Part shown: positions 1-64,000 of the stretch, piece by piece | How the letters are laid out: the number at the start of each line of letters is the position of its first letter | Numbering within the stretch: position 1 is the first letter of the stretch | Source of the DNA: Anthoceros angustus | Taxonomy: Eukaryota > Plantae > Anthocerotophyta | DNA length: 64,000 nt | NCBI GenBank assembly: GCA_010909165.1 | Contig: MU008204.1 | Coordinates: 79,810 to 143,809, forward strand | Direction of reading: 5' to 3' | Notes under the pieces: generated by a model | What the model saw: only the letters and a program-made list of their open reading frames with translations | Databases searched by the model: none | Told to the model about the DNA's origin: nothing | Position numbers and translations under genes: made by a program

Positions 1-480
1 ACCTTTCTTGCGGAACGGGATTCCAGACAGATGAACCCATTTGCACCTCAGAAGCAAACTCGACTTGGTCGCCATTAGTGATTTGAACATAAGGTAGCCT
101 ACGGGAACCAGTTGTTGTTGTACCTGTCTACAACCAACAACGATGCCCAATGCAGCAGGATGGTTGGCACAACATCTACAAGTTGCATTCCATAGCCATT
201 CGTCCGTCCAAGCAAAATCTTAACCTGGCACCACCTCGCTGCAATTGCTCAAAATTGATGTCATTCTCAACCAATCTGCCATCTGTCGGGAAGGTGATGG
301 AGTGAGAAAGTGTTCAAAGACGGGGAGCGACACGAGAATTGCAGAAAAAGCCTTCCAACCCGATCCAGGATCTCTCTTCTTATCTTCACCAAAATGGTGC
401 TCCCACCCTGACGTTGGCGACACGCTAGCGCGGGCAGGGAAATCATCAAACTGCTCCCGATTCGGCGAGCGACCGGACAC
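1..480 (-). CDS. Probable exons of an unidentified multi-exon gene running off the left edge
   Basis: Minus-strand open segments are separated by a GT..AG intron of about 95 nt (donor GTTAAG near 224, acceptors near 130). The reading frame is ambiguous and no domain was recognised. Confidence 0.3.
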
Positions 481-790
481 TCTAACAACGAAGGAAGCAG
501 CAGGGCAGGCGAGTCAGAAAAGAGGGGCAAGGAATTGCGGAGCAGGGCAAGAGCCCGGCTCCTGAATCGTGGAGTGAGACACAATCCAGAGAGAGCGCGA
601 GAAAGAATCCATGGCGGAAGAGCGGAAGCTCAAAGATTCCAGGAAGCTGCTGCCGCAGCAGCGCGGCAGAGCAGGCACAGACATAGAGGCGAGGTTCCGG
701 ATCGAAGAAGAGGATCGAAGAAGGCGGAGGGAGCAGACAGATGAGAGAGCGACGAGAAGAAACACCCAGAAGTTCCACGCAATTGTGCAG

Positions 791-842
791 CAGAGGCAGG
801 GGCAGGGGCAGGGGCAGCGGCAGCGGCAGAGGCAGAGGCAGG
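791..842 (+). repeat. GGCAGG/GGCAGC/GGCAGA hexamer microsatellite
   Basis: Directly visible tandem hexamers. Confidence 0.85.
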
Positions 843-1613
843 TGATGAGAGAGGTGCGGGAAACAGGTGTCCGCCACCGGCATTCGCAGCTGCTGACCGC
901 TACGTGATGCGGCAGCGGGAGCTCAGCGGGTGCAGCAAGACGACGAGAGAGTGAGGCACTGCAAATTGGCGCATCCGGCAAGAAGGAGTGACGAGGAGAG
1001 AGAGAATGCTGGAAGCTGGGCTCTGCCGGGGCCGGGGCCAGAACCCGGCACAGCAGCCTAGGCTGGTCTTGGAGGAACAAGAAGGGGAAGCGGGAGGGGA
1101 CGAAGCGGAAGCAGAATGTGGATGGGAAGGATGTGTCTGTAGGCGGCATATCAACACACAGAAAAGCCGCTGGAGCTGCTTCGGGTGGCAGAGCCACAAT
1201 CCTAGGCTGAAAACCAGGTCCCCCCGGTTCTGGGGCCGGCACCGGCCCCGGCTCCGGCGCATGGGCGGGAGCATGCCGGGCAGGAACAGGGGAGAGGAGA
1301 CCGGTCAAGCCTCCAGGCTTCTCATCAAGTTGGCTGCCGAGATGCCACCAGGCAGGAAAGCAGCGGAAGCTTCCCTCTGTCCCAGCCCCAGCAAGGAAAA
1401 AACAGGAAAGGAAGGAAAAAAGAAAATATCAGGGAAGGAAGAAGAGGAAGAAGAAGCAGCCGGGCCCTGCCTGCCGCTGCACGACCGCAGCGGCTGACAG
1501 TTGCCACCTGCGAAAGCAGAACGTTGCTCCTCCGCCTTCCTCCTCCCGCAAAGTTCAAACGGGCCAACGGAAACGCGAGCACGACGAAGCCTGCCCCCTG
1601 CAGCCTGCAGGTT

Positions 1614-1640
1614 CTGCAACCTGCAACCTGCAACCTGCAG
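1614..1640 (+). repeat. CTGCAAC heptamer tandem repeat (about 4 units)
   Basis: ctgcaac-ctgcaac-ctgcaac-ctgcag. Confidence 0.8.
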
Positions 1641-3052
1641 CGGCAGACCAGATCACACCAGCATCGATCATTCATCACACGAAGAGAGAGGGAAGCGAGA
1701 GAAATGGGGCGGACGCGTTCCTCCGTGTAAACTTTACGGAAGCTTGCGTTGGAAGCCGGTGCGTGCGTGCATTGAGCATTGAGAGAGCTTGCTCTCAGAG
1801 AAGTATATCTGATGTGGAGTCCGTCGGCTGGCTGTTCCGGCGATTCGAACCGGTGATTTCAGGTTCCTAGAGTTAACTGGCTTAACCAAGGTATCATGTC
1901 CTGAACGGCTCCCCAGACCGTTGCGCCTTTGCGGGCACCGGCAGCAAGGAGCTCGTCACCCGGGAGGTGGAGCGGGCGGGAGCGTGCGGCGTGCGGGCCG
2001 CGAATCCCAGCGAGGCTGGCTCTAACTGCGTTGCACACATTACGAGATATGTATGAAAATGACATGGGCGACCGGGCGGCCCGTTTTCGAGACACGGGGA
2101 GGGGAGCGGAGCGGAGCGGGAGAGGGAGAGGGAAGAAACGCTACAGTTACAGAGTTTTATGGTTTTATGTAGGGAATTGGGGAGACGAGCGGAATGTAAT
2201 AAGGGCATATTGAAATGGGAGATTTGGGCCCGGGCTACCTCGCGATGTGATCATGGCCGCCCATTTATGACTATGTTAACTGCCGATCGGCGGGGCGGAT
2301 CCGGGGGGATCATTCTCACAGCCCCGCAGTTATGGCTTGCTTATTAGCAGCTGCAGCTAACCTGCCTTGGCGCTCAACCGAATCTTTGTTCTTGGCCAGC
2401 AAACTCGATTCTGTAGGTACTGAAAAGTGTTGTAAAGTTATGTATTGTACGTGGGGATGTGCGGTTAGTGGGTAGGGTAGGGACATGGGAGAAGGGGATG
2501 GAGAAGTATTGAAAAACGGGGAGGAAAGCAAAATGCCTTGTGCCCTCCTGGGTTACTCCAGATCAAAATCCCGCTGTGGGACTTCGATGTAGACTTACAA
2601 ATATTTGTAAAGTCCCCGAATTCACTAAAAAAATGCCTTGTGCCAATCATGCAAGCCAAGGAGGGCGACCGCCCTTCCCAACATGGCGATAAAAGCCCGG
2701 GGCTCGGCAGGCGCGCATGCTGCGCAGCACATGCGGGCTGCACTGCCCTTGTTCTCGCCTCGAGCGTTGCCTGCCCTTTCGCGAGATTCTCACCACGGGC
2801 ACCTCTCCCACCAAGGGCCGTCTGTGGGTTGTGTGTCTGCCATGCACGTTGGTTGGAAAAAGGAGATAAGTGTGGGAGGGGAATAAAATGGTGCAAAGGC
2901 CTCGAGGGGAGGAGCGCTTGCGGCTTGCCCTGTTTGCCCTAACAAGACTCCAGAAAGAAAGAGTTGTTGATCTAATAGGATTGATAGGAAGCAGGCCAAG
3001 GCTGGATGGTGAGGAGTCGAGGTGGGAGAAGGAGGGGTGGCCCATGTGCGCC

Positions 3053-3120
<68 letters not shown>

Positions 3121-3130
3121 CACAGCCAAC
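3053..3130 (+). repeat. (ACAGCA)n hexamer microsatellite, about 12 units
   Basis: Directly visible; it produces the poly-Q, poly-AT, poly-L and poly-C ORFs in the six-frame track. Confidence 0.95.
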
Positions 3131-4520
3131 AGCAGCAGACGCGACCTGCGAGCGGTATTTGCAGGCCAGGCCCACATGTGACATGAATGACATGATGCTG
3201 TTGCAACCACCAGCGGCCTTAACTCTTCTGGTTGACCGTGGTGTTGGGGTCAAACGGTGATGGCATCCACACTTCACCGCACGATGCTGGAGGCTGGATA
3301 TGCAATCGAGTCGTGACCAGGACGCCAGTTGCATGCGACTGGTGCCCACTTCCCGCTGCCTGCACATCACCTATATTTTGCATTTCCATGCATCCGGGCT
3401 TGTGGGCTCCTTGCGAGCTCCGACGTGCCTGTTTGGATATACACAGCCAAATTTGGGTCGGCGCCCACCTTCTGTCTCCAACCTCCATGTGAAATCCTGC
3501 AACCCGGCCCACTCCATCCCGGCCTGCCTTGCCCTGCCCTGCCCTTCCCTGCCCTGCCTGCCTGTTGCCGGGCTGCCCTGCACTGCACTGCACTCCAGTC
3601 TCTGCGCCACCTGGCTTCCTGTCCGCAGCATTATTCAATCGGCCTCGGCAAAGCTTCCCGTCCTCGGGAACCCACAACCATGTGTTGGGTTCTGTGTGAC
3701 CCACGCCGGGACACACGGCAGGGTGTGTCAAGATTCAAAACAACGTCTCACCTGTAAGAAAAACAAGGAAGGAGAAGCAGATTACAGCCTGACCTCACGG
3801 CCATGTCGAGACTTGTCCGTTTGGAGACGTGAGTCATGTCGTCATCCTCACCGGATTACATCACACAGCTGTGCGAGAGGGCCCCCTGCGCACGGTCACA
3901 CGACCCCACCACACCTCTGCTGGTCAAAGGCTGGGTGCGCTGGCGTCCCTTCGCTTGCCAGGCCTGGAAATGGACAAAAGCGGATGCCGATGTGCAGCCT
4001 GCAGCACATACTTTACATAAACTAGCATAGACTGGGCCTCGACAGAGCTGGCGAGAGGGGCCGAACCTGGAACATCTTCTCCTCTCTCACCCAGGACCCT
4101 CCAGCCTCCACCACACGCTCTGCATGATGTTGCGCACGCATCCATTCTGTGCCTTGCCACCGCTTTAACATGCATACCACTTGTACTTGCTGGCCGAAAG
4201 GCTGGGCCAAGGCCCAAGGGACAGCACCGGGTCAGACATCAGCATTAGAATGCCTTTAGTTTTTTCTCTCTGTCTTCCGGAGCATCTGCAATGTGGTGCG
4301 TGGTCAAATGTCCATTGGATCACGCTACGAATAATGAGCCACATTCGCTCACCTCCCCGAACAACCCTCACATGGATGGAGACGGGGATGTGGATAATTC
4401 TGTGCCCTCCTTAAATGGCAGGAGGCTACAATTACAGGCCATCTCTGAAGGTGCCACCTGTGGTGTTTCTGAATGATAGGTACAATGACGTCTATCTTAC
4501 AGGTGAGTCGCGGATGGGGA

Positions 4521-7500
4521 CTAGAGCTTGCTCTCGAACTTGTCCAGGTTCTTAATTCTCCGCAATCCATTCAGTATAAACGCGGCGAACACACCTGGAA
4601 AGTAGAAGAGAGGACGTCATCGCTATGCTGGATACACTCCGTCCCCCGAGCCAGAATGAGACAGGCAAGTATCGAGGGTGACATGACACGTACCTGCTCC
4701 ATGGAAGGAAACGTTTGCATAGACAGGGAAGCCTTGAGTGAGAAGTGTTACTCCCACATTCACCAGGCTTGCAGCAGCCACAGTCTGTAACGTGGCCATT
4801 TGGAGAATTGAAGCCCGTCGTGCTGCCCTTTCGGCCTGCACTTGCCACACCCCAAATTATTCACCCACACCGGCAGTCAACAGATGCGAAGCATCGAAAG
4901 GGACAGCTGAGGAATTCCATGCCTCCAGGACGCGGACACGAAGTTTCACATCTCCCATCTCCAGCTGTCTGACAAAGTCTTCTATGCGCTGTACTCGTAT
5001 GGGCATACTGACAGCCGCATCCCTTGCCTACAACAGATGCCAATACCACATGAATCCTCCTTCACAACAGCTATCATATTTATTTCAGCCGATACAAAGA
5101 AGACAGGAGGCTCAAGGAGATTACATCATTAGCTTGGCGCTGTAGCTCCTGTACAACGTACTGAGGACTTCTCTGGGCGTCCCGTACATCAAGAAGCTCC
5201 TGCTCAATTGGGAGACAACGAGTGAACAGCAGCTCACCCAATGAAATACATTCGAGCAACCACAACGGACGTACCGAGAGAAGATGGCAGAGGAGCAGAC
5301 CTGTGCATAAGGAGCCGCGACTTTTGCGAAAGAAAAATCTGGATTGAGAATGTAGCTGATTCCTGCGACAGAAAACACGCCTGTCAGAGTCACTCCTCCC
5401 GACCATGTCCACAACCATCGGCGAGACCAGCAAGAAGCAGATCGAAGAAGACCTTCAAGCGTTGAGAAAGCACGTAGGACAAATGTAAACGTTGCTGGAA
5501 AGCGGAAAGGTTGGTCCAGGGCAATCGCAAACAAATCCTGCAGCGAGCAAATCCAGATTAAGGTTTCAGAGCAAGATATGCCTCAAATCGCATTGCACCA
5601 ATTTGTTAGCCACGGACAACTCGTGAAACCGTGAATGCAGGTGCATTTGCATAGCATCAGCAGGAGGAGTATGTCTTACTTCGCCGATGGCTGAGAACGT
5701 TGTGGCTTCATCTGGCCTCTGATCCATGAGGTTGTCCAGAAAGAACTGTACAGTTTTCCTAACCTGGAAGAACTACCAGCCTTAGTGCGCAAGGACAATG
5801 CCTCCAAGATTGGCAAACATCCCACACACCAAACACACATTGCAACTTACCGAGGCAAGGTCACCTGTTGGTACCAAAGCCCCCAAGTCTATAAGCGCTT
5901 TGATAACCTGAAAATGTTCAGAATCAAATTCTGAGTTGCAAACTAGGATTACTCCCTTTAAAAACACTTAAAATCTCTCATCCCAGATCAAGGTGTCTGG
6001 CCGAAACAAGTCTGGTGTTCACACCAACCTTCTTTGCATCCTTCTCGTACACAGCGTAAAACATTTCAAGAAGTTTCTCTCTTGTGAATGATTTGATTTC
6101 ACCCATCATTCCGAAGTCATAATAAATGAGCGAGCCATCTTTGTCGACAGCCAGGTTTCCTGGATGTGGATCAGCATGAAAAAATCCTGTTTTTAGAATC
6201 TGCACCAGTGATTCCTATGTCAGTGGTGACCTCATAACTCATACAACGACCAAACCAGGAATGGCCCAAAACTTGCTACCGTCTACCTGCCAAGTTGCTC
6301 TCAGTTAGAAATGCCAACTTGAGTGAACGGTTTCTCACCTGAATTAAATAAGCCTCAATAGCTAGACTTGCGATTAGATTGCGATCGAGTTGCCCCATAT
6401 CAAGCCGGTCGACTTCATTGATCTTAATTCCTGATTACGCACAAGGATATGTCACCGTTCTTGAACCCCTATTGAGGCAAAACATGAAACATGTAAAGAA
6501 CAGATTCAAGGCTCACCTGGAAGATATTCCAGTGTCAGCACCTTTCGAGAGACATAATCCCAGTAGATTTTCTGCAGAGGGATGAAGTATAGTATGAATA
6601 AACCTGCAACATGTGGGACTTTCAATATGCAAATACAAATCGAGAGGCAGTTGCTGGGATTTACCGGCACACGAACCCACTTCCTGTTCCTGAAGTCTCT
6701 TCTGAACCTATCAGCATTCCGTCCTTCATTGATGTAGTCTATCTCTTGATACAAAATTCTGCACGTTGGACAGTTGTGAGTCCATGTTCTCTTGACAAAT
6801 CAGGACAAAGACAACTCCACCCCATAACAAATATTGAAGCACTGTGAACGTACGTCGCACACTCTTCATAAATGCCAACCCAGTCTCTTGAAGGGCCCCC
6901 AAGTGTCTCACTGCGCTGAAAGTATTCTGCAATGATCTTCATGTTGCCTGCATGATTTGAAAACGTGTTCTCAGTGAACATTGTGGGCAAGCAAGGCCGA
7001 GACTAAGAACAGGACAGAACCGAAAGCACGGTCAGTACTTAGATCAATATCGAACAGCTCTTTCAACCCCGGTCTCTGAACTTTCACCACAACACGCTCT
7101 CCATTAGGTAGTAGAGCCCTGTGCACCTGGCATGACGACCAGTATCATGCCGTCAGAATTACATGAAGAAGCGGCACCTGAAGCATACAGCCTTCACTAC
7201 AGAGGAGGCAATTAGAAAAGTGTCAAATGGCACCTGTCCAAGACTGGCAGCGGCTATAGGCCTCCTTTCAAAGTCAGCAAACAACTCGTTCATAGGTTGT
7301 CCAAGCTCCTTCTCAATCAAAGCAATAGATTTTTCTGCGGTGAATGCAGGAACACGGTCCTGTGAGGCACCCACAGCAATGTGTAAAACTTCTTGGAGCA
7401 CAAAATAATGGCAGACACAAAAAGATACAAACCCAAGTCCAATCACACGCAGTAGCTTAGAGAAGGAGCCAAACAGAAGGACATTCTCAAACCTGAAGCT

Positions 7501-8684
7501 TTGCAAGTTCCTCCACATACTCTGCTGGGAACAGATCAGAGCGTGTCGATGACAGCTGCCCAAGTTTTATAAATGTAGGACCTAGCTGCAAAATGGTCTC
7601 TCGGACCCATTCGGCAGTGCGTCTCCTCCGTGCTTTCTGAAAATGCATACGCAGGTCAAGGTGATGAGTAAGCCAACGGAACGAGGGCCGTTCACATTCT
7701 CTGTCCGAAGAAGCATTTGCGTTTTGCTAACAGGTCATCTTCATTGCCGCCAGCTTCTAGACCTGCAGTAAACCAACCTGCTTTTCCTCGCTGAACCCAC
7801 CAACGTAGGACCACTTTGCATCGATGAAAAACAACCGACTTCTGAGAGTGAGAACAAAGCTCCACACATCAATCGACCTTTGGGCACTGCTGTAGTTATC
7901 CTTAGCCCAGCTAAAACCTTCATCTGATGGTAAGACCTTCAACTCATTTTCATCCCACTCTTCCACTGTCAGTGGCAGTGGCCGTAGTTTGCTACCAAGT
8001 CCATCCCTGGGCGCAACTATTGCACCAGACCCACCGTTGCCTACTCCGCCACCAATATTTGCGGTACTATTTCCCTCAACCTTGTCAGTCCGATTGCGTA
8101 ACCATTTTAGGGAGTTGCTTGTGCCTGATGCAAATCCGTTCTTTTGCACCACTATAGCCGCAGAGGCACCACTTCCACCACTTCTGACCACCACCTTCCC
8201 TGGAACAGTCAACAAACACGGCTTGCCCGTTGAGATAACAAGAGATGAGGTTAAAGAGTGCAGACTACGAGAGGCTAGGATAGGGAGTGTACGAAGTTAT
8301 GCCGACTTGTAGGGAAAAAGCTCCCGCGGACGTACACAAGAAGGGCTTACCGTTGGCGTTGGCGGGTGCAGAGCTGGAAACATTCCCTTTCTGTGCTTCT
8401 TCGATCGGAACCATGCTCGTGCTAAATCCACCGATGCTGTTCCTTCTACTAGGTCCCTTCCATTGCTGGAAGAAGCAGATGATGCCGCATTTCTTGCTGA
8501 GCCATCCTGCTTCTCGTCCTCGAATGGTAGGCATCCCTTGCCTTACTCTGCCAACCTCTATAATCCCAGAAATCTTCCCACCGTGAAGAAATTCACTGTT
8601 GAATCGTGAAATTTGGTGATTCTTACACCCGTCTATCATGTCAGGCCGCGAGCATTGCACAAGATAAGCTGCAGGAGGTGCCAT
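4521..8684 (-). CDS. ABC1K7: Plastid ABC1 atypical kinase, ABC1K7/SIA1 type, about 18 exons
   Basis: Exons translate to [132 protein letters not shown] and LDKFESKL*. Splice phases are consistent. ATG at 8684, TAG at 4521-4523. Confidence 0.95.
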
Positions 8685-10224
8685 TGCCGAAGAAAATATC
8701 AAGCAGACGGCCAGCTGGTTCTGCGGATCACACTTCAAGGGCACCTGTACCCAACAAATCAACCAACATCTCCTGTCAGATTGATCAGCAAAGGTCATCT
8801 GAATTGCTCCACTGCCCAGGGAATTAACCACTGTCGGCTTCCCAATCATATATATGACTAAGGACAGGCCGAACAACTCACCGAGAAGGTGCACAAATTC
8901 CTGGTCCCTTCTGCACTGCGTCTCCTCCGTGCTTTCTGAAAATGCATACGCAGGTCAAGGTGATGAGTAAGCCAACGGAACGAGGGCCGTTCACATTCTC
9001 TGTCCGAAGAAGCATTTGCGTTTTGCTAACAGGTCATCTTCATTGCCGCCAGCTTCTAGACCTGCAGTAAACCAACCTGCTTTTCCTCGCTGAACCCACC
9101 AACGTAGGACCACTTTGCATCGATGAAAAACAACCGACTTCTGAGAGTGAGAACAAAGCTCCACACATCAATCGACCTTTGGGCACTGCTGTAGTTATCC
9201 TTAGCCCAGCTAAAACCTTCATCTGATGGTAAGACCTTCAACTCATTTTCATCCCACTCTTCCACTGTCAGTGGCAGTGGCCGTAGTTTGCTACCAAGTC
9301 CATCCCTGGGCGCAACTATTGCACCAGACCCACCGTTGCCTACTCCGCCACCAATATTTGCGGTACTATTTCCCTCAACCTTGTCAGTCCCGATTGCGTA
9401 ACCATTTTTAGGGGAGTTGCTTGTGCCTGATGCAAATCCGTTCTTTTGCACCACTATAGCCGCAGAGGCACCACTTCCACCACTTCTGACCACCACCTTC
9501 CCTGGAACAGTCAACAAACACGGCTTGCCCGTTGAGATAACAAGAGATGAGGTTAAAGAGTGCAGACTACGAGAGGCTAGGATAGGGAGTGTACGAAGTT
9601 ATGCCGACTTGTAGGGAAAAAGCTCCCGCGGACGTACACAAGAAGGGCTTACCGTTGGCGTTGGCGGGTGCAGAGCTGGAAACATTCCCTTTCTGTGCTT
9701 CTTCGATCGGAACCATGCTCGTGCTAAATCCACCGATGCTGTTCCTTCTACTAGGTCCCTTCCCATTGCTGGAAGAAGCAGATGATGCCGCATTTCTTGC
9801 TGAGCCATCCCTGCTTCTCGTCCTCGAATGGTAGGCATCCCCTTGCCTTACTCTGCCAACCTCTATAATCCCAGAAATCTTCCCACCGTGAAGAAATTCA
9901 CTGTTGAATCGTGAAATTTGGTGATTCTTACACCCGTCTATCATGTCAGGCCGCGAGCATTGCACAAGATAAGCTGCAGGAGGTGCCATTGCCGAAGAAA
10001 ATATCAAGCAGACGGCCAGCTGGTTCTGCGGATCACACTTCAAGGGCACCTGTACCCAACAAATCAACCAACATCTCCCTGTCAGATTGATCAGCAAAGG
10101 TCATCTGAATTGCTCCACTGCCCAGGGAATTAACCACTGTCGGCTTCCCAATCATATATATGACTAAGGACAGGCCGAACAACTCACCGAGAAGGTGCAC
10201 AAATTCCTGGTCCCTTCTGCACTG
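7618..10224. repeat. Tandem duplication 1 (about 1.3-kb unit: 7618-8916 and 8917-10224) covering the ABC1K7 5' end
   Basis: Near-identical copies. The junction at ~8917 joins upstream ...CTTCTGCACTG to exon-3 CGTCTCCTCC through TG microhomology (CACTG vs CAGTG). Confidence 0.9.
8858..9989 (-). pseudogene. Truncated 5' copy of ABC1K7 (exons 1, 2 and the start of exon 3)
   Basis: MAPPAA... through GGFSEEKQ, then KARRRR-SAEGTRNLCTFSVSCSACP* across the duplication junction. Confidence 0.8.
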
Positions 10225-13200
10225 AACGTGTCACGGAAAGTGAGATATGATTTCCTGACAGCTCGCCATTCACCGGTTACAAGGAGAGTTGGAGCAACAA
10301 GGAATTGGCGCGCGGCGGGTGCCGTCGATGGCCGCCGTTCAAGCTTGACAGTCACGTGACAGTTTCGACACTCATGCTCTCGTGCAACAGTGGTGAAGCA
10401 TCAGTCCAACGGTGGTGGAGAGCAAATTTAGCACACAATCGACGTGGGAAAGAGCGAGCTGCGCGAATACGGCACGCAAGCCACAGAATCGCCTCGCCAT
10501 TTCCACCACTCATCTTCGCGATACCCCTTCTTAGCACCCCACGTCCGTGGCGAAGGTAAATCAAACTTCGACCTTCAAGTCGACTCAATTTATTTGATTA
10601 TGGACACAATGCTCCAGGGCTGGTAAGGCTGGTTTTGGTCGGGATCACACACACGCCACTCGGAGCTACTTTGTTTAGCTAAACCACATATGCTCCACGG
10701 GTTTGTTTACCGCTACAGCAGCTACAAAACCTCCTCCTTCACATTCCCAGCAGGCCTACCATAATAGATTAATCACCTACAATAGTATATATCTCACCTA
10801 TATTGGTAGGTCTCTTACCTATGATGGTAGGTAAGCCCCCTACCGATATAGACACCCTTTTCCTCATCCTTTCGGAGTGAGCTCTCCTTCTACAGGGGCT
10901 CTCCCAGCTCCGCTTGCTCTTCCTTGTTGTGTTGCCTCCTCATCCTTTGTTTCCTCGGAGTCCATGTCACTGGTGGCCTCATTGAAGTCTAAGGCCCCTA
11001 ACTTGATTTCATAAAGGCCTCCCTGCCATCATCATGTGGCCTAGCGTTCTCCTCCTGGCAAGATGCAGTAGCTCATTGTTCGCCTTAAGTATCTTGTTGT
11101 GAAGATGGGCCACTAGGCATTGATGTGCCAACTCCACTTCGTCATGATCCTCTGGACACACTCCTTGTTCGCACTTGCTCTTGTAGGCATTTCGCTCCGG
11201 GGTCGGCTCTCCCACCCTCACATGGAGAGCTGTGTTTTCCACTCTCATTTCGTAGTTGGTGGATCAACTTCGCCTGTAGAGCATAATCAGCTCGAAACCA
11301 TTTCTTCCTCACCACCAACATTCGATGCATGGCTGCCTTGTGGCGGTCCTCCGCTTCCGCTCTCTTCTTCTCCAACTCCGCTAACTTCTCTAGGAGGCCT
11401 TCATCCTCCTGCTGCCGAGCCTCCTGCTCCATCTCCAATCCATAGATCAAATGTGCCTGTTCCTCCATCTCAGCCTCTTTTGCCTCCAAACTCAGGCGGG
11501 TTTCTCCTATCTCCCTTTCCAAGTCACAGATTCTCACAGGTTGGGTTGCCATGACTTTCTCATGCACCTCAACGCGCTCTTGTGCCATCCTTGCCCGCTG
11601 TTGGGCCTTCTCTTGGCGTCTTCCCTTTGTTCACCAGCAGCATGATTAACCCCCGCCTCTTCCCACCGTGAAGAAATTCACTGTTGAATCGTGAAATTTG
11701 GTGATTCTTACACCGTCTATCATGTCAGGCCGCGAGCATTGCACAAGATAAGCTGCAGGAGGTGCCATTGCCGAAGAAAATATCAAGCAGACGGCCAGCT
11801 GGTTCTGCGGATCACACTCAAGGGCACCTGTACCCAACAAATCAACCAACATCTCCTGTCAGATTGATCAGCAAAGGTCATCTGAATTGCTCCACTGCCC
11901 AGGGAATTAACCACTGTCGGCTTCCCAATCATATATATGACTAAGGACAGGCCGAACAACTCACCGAGAAGGTGCACAAATTCCTGGTCCCTTCTGCACT
12001 GAACGTGTCACGGAAAGTGAGATATGATTTCCTGACAGCTCGCCATTCACCGGTTACAAGGAGAGTTGGAGCAACAAGGAATTGGCGCGCGGCGGGTGCC
12101 GTCGATAGCGCCGTTCAAGCTTGACAGTCACGTGACAGTTTCGACACTCATGCTCTCGTGCAACAGTGGTGAAGCATCAGTCCAACGGTGGTGGAGAGCA
12201 AATTTAGCACACAATCGACGTGGGAAAGAGCGAGCTGCGCGAATACGGCACGCAAGCCACAGAATCGCCTCGCCATTTCCACCACTCATCTTCGCGATAC
12301 CCCTTCTTAGCACCCCACGTCCGTGGCGAAGGTAAATCAAACTTCGACCTTCAAGTCGACTCAATTTATTTGATTATGGACACAATGCTCCAGGGCTGGT
12401 AAGGCTGGTTTTGGTCGGGATCACACACGCCACTCGGAGCTACTTTGTTTAGCTAAACCACATATGCTCCACGGGTTTGTTTACCGCTACAGCAGCTACA
12501 AAACCTCCTCCTTCACATCTCAGCAGGCCTACCATAATAGATTAATCACCTACAATAGTATATATCTCACCTATATTGGTAGGTCTCTTACCTATGATGG
12601 TAGGTAAGCCCCCACCGATATAGACACCCTTTCCTCATCCTTCTGAGTGAGCTCTCCTTCTACAGGGCTCCCGCCTCCGCTTGCTCTTCCTTGTTGTGTT
12701 GCCTCCTCATCCTTTGTTTCCTGAGTCCATGTCACCGGTGGCCTCATTGAAGTCTAAGGCCCCTAACTTGATTTCATAAAGGCCTCCGCCATCATCATGT
12801 GGCCTAGCGCCTCCTCCGGCAAGATGATTGTTCGCCTTAAGTATCTTGTTGTGAAGATGGGCCACTACATTGATGTGCCAACTCCACTTCTGCCATGATC
12901 CTCGACACTCCTTGTTCGCACTTGCTCTTGTAGGCATTTCGCTCGGCCGGCTCTCCCCACCTCACATGGAGGCTGTTTTCCACTCTCATTTCGTAGTTGG
13001 TGGATCAATCTCGGTAGAGCATAATCAGCCCGAAACCATTTCTTCCTCACCACCAACATTCGATGCATGGCTGCCTTGTGGCGGTCCTCCGCTCGCCTCT
13101 TCTTCTCCAACTCCGCTTAACTTCTCTAGGAGGCCTTCATCCTCCTCACGAGCCTCCCGCCTCCATCTCCAATCCATAGATCAAATGTGCCTGTTCCTCC

Positions 13201-13399
13201 ATCTCAGCCTCTTTTGCCTCCAAACTCAGGCGGGTTTCTCCTATCTCCCTTTCCAAGTCACAGATTCTCACAGGTTGGGTTGCCATGACTTTCTCATGCA
13301 CCTCAACGCGCTCTTGTGCCATCCTTGCCCGCTGTTGGGCCTTCTCTTGGCGTCTTCCCTTTGTTCACCAGCAACGCATGATTAACCCCTGCCCTCTTC
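9878..13399. repeat. Tandem duplication 2 (about 1.78-kb unit: 9878-11657 and 11658-13399)
   Basis: Near-identical copies containing the ABC1K7 ATG exon start, promoter and a TE-derived ORF end. Junction microhomology TCTTC at 11658-11662. Confidence 0.9.
10351..10448. promoter_or_regulatory. G-box palindrome (GTCACGTGAC) and ABRE-like ACGTGG upstream of ABC1K7; duplicated near 12127
   Basis: Motifs seen at 10351-10360 and ~10442-10447. Function is inferred only from position. Confidence 0.4.
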
Positions 13400-14316
13400 T
13401 CCCATGTTTCTTTCATGTGGGCCATCTGCTTAATTTGCACTTCTCGAGCAGTCAGTGCTTTGCCATAGCCTTGTTCTCCTTTATTTGGTCAATAACCTCT
13501 TGTTGGCTTGCTTCAAGGCTCTTCTCCAAATGTTCTACCTTGGCCTCTACTTCCATGGCTTCCACTTGCAGCTGTCTTTCCATTTGTCTGCTTGTTATTT
13601 CCCATACTTGGTTAATTCTCGCCCTTTCTCCATCTGCCCTCAAAGAGTTGGCCAACCTTTTGGCCTCTTCTACGTCCACTTTGCTGAGCATCTCACATAT
13701 GTCAAGCACCTCCTCTACGGGCCCCAAGTCCGTTCCTCCCTTCGCTGAACCCTTGGGCTCCTTACCTACTGGCGTAGGTGTCTTACCTACTGTCGTAGGT
13801 TGCTGACTTATATAAGTCAGCAACCTATGGGACTTCCGAGGGGGGGAGCATGCCATCATCGCGCCCATCGGTAAGCCATGACCTTTGCATGTTCGTGAGT
13901 GCTTGGTGAAAGAGGTCCTCAGGGGGATCCAAAGTTGTCGCCCGCACCAGCAACTGCCCTTGTTGTTTGTCTGTCAAATCTTCTATGCCTCCGGCAAACG
14001 GATCCATTGCTGCATTCTTTGCGGCCGCTGCTTGTTCAAGCTCCGCCACCGTTGCTGTGACGTCCAGCACCTCCGTGTCGACCACGGCATAAGGATGGTA
14101 GCCCGACAGTTGGACGACGCGGGTGACCTTGCTCCCAGACGCTCTGTTTCACTCTAGATGTTGCTTCCAGTCGCCTTTCGAGTCTGCTCCCTGCGCCCCT
14201 CTGCATCCATGACACAAGGCGAAAGTGAAGACGACACATGGCCGACATTGTTGGCGGTGCATTCTTTGGCTTACCGTATGTCAAGCGCGCGTGTTTTGGG
14301 GCCTGCTCTTTCAAGC
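10860..14316 (-). pseudogene. Frameshifted E/K/R-rich coiled-coil ORF, probably a relic of an older mobile element; target of the LTR insertion
   Basis: Fragments such as EITSRQMERQLQVEAMEVEAKVEHLEKSLEASQQEV and LLEKLAELEKKRAEAEDRHK; no splice structure; purine tract GGATGAGGAAAAGGG followed by TG near 10855. Confidence 0.5.
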
Positions 14317-14321
14317 CCCCT

Positions 14322-17300
14322 TGTGGCGCGACTTTGTCCGAGGCGCGCACAATCCGTGTCGCTAGTAGGAAGAAGTCCGCTCAAGGGAATGATAGGCTCC
14401 GTTGCGTTCGTGTGTGATTCTTACCTCACCTGCTCACCTCAACGCACATACGCCTATCACAACGTTCACCGTACAGCCCGAGATGGCTAAACGTTTAGGG
14501 ACCCGTTCGCGTCCGTATCGCTCACATTCGTACCACACTTCCGTCCTTTCCTCCTCCTCACGCTACACTCGGATTAGAAAGACGCTGGTTGCCCCGGACC
14601 TCCGGCTGCCCGCTGGCCTCTGGCCTCCGTCCGCAGAGACGCCTCCGGAGTTCCTCCGGCCACACGCTCAGTCGGCGGCCGGGTCGCGCTCGGCAGCACG
14701 GGTCACCCACCCTTCCCCGCACACACCACAACACGTTAGGTCCGCCACTGACCGATCAATCCCCGAGCCGCCGTGCTCGCTGACTCAGACTCACGTTAGC
14801 AAGAAGACACACAAAGGTCCGCAAGAACGCGCATCAACACCAAGAGAAAGATGATTTATCTGTGGCGCCTTAGCCCTCTTATACTACGGTCGGCGCCTTT
14901 ATTACACCTCTATTCGAGAGGGCCACTCGTGCCCTAACCACCGCCTACTATCCTCCCTATTCCGCCTATCGCGCCGGGGCTGGATGGCCCCGATTCCTTC
15001 TTGGCACCGGCCAAAACACCCTGCGCAATCGGATGATCGGCGGGCCTTCCTCTTCCAGGAATGCAGCCGGTGCGCCACGGCGGTGGCGGCGACAGCGATC
15101 ACCACAAGTCTTCCTCGTCCTCCCTCTTCTCTCTCCGGGCCCTGCGCGGTGGGCCCTCAAGGGATCTGCTGGGGTTGGTGTGGTGGCTCTCCCCACTCCC
15201 GGGTTTGGACCTCGGGACCACTCTGACTCGGTCAGGACCTCTAGGTCAGTCTTCCCTCAGGTCCGGTCTCCTGGCGGCCTTCTTTGAGTCCGGTCCTCGG
15301 GGTCGGGACTTGCCTCAGGTCGGTCTTGGACCCAACCCTTCCGGACCTCGGGGTCGGATCGTCACTGAGTCTGGATCCCTAAGTCGGACTTCCTTGACGG
15401 ACCTCGGGATCGGCCTTTCCTCAGTCAGGACAAAGTCAGGACCTCGAACTCTGGGCATGCCTCCTCCCCGGGCTAGTCACGGGTTCATCTGAGCCCTCCC
15501 TTGGTTCCCAATGCCCGGTTGCCCTTTCCCTTCCTCTCAAGATCCTCCCTCGTCCTTCCATGCGCGGGGGTCTTTACCTCGGTGTGGCGACCCTTCCTCC
15601 TCCGGTTCCTCCTGCTCTCCCCGCCTGCTGCTGCCGTCGTCAAGCAGTGCTCCTAGGACTCCGTGGTTGTCTGTCCCGGGTCCGTCCTCTCCTCCTCCTT
15701 TGTCCCTTCGGAGTCCACCCTCCTGCTGGGGTGGCGCGGGACCTCCGAGCCTTGAGGAGCTGCGTGGTAGTAAGCGGTCGGGTCGACTTCTGAATCGCCT
15801 CCTCTACATGAGCCGGGCACGGTACTCCCTCCTCCGAGGTGCTCCGTGGCGGATCGCGCCCTTTTGGCCCGTCTCGTAAGCTTACGGTATGGGGCGGGCG
15901 GACTCCCTTGAGGCCGTCAAGGCTGCCTCAGTTACCTCTTGCAACCTTGGCTGCGCTCGGCGTTCTCCTCCTCCGTCGTTGTTCCGGCTCGATTCACGGG
16001 CCATGGGTGAGCTCCTCCTTCCACCTGCCGGACGAGCAGCTGGCCTCTCCTCCGGTGCTTTCTTCCCTTCTATTCTTTCCGGAGGTCCCCACTTCCTTCT
16101 CAGGCGGGCGGTATCCCGTCAGGCTCGGCTCCACATCCCTGCAACCTTGCGGCGTCGAACTCCTTGCCCGCCTATTCTCCTCCGTCTTCAAGGCTGGGCG
16201 TTCTACCTCGCTCGAAGTCTTGGATTCTCTCGTTGAGAACCCCCTCTGCTCCGCATCTTGGGTTGCAACTCCAAGGTGTCCTTGTCCTCTCCTGTGCCCT
16301 GCCTCCCTGCGGGTCCCCAATCTCCCGGGTCTTGGCCTCCGATGCCTCCTCACGGCTCGGCCAGGTGCTCCACTTGCTCGGCCTTGAGTTGGCCGCGGCT
16401 CTCTCGGCCTCCCTCCACGGTTCGATCACGCCGATAGTGATCGCGATCGGCCTCAGCCTCCTTGGCCACCTTCACAGCCTCTCCGGCTTGGCTCTGGTCC
16501 GTCGGGCCGCCTCACGATCCCGGGTTCGCTGCCGGGCCTCCTCCTTCTGCTCGCCCTCTGCTGCGAGGTCCTCGCCCCGCTTGGGCCTCCTTGGCCCGCT
16601 TGTGTCCTCGGTGAAGGAATTTGGTCGCCTTGCGGATGGACGACCTCCCTCTCCGCCTCCGGCGTTTCCTTCCTTCAAAGCGAGGTTTCGCCTCCTGGGC
16701 CCTCCAGCCTGCTCACAGGCTCCCATCCTCCGGGTGGCCTCCACTTCTGGGTCTTCTCTCTCCCAGACCCAGGCATTCCATGGTGTAGCACTCGTGTTTC
16801 TTCCGGCGCCTGAGTGAGGCTCCCACAAAGTCCGTGGCGGGCCGGCATCTCCGCAGTCGTCAGGACCTCCACCATGATCGAGCAAGTCGGTGGTTCTCGG
16901 ACAATCGGGACCCTTAGGTCACAGTCTTGGTCGGAGCTTCCCCTCCTTGGCCCTTTTGGCGCGAGCTCCTTCTCGCCCTCACGGGCTCGGCGGAGGTGAT
17001 GGAGTCAGCACGCCCTTTGCCCCTTCACAGCCGGCGGGGCCGGCTGGATCGGCTGCGCGGTGTCCTCCTGCTCACAGGCGTCCTTCGCCCTCCTTCGCTT
17101 CCTCAGCTTCTTGCCACTCGGCGGGGAAGAATCTTGGCCCAGGGGGTGCGTTTGGTAAGTGGTCTTGCGTCTCTTGGCTCTCTCACAGTCGCGGGGCTCC
17201 TCGGTAGGATGGCGATGGCGGGGGCTGCTTTGGGTCGGGCCGCTTCTGCTTTGCTGGTTGGGGCACGGAAGGAGGAGGCGGGAATTTCTTCCCATACTTC

Positions 17301-18642
17301 CACAGGTGGTGAGGGGTCCGTTCAGGGCATGGAGTCAGGAATCCTCGATCGTCCTCCTCCGTCCGTTTGGTTTTCGGCGGCCTCCTCCCTCCGGCGCCCT
17401 TGCTCCACTTGGCGGGGCCTCAGGTCCTTTCGGGGCCGCTCAAGCTCTCCTTCCTTGAGGGGCTCAAATGCCCCATACATGGATCGGTATGGGGCGGCCA
17501 GATGGCGAGGCTTCGGTCTGAGCTTGCGAGCCTCACAGCTAAGCCGGGCGAAGATAATCCTTCCCGATCGCCCTCTTCCCCATTGCTAGCGTGCGGGAAC
17601 ACCAATAGATTATCACCAAGGTGATCCACCTTGGTGAGTAGGTTCGATGGACATGATGATGCCCGACTCGGTATCAGCGTGGATGTCACCGTTGGTGGTC
17701 GTTGCGTCGAGCCTTAGCACTGTGGCATCTATCTTCCCTTCGCCTTGAGGGGCTCGGCACCACTCCCCTCTTCCTCCTTGGGCGGTTGTAGGCGCCTCGG
17801 GACCTCAAGGTCCATCGCCTTGGGTCCTCGGAGGTTCTTGGACCGCACCTCCTTGTTGACCGCCCTTGGCATCTTCGGGCAAACTCCGGACAGTGGCTTT
17901 GTCAAATGTCGGACCATGGACACATCCAAATGCCACTCCTGCACCAATTCTCCCTTCCTGGGCAGGCCCAAAGTCCGGATAGCGCGGGTCACAATGTTGC
18001 GCTCCACAAGGTTCCATGGCTCCCAAACTTCCGCGGGCTTTTGGGTGCCATCGCCTTCTCCTCCCTTGGTTCTGTAGCCGCTTGGCCGAGGCTGGCAGCG
18101 TTGCGCCTTCCGCGCGTTCGCTGCTCACCTCAGCGGTGAGCCGCGCAGGCGTCAGTGTCCCGAGATACCGCCCGGCGGTTGCGGGCGCGAGATCGCGAGT
18201 CTCGGCTGCGCGGAAATGACCTTCTTCCGCGACCACGCCGGGAATGCCCAGGCGGGCGCCTCTTCCTGTCATGGCCGGAGGTGCATGGCTTCCTGCGCCT
18301 CTGCCGCGTGCAGCCTTACTCCGCGCGTACTCGGCCCCTCGCCCGCGGCGCGGCGTGAATACATATAACGGCCTCTCGGCAAGTTACGGTCTGACCCATG
18401 CATGCCGTCCTCCACTCGAGTCGTCACGTGGCGTCGCCTGTCCGTCCTCACTTCTAAGTTTTACTGGCGTACTTATCACAGTCACGGAGTGGGTCGGACT
18501 TATCCGTCTTATGCGCCATCGTAGGTCTAGTCGTTCCTCACTCGGTCCGGAGTGCTAGCAGGTGCTCCCCCTTTTTCGCCTCATTTTATCCTTCCACAAA
18601 AAAAACCCTACCTAATTTTAACCCCGAAGTCCGTAGTCCACA
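14322..18642 (-). repeat. LTR A (3' LTR), 4321 bp
   Basis: Starts TGTGGCGCGAC and ends GTAGTCCACA on +; colinear with LTRs B and C. Confidence 0.9.
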
Positions 18643-18659
18643 TACTCCCTTCTCACCGC
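18643..18659 (-). promoter_or_regulatory. Polypurine tract (second copy at 28255-28271)
   Basis: GCGGTGAGAAGGGAGTA immediately precedes the LTR TG on the minus strand. Confidence 0.8.
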
Positions 18660-18677
18660 ATGCCTCCGCCAACACTA

Positions 18678-21600
18678 AGCGTGGTACTTTTTCACCCGCC
18701 ATCCGTTCACCGGTGGGCGGTTCACCATCCCGGTGCGGACCCGGACCCATTGGGGATATGCACGACTTGGTAAGGCCCCATCCCATCCTGGAGTTTACAG
18801 GAAGTGCATATGTCGGTCGTAAAGGAGGCGGATCTCCCTCCTTCACATACTCCATTCTAAGGCGCTCATGCACTTGCGTTGATTACGATTGCATTTATTG
18901 CGCCTCTTCCGGTCCTCCGTATCTTTGCACAAACCCTAGCAACGCTCCGGTTGGCTCTCTTCATCCGTTAAGCGCCTTTCCATCATGACGGAGTGTTGGC
19001 ACCTCAAACTCGGCCGGCATAGGTGAGTGCCCGTCGAATGTCTGAGTTCGTTGCGTGGTTACCTTCTCTGCCGTTACGAGCGCGCCCTAGCGCGATGGCG
19101 CTTTGTATCGATCGTGCGCATAGTTAACGTCGGCTTATTGAGGATCGGCGGATAAGTCCATTGGTCTTCTCGTCGGTCGTTGGCCTTGGATTGTAGGGGC
19201 GTTTCACGATGTGTGATGCGAAATAGTCCGTCATTGCGGTTATCACATCATTGAGAAATGGGTTCCCCTATAAACTTACCGGTACAGCGGACACCCATAC
19301 CTTGTGATGATGTTTTCGTGAGGAATTTGGCCACCGTGCTCATGATCCGTTCGTAGCGGTTGACCCACACGTGCGGTGAGTCGTTGCCACCAAGATGTAC
19401 CGCTTACGTGTGTGCCTGGTGGTTGGGTATGGGTCCAAGTCGATGCCCCATTTCTCAAAAGGCGCTAGTGCTAGTATGGGCACTAACGGCCATTGAGTTG
19501 TGGCGTCGGCTTCCGATCCGTGACAAGCATCACACTTCTTCACAATTGGTGTGTTTCCCCATACATGGTGGGCCACGGTACCCGACCTCAAGATTTTCTT
19601 GGTGGTGACTGCTGCATAATGTCCACCACCTAGTCCTTGTGCATCCCCTTTATTACCACCTCCGTTTCTTTGTTGGAGTACCTTCCTCCTCGGCCCCTAA
19701 AGATGCACGTCTGGAAAGAGGCGGCGTAGTGCACAAAGGCTGGACCAGTTCGATTCGTTGGGTAGCTCCATCTCCCATAGTGCGTTCCAACTCCGCGTAA
19801 GAGGCCGCCCCCTGTCGCTCCCTTCTCGCCACGTGGGTCCATGTTCACCCGGCTTGGTTTGTCGGTGCTCCTCTACCTCCTCCTCTAGCGCCACCAATTC
19901 CTCATCCAGGAAGGCGTCCTCTTGATCCTGGGCGGGGCTCCGTCTTTAATCTGGATAAGAAGTCGGCGTGTTGCCTTGCCTAGTCTCCACCTCAAATGTG
20001 AACTCCTGGCAAAGAATCCACCTCGCAATTCGTCCAGGACAAGTCGCCTTGTTCACCAAATGCTTGGTAGTGATCAACATAGAACACAAACTCATTGGGC
20101 GGGAAGGTAGTGCGAATTTCTTAGCGTATACCATTCCAATGCCTCTCGCTCCGTAGTAGTGTACCTCGTTCGCGTCGTGGTGTCTTCCAGCGTAGTAGAT
20201 TGGGTGATCCCTCCGTTTATCATCTTTTGGTGAGCACTACCCAGGTGGCGGGCGGCATCCACGTACACATGGAATCGCTTCCCGGTCCGGTCCTTTGAGT
20301 CTTTGGGGCCGCGGCAGTGGTGCAGGTCTCTGAATCGCCTCCCTTTGGCGTCGGGTCCATTCCTCCTCCTTCTGAGTAGCTCTGTTGCGAGGCCCGCTTT
20401 GCAAAATCTTGTATGAAACGCCTATAGTAACCCACCATGCCCGGGAATCCCGTAACTCCTTCAAGTTCGTTGGTGGGCTGCGAGGCGGATGACTTTCACC
20501 TTGTCTTGGTCCACCTCTATCCCTCTTCTGACACTCGGTGCCCCAACAAGATTCCCTCATCATGCGAGTAGCACATTTCTCGGGATGCGAGCCATTGAGT
20601 CTCCTACATCGTTCCAAACACTTCCGAAATGTCCCGTGTTTGTCCTCCTCTCCGTGCACCAGTCGTCAGAACACCTCCATGAAGTCCTCAGAATTCTAAG
20701 ACATTGGTCACCATCCGCATAAATGATCCGGTGCTCTGTCATCCGAAGGCACTCCGTTTGTAGGCAAGCGTCCCCACTCCGTGGTGAATGTTGTCTTATC
20801 GGTCAGGCTCCCTTAGGTGTATGGCGGTTGTGGCCAGATGGCCGTCCGGAGTAGGTACTCCGGCTGCCACCTTGTCGATGTAGTCCACAAAGGGCATGGG
20901 AAATGGTCCTTTTGTGGCGTTAAGCTTTCTCCGATCTGAGACCGAATCGCCCTGCTTCTTGACACGACCACAATGGGCGCCACCCACTCCTTGTTCACGA
21001 TTGGGAAGATGATGTCGCTTCCGGATACTTATCCGGGACTTCCTTGACCTTGTGCTTGATTGATTTATCTTGCCTAATCCGAGCAGGCACCGCTCACGGC
21101 GAATCTATCCGGTGTTAGCCTTTGTTTGAATGCCTTTCATATCCGTGACCTTGAAAGCAAACACCTGAATTCCCCAACAACTGTGAGGTCTCGTTTAACC
21201 TCCGGCATGCCCTTGCGAATTTGAGAATTTCCACAGGCGAACCTCCACGTCTTCCACATCGTCGGGTTGGCCGTCTCCCTTTCTCTTCTTGCGCTCGTCA
21301 GCCGTCGTCCTCCATCCAGGGTTCATCTTCACGCATTCCCCACTCCGAAGAGCTCGTCCGTGAAAGGTTACTTCCTCGATTTCTACCTCGTCCTCTCTGG
21401 ACCCTCCTCTTGATTGCCTTCCCCGGCTCTTGTTCCATGAGTCCACCCTAAAACAATCGATGACCTCCTCGTCCACCTCGCTCCAAAGGCGTCCCTCCTT
21501 AATCCATCTCCTCCTCGACCACGTGATTTTGGGAAAGGGTAGTCCTCATTCGTATCCTCGCGTTCATCGTCCCCATGTCTTTGAGGTGTACCCTACGTGT

Positions 21601-23900
21601 GACGGTTTCTCCAGATCGTGTCCTTACTCAGTGTCGCTACGTCCTTCCCTCACCTTGGATCCCAGTCCGGCAGAAGTGTATTTCCTTGTCCAAGTGTAGT
21701 TTTGTCTGAGGCCCGGCCAAGGCCGCTAGCGGACCTCATACCCCAGGTCGGCGGGTCGATGACGACAAAATCTAATGTATAGGGGCTCCGCTATGGTGGC
21801 TTGGACTCGGACAACTCCCTGGCTCGCCGACATGTCGCCATCACGAGGGTTTTGGTGGATGGCTCGAAGGTGGTGAACCCCGGCCGTCTTGCGGTGGCCT
21901 CGGTGATGAGGTTCACTCGACCCGTGTCTAGGCACGTTTTAATTACACACACGCAATTTCCACTGCTGGCGCCCGAGTCCGTATGAGATCGACCCTTACC
22001 TCCACGTTCTTGCCCTTAGGACCAAGGAGTTCGTGGTTGCGTTTCCTGATGGCCTTAGGACTTCACAGCCGATACCGGGTTGTCCTTTAACAAGCGCCTG
22101 GGACACCAAGTGTTGTTGGTCCATCATCAAGTCGGCCACCTTGAAAGGGGGTGGTTCTCTGCTGCGTCGCGTTGCTCCTCCGCGTTTGGCCCTTTCTTGT
22201 GGTGGTGGCGGACTACCAGGTCTGTCGGAGTTCTTCTTGAAGCATCTCGGTCACTTCTCGAACCACATCCGGGAATCGCGGCCAGGTGAGTCCGCTCCCG
22301 AGACTCCTGTGGCTTTTGGGGTTTCTTCTCCTGCTGCTTTAACTCGCCTCTTTGGCGGGTTCGGCTTCCTTCGGGTGTTCCGTCCTCCGTGTCAGTGGGA
22401 CTATCATTTTTCTTCCTCTTATCTGTCTGTTCCGCTCCTTTCGGCGACTCGGGTTGACACTTCGGTACCTCAGTCCGCCTTCTTCTCCTTGGCGAACTTG
22501 CCCGTACCACCTCGTTCGAGCTCCTCGGTGCCTCCTCCCCTCCGTGCGTCTTCAATTTGTATACAGTAGCCTTAGGGAGGGCGTCGGTGGTCTTGGCTCC
22601 CCGGAGTTGCGTGGCGTACCGTCCTCGGCGAGGATTCGGACACGGTCTTGCGCATGTGCCCCCACAATCTCCACGCCGTTCAAAGTCTCGTTACCTTGCG
22701 GTGGGGTATGGGGGCGTTGGAGTAGTGTCCGGGTTCCCAGCCCAACACCACCGCTGCAAGAATTCGAGGTCCTCCCATTCGAGGTTGCATCGGAGGCGGT
22801 GTGGATGGACCTCCAGGGATACATCGTCTTGGTGTCCCGGGTGCTTCTTGCACTTGGTATGCATCCTCCCTTTGTTCCTCGGACTCTTCCCTCATAGTCG
22901 TACTCCACAGTTCACAGGCGGAGGGCTTGGCCTTGAATGCCCATGTTGGTGGACACCGCACACCATGATGAGTCGGACCGTGGTGGCCACCTTGCGTCGC
23001 TATCCTTTCACACGTTGATCGTCAACTCTTCCACCCTCTCTCTGATCTTCCTCGCCCACCTCTTTCAAAGGGGGTCGGACCTCGCGCCGGGCATCATGAC
23101 CTCCTTCTTTTCCACCCTCACCAGACTTCTTCTTGTTTTTTGGAGGTTCTTCCTCCATGACTTGGATTCTTCCCGTCCTCTTCCTCTTCCTCCGTGACCT
23201 CGGTCTCATCCTCCTCCTTCAGGGTTCTTCATCTTGATTCCACCCTCTTTTTTCTTCTTCCTTCCTGAGGAGTCCTCGGTCGTTGGTGCATCGATTCTTC
23301 ATAGTTTTCCGCGCCGCCTTGCTCACATCTTCTCTGCAAACAACGCATGTAGCCATTGGAGGTGGGCGGTGCGAACCCAGCACTTTGCATGGTAGTGTGG
23401 GTGGGGTGCCGTCCAGGAGCAGAACCGTTCGATGTGATCCCAACTTCTCCGTCTTCCCCTCTTTGGGTTCTCGAGTTTGGACAAGGCGTAGCCTTCTTGA
23501 TCGATTCGCGGAATCTTTCTGAAGGCATCCTTCAATCTTGAAGGTTGCGAGTGCGTTCGGGGTGGTCGGTATTTCCTGGTACCAGGGCCCCCCGAGGACC
23601 CTTGGAGCAGTGATTAGGCATCGACCTTCTCCGTTGAAGTTTGCGAGAAATCCTCACGAAGGTTTCGCATCCCTCCTTCTTACCCAAAGAGTAGGCTTGC
23701 TTGGTCGTTGTTGTTGCCATCGGAGGTGAGGAACCGCCCTCTTCGCCACCGCCTGCTGCTTCCTCCTCTCGATCCAAACAACTCCACCGCACACTGTTGT
23801 GGTCCTCGCCTCGAGCTCGTCGTCTCTCACGTACGCTCGGGCGCTCGGCGATCTGGCGTCCGACTCTCTAGCAATTCTTCCTTAACTACCTCCGTCCTCC
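18678..23900 (-). pseudogene. gag-pol, internal copy 1 (many frameshifts)
   Basis: Protease ITDSGAS (~21975); RT KDHFPMPF and EDFMEVF.DD (~20670-20900); RNase H TTEREALGMVYA and RIARWILCQEF; integrase PILALAPFEKWGID and ENIITRYGCP; C-terminal ...VKKYHA*. Confidence 0.9.
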
Positions 23901-23922
23901 ATCCGCAGCTCTGGGCGATTTC

Positions 23923-23941
23923 ATTCCCGACAGCGCCAAAA
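23923..23941 (-). promoter_or_regulatory. Primer-binding site, tRNA-Asp type (second copy at 33393-33412)
   Basis: TTTTGGCGCTGTCGGGAA and TTTTGCGCCGTTGCGGGAA directly after the LTR CA. Both approximate the Athila PBS TGGCGCCGTTGCCGGGGA. Confidence 0.8.
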
Positions 23942-26900
23942 TGTGGCGCGACTTTCGTGATAGCGGTAGCGCGCACAATCCGTGTCGTTGTAGGAAGAAG
24001 TCCGTTCCCAAAGGAATGATAGGCTCCGTTTGCGCGTTTGGTGATTCTTACCTCACTTCGTTCGGCCTCACGCACACATACGCCTAACTACCGCAACGCT
24101 CACCGTGCCCGATGGCCAAACGCTTGCCGCTGCCCCGATCGCTCACATTCGCCACCACACTTCCGCTCCTTTCCTCTCACCTCACGCTACACTCATCCTT
24201 AGAAAGACGCTGGAAACCCCGACCTCCTCCGCCTCCGGCCTCCGGCTCAGACGCCTCCCGAGTTCCTCCGCCACACGCCCAAATTGCTCGGCGCCGGGTC
24301 GCGGCTCGACGCAGCACGGGTCACCGCCACCCTTCCCTCGCACACACCACAACACGTTAGGTCCGGCCACCGTGACCTCGATCAATCTCCCGAGCCGCCG
24401 TGCTCGCCGCTGACTCAGACTCACGCTAGCAAGAAGACACACAAAGGTCCGCAAGAACGCATCAACACCAAGAGAAAGATGATTTATTCGTGCCTTAGCC
24501 CTCTTATACTACGCAAGGTCGCCTTTATTACACCTCTATTCTCGAAATGAGGCCACCAGTGCCCTAACCGCCTACTCCTCCCTATTCCGCCTATCGCCCG
24601 GTGGTGGGCTGGATGGCCCCATTCCTTCTTGGCAGGCGGCCCAAAGCGAGCCACACAGTGCGGCGCACCCAATCGGATGATCCGCGGGACCCCTTCCTCT
24701 TCCGGGGTCAGCCGGTGCGCCCGTGGCGGCACGGATCACCACAAGTCTTCCTCGTCCTCCCTCTTCTCTCTCTGGCGGGCCCTGCCGGTGGGCCCTCAAG
24801 TGGATCTGCGGGGTTTGGTGGTGGCTCTCCCCACTCCCAGTTTGGACCTCGGGACCTGTCTCGACTCGGTCCGGACCTCTAGGTCGGTCTTCCCTCAGGT
24901 CGGTCTCCAGGACCTTCTTCAGTCAGGTCCTCGGGGTGGGACTTGCCTCAGGTCGGTCTTGGACCCAACCCTTCCACAGGGTCGGACCTCGGGGTCGGAT
25001 CGTCACTGAGTGGATCCCTAAGTCGGACTTCCTTGGGCGGACCTCGGGATCGGCCTCAGTCGGACAAAGTCAGGACCTCGAACTCTGGGCATGCCTCCTC
25101 ACGGGCTAGTCAGGGTTCATCTCACAGCCCTCCTTGGTTCCCGAATGCCCGGTTGCACCCTTTCTTCCTCTCAAGATCCTCCCTCTTCCTTCCATGCGAG
25201 GTCTTGAGTGCTTACCTCCGGTGTGGCGACCTTCCTCCTCCGGTTCCTCCGCTCTCTCCCTCGCCCTGCTGTGTCATCAAGCTCCTAGGACTCCAGCGGT
25301 TGTCTTTGTCCCGGGTCCGTCCTCTCTCGCTCCTCCTTCCATCCTTGCAGAGTCCACCCTCACTGGGGTGGCGCGGGACCTCGAGCCTTGAGGGGCTCTG
25401 CGTGGTAGTAGTCGGTCGCGACTTTGAATCGCCTCCTCTACATGAGCCGGGCAGTACTCCCTCCTCCCGGTGCTCACGGCAGGCGGATCGCCCGGCTTCT
25501 GGCCGTCTGGACACTTGCTGTAGGCGGACTCCCTTGAGGCCGTCAAGGCTGCCTCAGTTACCTCTTGCAACCTTGCTGCTCGGCGTTCTCCTCCTCCGTC
25601 GTTGTTCCGGCTCACGTTCGGGCCATGGGTGAGCTCCTCCTTCCTGGCCGGACGAGCGCTGGCCTCTCCTCCGGTCTTTCTTCCTCGTCTATTCTTTCCG
25701 GTCCTCCACTTCCTTCTCGGGCGCAGATCCCGCCCGACTCGGCTTCCTCCACATCCCGCCGCAACCTTGCGACGCCGAACTCCTTGCACTGCCGCCATTC
25801 TCCTCCGTGCCGGAGCTGGAGGCGCCTCTCGTCAAGTCTTGGATTCTCTGCTGAGAACCCCCGCCTCGATGCATCTTGAGTTGCAACCCAAGGTGTCCTT
25901 GTCGCCTCCCCGCCGCCGCCTCTTCTACCTCCCGCACTGCACTCGAGGTCCCCAATCTCCCGTGGCCGGCCTCAGCCTCACGGCCGACCGTGCTTGCTCC
26001 GCCCACTCGGCCTTCGGGCTGGCTCCTCGCCTCCTCCACCGGCCCGATCACGCCGAGTGATCGCGATCGGCCTGCCGTGGCCTCCGCCTCCTGGCCACCT
26101 TCACCGAGCCTCCTTGGCTCGTCCGCCGCCTCCAGATCCCGCTGCCTGCGCCGGCCTCCGGCCTCCTTCCGCCTCCTCCTCGCAGAGGTCCTCCGCCCGC
26201 GCTTGGGCCTCCTGGCCCGCTCACTGCCTCCACTGAAGGAATTTGGTCCCTGCGGATGGACCACCTCCTCTCCGCCTCCCGCTTCCTTCCTCAATCCGCC
26301 GAGAGCTTCCGCCTTCCTTCTCGCCTCCGGGCCGCCTCTGCCTCGGAGGAGCACCATGCGCCCGGTGGCTTCCACCTCCGGCTTCTCGCCATCCCGATCC
26401 CTGCAGCATACCGCCCATGACGGTAGTGACCGCCGTGTTTCTTCCACGGCCGCCGTGAGGCTCCCACAAAGTCCGTGAGGAGGCATCTCACGGTCCGTCA
26501 AGGACCTCCATACCGCCGAGCAAGTCCGACCGGGTTCTCCGGACCTAATCAGACCCTTAGGTCCCGAGTGCCGAGCTTCCACCTCCTTGGCCCTTTTGGT
26601 CATGAGCCCTTTTCTCCGCTCTTTCCGGGCTCCGGAGGTGATGGAGTCCGGAGCACGCCTTTTGCCCTTCCTCCGGGCGACAGGACCGGCTCGATGCGCC
26701 GCTGTCCTCTCGCTCCCCGCGCCCTTTTCTCGCCTCTCATCGCTTCCTCCGCTTCGCCACCCGCAGGGAAGAGGTACTGCACCGACCGGGCCACAGCCGT
26801 GGTCTTGCGCTCGCTCTCCTCGGTCCGGCGGGCTCTCACCGAGTGATGGCCGGGGCTGGCCGGGCCGCCTCGGGCTGGATCGGGCCGCTGTTGGGGCACC

Positions 26901-28254
26901 AAGGAGGGAGGCGAATTGCTTCCCATACTTCGGGTGGTGAGGGGTCCGCTCCACGTATGGAGTCCGAATCCTCCCGCCCTCCTCCCGAGTCCGCTTGGTT
27001 TCGACGACCGCCTCCTCCCTCCGGCCTTGCCTCCACTTCCCAGGGCCTCTCCCTTTCCGAGCGCTCAAGCTCTCCTTGAGGAGTTCAAATGCCCCCATAC
27101 ATGGATCGGTATGGGGCGGCCAGATGGCGAGGCTTCTCGGTCTGAGCTTGCGAGCCTCACAGCTAAGCAGGCGAAGATAATCCTTCCCAGTCGCCCTCTT
27201 CCCTGCAGCGTGCGGGCCAGTGATTATCACCAAGGTGATCCACCTTGGTGAGTAGGTTCCGATGGACAATGATCGGGCCACCGCCTTACTCGGTCCAGGT
27301 CGGATATCGACCAACGTTGGTGGTCGTTGCGTCGAGCCTTAATGTGGTATCTTCCCCGCCTTGAGGGGCTCGGCACCCTCCCTCTTCCTCCTTGGGCGGT
27401 TGTAGGCCGCCTCGGGACCTCAAGGTCCATCGCCTTGGGTCCTCCGGAGGTTCTTGGACCGCACCTCCTTATTGACCGCCTTCTTGGGCAAACTCCGGAC
27501 GGTGACATCAAAATGTCCGGACCATGGAACACATCCAAATGCCACCCGCACCAATTCTCCGCCTCGGAGCGAGCCCAAAGTCCGGATAGCCGGTCACAAT
27601 GTTGCGCCCACAAGGTTCCATGGCTCCCAAACTTCCGCTGGCTTTTGGGTGCCACGCCTTCTCCTCCTTGGTTGTCGAGCTTGTGGAGACCGCCGGCACG
27701 CTGCTTCGCCGCTGCCGCCCGACCTCAACGGTGAGCCGCCAAGACGTCCGAGTGTCCCACGAGATACCGCCAGAGCCGGATCGGAGCGCAAGAGAGAATT
27801 GTCTCGAGGTCGCAGCAAATGACCTTCTTCCGCGACCACGCCGGAGTAACTGGGGGCGCCTCCCGTCCAGAATCGCGAGGTCCGCATGGCTTACTCGCCT
27901 TACGCTGCCGCTGCCTTACGCCACGCTGCCACGCCGCTGCGCAGCGCGGGAATATGATGCCCGGCAAGGTTACGGCCCCGACCACCGCATGCCCGCCTCC
28001 ACTCGGTCGCCCACGTGGCGCCGCCTAGTCCGGCCCTCACGCCCAACTTCTAAGTTACCGATTTATCCCGCCTCGGTCCTGGAGTGGGTCCGGACTTATC
28101 CTGCTACTCGCGCCCGCCATCGTAGGTCCAGGAGTCGTATACTCCGAGTGCCCGAGTGCTAACCGGGCTTATTTCCCCTTTTTCGCCTCATTTTATCCTT
28201 CCCCTACAAAAACAAAACCCTACCTAATTTCTAACCCCAAGTCCGTAGTCCACA
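23942..28254 (-). repeat. LTR B (shared middle LTR), 4313 bp
   Basis: Same termini; PBS on one side and PPT on the other. Confidence 0.9.
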
Positions 28255-28284
28255 TACTCCCTTCTCACCGCATGCCTCCGCCAA

Positions 28285-31200
28285 CACTAAGCGTGGTACT
28301 TTTTCACCCGCCACCGCTCACCGAGTGCAGCTCACCATCCAACCGCCAACGGACCCATTGGGGTATACTGCACGACTTGGTAAGGCCCATCCATCGAGGT
28401 GGAGTTTACTGGAAGTGCATATGTCGGCCGTCGTAAAGGAGGGCCGATCTCCTCCTTCACATACTCCCGATTCCTAAGGCGCCTATCATGCCACTTATGC
28501 TGATTCTGCACCGCTGCTGCTGCGCCTCTTCCCGGCCCCTCCAGATGTCGACAAACCCTAGCAACCGCCCAGCTTGGCTCTCTTCATCCGTTAAGCGCCT
28601 TTCCATCATGACCGGAGTGTTGGCACCTCAAACTCGACCGCATAACGGGTGAGTGCCCATAGGTCGGCACGGAGTTCGCGGTTACCTTCTCCGCTCAACG
28701 CCCATGGCGGCTTTGTATCCCCGGCGCATAGTTAACCGTCACCTTATTGAGCGCGCAGATAAGTCCATTGGTCTTCTCCGCTATTCTGGATTGTAGGGGC
28801 CGTTTTACGATGTGTGATGCCGAAATAGTCCGTCATTGCGCTTATCACATCATTGAGGAAATGGGTTCCCCTATCGCCACTAGCAACGACACCCATACCT
28901 TGTGATGATGCCAGAGGAATTTGGCCACCGTGCTCAGAGTCCGCTCGGTAGCGACCGCCCAACCCACCGTGAGCTGCCACCAAGATGTACCGCTGTGTGC
29001 CCGGTCGCATCGATAGGTCCAACGTCGATGCCCCATTTCTCAAAAGGCGCTAGTATGGGCACTACCATTGAGTTGTGGCCGGCTTCCGATCCGACAAGCA
29101 TCACACTTCTTCACAATTGGTGTGTTTCCCCATACATGGTGGGCCACCAAGACTCAGCCTCCAAGATTTTCTTGGTGGTGACGTGCATAATGTCCACCAC
29201 CTAGTCCTTCGCATCCCCTTTATTACCACCTCCGCTCACCTGGAGGTACCCTGCTCCACACCGTCCCTACCTTAAAGATGCAACCATACAAAAGGGCGAG
29301 CGAGTGCACAAAGGCCCCACTGACCCGGTTGCCTGGTAGCTCCATCTCCCATAGGTACTGCCCAACTCTAAGAGGGCCGCCCGCCTCCCTTCTCCGCTTC
29401 GCCAGGTCCGCTGCTCACCGCCTTGGGTTTGTCCTACTGCGGCTCCTCTACCTCCTCCTCCTCTATCGCCACCAATTCCTCATCCGGAAGGCGCCCCTTG
29501 ATCCCGCAGATGCTCGCTTTAACTGGATAAGAAGTCGGTGTTGCCGCCTGCCTAGTCTCCACCTCAAATGTGAACTCCTCAGAGCAATGTAATCCACCTC
29601 GCAAGTCCGGACAAGTCTCGCCTTGTTCACCAAATGCTTGAGCCAAGTGATCAACATAGAACACAAACTCATTGGGCGTAGTGTCTCGAATTTTAACACA
29701 GATACCATTCCCAATGCCTCTCGCTCCGTAGTAGTGTACCTCCCTGCGTGAGCCGCCTTCCCGTAGTAGATTGGGTGATCCTCCGCTTATCATCTTTTGA
29801 TCGAGCACTACCCGATGGCAAGGCACATCCACGCACACATGGAATTCCCCACCCCGGTCCTTTGAGTACTGGGCACACTGTAGTGGTCTGAGGTCTCGAA
29901 TGCCGCCTTTCGGCCCGTGTCCATTCCTCCTTCCCGAGTAGCTCTAGCTCGAGGCCCGCTTTGCAAAATAAACGCCTATAGTAACCACCATGCCTGTGAA
30001 CTCGTAACTCCTTCAAGTTCGTGGCGCAGGGATCGGATGACTTTCACCTTGTCTTGGTCCACCTCTATCCTCTTACCGACACTCGTGCCCCAACAAGATT
30101 CCTCTGCCAAGTAGCATTCTCCGGATGCGAGTCTCCTACATCGCTCCAAACACTTCCGCAAATGTCCCACGTGTTTGTCCTCCTCTCCGCAGTAAGTCGC
30201 CCAAGAACACCTCCATGAAGTCCTCAGAATTCTAAGACATTGGTCACCATCCGCATAAATGATCCGGTGCTCCCACATCCTGGCAAGTAAACGTCCTCAG
30301 TGGTGAATGTTGTCTTATCCCACCGACTCCCTTAGGTGTAATCGTAGCCGAGTAGCCCAAGAAGGAGTAGGTACTCCCCCGCCACCTTGTCCAAGATGTC
30401 GTCCACAAAGGGCATGGGAAATGGTCCTTTCCGTGGCTTGCCCACCCCGACACCAATCGCCTCGCTTCTTCGGCACGACCACAATGGGCGCCACCCACTC
30501 ACCGCTCACGATTGGGAAGATGATGTCCGCCTGATACTTATCCAGACTTCCTTGACCTTGAGCGAGTGCTTGGGATTCAGCTTTATACGCCTAATCCGAA
30601 CAGCCTCCCCGGCTTCAGATCTATCCTGTTCGCCCCATCGCTGGAATGCCTTTCATCCGTGACCTTGAAAGCAAACACCTGAATTCCCCAACAATCGTGA
30701 GGTCTCGTTTAACCCTCCGATGCCTGCGGAATTTGAGGAATTTCCGGGCGAACCTCCACGCCTTCCACATCGTCTGACTGCCTTTCTCTTGCCGCGCCCG
30801 CCGCCCCTCCATCCGAGGTTCATCTTCACGCATTCCCCACTCCCGAAGAGCTCGTGAAACGGTTACTTCCCCGTCCTGGGACCCTCCTCTTGATTGCCTT
30901 CCCCGGCTCTTGCCCGCAGTCCACCCTAAAACAATCGATGACCTCGCCCACCTCCGCCTCCAAAGGCGTCCCTCCTAATCCATCTCCTCCTCGACCACGT
31001 GATTTTGGGAAAGGGTAGTCCTCATTCGTATCCTCGCTCATCGTCCCCACTGCCTTCGGGCGGAGGTGTACCCTCTGGTGCCGACGCCACCACAAGACGT
31101 GTCCTTACTCCTGTAATCGCTACCCTTCCCTCACCTTCTGATCCCACCACCGGCTTGAAGTGTATTTCCTTCCGTCCAAGTGTAGTTTTGTCTCGAGCGA

Positions 31201-33380
31201 GGCTCACCCAAGGCCCTAACAGGACCTCATACCCTGAGGTCCCGGTCCGATGACGACAAAATCTAATGTATAGGGGCTCCGCTATGGTGGCTTGACTCGG
31301 ACAACTCGGCGGCTGACATGTCCGCCATCCCGAGGGTTTTGGTGGATGGCTCAAGGTGGTGAACCCCACTGCCTCGTGGCCCTTGATGAGGTTCACTCGA
31401 CCCGTGTCTAGAGGCACGCTTTTAATTACACACCCCGCACTTCCACCGCACCATCGCCCTGTGGTCCGTATGAGATACGACCTTACCTCCACGCTTTGCC
31501 CTTCCGACCAAGGAGTTCCGTGGTTGCTTTCCGATGGCCTTCCTGGACTTCCCGCCGATACTGGTTGTCCTTTAACAACCGCCTAAGGGACACCAAGTGT
31601 TGTTGGTCCATCATCAAGTCGGCCACCTTGAAAGGGCCGGGTGGTTCTCCGCCGCCACGCGTCGCTTCCTCCCGGCCACCACTGGTGGTCGGACCACTGG
31701 GTCCTGCCGAGTTCTTCTTGAAGCATCTCCACTTCAACCACATCCGGGAAGCGGCGGGTGAGTCCGCCTCCCGAGACTCCGTGGCGGGGTTTCTTCCGTG
31801 GCTGCCCTTTAACTGCCTCTTTGGCGGGTTCGGCCTTCAAGGGTGTTCCGTCCTCCGTATCCGTGGACTATCCTCATTTTTCTTCCTCTTACACTGCCTG
31901 CTCCTTCCGCTCCTTTCTACGACTCGGGTTGACACTTCCAAGACCTCCAGTCCGCCTTCTCAACTTGCTTCACCACCTGCCTGCTCCCTGCCTCCTCCCA
32001 CTCCGCCCCAGCGCCTTCAATTTAGCACAGCGCCGCCTTAGGGAGGGGCGGTGGTCTTGGCTCCACCGGGGTTGCGAGCGCATGCCCTCGAGCGAGGATT
32101 CTGTGGTACCGCCCGGCATGTGCCCCACCGATAATCTCCACGCCCTGCTCAAAGTCTCCGCTACCTTGTCCGTGGGTATGGACAGTTGGAGTAGTGTCCG
32201 GTTCCCAGCCCAACAGACCACCGCCCGAGAATTCGAGGCTCCCATTCGAGGTTGCATCGGACGCATGGATGGACCTCCCCGGATACATCGTCTGATCATG
32301 CCGGGTGCTTCTTGCACTTGGTAAGCATCCTCCCATTCCTCTTCCTCCTCATAGTCGTACTCCACCGGTTCACGGGTCCGAGGGGCAGCTGAATGCCCAT
32401 GGTGGCACACCGCACACCATAATGAGTCGACTGTGGTGGCCACCTCCGCTCACGATCCTTCACCGATTGATCGTCAACTCTTCCACCTTTTCATTACTCT
32501 CTCTAGATCTTCCTCAACCCCCTACCTTTCAAGGGCTGGCGGGGACCTCAAGACCGGAGCTGCATCATGACCTCCTTCTTCCACCCTCCGCTCACCACAC
32601 TTCTTCTTGTTTTTCGACGGGTTCTTCGCCTCCAGGCTTGGATTCCCTGAGTCTCCTCCTCTTCCTCCGTGACCCGCCTCCTCCTCCTCTCCTTCCGAGG
32701 GCTTCATCTTCGAGTCCGACCCCGCCTTCTTCTTCTTCTTCCTCCTGAGGAGTCCTCGCCTTGGTGCATCGATTCTTCATAGTTCCGCCACCGCCTTACT
32801 CACATCCTTCTCGCAAGCAAAGACATGCTTAGCCATTGGCCGCGAACCAACGCATCAAGTGTGTGTGGGTGCCGATCCTGAGGGTAGAACCGCTCGATGT
32901 ACGATCCCAACTTTCCGCCTTGCCCTCTTTAGGTTCTCAAGTTTGACAGATGTAGCCTTCGATCGATTCCGCTGAATCTTTCTAAGAAGGCATCCTTCAA
33001 TGCTCGCAGGGTGCCTCGGGGGTCAGATTTCCACATCGGGTCACCGTCTCAAGGACCCTTGAACATGGATTAGTCAGGCATCCGAACCTTCTCCGCTGAA
33101 GTTTGCCGATACGAAATCCTCCAACAAAGCCGCCTCTCCTTCTTACCTCCAAAGAGGGAATACGCTTGTTTGGTCGTTGTTGCCATCGCCGCTGATGGGG
33201 AGGAACCGCCTCACCGCCACCGCCTGGGCCGCCTCCTCACGATCCGACAACCACCGACTTACTGGGTTCGTGACCTCGCCTCGAGCTCGTTGCCTCACGT
33301 GCTCGAGCGCCGGCAACACAACGTCCGACTCTTAGCAATTCTTCCTTAACTACCTCACGCCCTCCACGCATCCACGGCTA
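28285..33380 (-). pseudogene. gag-pol, internal copy 2 (many frameshifts)
   Basis: GHLRKCLERCRR, EFVFYVDH, EEFTFEVETRQ, SDRGTHFLNDVISAMTDYFGITHRKTAP; colinear with copy 1. Confidence 0.9.
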
Positions 33381-33412
33381 CGGAACGATTTCATTCCCGC
33401 AACGGCGCAAAA

Positions 33413-36400
33413 TGTGGCGCGACTTTTCGATGGCCGCGCACAATCCGTGTCGTTGTAGGAAGAAGTCCGCTCCTGGGAATGATAGGCTCCGCTGCCGTGT
33501 GATTCTACCTCACTTTGCGCCTGCTCACAACGCACACATACTCTACTGCAACGCTCACCGTGACAGCCCGATGGCTAAACGCTTAGGGACCTGTCAGTCC
33601 GTATCGCTCACATTCGCCACCACACTTCCGGCCTTCCTCCACTCACGCTACACTCATCGCCTTAGGGACGCCGACCCGACTGCTCCTGCCACCTCCGTCC
33701 GGCTCAGACGCCTCCCGAGTTCCTCCCACACGCCTGGGCCTGCTCGGCTGCTCGACGAGCACGGGTCACCACCACCCTTCCCCGCACACACCACAACACG
33801 TTAGGTCCGCCACCGTGACCCCGATCAATCTCCCGAGTCGCCGCTCGCCTGACTCAGACTCACGCTAGCAAGAAGACACACAAAGGTCTGCAAGAACGCG
33901 CATCAACACCAAGAGAAAGATGATTTATTGAGCCCTTAGCCTCTTATACTACGCAAGGTCACGCCTTTATTACACCTCTATCGAAATGAGGGCCACCTGT
34001 GGTGCCCTAACCACCGCCTACCTCCCTATTCCTATCGCCGGGGCCGGATGGCCCCCGATTCCTTCTTGGCACCGCGGCCCAAAGCCGAGCCGCGATCGCC
34101 AAGGCACCCAATCGGATGATCCGCGAGGCGGACCCTTCCTCTTCCCGAGGGTCTGCGCGCCACCGGCGCGGCCCGACAACGCTCACCACCAAGTCTTCCT
34201 CGCCTCCCTCTTCTCTCTCCTCGGGCCCTCCAGCGGCCCTCCAAGGGCCGGATCTCCGGACCGGTGGCTCTCCCCACTCCCCCGGACCTCGACTCCCTCG
34301 ACTCGAGTCCGGACCTCTAGGTCCGGCCTTCCTCCGGGTCCGGCCTCCTTCTCGAGTCCGGCCCCTGGTCCGGACTTGCCTCGGGTCCGGCCTGACCCAA
34401 CCTTCGGGGTCCGGACCTCGTGGTCCGAGTCCGATCCCTAAGTCCAGACTTCAGGGGCCGGACCCTGATCCGGCTCTCGTGAGTCCGGACAAAGTCCGAC
34501 CCCCTGGGCATGCCTCCTCACCGGCTAGTCACGGGTTCATCCATCGAGCCTCCCTTGGTTCCCGAATGCCCTTGCACCCTTTCCTTCCTCTCCAAGATCC
34601 TCCTCTTCCTTCCATGCGAGGGTGCCGAGTGCTTACCTCCTGTAGCGACCTTCCTCCTCCCGCTGCTCTCCCGCCGCTGTCATTATCAAAGCCCTAGGAC
34701 TCCTGTGGTCCGGTCCGTCTCCTCCTCGCCTCCTTCCATCCTTCCTCCGAAGTCCACCTCCCGCCTAGGGTGGCGCAGACCTCCAGAGCCTTGAGGAGCT
34801 CAAGGTAGGCGTGGTCAATCGACTTGCCGAATCGCCTCCTCATGAGCCCGAGCACCCAGATTCCCTCCTCCGAGGTGCTCCGAATCGAGCGATCGCCCAC
34901 CGCCCTGCCTCGGGCTGCTTACCACCGAGGCGCGGACTCTTGAGGCCAAGGCTGCCTCTACTCTTGCAACCTTCACGCACGCCTCCTCCTCCTCCCGCTG
35001 TTCCAGCCCGCCATGGGCCATGGAGCCGAGCCCTTCCGCTTCCCCGCAACCGGACGAGCAACCGTAGCCTCCTCCAAGGCTTTCTTCCTCCGCTCATTCT
35101 TTCCCGGAGGTCCGCCACTTCCTTCTCCAGCGGGCTGATCCCCGTCCGACTCGGCTTCCTCCACATCCCCGCAACCTTGCGACGCCGAACTCGCCGGCCG
35201 CCATTCTCCTCCGTCTCAAGCGGAGCTGGAGGCGTCACCTCTCGTCAAGTCTTGGATTCTCTCTGAGAACCCCCCGCTCCGATGCATCTTGGAGTTGCAA
35301 CCCAAGGTGTCCTGTTGCCCTCCAGCCTCCGCCGCCGCCTCTTCTACCTCCCGCACTGCACTCGAGGTCCCCAATCTCCTGCCGGCCTCCTCCTCACGGC
35401 CGACCGCTTGTTCGGCCGCCTCACTGGCTCTCGATTGGCCGCCTCCTCCCCTCCACCGGCCCGATCACGCCTAGTGATCGGGCCTCGCCGTGGCCTCCGC
35501 CTCGGCCACCTTCACCGAGCCTCGCCTTGGCTCGTCCGCCGCCGAGATCCCACTGCTGCGCCGGCCTCCGCCTCCTTCCGGCCTCTCCCCGCAGGTCCTC
35601 CGCTGGGCCTCCTTGGCCTGCCACTGCTCCTCCAAAGAATTTGTCCGGCCCCGCGATGGACCAGACTTCCTCCTCCGCTTCCTCAATCCGAGCCGAGTTT
35701 CCGCCTCTTCCGCCTCCCGGCTCCTCGCTCCAAGCTCCGAGGAGCACCATGCGCCCGGTGGCTTCCACCTCCGGGTTTTCTCGCCATCCCACAGAGTCCC
35801 TGCAGCATACCGGCCCATGACGGTGACCCGCCTGTTTCTTCCACGCCGTGAGGCTCCCACAAAGTCCGTAGTGGAGTGGAGATCTCACGCCCTGGACCTC
35901 CATACTGCCCCGAGTAAGTCCGGACGGGTTCTCCGACCAATCAGACCCTTAGGTCCCGAGGCCCGAGCTTCCACCTCCTTGGCCCTTTTGGTCATGAGCT
36001 CCTTCTCCGCCTCTCTCCCGGGCTCACGGAGGTGATGGAGTCCCTTTTGCCCTTCCCCGCCGGCGATGCTGATGCGCCGCCGCTGTCCTCCTCGCCTCGG
36101 CGCCCTTCGCCTCGCTTCCTCCGCTTGCCACACCAGGGAAGAGGTACTGCACCGACCGGGTGCCGCTGGTAGCCGTGGTCTTGCTCCTTCGGCCTCCTCG
36201 TCCGGCGGCCTCACCGGGAGTGATGGCCTGGGCCGGGGCCTGGCTGCCCGGGTTGGGGCACCGAAGGAGGGAGGCGGAATTTCTTCCCATACTGGTGGTG
36301 AGGGGTCCGCTCCACGTATGGAGTCCGGAATCCTCCCGCCGCCTCCTCCCGAGTCCGCTTGGCTTTACGCCTCCTCCTCCGCCGCCTCCACTTCCTAGGC

Positions 36401-37609
36401 CTCCGGGCCCTTTCCGAGCGCCTCCTCCTTGAGGAGTTCAAATGCCCCATACATGGATCGTATGGGGACCCAGATGGCGAAGGCTTCTGGCCCCGAGCTT
36501 GAGCCTCGCTAAACCGGCGAAGATAATCCTTCCCCCCGCCTTCTTCCGCCGCAAGCAAGGTGAATCAGATTATCACCAAGGTGATCCACCTTGGTGAGTA
36601 GGTTCCAGGACAATGATCCGGCCACCGCCTTACTCGAGTCAACAGTCGGATATCGCCCAACCACAGGTGGTCCGCTGGCCCTGTGCCTTAGCATCGCTGG
36701 CCGGGCCCTATCTTCCCTTCGCCTTGAGGGGCCCGCACCACTCCCCTCTTCCTCCTTGGGCCAGGCCGCCTCGTGACCTCCAAGGTCCATCGCGCTTGGG
36801 TCCTCCCGAGGTTCTTGGACCGCACCTCCTTATTGACCACAAGATCTTCCGCAAACTCCCGACCAGAGTGACACAAATGTCCGCACCATCCGAACACATC
36901 CAAATGCCACTCCGCACTAAATTCTCCGCCTCGGAGCCAGCCCAAAGTCCGGATAGCGCCGGTCACAATGTTGCGCCCACAAGGTTCCATGGCTCCCAAA
37001 CTTCCGCTGGCTTTTGGGTGCCATCGCCTCTCAGGCCGCTGAGACCCGGGCACGCTGCGCCTTCTTCGCCGCCGCCCGACCTCAACGGTGAGCCAAGACG
37101 CCCGAGTGTCCCACGAGATACCGCCAGAGAGGATCGGAGCGCAAGAGATCGCGAATTGTCTCGAGGTCAGCGAATAAATGACCTTCTCCGCGACCACGCC
37201 GGAGTAATCACGGGCGGGGCGCTTCCCGTCCAATCGCGAGGTCTCATGGCTTACTCCCCTACGCCACTGCCTTACGCCGCACTGCCGCTCAGGGCACCGC
37301 CTCGCAACGGCCCCTCGCAAGGTTACGGCCCCGACTCACGCATGCCCGCCTCCACTGTGGTCGCCCACGTGGCGCCGCCAGTCCTTACGCCCAACTTCTA
37401 AGTTACTCCGGACTTATCCCGCCTCGTCCTGGAGTGGGTCCGGACTTATCCTGCTACCGTCGCCATCGTAGGCTAGCACGCCCCACTCCCGGAGTCCGAG
37501 TGCTAACCGTGCTTATTTCCCCCTTTTTCGCCTCATTTTATCCTTTACTCCTACAAAAAAACAAAACCCTACCTAATTTCTAACCCCCCAGGGAAGTCCG
37601 TAGTCCACA
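33413..37609 (-). repeat. LTR C (5' LTR), 4197 bp
   Basis: Same termini; similarity to the other LTRs stops exactly at CCACA|CCCCT. Confidence 0.9.
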
Positions 37610-37909
37610 CCCCTAGATGCCCCGCATCGGCTTCCTGGCTTTTGCCTGCTATCGTGGAAGCAGGTGAAGGTGGAGGAAGTGTCCTATGAATCGACAGCCG
37701 GTGAACGGGGTGGATCGTACTTGCCAAATGAAGTGACCAAAGGGAAGCCTTAGCGCGAAGAAAATGCAGACTGCCTATAGTCCACACTTGTCCTGTCATA
37801 TGCTCCAGCTCTGAATGGAGGAACCATTGGTCGGTTCAAATTTCAATAGATAAATAGGGGGTTTACAAATGAGCTAGTTGCAAAGCAATGATGTACGAAT
37901 GCCTGCCAC

Positions 37910-39770
37910 ATGCTTACACTCCTCAGAGCGGATGTCCTCATTGCTATAACTTGCATTAGGATTTCGCCATTTCCTCACACAGCGACCATCCCTTCTGCTT
38001 CCTGCACTCCTCCTCCCTCATGCCCGGGGTCTCTGTCGCGCAAACAGCACCTTCAGAGCAGCGAAGGCTTTATTCAATTTCCCCCGCTCATCACTTGCTC
38101 TTTGAACAGGGAATGCGAATCTTGTTGGATGCCACCCAGGGCGCACACGGAGGTGTACATGCGATGTCCACGTCGCATTTGCAGATCCTGCGGCCCATCC
38201 GCCCCATTCCTGCACACATTTCCAGAATGCATTGTTTGCGCGAAAGGATGGAGGACGCCCGGCATCGACGGACTGAGGTGCAACCCTTCCTCGCAATTTC
38301 CCTCCTCGCCAATATTTTGTTTCTGCTTGTAACTAATTGTCGTCTCACTTGATGGTAAGGTGGTCAGAGCTGAATGCCAAGATGCGGCTGCGGAGGGTGA
38401 CGGCGCCATAGGAGGCATTGCACATGGCATGGAGGGCACTACGGATGGCTATGATAGCATGGATGATATGGCTAGCATGGCATCCGATGACATGTCCTTT
38501 GGAAGTGTAGACTCCATTAAGCATAGCTAGTCGGGCGACAACAGCGACGCCAACAATGTGCAAGACTAGTTGTTACATGGCATCAACCACATGTGGATAG
38601 AGGCCACAACAGCTGCTTGTAGAGCAGCAGCCAAACGGCCGCTGTGGGAAGTGCACCTGCCTTGCAAATCGAAGGAAACAAAGTTGACTGCCACATTGAT
38701 CCTCCTCAGCTTGCAAACCACGCACGGCATGTCAGATGTAGCAGTATGTGACATGCTACAAGCCGTCTCACTGCATTTATTGCCGGCAGGGAATGCATTG
38801 CCGACTTCACTCGACTAGGTGAAAAAGCTATTGGCCACATTCGGCAACAGGTATGAAAAAATCCATGTCTGTAAAGGTGATTGCGTGTTGTTCAAAGATG
38901 CGTACGCCGCTCACACCACATGCCCAGTGTGCGGTCTGCCGAGGTATATCCGTGGAAAAGTCCCACAGAAGGTCATGTGGCATTTTCCTATCAAGGACCA
39001 CATCCGTCGCATGTTCTGCTCTCCTGCTACCGCCCACAACATGACCGCATACGTAGGGCTCCGTATCATTGATGGGTATCATGGCGGATACGCCGACATG
39101 GCGGCTGGTTGATAGCTTGGATGGTTTTGGGTCGGAGGCAAGGAATGTTCGGTTTGGCATAGCAACAAATGGTTTCAACCCATTTGGTCACCGGTCTACA
39201 ACATCCACCATATGGGCAGCAATGCTGTTTGTGCACAACTTCCCCCCATGGATGACAGCAAAGCCGGAGCATGTCCTCATGCCCCTCATTGTGCCAAGCC
39301 CTCATTTGATGTCTTTATGCAGCCACTCCTGGAAGAGCTGCGAAATTTGTGGGTGGAAGGCATTCCTGTCGAAGATTTCTCAATGTTTGCAACTGATCCT
39401 AGCAGACGCTTCACTGTGAGGGACCATAGTAGGCCTGGTCGTACATGGGACGCGTGCCTGCTTAGACTACTAGCTGGGTTTGGAATGCAGATGGGCAGTT
39501 GCGCTTCATAAACATTTGTACCCGGGAGCCTGTCGTTTCCTGGCAGCAGACCATGAAATGCGCAGATCGAAAAAGGAGTGGTTCAACAACCAAGAGGAGC
39601 ATCGCCCACTACTGGCCCCGCCATCGTTTGACGAACTCATGGCTAATATGGGCCAGTGGGAAGTGGCAACTTCGAGGGATTTAAGAGTAACTGACCGGTT
39701 TGGGACATGAAGGAAGTCAATGTGGTTCGACTTCCTACCACACTGGCACCATCTGGAGAGTGACAATGTA
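37910..39770 (+). pseudogene. CACTA/En-Spm Tnp2-family transposase remnant
   Basis: YEKIHVCKGDCVLF, CPVCGLPRY, KVPQKVMWHFPI, RNVRFGIATNGFNPFG, NFPPWM, DVFMQPLLEELRNLWVEG; contains stops and frameshifts. Confidence 0.88.
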
Positions 39771-39828
39771 GCAGGGAACGCTACATGTAGTGATGACAGT
39801 GACTGGCTTGGTGAAACAGGTTACAAGG

Positions 39829-40890
39829 TTAGTGATAGTATTCATTGCAAGCATGGATAGAGGCACTGGGCAAGGAGACGCGCTCACCACTAGTGGCAGT
39901 GTGGTTACCGCCAGTGGAAGCAGCAAAGAGAAAACACGTTGAATTGATCACCTCAGGGGTATTTAGGAAATGGATGATGTGTGTGCGGAAGACAAGGGGA
40001 GCCACCCGCTGCCACTTAGCATCCTTGGAGCTGGAGGAAGGCCTTGATGGCGTCTCCCAAAATTGCAAAACAGCTTCCTTAACCCCCGGCAAACAATCGG
40101 AATGAGCCTTCCATCCCCACCCACACCAATGCACCTCGTTTGGTGCACTTTGCAAATCGCCGCGAGTCTGAAGGTGGCGTGCCACAACTCGCTTGTTGAC
40201 CCCAAGAAGTCGGCCCAAGGTAGATGCTCCAGCTTCTTGCCTATTGCAGTAGGGGTGAAGGCTTAGAAAGCCACATCCTTGGCTTTCCGGACCATTAGGG
40301 CAGCTATGAAGAAGCTGCGGAGTGTACAAGCATACGATAAGTTGAAGGCAAGACTTGAGGCCACAAAGCCTGGAAAAAGCATCTAGCACCTTAGCCTTGC
40401 TATCAGAATTGAAGTGGGTAGTTCTACGGAAGAAAACGTGGCCAAGTTCTCGAGCAACACGTCCACATTGTGCATCTGGCCCCATCCACGACTGGTGAGA
40501 TCCCACCCCTTGTCGTGCAGCGCTTGACCTCTGTGGATGAAAGAGGTGTTGTTTGCCCTACCCTTGGCCTAATCTGTTTTTCCACAACAGCTCCTAATTG
40601 TAGACTAGATCCCTCCTCACCCTGCAAGGGTTCTTCTGATCCGGGTGAAGTTGCCTCATGTATGTCCACCATCTGGAGGGTGATTATCATTGTGACAATC
40701 CTCCTCCACACGCAAAGATGCTCCCGCCTCTTGCTTAACATCCTCTACATACAAAGGTGCTCCAACTTCTTGCCCAACATCTTCCACACGCAAAGATGCA
40801 AGTAGAATTTGCTTTTCCCTCCACCGGCGCTTCCAAGCAGAGTGTTTCGCTCTCTTAAGTGCACTCGAAGAGGAAGGCATTGATTGAGCC
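39829..40890 (-). pseudogene. Antisense ORF remnant, probably DNA-transposon derived
   Basis: 225-aa open segment (VLQFWETPSRPSSSSKDAKWQR...HIIHFLNTP) with no splice structure; family not assigned. Confidence 0.35.
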
Positions 40891-42699
40891 AATCAATTCC
40901 CTAGCCTGCTCCGGATAGGGCTCCCCTTCCTGCCTTCCCCCTACGTCGCAGCTCACAATACTAGGCATATGGTTCACACAGGGGCACCGAGTGCCTTCAG
41001 CGCAAAGCAGGATGGTGAAAGGGCTCGCAGGTGTGAAGATGGCAAGTTATGCTCTCATCTAAGATGTGCCGCAGCAACTTGGGTACCTGGTTTTGAAATT
41101 CCTGCTTATTTCAAACTTTGAAATTTGAACAATTTCAAACTTGAGTGTGACAAAGACGCACTTTTAGTGTTCCTTGTTCACTTGACGGGATGGTTTGAAA
41201 TTCAAATGAACTTGGGTTGTGTGTCTTGTGCTCACTTTTTGAATCCAGAGTTCACTTGTCCATCCATGATCAAACAATTAAATACCATATGCATAGATCA
41301 TATCCTTTAACTCTGAGCATTTTAGTGTAGACTTGTTGCCTTGCTCTTAGTTATGGGAAAAAAAATTGAATCACTTCGATAATTATTTTAGCAGGAAGAA
41401 TTTTTGGAAGGTAAATATGTCCACATGTGGACATAAATACGCGTTGCATCCATCCCCACATGATGTGGTCTACCTAACCGTGCTTGCACCCCCTACTCCG
41501 CCTTCAACGGGAAAAAACAAAAGGATGCAGAGATGTTTGTGTCCAAGGCTAATTTCAATGGTGAAGGTACTGATTCAGCTGTTTTAGGGCATCCTATAGG
41601 GAACGGCAGCACAATGGTACCGAACAAAGTATAAGCCCTCTGCAAACGCGCCACCAGCCTCCTTTCAGGGGCTGAGGGATGCTTTTTTGGAACGCTTTCG
41701 AGGTATCGACCACGAGGGATATGTGCCGTCCCAACTTAAGAATCCGAGGAGGGGAAGAATTGAAAGTTGGATCCTATATCGAGCGGTTCTATGGCTTGAA
41801 GGAGCGGCACCCGACCCCTATCGCCATACAGCAGTGCGGTGGTTTGCGACCGGGCTGGGTAAACCATGGCACACCATGTGTTGTTGCTGGCGGAGAGGGA
41901 CATGGACAAGGCTACTAAGGCAGCAGAGAACTATGAGGAGTTGCTGCACTAGCAGAAACGGGAGTCGACAGTAAGAAGAAGAGGAAAGGGAAAAAGAAGC
42001 AGGGGGAGGATTTGGAGGAAGAAAGCTCCTCTGAGGAAGACGAGGAGGAATCGTCATCCTCATGTAAAGAGGAGGAGAGTTCTTCGGAGGAGGATTCTGG
42101 CACACACCGTTATATGCCCGTTTTGTGCAATTAAGATAGAAATAGCACCGGGAGGAGGTGGGTAACAAGTTATTACAAGACGACTGGTTTTAGGAGGCAT
42201 GATCCTATGTTTTGTATAAGGTACCCAAAAACTACATAATTCAGTGGTAGGGAGAGATTGAATAGTGCCACACGCTCTTTAGCACTTGGCATGTTGTGAT
42301 TGGTTGTGCCGTAGGGGAGTGGAGCAGACCTAGGGGGTGTTTGCGCGTTACTCCAAGGACCTAAGTGCCGCTTTCCATGCGGCCAAAACAAAACCAAAAC
42401 TACTAAAAACAGTGTATTCTGCTTTTGATGGGAGGAAAGATTCCCAATTTCGTTTTGGCCCTCCCCTCCCCTCCTTCGCGCTTTTCGCGCCAACATTTGG
42501 TGCCGTTACGAGCTATCGGCAGTGCTCTTCACCAGCACATCCCGTCACTTTGTGGAGAGACCACATTATTTCTTCTTTGTCGTAGAGATTGTCGCTCACT
42601 GAGACTATCACGCGGCACACCAGAGCCAGAGAATCAGCAATAGCATTCAGTCAGCCCTTGGTTCCCAATTCTCAGCAACCTTCTATTCAATCGCAACAA

Positions 42700-43610
42700 T
42701 TTTTTATGCCTTCCTCTCAGCAACATCATGCTGAGAGGTCTCCATTGCCTTCTCTAGTTCCACATAGACCTCCTCCTCCCTTGCACCATGGCCTCCACCT
42801 TCACCAATGCGAATGTCCTGGAAAAACAACGATCGTCTTGTGCTTCAGGCAGCTGTTAGAATCGAAGAGGAGAAATGGGCATTTGGTGGCGTATAGGAGA
42901 AGATGAAGTCCATAGCGGTGAGGTGGGATGCGTGGCTTGTTGTGAAGCATGGCACCAATGCTTCCGACCCGTTGAGATCCAAGTGGGAGGTGTTACAGCA
43001 ACAATGGAAGAAGGTTTTTTACTATAGTCGGCATGGAATGCGAAGTGGTCACCCGGACTCTTGGAGAATGACTTCATCAGACAAGAAAGATAAAAAACTG
43101 CCTGTGGACTTCAACCAGGAATTGTATGAAACCATTGCGGCCTGGATGGTGGTTGTGAACTCGGTTGACCCTCCGGATGATATGATTATCGACTCCAATT
43201 CTTTGTAGACTCGGTACTTCAAGTTGCGCCGATACCTCTGATCGGCTCCCATTCTCAACGGATGTTGCAAGTGAGCCCACGGAGGAGGCATCGGAAGATC
43301 CAGGATCCCCAACAATGGACAACGGAGAGGATCAAGCGCAGAAAATTAAAGGAGAAGGCCATTGATGCCACACTATCCTCAATGACTCAATCATTTGTCC
43401 AAGCTCTCGGTGGTGTTGAAGACAAGAGAGGCATGCGTCATATTAAGAGCATGCGGTTTGTGAAGGAAGCATGAAGAGTTGTTGCGGTAACAAAGACATG
43501 GTTCACGTGATGAACAATATGGTGCAAGCTAACGAGAGATTGGGCTTGGTTTTGTTGCAGCTCTAGGAAAAAATTGGAGCGGCCTTCTCAAGCTTGGTGA
43601 TAAAGCTGTG
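42700..43610 (+). pseudogene. Duplicated trihelix (Myb/SANT) ORF of the Harbinger element, more degraded copy
   Basis: RSKWEVLQQQWKKVFYYSR...LPVDFNQELYETI. Confidence 0.75.
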
Positions 43611-45229
43611 ATATGTTGGTTGTAGGGTATCGTACTTGATTTCATATGAACTTGGAGACTCGATGAATCAAGTTATAGAATCAGACTCGTTGAATCCAGC
43701 CATGTATACTTGGTGGAAAGCTCTCATCGAGAGCTACACACCGGTATCAACTTTCATGTAATAGCAAACCTTTAGAAATCCGTATCTCCCTCGGATGAAG
43801 CGAATTCAAATGAACTTGGGTTGTGTGTCTTGTGCTCACTTTTTGAATCCAGAGTTCACTTGTCCATCCATGATCAAACAATTAAATACCATATGCATAG
43901 ATCATATCCTTTAACTCTGAGCATTTTAGTGTAGACTTGTTGCCTTGCTCTTAGTTATGGGAAAAAAAATTGAATCACTTCGATAATTATTTTAGCAGGA
44001 AGAATTTTTGGAAGGTAAATATGTCCACATGTGGACATAAATACGCGTTGCATCCATCCCCACATGATGTGGTCTACCTAACCGTGATTGCACCCCCTAC
44101 TCCGCCTTCAACGGGAAAAAACAAAAGGATGCGAGATGTTTTGTGTGTCCAAGGCTAATTTCAATGGTGAAAGTCTTGATTCAATTTGTTTTAGGGCATC
44201 CTATAGGGAACGGCAGCACAATGGTACCGAACAAAGTATAAGCCCTCTGCAAACGCGCCACCAGCCTCCTTTATGAGGGATGCTTTGGGCAGCTTTCAGG
44301 TATCGACCACGAGGGATATGTGCCGTCCCAACTTAAGAATCCGAGGAGGGGAAGAATTGAAAGTTGGATCCTATATCGAGCGGTTCTATGGCTTGAAGGA
44401 GCGGCACCCGACCCCTATCGCCATGACGGTGTGGTTTCTGACAAACCATGGCACACCATGTGTTCTTGGCGGAGAGGACATGGACAAAACTACTAAGGCG
44501 TGAGAGAACTATGAGGAGTTGCACTAGCGGCAAGTCGGCAGTGAAGAAGAAGAGGAAAGGGAAAAGCGGGGAGGATTTGGAGGAAAGCTCCTCACGAGGA
44601 AGGCGAGGAGGAATCGTCATCCTCATGTAAAGAGGAGGAGAGTTCTTGGAGGAGGATTGCAGCACACTGCCGTTATATGCCCGTTTTGTGCAATTAAGAT
44701 AGAAATAGCACCGGGAGGAGGTGGGTAACAAGTTATTACAAGATGGTTTTAGGAGGCATGATCCTATGTTTTGTATAAAACCAAAAACTACATAATTCGG
44801 TGGTAGGGAGAGATTGAATAGTGCCACCGCTCTTTAGCACTTGGCATGTTGTGATTGGTTGTGCCGTAGGGAGTGGAGCGAGACCTAGGGGTGTTTCGCG
44901 TTACTCCAAGGACCTAAGTGCCGCTTTCCATGCGGCCAAAACAAAACAAAACTACTAAAAGCGATTGTATTACTTTTTGATGGGAGGAAAGATTCCCAAT
45001 TTCGTTTTGGCCTCCTCCTCCTTCGCTTTTCGGCGCCAACATTTAGTCTTGAATTCTGAGCTATGGTGCTCTTCACCGACACATCCGTCACTTTGTGGAG
45101 AGACCACATTATTTCTTCTTCGTAGAGATTGTCGCTCCTTTGAGACTATCACGCACACCGAGCTGCAGAGAATCAGCAATAGCATTGATCAGCCCTTTCT
45201 CAAGCAACCTTCTATTCAATCGCAACAAT

Positions 45230-46165
45230 TTTTATGCCTTCCTCTCAGCAACATCATGCTGAGAGGTCTCCATTGCCTTCTCTAGTTCCACATAGACCTC
45301 CTCCTCCCTTGCACCATGGCCTCCACCTTCACCAATGCGAATGTCCTGGAAAAACAACGATCGTCTTGTGCTTCAGGCAGCTGTTAGAATCGAAGAGGAG
45401 AAATGGGCATTTGGTGGCGTATAGGAGAAGATGAAGTCCGCAACGGTGAGGTGGGATGCAGTAGCTGCTTGTTGTGTGAAGCATGGCACCAATGCTTCCC
45501 CTGACCAGTGCAGATCCAAGTGGGAGGTGTTACAGCAACAATGGAAGAAGGTTTTTTACTATAGTCGGCATGGAATGCGAAGTGGTCACCCGGACTCTTG
45601 GAGAATGACTTCATCAGACAAGAAAGATAAAAAACTGCCTGTGGACTTCAACCAGGAATTGTATGAAACCATTGCGGCCTGGATGGTGGTTGTGAACTCA
45701 GCGGTTGACCCTCCAGATGATATGATTGTCGACTCCAATTCTTTGTAGACTCCAGGTACTTCAAGTTGCGCATCGATACCTACAGAGTCAGGCTCCCATT
45801 CTCAACCAGATGTTGCAAGTGAGCCCACAGAGGAGGCATCAGAAGATCCAACAGATCCCCAACAATGGACAACGGAGAGGATCAAGCGCAGAAAATTAAA
45901 GGAGAAGGCCATTGATGCCACACTATCCTCAATGACTCAATCATTTGTCCAAGCTCTCGGTGGTGTTGAAGACAAGAGAGGCATGCGTCATATTAAGAGC
46001 ATGCAGTTTGACAGAAGGAAGCATGAAGAGTTGTTGCAGTGCAACAAAGACATGGTTCACGTGATGAACAATATGGTGCAAGCTAACAGAGAGATTGGGC
46101 TTGGTTTTGTTGCAGCTCTAGGAAAAATTGGAGACGGCCTTCTCAAGCTTGGTGATAAACTGTGA
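45230..46165 (+). pseudogene. Harbinger Myb/SANT trihelix DNA-binding partner
   Basis: VRWDAVAACCVKHGTNASPDQCRSKWEVLQQQWKKV...WRMTSSDKKDKKLPVDFNQELY; two in-frame TAG codons. Confidence 0.85.
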
Positions 46166-46679
46166 TATGTTGGTTGTAGGTCAGATCACTTCATTATGAA
46201 ACTTGGAGACTCGATGAATCAAGTTATAGAATCAGACTCGTTGAATCCAGCCATGTATACTTGGTGGAAAGCTCTCATCGAGAGCTACACACCGGTATCA
46301 ACTTTCATGTAATAGCAAACCTTTAGAAATCCGTATCTCCCTCCAGATGAAACAGAATTCAAATTATGTGTACTTGTTGGAAAGACCTCGTCAAGAGCTA
46401 CATCATGGTATGACAATATATAGCATGGAAAGTGTGTGGAGTGTACTACGAATACTAGAAGATGGAGAACCCAAGTTGAAACTCATATGGAGGCAAAACT
46501 TTACAAGTGAATATCAGACCCTGGTTGAAACGAAACTGAAGCCACATAGGCTTGTTTCAAAGCCCTTTTGTGGAGCTACAGTATGGGGCTACTTGCTAGG
46601 GTCAGAGTCATGCTCCTACTGCCACAAGATAAGGGCTAGCTTGTCCCTTAAACTTTCCCTTGCAGGATCTGCAGCCCTT

Positions 46680-47938
46680 GCATTTGTAACTGTAATGTAG
46701 TCATGATCATGCTGAGGGATTGTATCTATGGCACGGTCAGCATCACTATCCTGCATATCGATGTTGATATTATGTAGTATACATTAGCAGAATGCTAGTT
46801 TGCCAACTTCCTTTGGATCTGGTGAAATTAGACATTTGTTCAAGATACGCCATGTACCTTTTAGACGTCCAAATGCCCTTTCCATCACAATCTAGCTTTA
46901 GCTATGTTTGTAGTTGAAGGACTCCTTGAACATGCTCAAGTTTTTGCCAGGGAAGGGAACAATAAGCCAAGGTAGTAATGGGAAACCAACATCACCAATT
47001 ATGTACTCCTAGATTTTGTGAGGCCCCAAAAGCATATCAAATCCATGGAGTCGCTTCTTGTCTCCTTTTAGTCAGTATAGGCTGGAATTACTGAGAACTC
47101 TGGAATCGTTTACACTTCTTGGCCAGCCAGCATAGACATCAATAAAGGCATGCTCATGTCGACAGTACCTTGAAGAGTGATGCTATAATTCTTCATGTGG
47201 TCAAAGTAGGTTGTTGAGATCACACTTGGAGGCAATTCTAGCTCAATGTGGGTGACATCAATAGCTGCTTTGCAATTTGGTAATCCACTGTGATTCCGGA
47301 AACCCATCTCCACCTCACTTGCCTCGACTCCTGTTAGCCACTTCACATGGTGGGCTGCACGAGAGGTGAGTGATTGCACAAACTTCCACACCACCTTAGA
47401 CAATGTTGACTCAGCTACACCAAACAATTCAGCAACTACTCTAAGAGAATCTCCAGTCCCCATTCTAGTGAGAACCATAGCCACCTGTTTTGCAACATGC
47501 AACTTACGGTTTGGCAAGGTAATGAGACATGGAGGAGGACGTATGGTCGAGTAAGGAGCAACAACACTACAGATGTAATTAAATGTGGTTGGGGAGACTT
47601 TGATCATCTCTCTCCATCGGTCAGGATCTCCACTTGGAACAATTGTCATGAACTTTGCCCACCAATGAAGTGACTGTGGCTCGATGTAGTACATGCCTAC
47701 CCTTCTCTGAGGCTTCCAGTATAATCGAGCTGTTGTGCATACCACCAGCCACATTGTGGTGAGGGGTGTCCTCCACATCTACCATTCTCGTGGAGAAAGG
47801 AGAACACAAATCTGCACATTTCGCAGGCAATAAGCTCGCTTGTAGATGTAGCTGCGACGCCGTATGCTGTGCGCTTGGGATTGTGGCCACAACGGCCATC
47901 ATAGCTGCGAGAATAGGGTGCCCTTGACGATCAGCCAT
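46680..47938 (-). pseudogene. Harbinger DDE transposase (HARBI1/DDE_Tnp_4-like)
   Basis: AELFGVAESTLSKVV, LPNCKAAIDVTHI, GWPGSVNDSRV, IIGDVGFPLLPWLIVPF, MERAFGRLKGTWRIL; four in-frame stops plus frameshifts. Confidence 0.9.
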
Positions 47939-49013
47939 GATCGCGCTAGAAGCGAAGAACCGCTTGTGAAGTGCAGCATTTCGTTTCAATGAAAGCCCTC
48001 CAAATCCGGCACTTTTTGGCCACGTGCACAGTTTTATGTGAACATGGCAAGTGCCTTAAAACTTATTTATCCAAATCCGTTGGGGTACACATGGAAAGCG
48101 ACCCTAAGCGACAACGAGACAACGAGACAACGAGAGCATAAAAAGCATGTGTCCGTCCGCGCGTAGGGTAATGTGATATTCTGTCGTATGTATTGTTTAT
48201 TGTGTACAAAAAGGTATGTACGACCTACTACCTTCCCTGGCGGACGTTAATTAGGGCCCGATTTGCTTGACGTTCACAAGGCCGTGAACATGTCTGCCTC
48301 TCATGCAGTTCAGTTCACCGTTGCGCCTCGTCTTCCTCTTCGCCTTTCTGCTTTCCCTTTCTTTAGGGTTTAAGTCCCTCACAATTGGCCAGGCCATCGG
48401 TTCCAGCACGCGGTTGCACGATGCAGATCTTCTCCTGCCATGTCGCACACTGCTGGGGTTACTTGGAGGTAATTGTTCGCAGCAGAGCTGCCAAATCGGA
48501 AAGCTAATTTGCTGATGATGTCGCCAATGGACGTGCTCAGCGCTTGCAGAAAAGCTGTTAACAGCTGTAATCATGTTCTTGCAGGTGGAATGTCACAGCT
48601 TGTAATTCCTAGCTCAAGACGAGTTGTGTACCTGTTTGTATCGATTGTGGATGCCCGGAGTCGCATCGTGTCACAGGTTGTGTATCGACTTCTGGTTCTT
48701 TTTGGTTTGTTGCACTCTCAAACCACGACCAGAGTTAGATACAAGGGTACTTTGGAGACGAGATGCCCTGTTGCATCTTCATGCAGAATGTGTGTATGGT
48801 TGGCTGATTTCGTCTGTGCTGTTGTGCAGATATATGGGCAATAGGCATCCAACCGTCTTGTTTGACAGAGGACCAGAGAAAGTGCAAGTTTGCAATATTA
48901 CAGAGTAGACAGAGGTATTGCACAGGGAAGCTATATGAGGAAGCACAGAACGGGCAATCGCAGGAGGTAAGAATATACTTGTTAGGTCTGAATGACATAT
49001 AAGTCAGGGGAGT

Positions 49014-51753
49014 ATGGAAATGGAGTGTGCGAGTGACCTTATGGTCTTGGGTAACAAGGGACCACAGGATGGGAATGAGCTCAATGAGAGTTTGAGGCAA
49101 AAATTGGCCAACATTGACTGGGATGGCCCAGGATATAGGGATAGTATGACAATCTTTCTGCAAGTGTTGGCACCTGAGCCTGCCGAAGGGACAGCTGCTG
49201 AGTTTCCGGGACAAGCTGGCATTCCAATTCCGGGCTTCGGCTATGCAGTTTGTCAAGTGTGTCAAGAGCCAGAGAGTTTTGGGGAAACTTTGCTGTGCGA
49301 TGGTTGCAGAACCAGCTTCCACATCACATGCTTGAGGCTGCAAGCTGAATACGCTTGTAAGCTTGATGAATGGTTTTGCCAATCTTGCTCTGAAAGGGGG
49401 TTTAATGAGAGCTGGCCACTGGGAATGGTGGACTTGAATTTCATGCTAAGCAGGTCATCACTGGAGGGAGGAAGGAAGGGGTGTAAGGATGTCCAGCAGG
49501 GGGGTCCTTCAGAAACTGCTGATTTGAGTAATATCACAGTGGAAGAGGCAACCTTTAAATCAGGGGATGCAGGAGTTTTGCAAATAGAAGGAAGGGGACT
49601 TAATGGTGGAAGAGGCAGCCAGACTGATAACTCTAACAGCCCAAGGCAAGTACTCACCTGCATCATTTCGTGAGGAAGTTTGCATCTGAACACAGAAAAG
49701 CACAGTTTCTCAACTCCTTCTGTGTAGGTCATAGCGCAAGGCTGAGTTATGTCAACCGTCTAGTTCCAGGCATCACTCCGAACTGACATAGTCTTAGCTC
49801 TGCATATAAGCATATCAGTATCTTGAGTAATTTGGTTCCATGGATTAAGTAGATTTGGCATGTGACCCTGTTTCAAATGTGTCTAGGAAATGTGTCATAA
49901 GTTTGACTTTGACTTGCAGGCCCAGAGCTTCTTCACAGCTATCTTCTGATGGTTCAGATAACAACAGCTTAGCAAGTAGTCAGAACAAGAATGAAAGGAA
50001 AAGATCAAGACAAGAAACTGAGACTACCTCAAAATCAATTTCAGAACCGGACATTCCAGTTGTTCGTCGGGAAGTTGAACAAAATGGAACACATGTGGAC
50101 CAGAGTATTGACCAACCACAGGATGGGAGCCGCTTTTCCTGCTCACCTGAAAGATTATTGAAATGTGCAGATGAAGCCCTGGAGCAGCTGCGGATCTACA
50201 TAGCTTCAAGGAATGGGACTCTTGATAATGGTTGGACAGCTCATGTCAGGGAGAGAAGGAGAGAGGGCAGGGCTCCAACCACCCGGACACACTACTATTC
50301 ACCTGAGAAAAAACTTTTCTACTCACGCAAGCAGGTCGCACGACACTTGGGTCTTGTTGATAGTGAGGATGATGCTGGAAGTGCAAGTGTTTGTGAAGCT
50401 GAGACCCAGGTCATACAAACCAAGTGTGATGGCAGTGCACTTTCAAGTCATGCTGTTGAAAGGCTTGCAAACGCCGTAACTGGTTCAGATGACACAACAC
50501 CATGCTGCGAGAGTGCAGCTCCATTGGTGGTTGCAGTCTCGCAGCCACCAATGGCGAAGACACCATACGATGGTGGCAAGGCTGATGCTTCGCTGACCAA
50601 GTGTAGAAGGTCTAAGCCAGCAAGGGCTGTCAACACTGGTGTGCCATGGAATGCAACAGATGCCGCCGAGTTGGAGCAGCAAGAAAGATTTCGCAGGTTG
50701 GAGGTTGCAGCCGTTGAGCAATTGCGGAGGTATGTAGCTGATAGGAATGGAGCTCTCGAAGACGGGTGGGCAGCAGACGTCACAAAACGGAAGAAGGGCA
50801 AAGGGTCAACTGTGAGGACACACTATGTGTCACCAATGGGCAAAGTATTTAAATCACGGGTACAGGTTGTTGAGTATCTTGGTCTTCCAAAGAATGTTCC
50901 AAACAGCCAGGAAATTGTTGCTGTAGGCTTCCGGACTAGCACAACAGACATTGTGAAGCCAGCTGCAAATGTGGGTGAGGTGATTGTACAATCAGCAATG
51001 GTAGACGTGGAGCTACCTGTTCATGCTCCCAAGGTCCCTGACGAATCATCTAGAGTGTGGCGGCCAACCAAGTTGCTAGAGGCAGTGTCTGCAATGGATC
51101 CATCCCAACCTCGAGAAGCTGAATCTCTTCCTGGCCAAGTCCATATACCAATGATGGTTGAGCCACACGCTCAACCCATTCTTCCTTTCCAGACTCATGC
51201 CTCCAGAGGTTCCTCAGGGAAGGGGTACTTGCAACTACTCGAGCAGAACATTGTGGACATGAGAGACCGAAGTGGTAGGCCAGGAGGAGGATTGAATCAA
51301 GATGAGTGTGGACTAGTGACAAACACAGAATATGCGGTAGACGAAAGCAGATGTATGTTGTTAAGGACAGACACTGCACACAATTCTAGTGTGGTAGAGC
51401 CCTTCATGGAACGAGTTCGAGAGGAGCAGTGTAAGGGGATATCTGACGCAGACTGTCATGATTCTGCAGAAGGTGCACCCGCAGACGAAAGAGAAGAATC
51501 TCAATGTTCAAAGTGTCAGGAGGATGCGGGTGATACTTTGACAGAGGATGATCTACTGCGGAATATCAGGGAGTTTGTGGCAGAGCAAAACGTGTTGCTT
51601 GAGAAAGAGATAGACCTCCAGATGGAGAACACGTCGAACAGCTTTGCACCACGCAAAAGGGCAAGAGTCCGATTGTGTTTGGACATCGCAAGACAACTGG
51701 GTGCTTCTGGGTTGAAGAATCTGGATATTCAGAGTCCAGACACTGGAACATGA
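49014..51753 (+). CDS. PHD finger plus tandem MBD9-type methyl-CpG-binding domain protein (about 829 aa; exons 49014-49669 and 49920-51753)
   Basis: C4HC3 PHD CQVC...LLCDGCRTSFHITCL...WFCQSC; two repeats LEQLR.Y...RNG.L..GW...HY.SP..K.F.SR.QV...LGL; phase-2 GT-AG intron. The start codon is uncertain. Confidence 0.8.
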
Positions 51754-52386
51754 TGCGCTTTGAGCTTAAGAATGTAAGGAAGTGTTCCCATCCAGAGGGT
51801 TCTCTGATCTTTTATTGCTGATCTTTTATGTGTAGTCAGCTGCTTGTAGTCTCGGTCGAGATTTGGAAGTCCAGTTATTCACGTGATGGTAGCCCTGCAG
51901 GCATGCATGCAGTCCATGTACATCGAGAGTAAGGGTTGAGGACGGACAGCGCCTGAGAAGGGGGCCACGCAGCATCCATCAGAAGGAGCAAAAAAGTTGG
52001 AGTTCCGTTCCGGCGTGGAGTCGGACATCACCTCCTGATGACCAGACTTGCTTTGCGTAACAGTGATGGAGAAGCGAAAGTGGTGGTTGGTAGACAAGAA
52101 AAAAGCAGTCCACTTCGAATGCGGACCCATTGCAGTTTTTCTCCCCTCCTTGAGCATGAGCAATTCTGGTGGGAGAGGGAGATGTCGTGGTCGTCGGGGG
52201 TCCAGGGGCAGGCAGCGGTCATAGCTTTCAGAAATGCGACATGAAGTCCGGTGCTGAGTAAGTTGGAAAACTCATCCCTCAACCATTCCAGCATTGTGTA
52301 GTCCTCCCTGCAGACTGTACTGTTTCCTGCGCCGTGCTCTTTGTCATCCGTGTGAGCAAAATGTATACTCCCGATCCTGCACCTTC

Positions 52387-54290
52387 TCACCCCAGCAGGT
52401 GCAGAAGAGCCAGCGCTCCCGACGCAAGAAGCAGCGGCACCATGTCCCCAGCGTGCCGCGGCGGCCCTAGCGACAATCCGGCATCAGGCACGTTCATCTT
52501 GCAAGGCATGTTGAGCGCCTTGTCGAACAAGGGCGCAGAGAAGTCGACGATGTGCGGGTTGTCCTTCCTGATCAGGTTGGGATACACCCGGCACTTGACA
52601 GCCACAGCTGCGAGCTCCTCATCCTCGACTGGGAAGTAGCCGATCCCGCAAGGCCCGCACCCGACCGCCGGTTGGTCACACGGCAGCTGCAGCACAGAGT
52701 CGGCCTCAACAACAGCGGACTTGCTCAGATTGTTCTTGGTGTACACTTCCTTCTCATCAATCCCGCACGCTAGGGCCAGCGCCGGAACCTGCAGGGACTG
52801 CGTCACCAGGAAGGACGAGCCACAGATGGAGCAGGCAGAGGACGGGGCGGGGAGCTCGGCGCACGGTACAGATAGGTCCTGCCCTAACTGCAGCGCGGCC
52901 TCCGCCTGGACGGGCAGGATCCCGTTCGCGTACATCAGGAGCTCGGCGGGGACCTGGCACAGCTTCGCCATCGCATCAAGACTGGAGTCATTGATCCTCA
53001 CCTCGGGGCTGCAGGGACTGCATTTCGGCGAGAGCGAAGTACCGCAGGGAACGATGAGCGGGGGGGATTTCGGCGTCAGCGCGGAGCCCGCTCCGGGATT
53101 GGCCGCCTCCAGCCCCGGCGTCCTGCACTTGGCCGACACCGCTGCCAGGCTCTCGAACTCCTCCGGCGTGTACGAGGCCCCGCACAGCCCGCACTGCCTC
53201 GAGCTCTCCCCGAAGCAGGGCACGCTGATCAGCTGCCCCGGCTCGAGCTCGGACGATGCGTTGCTGAGCGCGGGGTTGGCAGCCAGCAGCCCTCGTCGCT
53301 CACCCTGCAGGTGAGCGCGGCTGTGTCGACAATGTCTCCTGCCTTGGCGCGGTAGAAGAGGCCGCAGTCGCCGCATCCCCGGGTGGATCTCGCCAGCTGC
53401 GGCTGCCCGCACGGGACGCTGATGTACTGCCCCGGGTAGAGCTCCGGAACTTCGGTGGCCGCGAAGACGAGGTCCTGGTTGGCCTCGTGCAGGGCCTGGG
53501 CGGGGAGGCGGCACTTGGCGGCTATGGCGTCGAAAGCGTCCCCTTCCTTGACGAAGTAGAAGGCCCCGCACGGTCCGCAGTCCGCCGGGTCTGTCCCCGT
53601 GCATGGCACGCTCACCGTCCGTCCCTCGGCCGCGTCCACTTCCGGGTTGGCTTGCTGCAGCAGGCCGAGGTCGACATTGCACGTCTTGGAAAGGGAAGAG
53701 AGCGTGTCGCCGACGCCGCCCGCGTACGATGCACCGCAGACGCCGCAGCTTGAGGTGTTGAGCGGGAGGGAAGGCGACCGATCTGACGGGGCCGGGGCCG
53801 GGGTCGGGCTCGGAGCTGGAGCTTGGTTTGGCGGTGGCGATGCCGCTGGCGGCGGAGGTGGAGGAGCCTGCGGCGGGGGTAACGTGGGAGGGTTTTGTGG
53901 AGGAGAATTCGGAGGCGCCGGTGGAGAACGAGCCGGAGTTGCTGGCTCCGGCGGAGAAGGAGTCGGAACAGTTGCCACCGGTGGAAACGGCGATGGTGAC
54001 TGGAGTCGCGTCTTCTTCCGCTGCTCCTTCCTCCTGTGCTTCTCCCTCTTCTCCTTGTTCCTCTTCTTGGTCCTGTTGAAGCTCGCGGAGTTTTCCTCGA
54101 AGCTGCTCCAAGTGCCTGGCCGCGCGGGAAAGAGGTTGCCGCGGGGCGAGCTTCGTATGGACCTGTGAGGAGGAGGACGATCCTGCTCTAACGCTCTACC
54201 GACACGGAGAGCATTGAAGCGACCGAGTCCCCTTGTGCAGAGGTATAGTGACCCGATCCACAGGAGAAGCACCAGATACGATCTGGCCAT
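52387..54290 (-). CDS. Secreted Pro-rich protein with seven LysM repeats and a putative GPI anchor (about 634 aa if one G is restored at ~53291)
   Basis: Hydrophobic N-terminus; Pro-rich linker; seven CxxC...GD-like...C...ANP-like...(V/L/M)PC repeats; short hydrophobic C-terminus; a single -1 frameshift in a G run joins the two ORFs. Confidence 0.85.
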
Positions 54291-54934
54291 GTCCCCCGCT
54301 GGTTAGTCAGATCTCAGAAGGAAGGATCCTCGGCCTGCCTGAGCGGTGGTCGGAGGCGAGATCCCACCCCCGCCCGTTGCTTGGAGACGCTGTCCTCCCA
54401 AGGCCTGGGTCGCGCCGTCGTCGGTCTGCAGGGAGCGGGGTCTTGGCACTCGGGGAGCATGACTGGTTTCCTCCACTGCTAGCTGACAGTCCGAAGTGCG
54501 GGCCACGCAGCATGTAGTCATCGGTTGTCGGTCAAATAGGTCTCTTCGTGGGGACAGTGTGGGGACATTATACTATGTAAAGCCAAGAACACCTTCCCAC
54601 CTGTTGGAAGCAGAGCATGTTTTCTGGCACCGATTGGAATCTCCCACGCTTGTGGCCATGGTTCTGACAAATCCGCCTTTCCAGAAAAAGCCAAACACAC
54701 GGCCGGCTCGCAAGTATGCAGAACGGACATGGGGCCCGTCCCACGAAGAGTGGCTCCGAGTCCAGCCGTTGTCTAAAAGAATCTGTACATCTTGTGCGTC
54801 TGCTGCTATAACTTCCCACTTTTGTAGAAGAGTGTTTACGAAAGGAAGCAACTTTTTGTAGACTGAAGGAACGAACCAAGCATGCCAGACGATTGATGGC
54901 GGCATAGAATCTCTCATCAGGCTTATCTCCACAA

Positions 54935-55075
54935 ACGCAGAACCCGTGAACGCTGGGCTTTATCTCTCAATTTTCAGTCCTGGACATGGCCTCGGTACCA
55001 CCGTGGCAATCATTGCACATCCAAGGATTCTGTCTAGCAAAGTTGCACCATCTGCAGTGTCCAGCCGACCAAAAT
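54935..55075 (-). pseudogene. DYW-domain C-terminal fragment
   Basis: Nucleotide similarity to 60040-60210 (caatcattgcacat, tagcaaagttgcaccatctg, cctggacatggcc) with deletions. Confidence 0.8.
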
Positions 55076-55104
55076 GAGAACGAAAGGGACTTTTCTCATA
55101 CTAA

Positions 55105-55300
55105 TCCGTAAGTCCATGGTGCGCAAGGATGCCCAAAATTTTCCAGGTGAGGTGGAGGAGTTGCTGGACATGAACGAGGAAGGCGTACGAGGACTGAACC
55201 AGCACCGTAAAAAGCTCCACCTTCTCTTGGAGTTGGATGACGGGATACCCAATGGTGCCAATGTATATATACCATTGCAGTCTGAACAACGTGACACAAC
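55105..55300 (+). pseudogene. TAF13 3' fragment plus UTR relic
   Basis: catggtgcgcaaggatgccc...catgaacgagga...ggcgta.gaggactga matches 63715-63900. Confidence 0.8.
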
Positions 55301-55989
55301 CTCCATTTGTTTCCCCTACTCTCTCCCCATCGTAGCAGCAACCTGTCATCGTGGCAGCAAGGTGGATGCACGAAATGCTCAGTGTCTACTGAGTCATTGT
55401 GTTCTCCACTTAACAGCCAAGAGTTAATCCGTTGTGAACCGAGCCTCGCACCGTGACCTTCTGGATGTCGGACCACGAGGGAACAAGCGTGCTCGCTGTG
55501 GGAATAACTTCTTTAGTGATGATTTACATATCCTAAGCGCTGATGTCGCATATCGACTGCGTGTACTAGGTAGCTCGCCAAATCTGCATTGCTCCCCTCT
55601 CTAGTGCGCATGTGGCAAGGATTGTTGTCCCTGCTGGTAGACAATTCCTTTTCGCTACGCAGCGAAAAGAAGTCAAATTACTATAGGAACAGGCCTCCCA
55701 AAGTGTCTAGGTCTGTATAGTCAGGAGGGATACAGTCTTGAAGCATGATAGAAGAAGTATCCTCAAAAGATTAGTTCTTCCCAGTAATGTTGCAAATTGG
55801 AGCTGAACTTTGAAAGGCATTGAGCGTAGGAGGATTTGAGACTTTGCAAGCATTGAACGCAAATGGTGAGCATCAGTACGCAACTTACCGAAGGTAGTGT
55901 TCCATAGTCGAGGAGAGAAGGCTGCGCTGGCATGGTTCCACACATGCCGTTTAGAGTTTGTTCTTCTTACATAATAGCTTTGCACAGAT

Positions 55990-56145
55990 CCTGCATTCAC
56001 GCGTCCTGCATCCACTCATTCCTGTCCCATGCCCTGCTGGGAATATCCTGCAATCATCGCACTCCACATCACCACATCTCCTGAGAATGGCTCGCAAGAT
56101 GCCTTTGGCTTCATCTAGGCTGCCAGACTTGGCATGTACACCAAA
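55990..56145 (-). pseudogene. PPR motif fragment
   Basis: Degraded ...AKSGSLDEAKGIL...DVVMWSAMIAGYSQQGMGQE*. Confidence 0.65.
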
Positions 56146-56347
56146 TTGCTAGGTACAAACTCATGGGCTTCAAGTGCTTGTTCTCTAACTTGTGCACCAA
56201 ATCATTGGGTGCAGCCATGCCTTCTTGCTTCTTGCCGCTTAGCATTGAGCAGATTCAGAGGTCGACAGCTGCATGCTCCAACGTTTTCGTACTCATAGCT
56301 GTCTATCCTGATAACCGGCTCCCTCTTTATTCTGGAAACGCCTGTTT

Positions 56348-59300
56348 TCAGCAATGCTTGACCTCGCCGACCAAAAAACTATGAACCAGTCCGTCCATGT
56401 CCGTCCACCAACTCTGACCTGGCTGTTTCCATGCCCTCAAGCTTTTTCTCATGGCCTGCATTTCTTGTTTTTGCTCCCACATCTGGACACCGGTGTATAT
56501 GTTCGACATCAACATGTATGCCGAGACATCTTTCCTGTCTAGCTTGACTGCTTCATCAAAAGCATAGCGTCCCACATTCACGTTGTTCCACTTCCGACAG
56601 GCACCCAATAGAGTGTGCCAAACTGCAGAGTTGGGGAGTACAGGCATTGTCCTTACTACGGATAGTGCCTCCTCCAGTTGCCCTGCGCGACCCAAGAGAT
56701 CCACCATGCATATATAGTGGTCTACTGTGGGAGTGACATTGTATTGCCGGCTCATAGCCTTGAAACACTCTTCCCCCTTGTTCACCAGACCCGTATGATT
56801 ACATACGCTTAGTAGACACAAGAACGTGATGCCGTCTGGATTGATACTATCCTCGCTCATTCTGAGAACCAAGTCAAAGACTTCTTCACTGTTACCTTGA
56901 CGGGTGTACCCTGCAATCAGTGCATTCCAGCTGGAAACATCTCGTTTGGGCAATGCCTCAAACACCTGCAATGCATCGGCCATGCTACCACACTTCCCAT
57001 ACATGTCGATCAAACTGCCTGCTACGAGGACATCAGCTTGGAGCCCTTGTTCGTTGATCTGTGCATGAAGCTGCTTACCAAGATGCAAAGCTGCAACACT
57101 TCCACATGCCTGAAGGAGGCACACAAATGTGACGGAGTTGGGTGCAACAAGGCCCTCTGATAGCATGTCCTTGTAAAGACAAAGTGAGTCCTGCCCCATC
57201 CCCTGCTGTGAATACCCTGCTATCATACCACTCCACGTTACCACATTTTTTTCACGAAGTCCATCAAATAAGACCCGTGCATCCTCGAGACTGCCACACT
57301 TTGCATACATGTTCACCAAACTACTGGCTACGAACACATCGGCCAGCAGCCCTTGTTTTCTAATATGTGCATGGAGCTGCTTCCCCGTCTCATAAGCCGG
57401 GGTACCCACACTTGCACATGCTTGCAGGAGGGAAACAAATATCATAGGATCAGGCGCAGCCATGCCTTCAGCTTGCATAGCACTGTAAAGCTCCAGGGCT
57501 TCTTGCCCCATGCCATGTTGGGAATATCCTGCTATCATAGCACTCCACGTCACCAAAGTTTTTTCACCAATGCTGTCAAACACGACCCGAGCATCCTCTA
57601 GGCTCCCACACTTTGCATACATGTTTACCAAGCTGTTGGCAACAAACACCTCAGCCTGAAGCTGCAGTTCTCTAATTTGTGCATGAAGCTGCTTTCCCAT
57701 CTTCAAAGCTGGGTTGCCCACACTTGCACATGCCTGCAGGAGGCAAACGAATGTCACAGAATTGGGTGCAGCTAAGTCTTCTTCTTGCATAACACTATAA
57801 AGCTCGAGGGCTTTCTTCCCCAGACCCTGCTTAGAATATCCGGCTATCATGACACTCCAGGTCACCACATCTTTCTGAGGAAGTGCCTTAAATACACAGT
57901 CAGCATCCTCAAGGCTCCCGCACTTGGCATACATGTCTACCAAACTGCTAGCTACAAACAAATCAGTTTGAAGCCCTTGTTCCCTGATTTGTTTATGAAG
58001 CAGCTTCCCTTGCTCCACAGCCGTATTGCCAACACTTGCACATGCCTGCAGGAGGGACACAAATGTCACAGAATCGGCTTGAACCATGCCTTCTTCTTGC
58101 ATTGCCGTGTAAAGACTAAGGGCTTCATGCCCAATACCCCGCTGGGAGTACCCTCCTATCATGGCATTCCATGTCACTACATTCTTTTGACCAAGTTTAG
58201 CAAAGACGTTCCGAGCATCCTCTATGCTCCCGCATTTTGCATACATGTTCACCAGGCTCCCACCTACAACTACATCAGCCTCAAGTCCTTCTTGTCTAAT
58301 CTGGGCATGAAGCTGCTTCCCACTCTCCAAAGCTGCAGAGCCCACACTTCCACATGCCTGCAGGAGGCACACAAATGTCACAGAATTGGCTGCTGCTGTA
58401 CCGTCTTCTAGCATAGCACTATAAAGATGAAGGGCTTTCTGACCCATGCCCTGCTGGGAATATCCTCCTATCATGGCATTCCACGTTACCACATCCTTTC
58501 GAAGAAGTCCGTCAAACACGCTCTGAGCGTCTTGTAAGCTGCCACACTTTGCATACATGTCCACCAAGCAACTACACACAAACAAATCAGGCTCAACGCC
58601 ACTAGCCATCACATCAGCATGCACCTGCTGCCCAGCTTTCAGGTCTGCTTCTCTCGCACATGCCTGAAGGGCTGCAACAAACACATGGCCATTAGGCTTC
58701 ACTCTTGACCTCCGCATCCCATGATACAGCTCTATAGCCTTCCTGTCCTGTTCGTGCTTAAAATGAGCAGAGATTATGGCACACCACGTGAAGACATCTG
58801 GGTTGGCAACCATAGAGAACACATCCATGGCTTCTTGCAACCTGGCATGAGAAGCATACATTCTCAGGATGTGGTTGCACAGGAACGTATCCGAATCATA
58901 CCCCGTCCTAACAGTGAGAGCATGAATATAGCGACCCAGAGCCAGATCCTTCTTGGCCACACATTCCTTTAAGACCGTATACAAAAGAGATGCGGAGATA
59001 TGACACTCTGTGTGCACCAGAACTCCCATAGCCTCAACAGCCTCAGCGAGCTGCCCCTGCTCACATAGCTTGTGGACCGTTTCCACACTTACCCCCCTTT
59101 CGTATCCTGCAGGCTTTTGAGTGTCAAGAGCATCCGGCACGGTCCAGTTGGATATGGGGGCCTGATGACCCATCTCCACATCCAGAGCAACCAGCTGCTC
59201 ATCCCGCCAAACTGGCCTGAAGGAGTTGCTCAGTCCGACGCCCTCCTGGCACTCCCCATGCTGCAGGTCAGACGAACAAGAACCGCTGGAAGACATGCGT

Positions 59301-59509
59301 CCAGCCAGATATCTCCTAGGACGGGGTAGCTCTCTTGAAAAACTGCTGAACCTCGCGGCTTCACTGTTTGCCGACGGTTGGCTCCTTGATTTCAGCTGAA
59401 CGAGAGCTCTTCCTGGCATGTCGGATAACCCAGCACTTTGTTGTGTCCAGAAATACTGGATCCCCATCGACCATCTGTCGGTCTCGATTGCCACGCTCCA
59501 GACAGCCAT
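56348..59509 (-). CDS. PLS-class PPR protein, about 7 P-L-S triplets plus E domains, ending in a WW-type box without the catalytic DYW core
   Basis: Repeats VVTWNAMIGGYSQQG / NSVTFVCLLQAC / SLVNMYAKCGS; C-terminus WKQPGQSWWTDMDGLVHSFLVGEVKHC*; start codon uncertain. Confidence 0.9.
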   Translation of the reverse strand: MAVWSVAIETDRWSMGIQYFWTQQSAGLSDMPGRALVQLKSRSQPSANSEAARFSSFSRELPRPRRYLAGRMSSSGSCSSDLQHGECQEGVGLSNSFRPVWRDEQLVALDVEMGHQAPISNWTVPDALDTQKPAGYERGVSVETVHKLCEQGQLAEAVEAMGVLVHTECHISASLLYTVLKECVAKKDLALGRYIHALTVRTGYDSDTFLCNHILRMYASHARLQEAMDVFSMVANPDVFTWCAIISAHFKHEQDRKAIELYHGMRRSRVKPNGHVFVAALQACAREADLKAGQQVHADVMASGVEPDLFVCSCLVDMYAKCGSLQDAQSVFDGLLRKDVVTWNAMIGGYSQQGMGQKALHLYSAMLEDGTAAANSVTFVCLLQACGSVGSAALESGKQLHAQIRQEGLEADVVVGGSLVNMYAKCGSIEDARNVFAKLGQKNVVTWNAMIGGYSQRGIGHEALSLYTAMQEEGMVQADSVTFVSLLQACASVGNTAVEQGKLLHKQIREQGLQTDLFVASSLVDMYAKCGSLEDADCVFKALPQKDVVTWSVMIAGYSKQGLGKKALELYSVMQEEDLAAPNSVTFVCLLQACASVGNPALKMGKQLHAQIRELQLQAEVFVANSLVNMYAKCGSLEDARVVFDSIGEKTLVTWSAMIAGYSQHGMGQEALELYSAMQAEGMAAPDPMIFVSLLQACASVGTPAYETGKQLHAHIRKQGLLADVFVASSLVNMYAKCGSLEDARVLFDGLREKNVVTWSGMIAGYSQQGMGQDSLCLYKDMLSEGLVAPNSVTFVCLLQACGSVAALHLGKQLHAQINEQGLQADVLVAGSLIDMYGKCGSMADALQVFEALPKRDVSSWNALIAGYTRQGNSEEVFDLVLRMSEDSINPDGITFLCLLSVCNHTGLVNKGEECFKAMSRQYNVTPTVDHYICMVDLLGRAGQLEEALSVVRTMPVLPNSAVWHTLLGACRKWNNVNVGRYAFDEAVKLDRKDVSAYMLMSNIYTGVQMWEQKQEMQAMRKSLRAWKQPGQSWWTDMDGLVHSFLVGEVKHC

Positions 59510-59784
59510 GGCTTGCAGGAGCACGCTGTGAGCCTATGTATGCAAGAAGCACCAATTTCCTTCTGGAATGCGCCCCGCACACGAGCTTGGACCAGAGGAG
59601 GACCCAGCAACGAGCAAGACAGGCTGGGAAGCTGAAACTTGATACTCCGTGAGCATGCCTACTTTCCTCCATTCCTAGCTGAGAATCAGAAGTGCGGGCT
59701 ATGGAGTCATTCGGTGTCTGAGCCTTTCGAGTCCAATAACTCTGTTCCTAGGGACATCGTACCCGGGAGCATCTGATGGCACCC

Positions 59785-59947
59785 AGCAGGAGGAGCACCA
59801 AGACCTTACAGATTCTTAGAGCTTACAGATTCTAAGAATCTCCCAACTCTAAGAATCTGTAAGTTCATCTCCCAACTCTAAGAATCTCCCAACTCTAAGA
59901 ATCTTCCAACTCTAAGAATCTGTAAGGTCTTTTGTGCTCCTCCTGCT
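59785..59947. repeat. Fold-back/MITE-like element with ~36-bp inverted arms and internal 17-bp tandem repeats
   Basis: The left arm AGCAGGAGGAGCACCAAGACCTTACAGATTCTTAGA (59785-59820) pairs with 59911-59947; the interior is (CTCCCAACTCTAAGAAT)n. Confidence 0.85.
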
Positions 59948-60023
59948 AAGACTTCCCACCTAACTGGAATACAGTGTTGACAAGAGCAAGAACTACGCAA
60001 GGGCAGACAAGTGAAGGAATGAC

Positions 60024-63000
60024 TCAGTGCCAGTCTCCGCATGAACAGAACCCATTAACAAAGTGGTGAACACGGTGGGCATCTCTAACGATTATCTCTC
60101 GATTTTCAATCCTGGACATGGCCTTGGTGCCGCTGTGGCAATCATTGCACATTCGGAGATTTTTTGTCACTAGCAAAGTTGCACCATCTGGAGTGTTCAG
60201 CAGACCATATGCTAGAGCCAGTTTCTCAGCGTGTCCGCACAGCTCATCTTCTTTCTGTTTCTCAACAGCTGGATTCGGTGCCACCGCGATTTGGGGAAGA
60301 CTGCCTCGCTGTTCCTCCAAACGGAGGTTTACACTTGTAAGCTTGGAGGCAACGTCGTCTGCTTCTTCCCCTACCATGAAAGTATGGACCTTACCTTTCA
60401 CCTCGATCCAGGCTCTTGCAGGCAGCTTCTGGGCACCTGCAGACTTCCTCAATCTCTCTATCCTCTCAAAATCCCTCCACCTACCAGCAGTTGCATAAAT
60501 GTTCTCCAAGAGCACATATGCAGCTGAGTCTTGAGGTTCCAGTTTTGTAATTTGCTCAAAACATCGCCTTCCCCTCTCTATGTCACCATGGCTCCTGCAG
60601 GCATTCAGCAACGACTTCCATCCTACGACATCTGCTTCAGATTGCTGTGACAGGAGCATGTCTTCAGCCTCATCCAGATGGCCTGCTCGCCCAAGAAGAT
60701 CAACCATGCAGTTATAGTGGTGGGCTGAGGGCCGGATTCCATGCTTCTTCACCATGAGATTGAAATAGTGCTGACCCTCATGTACCAGCCCTGCATGACT
60801 GCATGCCACTAGAAGACAAATGAAGGAAGCCTGATCAGGCTCAACCCCCTGCTTCTGCATCTCCGTGAAGCACTGCAGGGCTGCTACACCATCACTGCAT
60901 TGGCCGTAGCCGTTCAGCAGAGCGGTCCATGTTACAACGTTTCTGGCAGGCAATCTGTCAAACACTCCGCGTGCATCCATCAAGCTGCCACATTTTGCAT
61001 ACATGTCCACCAGACTGTTGCCAACGGCAGTATCTGCTTCAAGTCCTCGTTCTTGGATTTGAACATGAAAGTGCTTGCCCTGGTGTAAAGCTCCCACAGA
61101 TGCACATGCGTTCAGGAGGCACACATATGTGACATGATCTGGAGCGGTTATGCCTTCTTGTTGCATTCTTGCGTAGAAATCAAGAGCTTCTTGACCCAGC
61201 CCACGCTGACAATATCCTGAAAGAATGGCGTTCCAAGTCACAACACTTCTCGTGGGTAAGCTGTCAAAAACTTTGACAGCCTCCTCCAGCATCCCACATT
61301 TTGTATAACCGGCAATCATGGCACTCCCAGACACAGCATCCTTCGTAGGCAGATTGTCAAACACTACACGAGCATCCTCCAGGCTGTCACATTTCACAAA
61401 CATGTCCACCAGATTCCTGCCAATCGCGACATCTTTGTCCAATCCCCTTTCCTGGATCTGGGCAAACAGCTGCTGCCCATGATGCAAGGCACCAGAGCTT
61501 GCACACGCTTTCAAAAGGGCTACAAACGTGTTCTGATTGACAGCAGTCGCACATTCCCATTGCATATTTGCATACAGATTAAGGGCTTCTCGACTAGACC
61601 CATGCTGAGCATATCCTGCAAGCATGGCATTCCATGTCACGGTATCTTTCTTGTGCAAATTGTCAAATACTACACGGGCATCCTCCATGCTTCCGCACTT
61701 TGAATACATGTCCACCAAACAGCTGCCAACCACTAAATCCCCTCCAAGTCCAGCTTCCTCAATATTGCGATGGAGTTGCTTTCCCTGATGTAACGCTTGG
61801 ATGCTGGCACAGGCCTTCAAGGTGGATATGAATGTTACACGATTTGCTGGAATTAACCCCTCATTTTGCATACTTGCATAAAGTGCAAGGGCCTCTCGAC
61901 CAGCTCCCTGGTGAGCATATCCAGTGAGCATAGCATTCCAAGAGACAACAGTCTTCCTTGACATCTTATCAAACACCCCACGAGCATCCTCTATGCTCCC
62001 ACACTTGGAATACATGTCAACCAGCGAGTTCCCAACAAATTCATCAGGCTCAACTTTGCTTCCCAACACATCAGCGTGAACCTCCTTTCCAGATACCAAA
62101 TCTGATGCACTGGCACATGCTTTCAAAACTGCAACAAAAATGTGGTTGTTCGGTTGCACCGTCGTTTGCCGCATCTGTCGGTAGAGCTCAAGAGCCTGCA
62201 TAGGCTGCCCATGTTCGGCATGTCCCAAGATAATGAAAAACCAAGAAAACGCGTTCGGTGCAGCTAGTGTTGTGAACACATGTGTTGCATCCTCCAACTG
62301 CCCATGAGAGGCATACATGCGGATGATGTGGCTGGCCAAGAACGTGTTCAACTCATGGCCACTTCTCTGAGCAATATCATGAACTCGCCTACCAAGCACC
62401 AAATCTTTTTTTTTAATGCACCCCTTGAGAAGACGGTAGAGAGGAGGCACCCCCACGGCCGATCCTTGACGGAGCAAGAGCTCCGAGGCTTCAACTGCCT
62501 CACCAAGGTGTCCATCATCACATAGTTTGCCTAAGGTGCGAGGGTTGAACCAGCTCTTACTCCTCGATACCCTGCAAAGTCGAAGACCCTGTCAAACCCA
62601 GCTCACAGGCAACACAAGAAGGCTACAATATCTCACAGTGACTGGCTGAATAGGTTCCCAACCTCTCAGAATCTCTACCAGCTCGACGCCTGAATTCAGG
62701 CTGGTAGGATGCCCTACAGGCATCAGCCGTTTCCACTGGCTGTAGCTTCCCCTGAATCCATGAGTCATGCGAATCAACCCACAACGCATCTTTTGATGTG
62801 CTGTGCACACAGTCCGGATAAGTTGGGCTCCTCTGCAATGCTACAAACGTCAATTTCTGAACAGTCTTCAAAGGCTGAAACAGGCTTCAGAACATGAAAA
62901 TAGCAGAGAGGGACCACCTTGTTCCACCCGCTGTCCCTCCAGTCAGAAGGATTAGCTACAAACGTTTCCCACAACTCCCTTGCTCTCGGCTCCACTGCAA

Positions 63001-63352
63001 GGGAGCTGAACAGAGACACCTGACAGCCCCTCAGCTGCAACTCCAGAATAAGGGTACTGATGCAAACTCTGATACCAGGCCTGCAATATTGGGGATAGCA
63101 ACCTCAGGTTCTCCGCATCACGGAAGCCCCGAACGAGAGACTGAAGTGGTGTTGCATTACCTCATCAGACCTGTTGTGCCACCTCTGCCAGAACTCGTTT
63201 CTCCACAAAGGCTCCCGTACAAGTGGGTCCACTGCAAGCAACCTGGAACATGAGAACGAACGGACTTCTTCCCATCACCTACCCGACGTGATCAAAACAC
63301 CAAGCGGGCACTCACCGCTTTTCGGCAGGCTCGACAGCACTCCTGTCTTCAT
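60024..63352 (-). CDS. PLS-PPR-E-DYW:KP-type editing factor with an N-terminal PDF-like motif (5 exons, 999 aa by this model)
   Basis: Exons 63316-63352, 63161-63242, 62918-63080, 62663-62832 and 60024-62571 total 3000 nt with compatible phases. C-terminus KLPARAWIEV...GHAEKLALAYG...KNLRMCNDCH...HHFVNGFCSCGDWH*. Confidence 0.85.
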
Positions 63353-63478
63353 TTCATTCTGCGGAATTGAGTCGCCTCGACCCACAAAAGACATACATAT
63401 TTTCTTAGTTGCAGACGCGAAGCCGAGGCCCTCCGGAAGCCCTTGGGAGCGGGCCGGAACAACAGTCCGGCACCCAAC

Positions 63479-63838
63479 ATGGCTGCGGCGCCGGGGCCTA
63501 GCAGGACGGCGGAGCCATCGCTCAAACGGAAGCGCGGGCTCTTCGCCAAGGATCTTCGGCTCATGATGTACGGATACGGGGACGATCCGGATCCTATTTC
63601 CGAGAGCGTGCTCCTGGTGGAGGACATTGTGGTGGAGTACATCACCGACATGATGCACAAGGCGCAGGACGTGGCTGCTCGCAGAGGGAAGCTGACCACC
63701 GAGGACATCATGTTCATGGTGCGCAAGGATGCCCGCAAGTTTTCCCGGGTGAAGGAGCTGCTGGCCATGAACGAGGAGCTGAAGCGTGCCAGGAAGGCGT
63801 TTGAGGTGGATGAAGAGAAGATGGCGTATGAGGACTGA
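63479..63838 (+). CDS. TAF13: TFIID subunit 13, intronless
   Basis: KRKRGLFAKDLRLMMYGYGDDPDP...LVEDIVVEYITDM...RGKLTTEDIMFMVRKDARKFSRVKELLAMNEELKRARKAFEVDE. Confidence 0.95.
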   Translation: MAAAPGPSRTAEPSLKRKRGLFAKDLRLMMYGYGDDPDPISESVLLVEDIVVEYITDMMHKAQDVAARRGKLTTEDIMFMVRKDARKFSRVKELLAMNEELKRARKAFEVDEEKMAYED

Positions 63839-64000
63839 GACAGCACCCTGCAAGACCCACCTTGCCTTGCACCTGGATGAGGTGATACCCCAAGGTGCCG
63901 CTTTCCTTCCTCCATACCATCTTCCAGCTCCGTTAGCTATGCCGAAAGACAGGTAACAGCGACGGCTACCTTACTGCCACCATTTACATCTTTTCTCCGA

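Follow-up and report, generated by a model that had tools for sequence, protein, structure and literature searches.

We have identified, in the hornwort Anthoceros angustus, a gene for a seven-LysM protein that, judged from its sequence, belongs to a family of land-plant proteins that is old, conserved and undescribed. It lies on the minus strand of the 64,000-nucleotide stretch of DNA that was analysed here (the window; contig MU008204.1, positions 79,810 to 143,809). We consider it rather probable that the locus represents an unnamed family of secreted, seven-LysM surface proteins with a GPI-type tail and multivalent binding of GlcNAc-glycans.

Background

Plant LysM receptors are central to immunity against chitin and peptidoglycan and to symbiosis. 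In the current view of the field, they are three-LysM, CxC-bridged proteins that fall into four clades (PMC6207691; bioRxiv 10.1101/2022.12.28.521631). The seven-LysM family described here stands apart from these proteins; it is conserved from liverworts to gymnosperms and has a cysteine framework of its own. Since no full-length flowering-plant member was among the matches listed, work on angiosperm models would have missed it. The orthologue in Marchantia makes the family directly testable, and it could reveal how polymeric glycans of microbes are dealt with in non-flowering plants; it also offers a new LysM scaffold with predicted disulfide stabilization. The value of the window copy itself is limited by a break in its reading frame.

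Gene layout

The gene consists of a single exon, with no introns in the locus 52387-54290 (Table 1), and is read in two frames. Frame A (54290-53292, 333 codons) ends in CRVSDE, and frame B (53289-52390, 300 codons) runs from LLAANP to LHLLG. The seven repeats described in an earlier note on this DNA, with their starting motifs, mid-repeat cysteine, ANP-like motif and terminal PC, are all present on the minus strand. Hydropathy peaks at just two places in the whole protein, residues 2-20 and 617-634, in agreement with the signal-like N-terminus and GPI-like hydrophobic tail reported previously. Both ends are hydrophobic, small residues and a polar spacer precede the tail, and the mature protein is probably lipid (GPI) anchored on the strength of this pattern. 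A kinase domain, likewise reported as lacking, was found neither in the ORF, nor downstream of it, nor in any homologue. The proline-rich stalk of the earlier note exists as a region resembling a hydroxyproline-rich glycoprotein in composition; it stands N-terminal to the LysM array and, being at the far end from where the anchor is presumed to be, is not membrane-proximal. No Rfam matches were found within the window, and no synteny was found with the sister locus L001 (neighbour WWE-RING-DTC). A search with the adjacent PPR-DYW protein gave matches of no more than 45-54% identity, to Diphasiastrum and Logan proteins.

Table 1. Features of the seven-LysM gene (window coordinates; P0001 is an intact homologue)
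Feature	Positions	Strand	Basis or remark
Whole gene, single exon	52387..54290	-	ATG at 54290, stop at 52389-52387; two frames owing to one frame break
Signal-peptide-like N-terminus, residues 1-21 MARSYLVLLLWIGSLYLCTRG	54228..54290	-	hydropathy peak at residues 2-20 (heuristic)
Polybasic segment, residues 71-97, K/R 15/27	54000..54080	-	composition; K/R-rich counterpart in P0001
Pro-rich region, residues 96-181	53748..54005	-	44% Pro, 34% Ser/Thr/Ala
LysM repeat 1 (CGVC..VPC), from residue 182	53601..53747	-	Pfam LysM 19.8 bits, LysM_RLK 21.2 bits; hhalign
LysM repeat 2 (CGPC..VPC), from residue 238	53409..53579	-	Pfam LysM 23.9 bits, E 4.2e-5; hhalign
LysM repeat 3 (CGDC..VPC), from residue 306, holds frame break	53215..53375	-	second half LysM 12.8 bits
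Frame break, two bases GG	53290..53291	-	between GAG 53294-53292 and CTG 53289-53287
LysM repeat 4 (CGLC..VPC), from residue 367	53044..53193	-	hhalign 99% to repeats 1-3 and 7; AlphaFold
LysM repeat 5 (CSPC..VPC), from residue 424, most divergent	52861..53022	-	hhalign 96-98%; AlphaFold; identity matrix
LysM repeat 6 (CSIC..LPC), from residue 487	52678..52833	-	hhalign; AlphaFold; identity matrix
LysM repeat 7 (CGPC..MPC), from residue 545	52501..52659	-	LysM_RLK 13.3 bits; hhalign; AlphaFold
C-terminal tail, GPI-signal-like, no cytosolic tail	52390..52500	-	small residues (DAG, SLG), polar spacer, 18-residue hydrophobic end at 52390-52443

LysM identity and cysteine framework of the repeats

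By profile comparison and predicted fold, all seven repeats are LysMs, as had been proposed, with Pfam, profile-profile comparison, AlphaFold and Foldseek in agreement. The Pfam LysM model (PF01476; cut-off 20.9) matched the first piece of the window protein with 34.4 bits (E 2.1e-8) and the second with 21.5 bits (E 2.3e-4). When the repeats of the window copy were scored singly, repeat 2 alone exceeded the cut-off, repeat 1 fell just below it, and repeats 4-6 gave no Pfam match. Repeats 4-6 are read as LysMs because profile-profile comparison and fold prediction, and not Pfam alone, place them there. Across the family, a LysM profile matched all 17 sequences (best E 5e-40), and the Pfam plant-receptor LysM models PF23577, PF23473 and PF23446 matched 12 of these 17 members. 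Alignment of per-repeat family profiles using hhalign paired the repeats over their full length in 21 of 21 combinations, with probabilities of 96-99.5%. The LysM fold is a beta-alpha-alpha-beta unit of about 45-50 residues, and AlphaFold, with moderate confidence, predicted seven such units for P0001 (pLDDT 64.7); in the second piece of the window protein (pLDDT 65.4), repeats 5 and 6 were full beta-alpha-alpha-beta units, and repeats 4 and 7 were helix pairs with shorter strands. The best Foldseek matches were all LysM proteins (Ecp6 at 1.5e-8, followed by CEBiP and LysM-kinase ectodomains), and Ecp6 was also the best sequence-profile match in the PDB (8e-12). The ligand-loop residues (GDT-type motif) are degenerate in repeats 4-6 of the window copy; because of this degeneracy and the lack of a Pfam score in the same repeats, sugar binding may be confined to a subset of the seven modules.

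Every repeat contains exactly four cysteines, giving 28 in the array beside one in the putative signal peptide. Their spacing is C-x2-C-x17/18-C-x25-33-C within repeats of about 50 residues, each closed by PC and separated from the next by a linker of 6-11 residues. This pattern matched the array seven times, against a maximum of one and a mean of 0.01 matches in 5000 shuffles of the array. Within each module, the C-x2-C pair stands ahead of strand 1, the third cysteine follows helix 1 and the fourth comes directly after strand 2. The CxC motif is absent from the whole window protein, which has CxxC instead. A likeness to fungal cysteine-rich LysM arrays, suggested previously, did not hold, the published fungal four-cysteine LysM pattern (PMC4392113) having 0 matches in the window protein.

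A seven-LysM family of land plants

Colinear, single-stretch matches with E-values of 1e-97 to 1e-211 came from land plants only, among the matches listed. Family members were identified in Marchantia, Selaginella, Diphasiastrum (two genes), Psilotum, Ginkgo and Cryptomeria, as well as in Logan assemblies. The orthologues share seven colinear LysMs with the same cysteine quartets, and gymnosperm members have eight LysMs. No full-length member from angiosperms, mosses or algae was among the top 150 matches listed, a set that might conceal short members of one to three repeats. P0001 (707 aa, intact) and the window protein are sisters, with support of 100/100. The window copy has the seven colinear C-x2-C..C..C LysMs of the family together with the repeat-specific signatures that the family has kept, namely CSPCSP in repeat 5, CSICGSS in repeat 6 and VGCGPCG in repeat 7. 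The repeat-level tree (52 columns, 29 rows) was mostly unresolved, and an identity matrix was used in its place. Repeats of the same index are 37-43% identical across species, compared with 24-34% for other pairs; this greater likeness between species argues that the seven-repeat array is ancestral. The Marchantia orthologue, Mp7g16540, has introns, and its LysM array is contained in one exon.

All family members carry the database label hypothetical, the family was left out of a Marchantia LysM-receptor study, and a literature search found no paper on seven-LysM proteins of plants or on the identifiers of the Marchantia gene. The distinct class proposed in the earlier note stands as an uncharacterized family, and not as a lone novelty, since colinear orthologues span the land plants.

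The frame break in LysM 3

The reading frame is broken where the earlier note had placed the break. Two bases, GG, replace one codon at a position where P0001 and the other homologues have one residue, and if frame A is read onward from this point, a stop (53231-53229) follows 20 codons later. A small intron was considered at this site, where GTGAGC (53303-53298) resembles a donor; the available AGs give introns of 12 nt or 40 nt. This was rejected because neither length restores the frame, because the 40-nt version removes the conserved LLAANP, and because homologues carry exactly one residue at the break. No protein from a second copy in the same species was found by word search and full HMM search.

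The assembly may lack one base at the break; otherwise, the window copy is an allele that lost its function very recently. A genuine break would leave a product of only 2.5 LysMs with no anchor; the locus would then be a seven-LysM family gene that was truncated or turned into a pseudogene very recently, and it would yield at most a secreted fragment of 353 residues (the Pro-rich region, LysMs 1 and 2, and half of LysM 3). We give this reading appreciable weight, if short of an even chance. The sequence as deposited is out of frame, the G-run at the break is only three bases long, and three long neighbouring ORFs of 632, 817 and 1058 codons (about 7.5 kb) are all unbroken, which argues that the assembly is not riddled with indels. 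Repeated loss of the family, suggested by the lack of a full-length angiosperm or moss member among the matches listed, would also be consistent with it. Against decay, the break is the single lesion in the whole reading frame, all 28 cysteines and every near-invariant family column are retained, and identity to P0001 is 46% on both sides of the break. Because these features are kept and 300 codons remain open beyond it, the lesion must be very recent or an assembly error.

Comparison with known LysM proteins

Plant LysM receptor-like proteins (LYM/LYP/CEBiP) are defined by exactly three extracellular LysMs with CxC motifs that bridge and pack them, by a signal peptide and a C-terminal GPI-anchoring signal, and by the lack of a kinase (PMC6207691). 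The window protein is like these in its plant origin, its putatively extracellular LysMs and its lack of a kinase, and its hydrophobic termini resemble a signal peptide and a GPI-type signal. Plant-receptor Pfam LysM models match the family, CEBiP is among the best fold matches, and the nearest large ESM-Atlas clusters are LYM2-like (score 0.81, a lead only). Its architecture nevertheless differs from theirs, as had been claimed: it has seven LysMs (eight in gymnosperm members) rather than three, no CxC between the LysMs, four cysteines belonging to each LysM, an array in one exon, and a family without a full-length angiosperm member among the matches listed.

The fungal effector Ecp6 (PDB 4b8v) shares tandem LysMs, and its cysteines just before strand 1 and after strand 2 align with the first and fourth cysteines (C1 and C4) of our repeats. 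It has three LysMs, no anchor and no counterparts of C2 and C3, and its cysteines lie between LysMs (PMC4392113). The window protein, in contrast, has its cysteines within each module, a hydrophobic tail, plant genes on its flanks and a family that is plant-only among the matches listed. Superposition on Ecp6 is poor past single modules, with an rmsd of about 16 A. Tal6 of Trichoderma is closer in layout, with seven LysMs and four conserved cysteines per module of about 53 residues, for which two disulfides in each module are presumed (PMC4392113). Its cysteines, however, occupy positions 5, 17, 42 and 52 and are accompanied by WNP (PMC4392113), compared with positions 1, 4, 22/23 and the last residue here; Tal6 also lacks an anchor, and Tal6 queries retrieve fungal proteins only (PMC4392113).

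Single LysMs from chitinases of plants and algae (Volvox 5k2l, Pteris 4pxv and Equisetum 5bum) gave profile matches with E-values of 2.7e-5 to 7e-4. The Volvox domain has a cysteine just before strand 1 and a VPC end, corresponding to C2 and C4 here, and intradomain disulfides have been reported for the fern LysM (PMC4392113). Unlike the window protein, these chitinases combine one or two LysMs with a catalytic domain and have no CxxC, no mid-repeat cysteine and no anchor. The Selaginella moellendorffii protein SELMODRAFT_416289 is an orthologue, with seven colinear repeats and the same cysteine quartets. Zhang et al. (2009; PMC2728734) counted four LysMs in it and treated it as an odd "4-LysM" exception, the sole plant protein with more than three LysMs, without defining a family. 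In the deposited model of this protein, the signal peptide is missing and a C-terminal extension is of doubtful validity.

Proposed function and alternatives

Under the function that we favor, the signal peptide would be cleaved and a GPI anchor attached, placing the protein on the outer face of the plasma membrane, as predicted from hydropathy and residue pattern. There, the array would bind GlcNAc-containing glycans (chitin, peptidoglycan or their oligomers) multivalently. The cysteines of each LysM, probably paired as disulfides, would stabilize that module by itself, in place of the packing that joins three LysMs into a CxC-bridged globule in CEBiP/LYM/LYK. Having no signaling domain, the protein could either capture ligands for partner kinases or act as a lectin that faces the wall. 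A broader and more tentative proposal, which we regard as nearly evenly poised, is that the family constitutes a fifth ancient clade of land-plant LysM surface proteins, additional to LYKa, LYKb, LYR and LYP. The clade would date back to the ancestor shared by bryophytes and vascular plants, with later losses in angiosperms and mosses. A member would be a string of seven LysMs, each stapled individually by disulfides, in a cysteine framework so far undescribed among plant, fungal or bacterial LysMs. Three-LysM receptors sense short oligomers; such a string would instead engage long GlcNAc polymers multivalently.

It is unlikely that the protein is mainly a structural wall-to-membrane linker or wall lectin, and less a microbe sensor, its polybasic and HRGP-like part sitting in the wall and its array and anchor at the membrane. 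Such a role would suit the location of the Pro-rich and polybasic regions, which are at the opposite end from the anchor, and P0001 and one of the Diphasiastrum paralogues (P0006/P0153) have a similar Pro-rich region. Yet conservation across the whole family is limited to the LysM array and the tail, with its hydrophobic C-terminus, and the N-terminal extension is absent from the Ginkgo, Cryptomeria, Marchantia and Psilotum members. GlcNAc polymers are not known from the walls of land plants.

The distribution of the family disfavors both a symbiosis-specific role and a recent horizontal transfer. It is improbable that the protein is a receptor serving only cyanobacterial or arbuscular-mycorrhizal symbiosis, and the cyanobacterial or fungal role raised in the earlier note fits poorly. 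Marchantia polymorpha, which forms neither symbiosis, has kept an orthologue, as have the cyanobiont-free Ginkgo, Cryptomeria and Selaginella, whereas non-host lineages usually lose genes that serve symbiosis only. In favor of such a role, hornworts do host Nostoc. Plant LysM receptors also mediate symbiotic signaling (PMC6207691).

The possibility that an effector-like multi-LysM gene was acquired horizontally from a fungus or bacterium, which the earlier note drew from the lack of introns, is highly improbable: the fungal Ecp6 is the top PDB hit by both sequence and fold and the next tier in the large search consists of bacterial multi-LysM proteins, but none of the non-plant matches has the CxxCG framework, the fungal four-cysteine pattern is absent, and intronlessness is a weak argument in a plant-wide family that plant-receptor models match and whose Marchantia gene has introns. 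The family is monophyletic over a liverwort, lycophytes, ferns and gymnosperms, with position-specific conservation of its repeats, and the hornwort locus is flanked by ordinary plant genes, PPR and MBD.

Gene and protein architecture

The seven-LysM gene of the window is a widespread, uncharacterised land-plant variant of LysM surface proteins and is not foreign; its product is a plant surface protein, neither toxin nor injected effector. The features described for it in the earlier note, including the single-base frame break, are present in the sequence as stated, so the observation is confirmed, while the interpretation proved right only in part.

Features of the seven-LysM gene, its product and its neighbours (window positions unless residues are indicated)
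Feature	Position	Strand	Description
Seven-LysM gene	54290 (ATG) to 52389-52387 (stop)	-	two frames, one break
Frame A (N-terminal piece)	54290-53292	-	333 codons, ending ..TCRVSDE
Break	53291-53290	-	two bases, GG, between frames A and B
Frame B (C-terminal piece)	from 53289	-	300 codons, LLAANPAL.. to ..LLHLLG, then stop 52389-52387
Hydrophobic N-terminus	residues 2-20	-	hydropathy peak
Intervening segment			~50 residues, between hydrophobic N-terminus and polybasic stretch
Polybasic stretch	54000-54080	-	15 K/R of 27 residues, before proline region
Proline region	residues 96-181		44% proline
Repeat 1	from residue 182		CGVC
Repeat 2	from residue 238		CGPC
Repeat 3	from residue 306		CGDC
Repeat 4	from residue 367		CGLC
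Repeat 5	from residue 424		CSPC
Repeat 6	from residue 487		CSIC
Repeat 7	from residue 545		CGPC
C-terminal tail			small residues, polar spacer, then 18 hydrophobic residues up to last codon
PLS-class PPR genes, tandem	56348-59524 and 60024-62477	-	long unbroken ORFs; E motif end in one, DYW deaminase domain in the other
Methyl-CpG-binding-domain (MBD) protein	49855-51753	+	long ORF; two MBD-like segments, RTHYYSPEKK.. and RTHYVSPMGK..
Transposase fragment	47110-47778	-	HTH_Tnp_4 match (DDE-transposase helix-turn-helix)

Each of the seven repeats holds exactly four cysteines, spaced C-x2-C-x17/18-C-x25-33-C, and is joined to the next by a linker of 6-11 residues. The pattern matches seven times in the array, against at most one match in 5000 shuffles. 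Hydropathy peaks are limited to the two termini, leaving no internal membrane span. The proline-rich region had been called a stalk, a misnomer given that it lies at the end remote from the presumed anchor. The polybasic stretch has a counterpart in P0001, the intact sister protein, and is absent from the other orthologues; might it bind wall polyanions?

Continued past the break, frame A meets a stop after 20 codons, and the intact homologue P0001 has exactly one residue opposite the two bases of the break. An intron at this point was rejected, as the nearest donor/acceptor pairs (12 or 40 nt) do not restore the frame and the 40-nt candidate would also remove a conserved motif. The two pieces were searched separately, with an X placed at the break wherever read-through was needed. 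A frame-B ORF of 574 codons (52387-54111, minus strand) lies across the genuine N-terminal reading frame; the opening ~274 codons arise spuriously from GC- and proline-rich sequence, and real coding sequence is confined to the last 300. That the break is real and very recent is plausible, if somewhat doubtful. The three long neighbouring ORFs, all unbroken, and a G-run of just three bases at the break speak against an error of assembly; however, this is the single lesion in a copy that keeps all 28 cysteines, the near-invariant columns of the family and 46% identity to P0001 both before and after it.

The repeats are LysMs

The Pfam LysM model matches both pieces (E = 2.1e-8 for the first and 2.3e-4 for the second). 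Taken singly, repeat 2 scores above the curated cut-off and repeat 1 slightly below it, scores are weak for repeat 7 and for the latter half of repeat 3, and repeats 4-6 of the window copy give no Pfam score. This unevenness accounts for the count of four LysMs given for the Selaginella orthologue in a 2009 survey (PMC2728734). The identity of the repeats is settled by profile-profile comparison, AlphaFold and Foldseek, in agreement with the Pfam matches and the earlier assignment. All 21 pairs of per-position family repeat profiles align over their full length at hhalign probabilities of 96-99.5%, values partly raised by the common cysteines. AlphaFold models P0001 as seven beta-alpha-alpha-beta units (pLDDT 64.7); in the second piece of the window protein (pLDDT 65.4), repeats 5 and 6 form the full unit and repeats 4 and 7 a helix pair with shorter strands. 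The top Foldseek matches are LysM proteins only, led by the fungal effector Ecp6 (1.5e-8) and followed by CEBiP, CERK1, LYK3, NFP and others. Superposition past single modules is poor (rmsd ~16 A), and thus the cloverleaf in which three LysMs pack together is not recovered.

Comparison with known LysM proteins

Plant LysM-RLKs and RLPs are defined by three LysMs packed via CxC bridges, and LYMs also carry a GPI anchor (PMC6207691). The window protein resembles the LysM-RLP/LYM group in its plant origin and lack of a kinase, and it has a signal-like N-terminus and a GPI-like tail, but it differs in having seven LysMs and no CxC motif. Plant-receptor LysM models match 12 of 17 family members. 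The Selaginella orthologue was singled out by Zhang et al. (2009) as the one plant protein that exceeds three LysMs (PMC2728734), and we found no open-access paper or preprint that names either the Marchantia gene or a seven-LysM protein of plants.

In its cysteine framework the protein departs from fungal cysteine-rich multi-LysM arrays. Fungal-specific LysMs, as in Trichoderma Tal6 with likewise seven modules, have four cysteines at positions 5, 17, 42 and 52 plus WNP (PMC4392113); this published pattern has no match in the window protein, whose four-cysteine framework is therefore a separate solution. C1 and C4 are the only positions at which cysteines align with those of Ecp6. The LysM of a Volvox chitinase has a cysteine ahead of strand 1 and ends in VPC, so a clasp between the N- and C-ends of one module has precedent.

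Distribution and age of the family

A word search returned one protein, P0001 (707 aa, 43% identical, intact, from two Logan assemblies), and P0001 as query brought in Selaginella SELMODRAFT_416289 and Ginkgo Gb_31558. The species of the window itself is not represented in the protein collections searched. Because the claim of a distinct class hinges on which relatives exist, a full HMM search was run with a LysM-array profile, yielding 10,678 matches at E up to 1e-3, as would be expected of LysM. Only nine cluster representatives align colinearly in a single stretch (E 1e-97 to 1e-211), those named being from Cryptomeria japonica, Diphasiastrum complanatum (two genes), Marchantia polymorpha (MPTK1_7g16540 / MARPO_0123s0036), Psilotum nudum and Selaginella. 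The tier below consists of bacterial multi-LysM proteins (Oscillospiraceae) whose scores are sums over many generic repeats. Among the best 150 of the 10,678 matches, the CxxCG framework occurs in the plant family and two short relatives only. The protein belongs to a land-plant family and is not a one-off. No full-length member from an angiosperm, moss or alga was among the matches listed, an absence that applies to full-length members only, since those with one to three repeats could score below the listed cut-off.

The short relatives, P0034 (Psilotum, 319 aa) and P0143 (Ginkgo Gb_22877, 264 aa), form a sister subfamily with 3-4 CxxCG LysMs and a hydrophobic tail; P0143 also has an N-terminal EGF-like domain. 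The gymnosperm proteins P0003 (Ginkgo) and P0004/P0152 (Cryptomeria) carry an extra, N-terminal eighth four-cysteine LysM, with a spacer of ~65 residues between it and the other seven.

The family alignment is colinear, and the signatures CSPCSP, CSICGSS and VGCGPCG are common to all lineages. In comparisons across species, identity is 37-43% for repeats of equal index and 24-34% for those of unequal index, the latter being also the range among repeats within one protein. The greater likeness of same-index repeats and the common signatures show that the seven-fold array existed before these lineages diverged. Within the family tree, P0001 and the window protein are sisters (support 100/100), and deeper branches are not resolved.

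For the Marchantia orthologue (L003:3001-5699, KZ772795.1) the model has three exons, of which a large central one containing the complete LysM array is flanked by a short 5' exon and by a short 3' exon that encodes the hydrophobic tail. The reading frame of the older model P0155 (728 aa) runs on into an unrelated DUF659 segment.

Origin and function

The suggested horizontal origin is not supported, as this is a monophyletic, plant-wide family and in Marchantia introns set off a short exon at either end of the gene from the single exon with the LysM array. Established for the family are seven predicted LysM folds, each with its conserved set of four cysteines, and a hydrophobic C-terminus that is likewise conserved; a kinase is lacking. 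Of the GPI-like tail proposed earlier, the hydrophobic segment is borne out, and anchoring itself is presumed. The protein would be secreted and GPI-anchored, with each LysM module stapled by disulfides, and could bind GlcNAc glycans multivalently at the cell surface, signalling via partner kinases or acting as a lectin. That the family serves cyanobacterial or mycorrhizal symbiosis alone, along the lines of the earlier proposal, is disfavoured by its retention in Marchantia polymorpha as well as in Ginkgo, Cryptomeria and Selaginella. The flanks of the gene hold plant nuclear genes (two PPR and one MBD) and the transposase fragment, which is probably a Harbinger-type transposon remnant.
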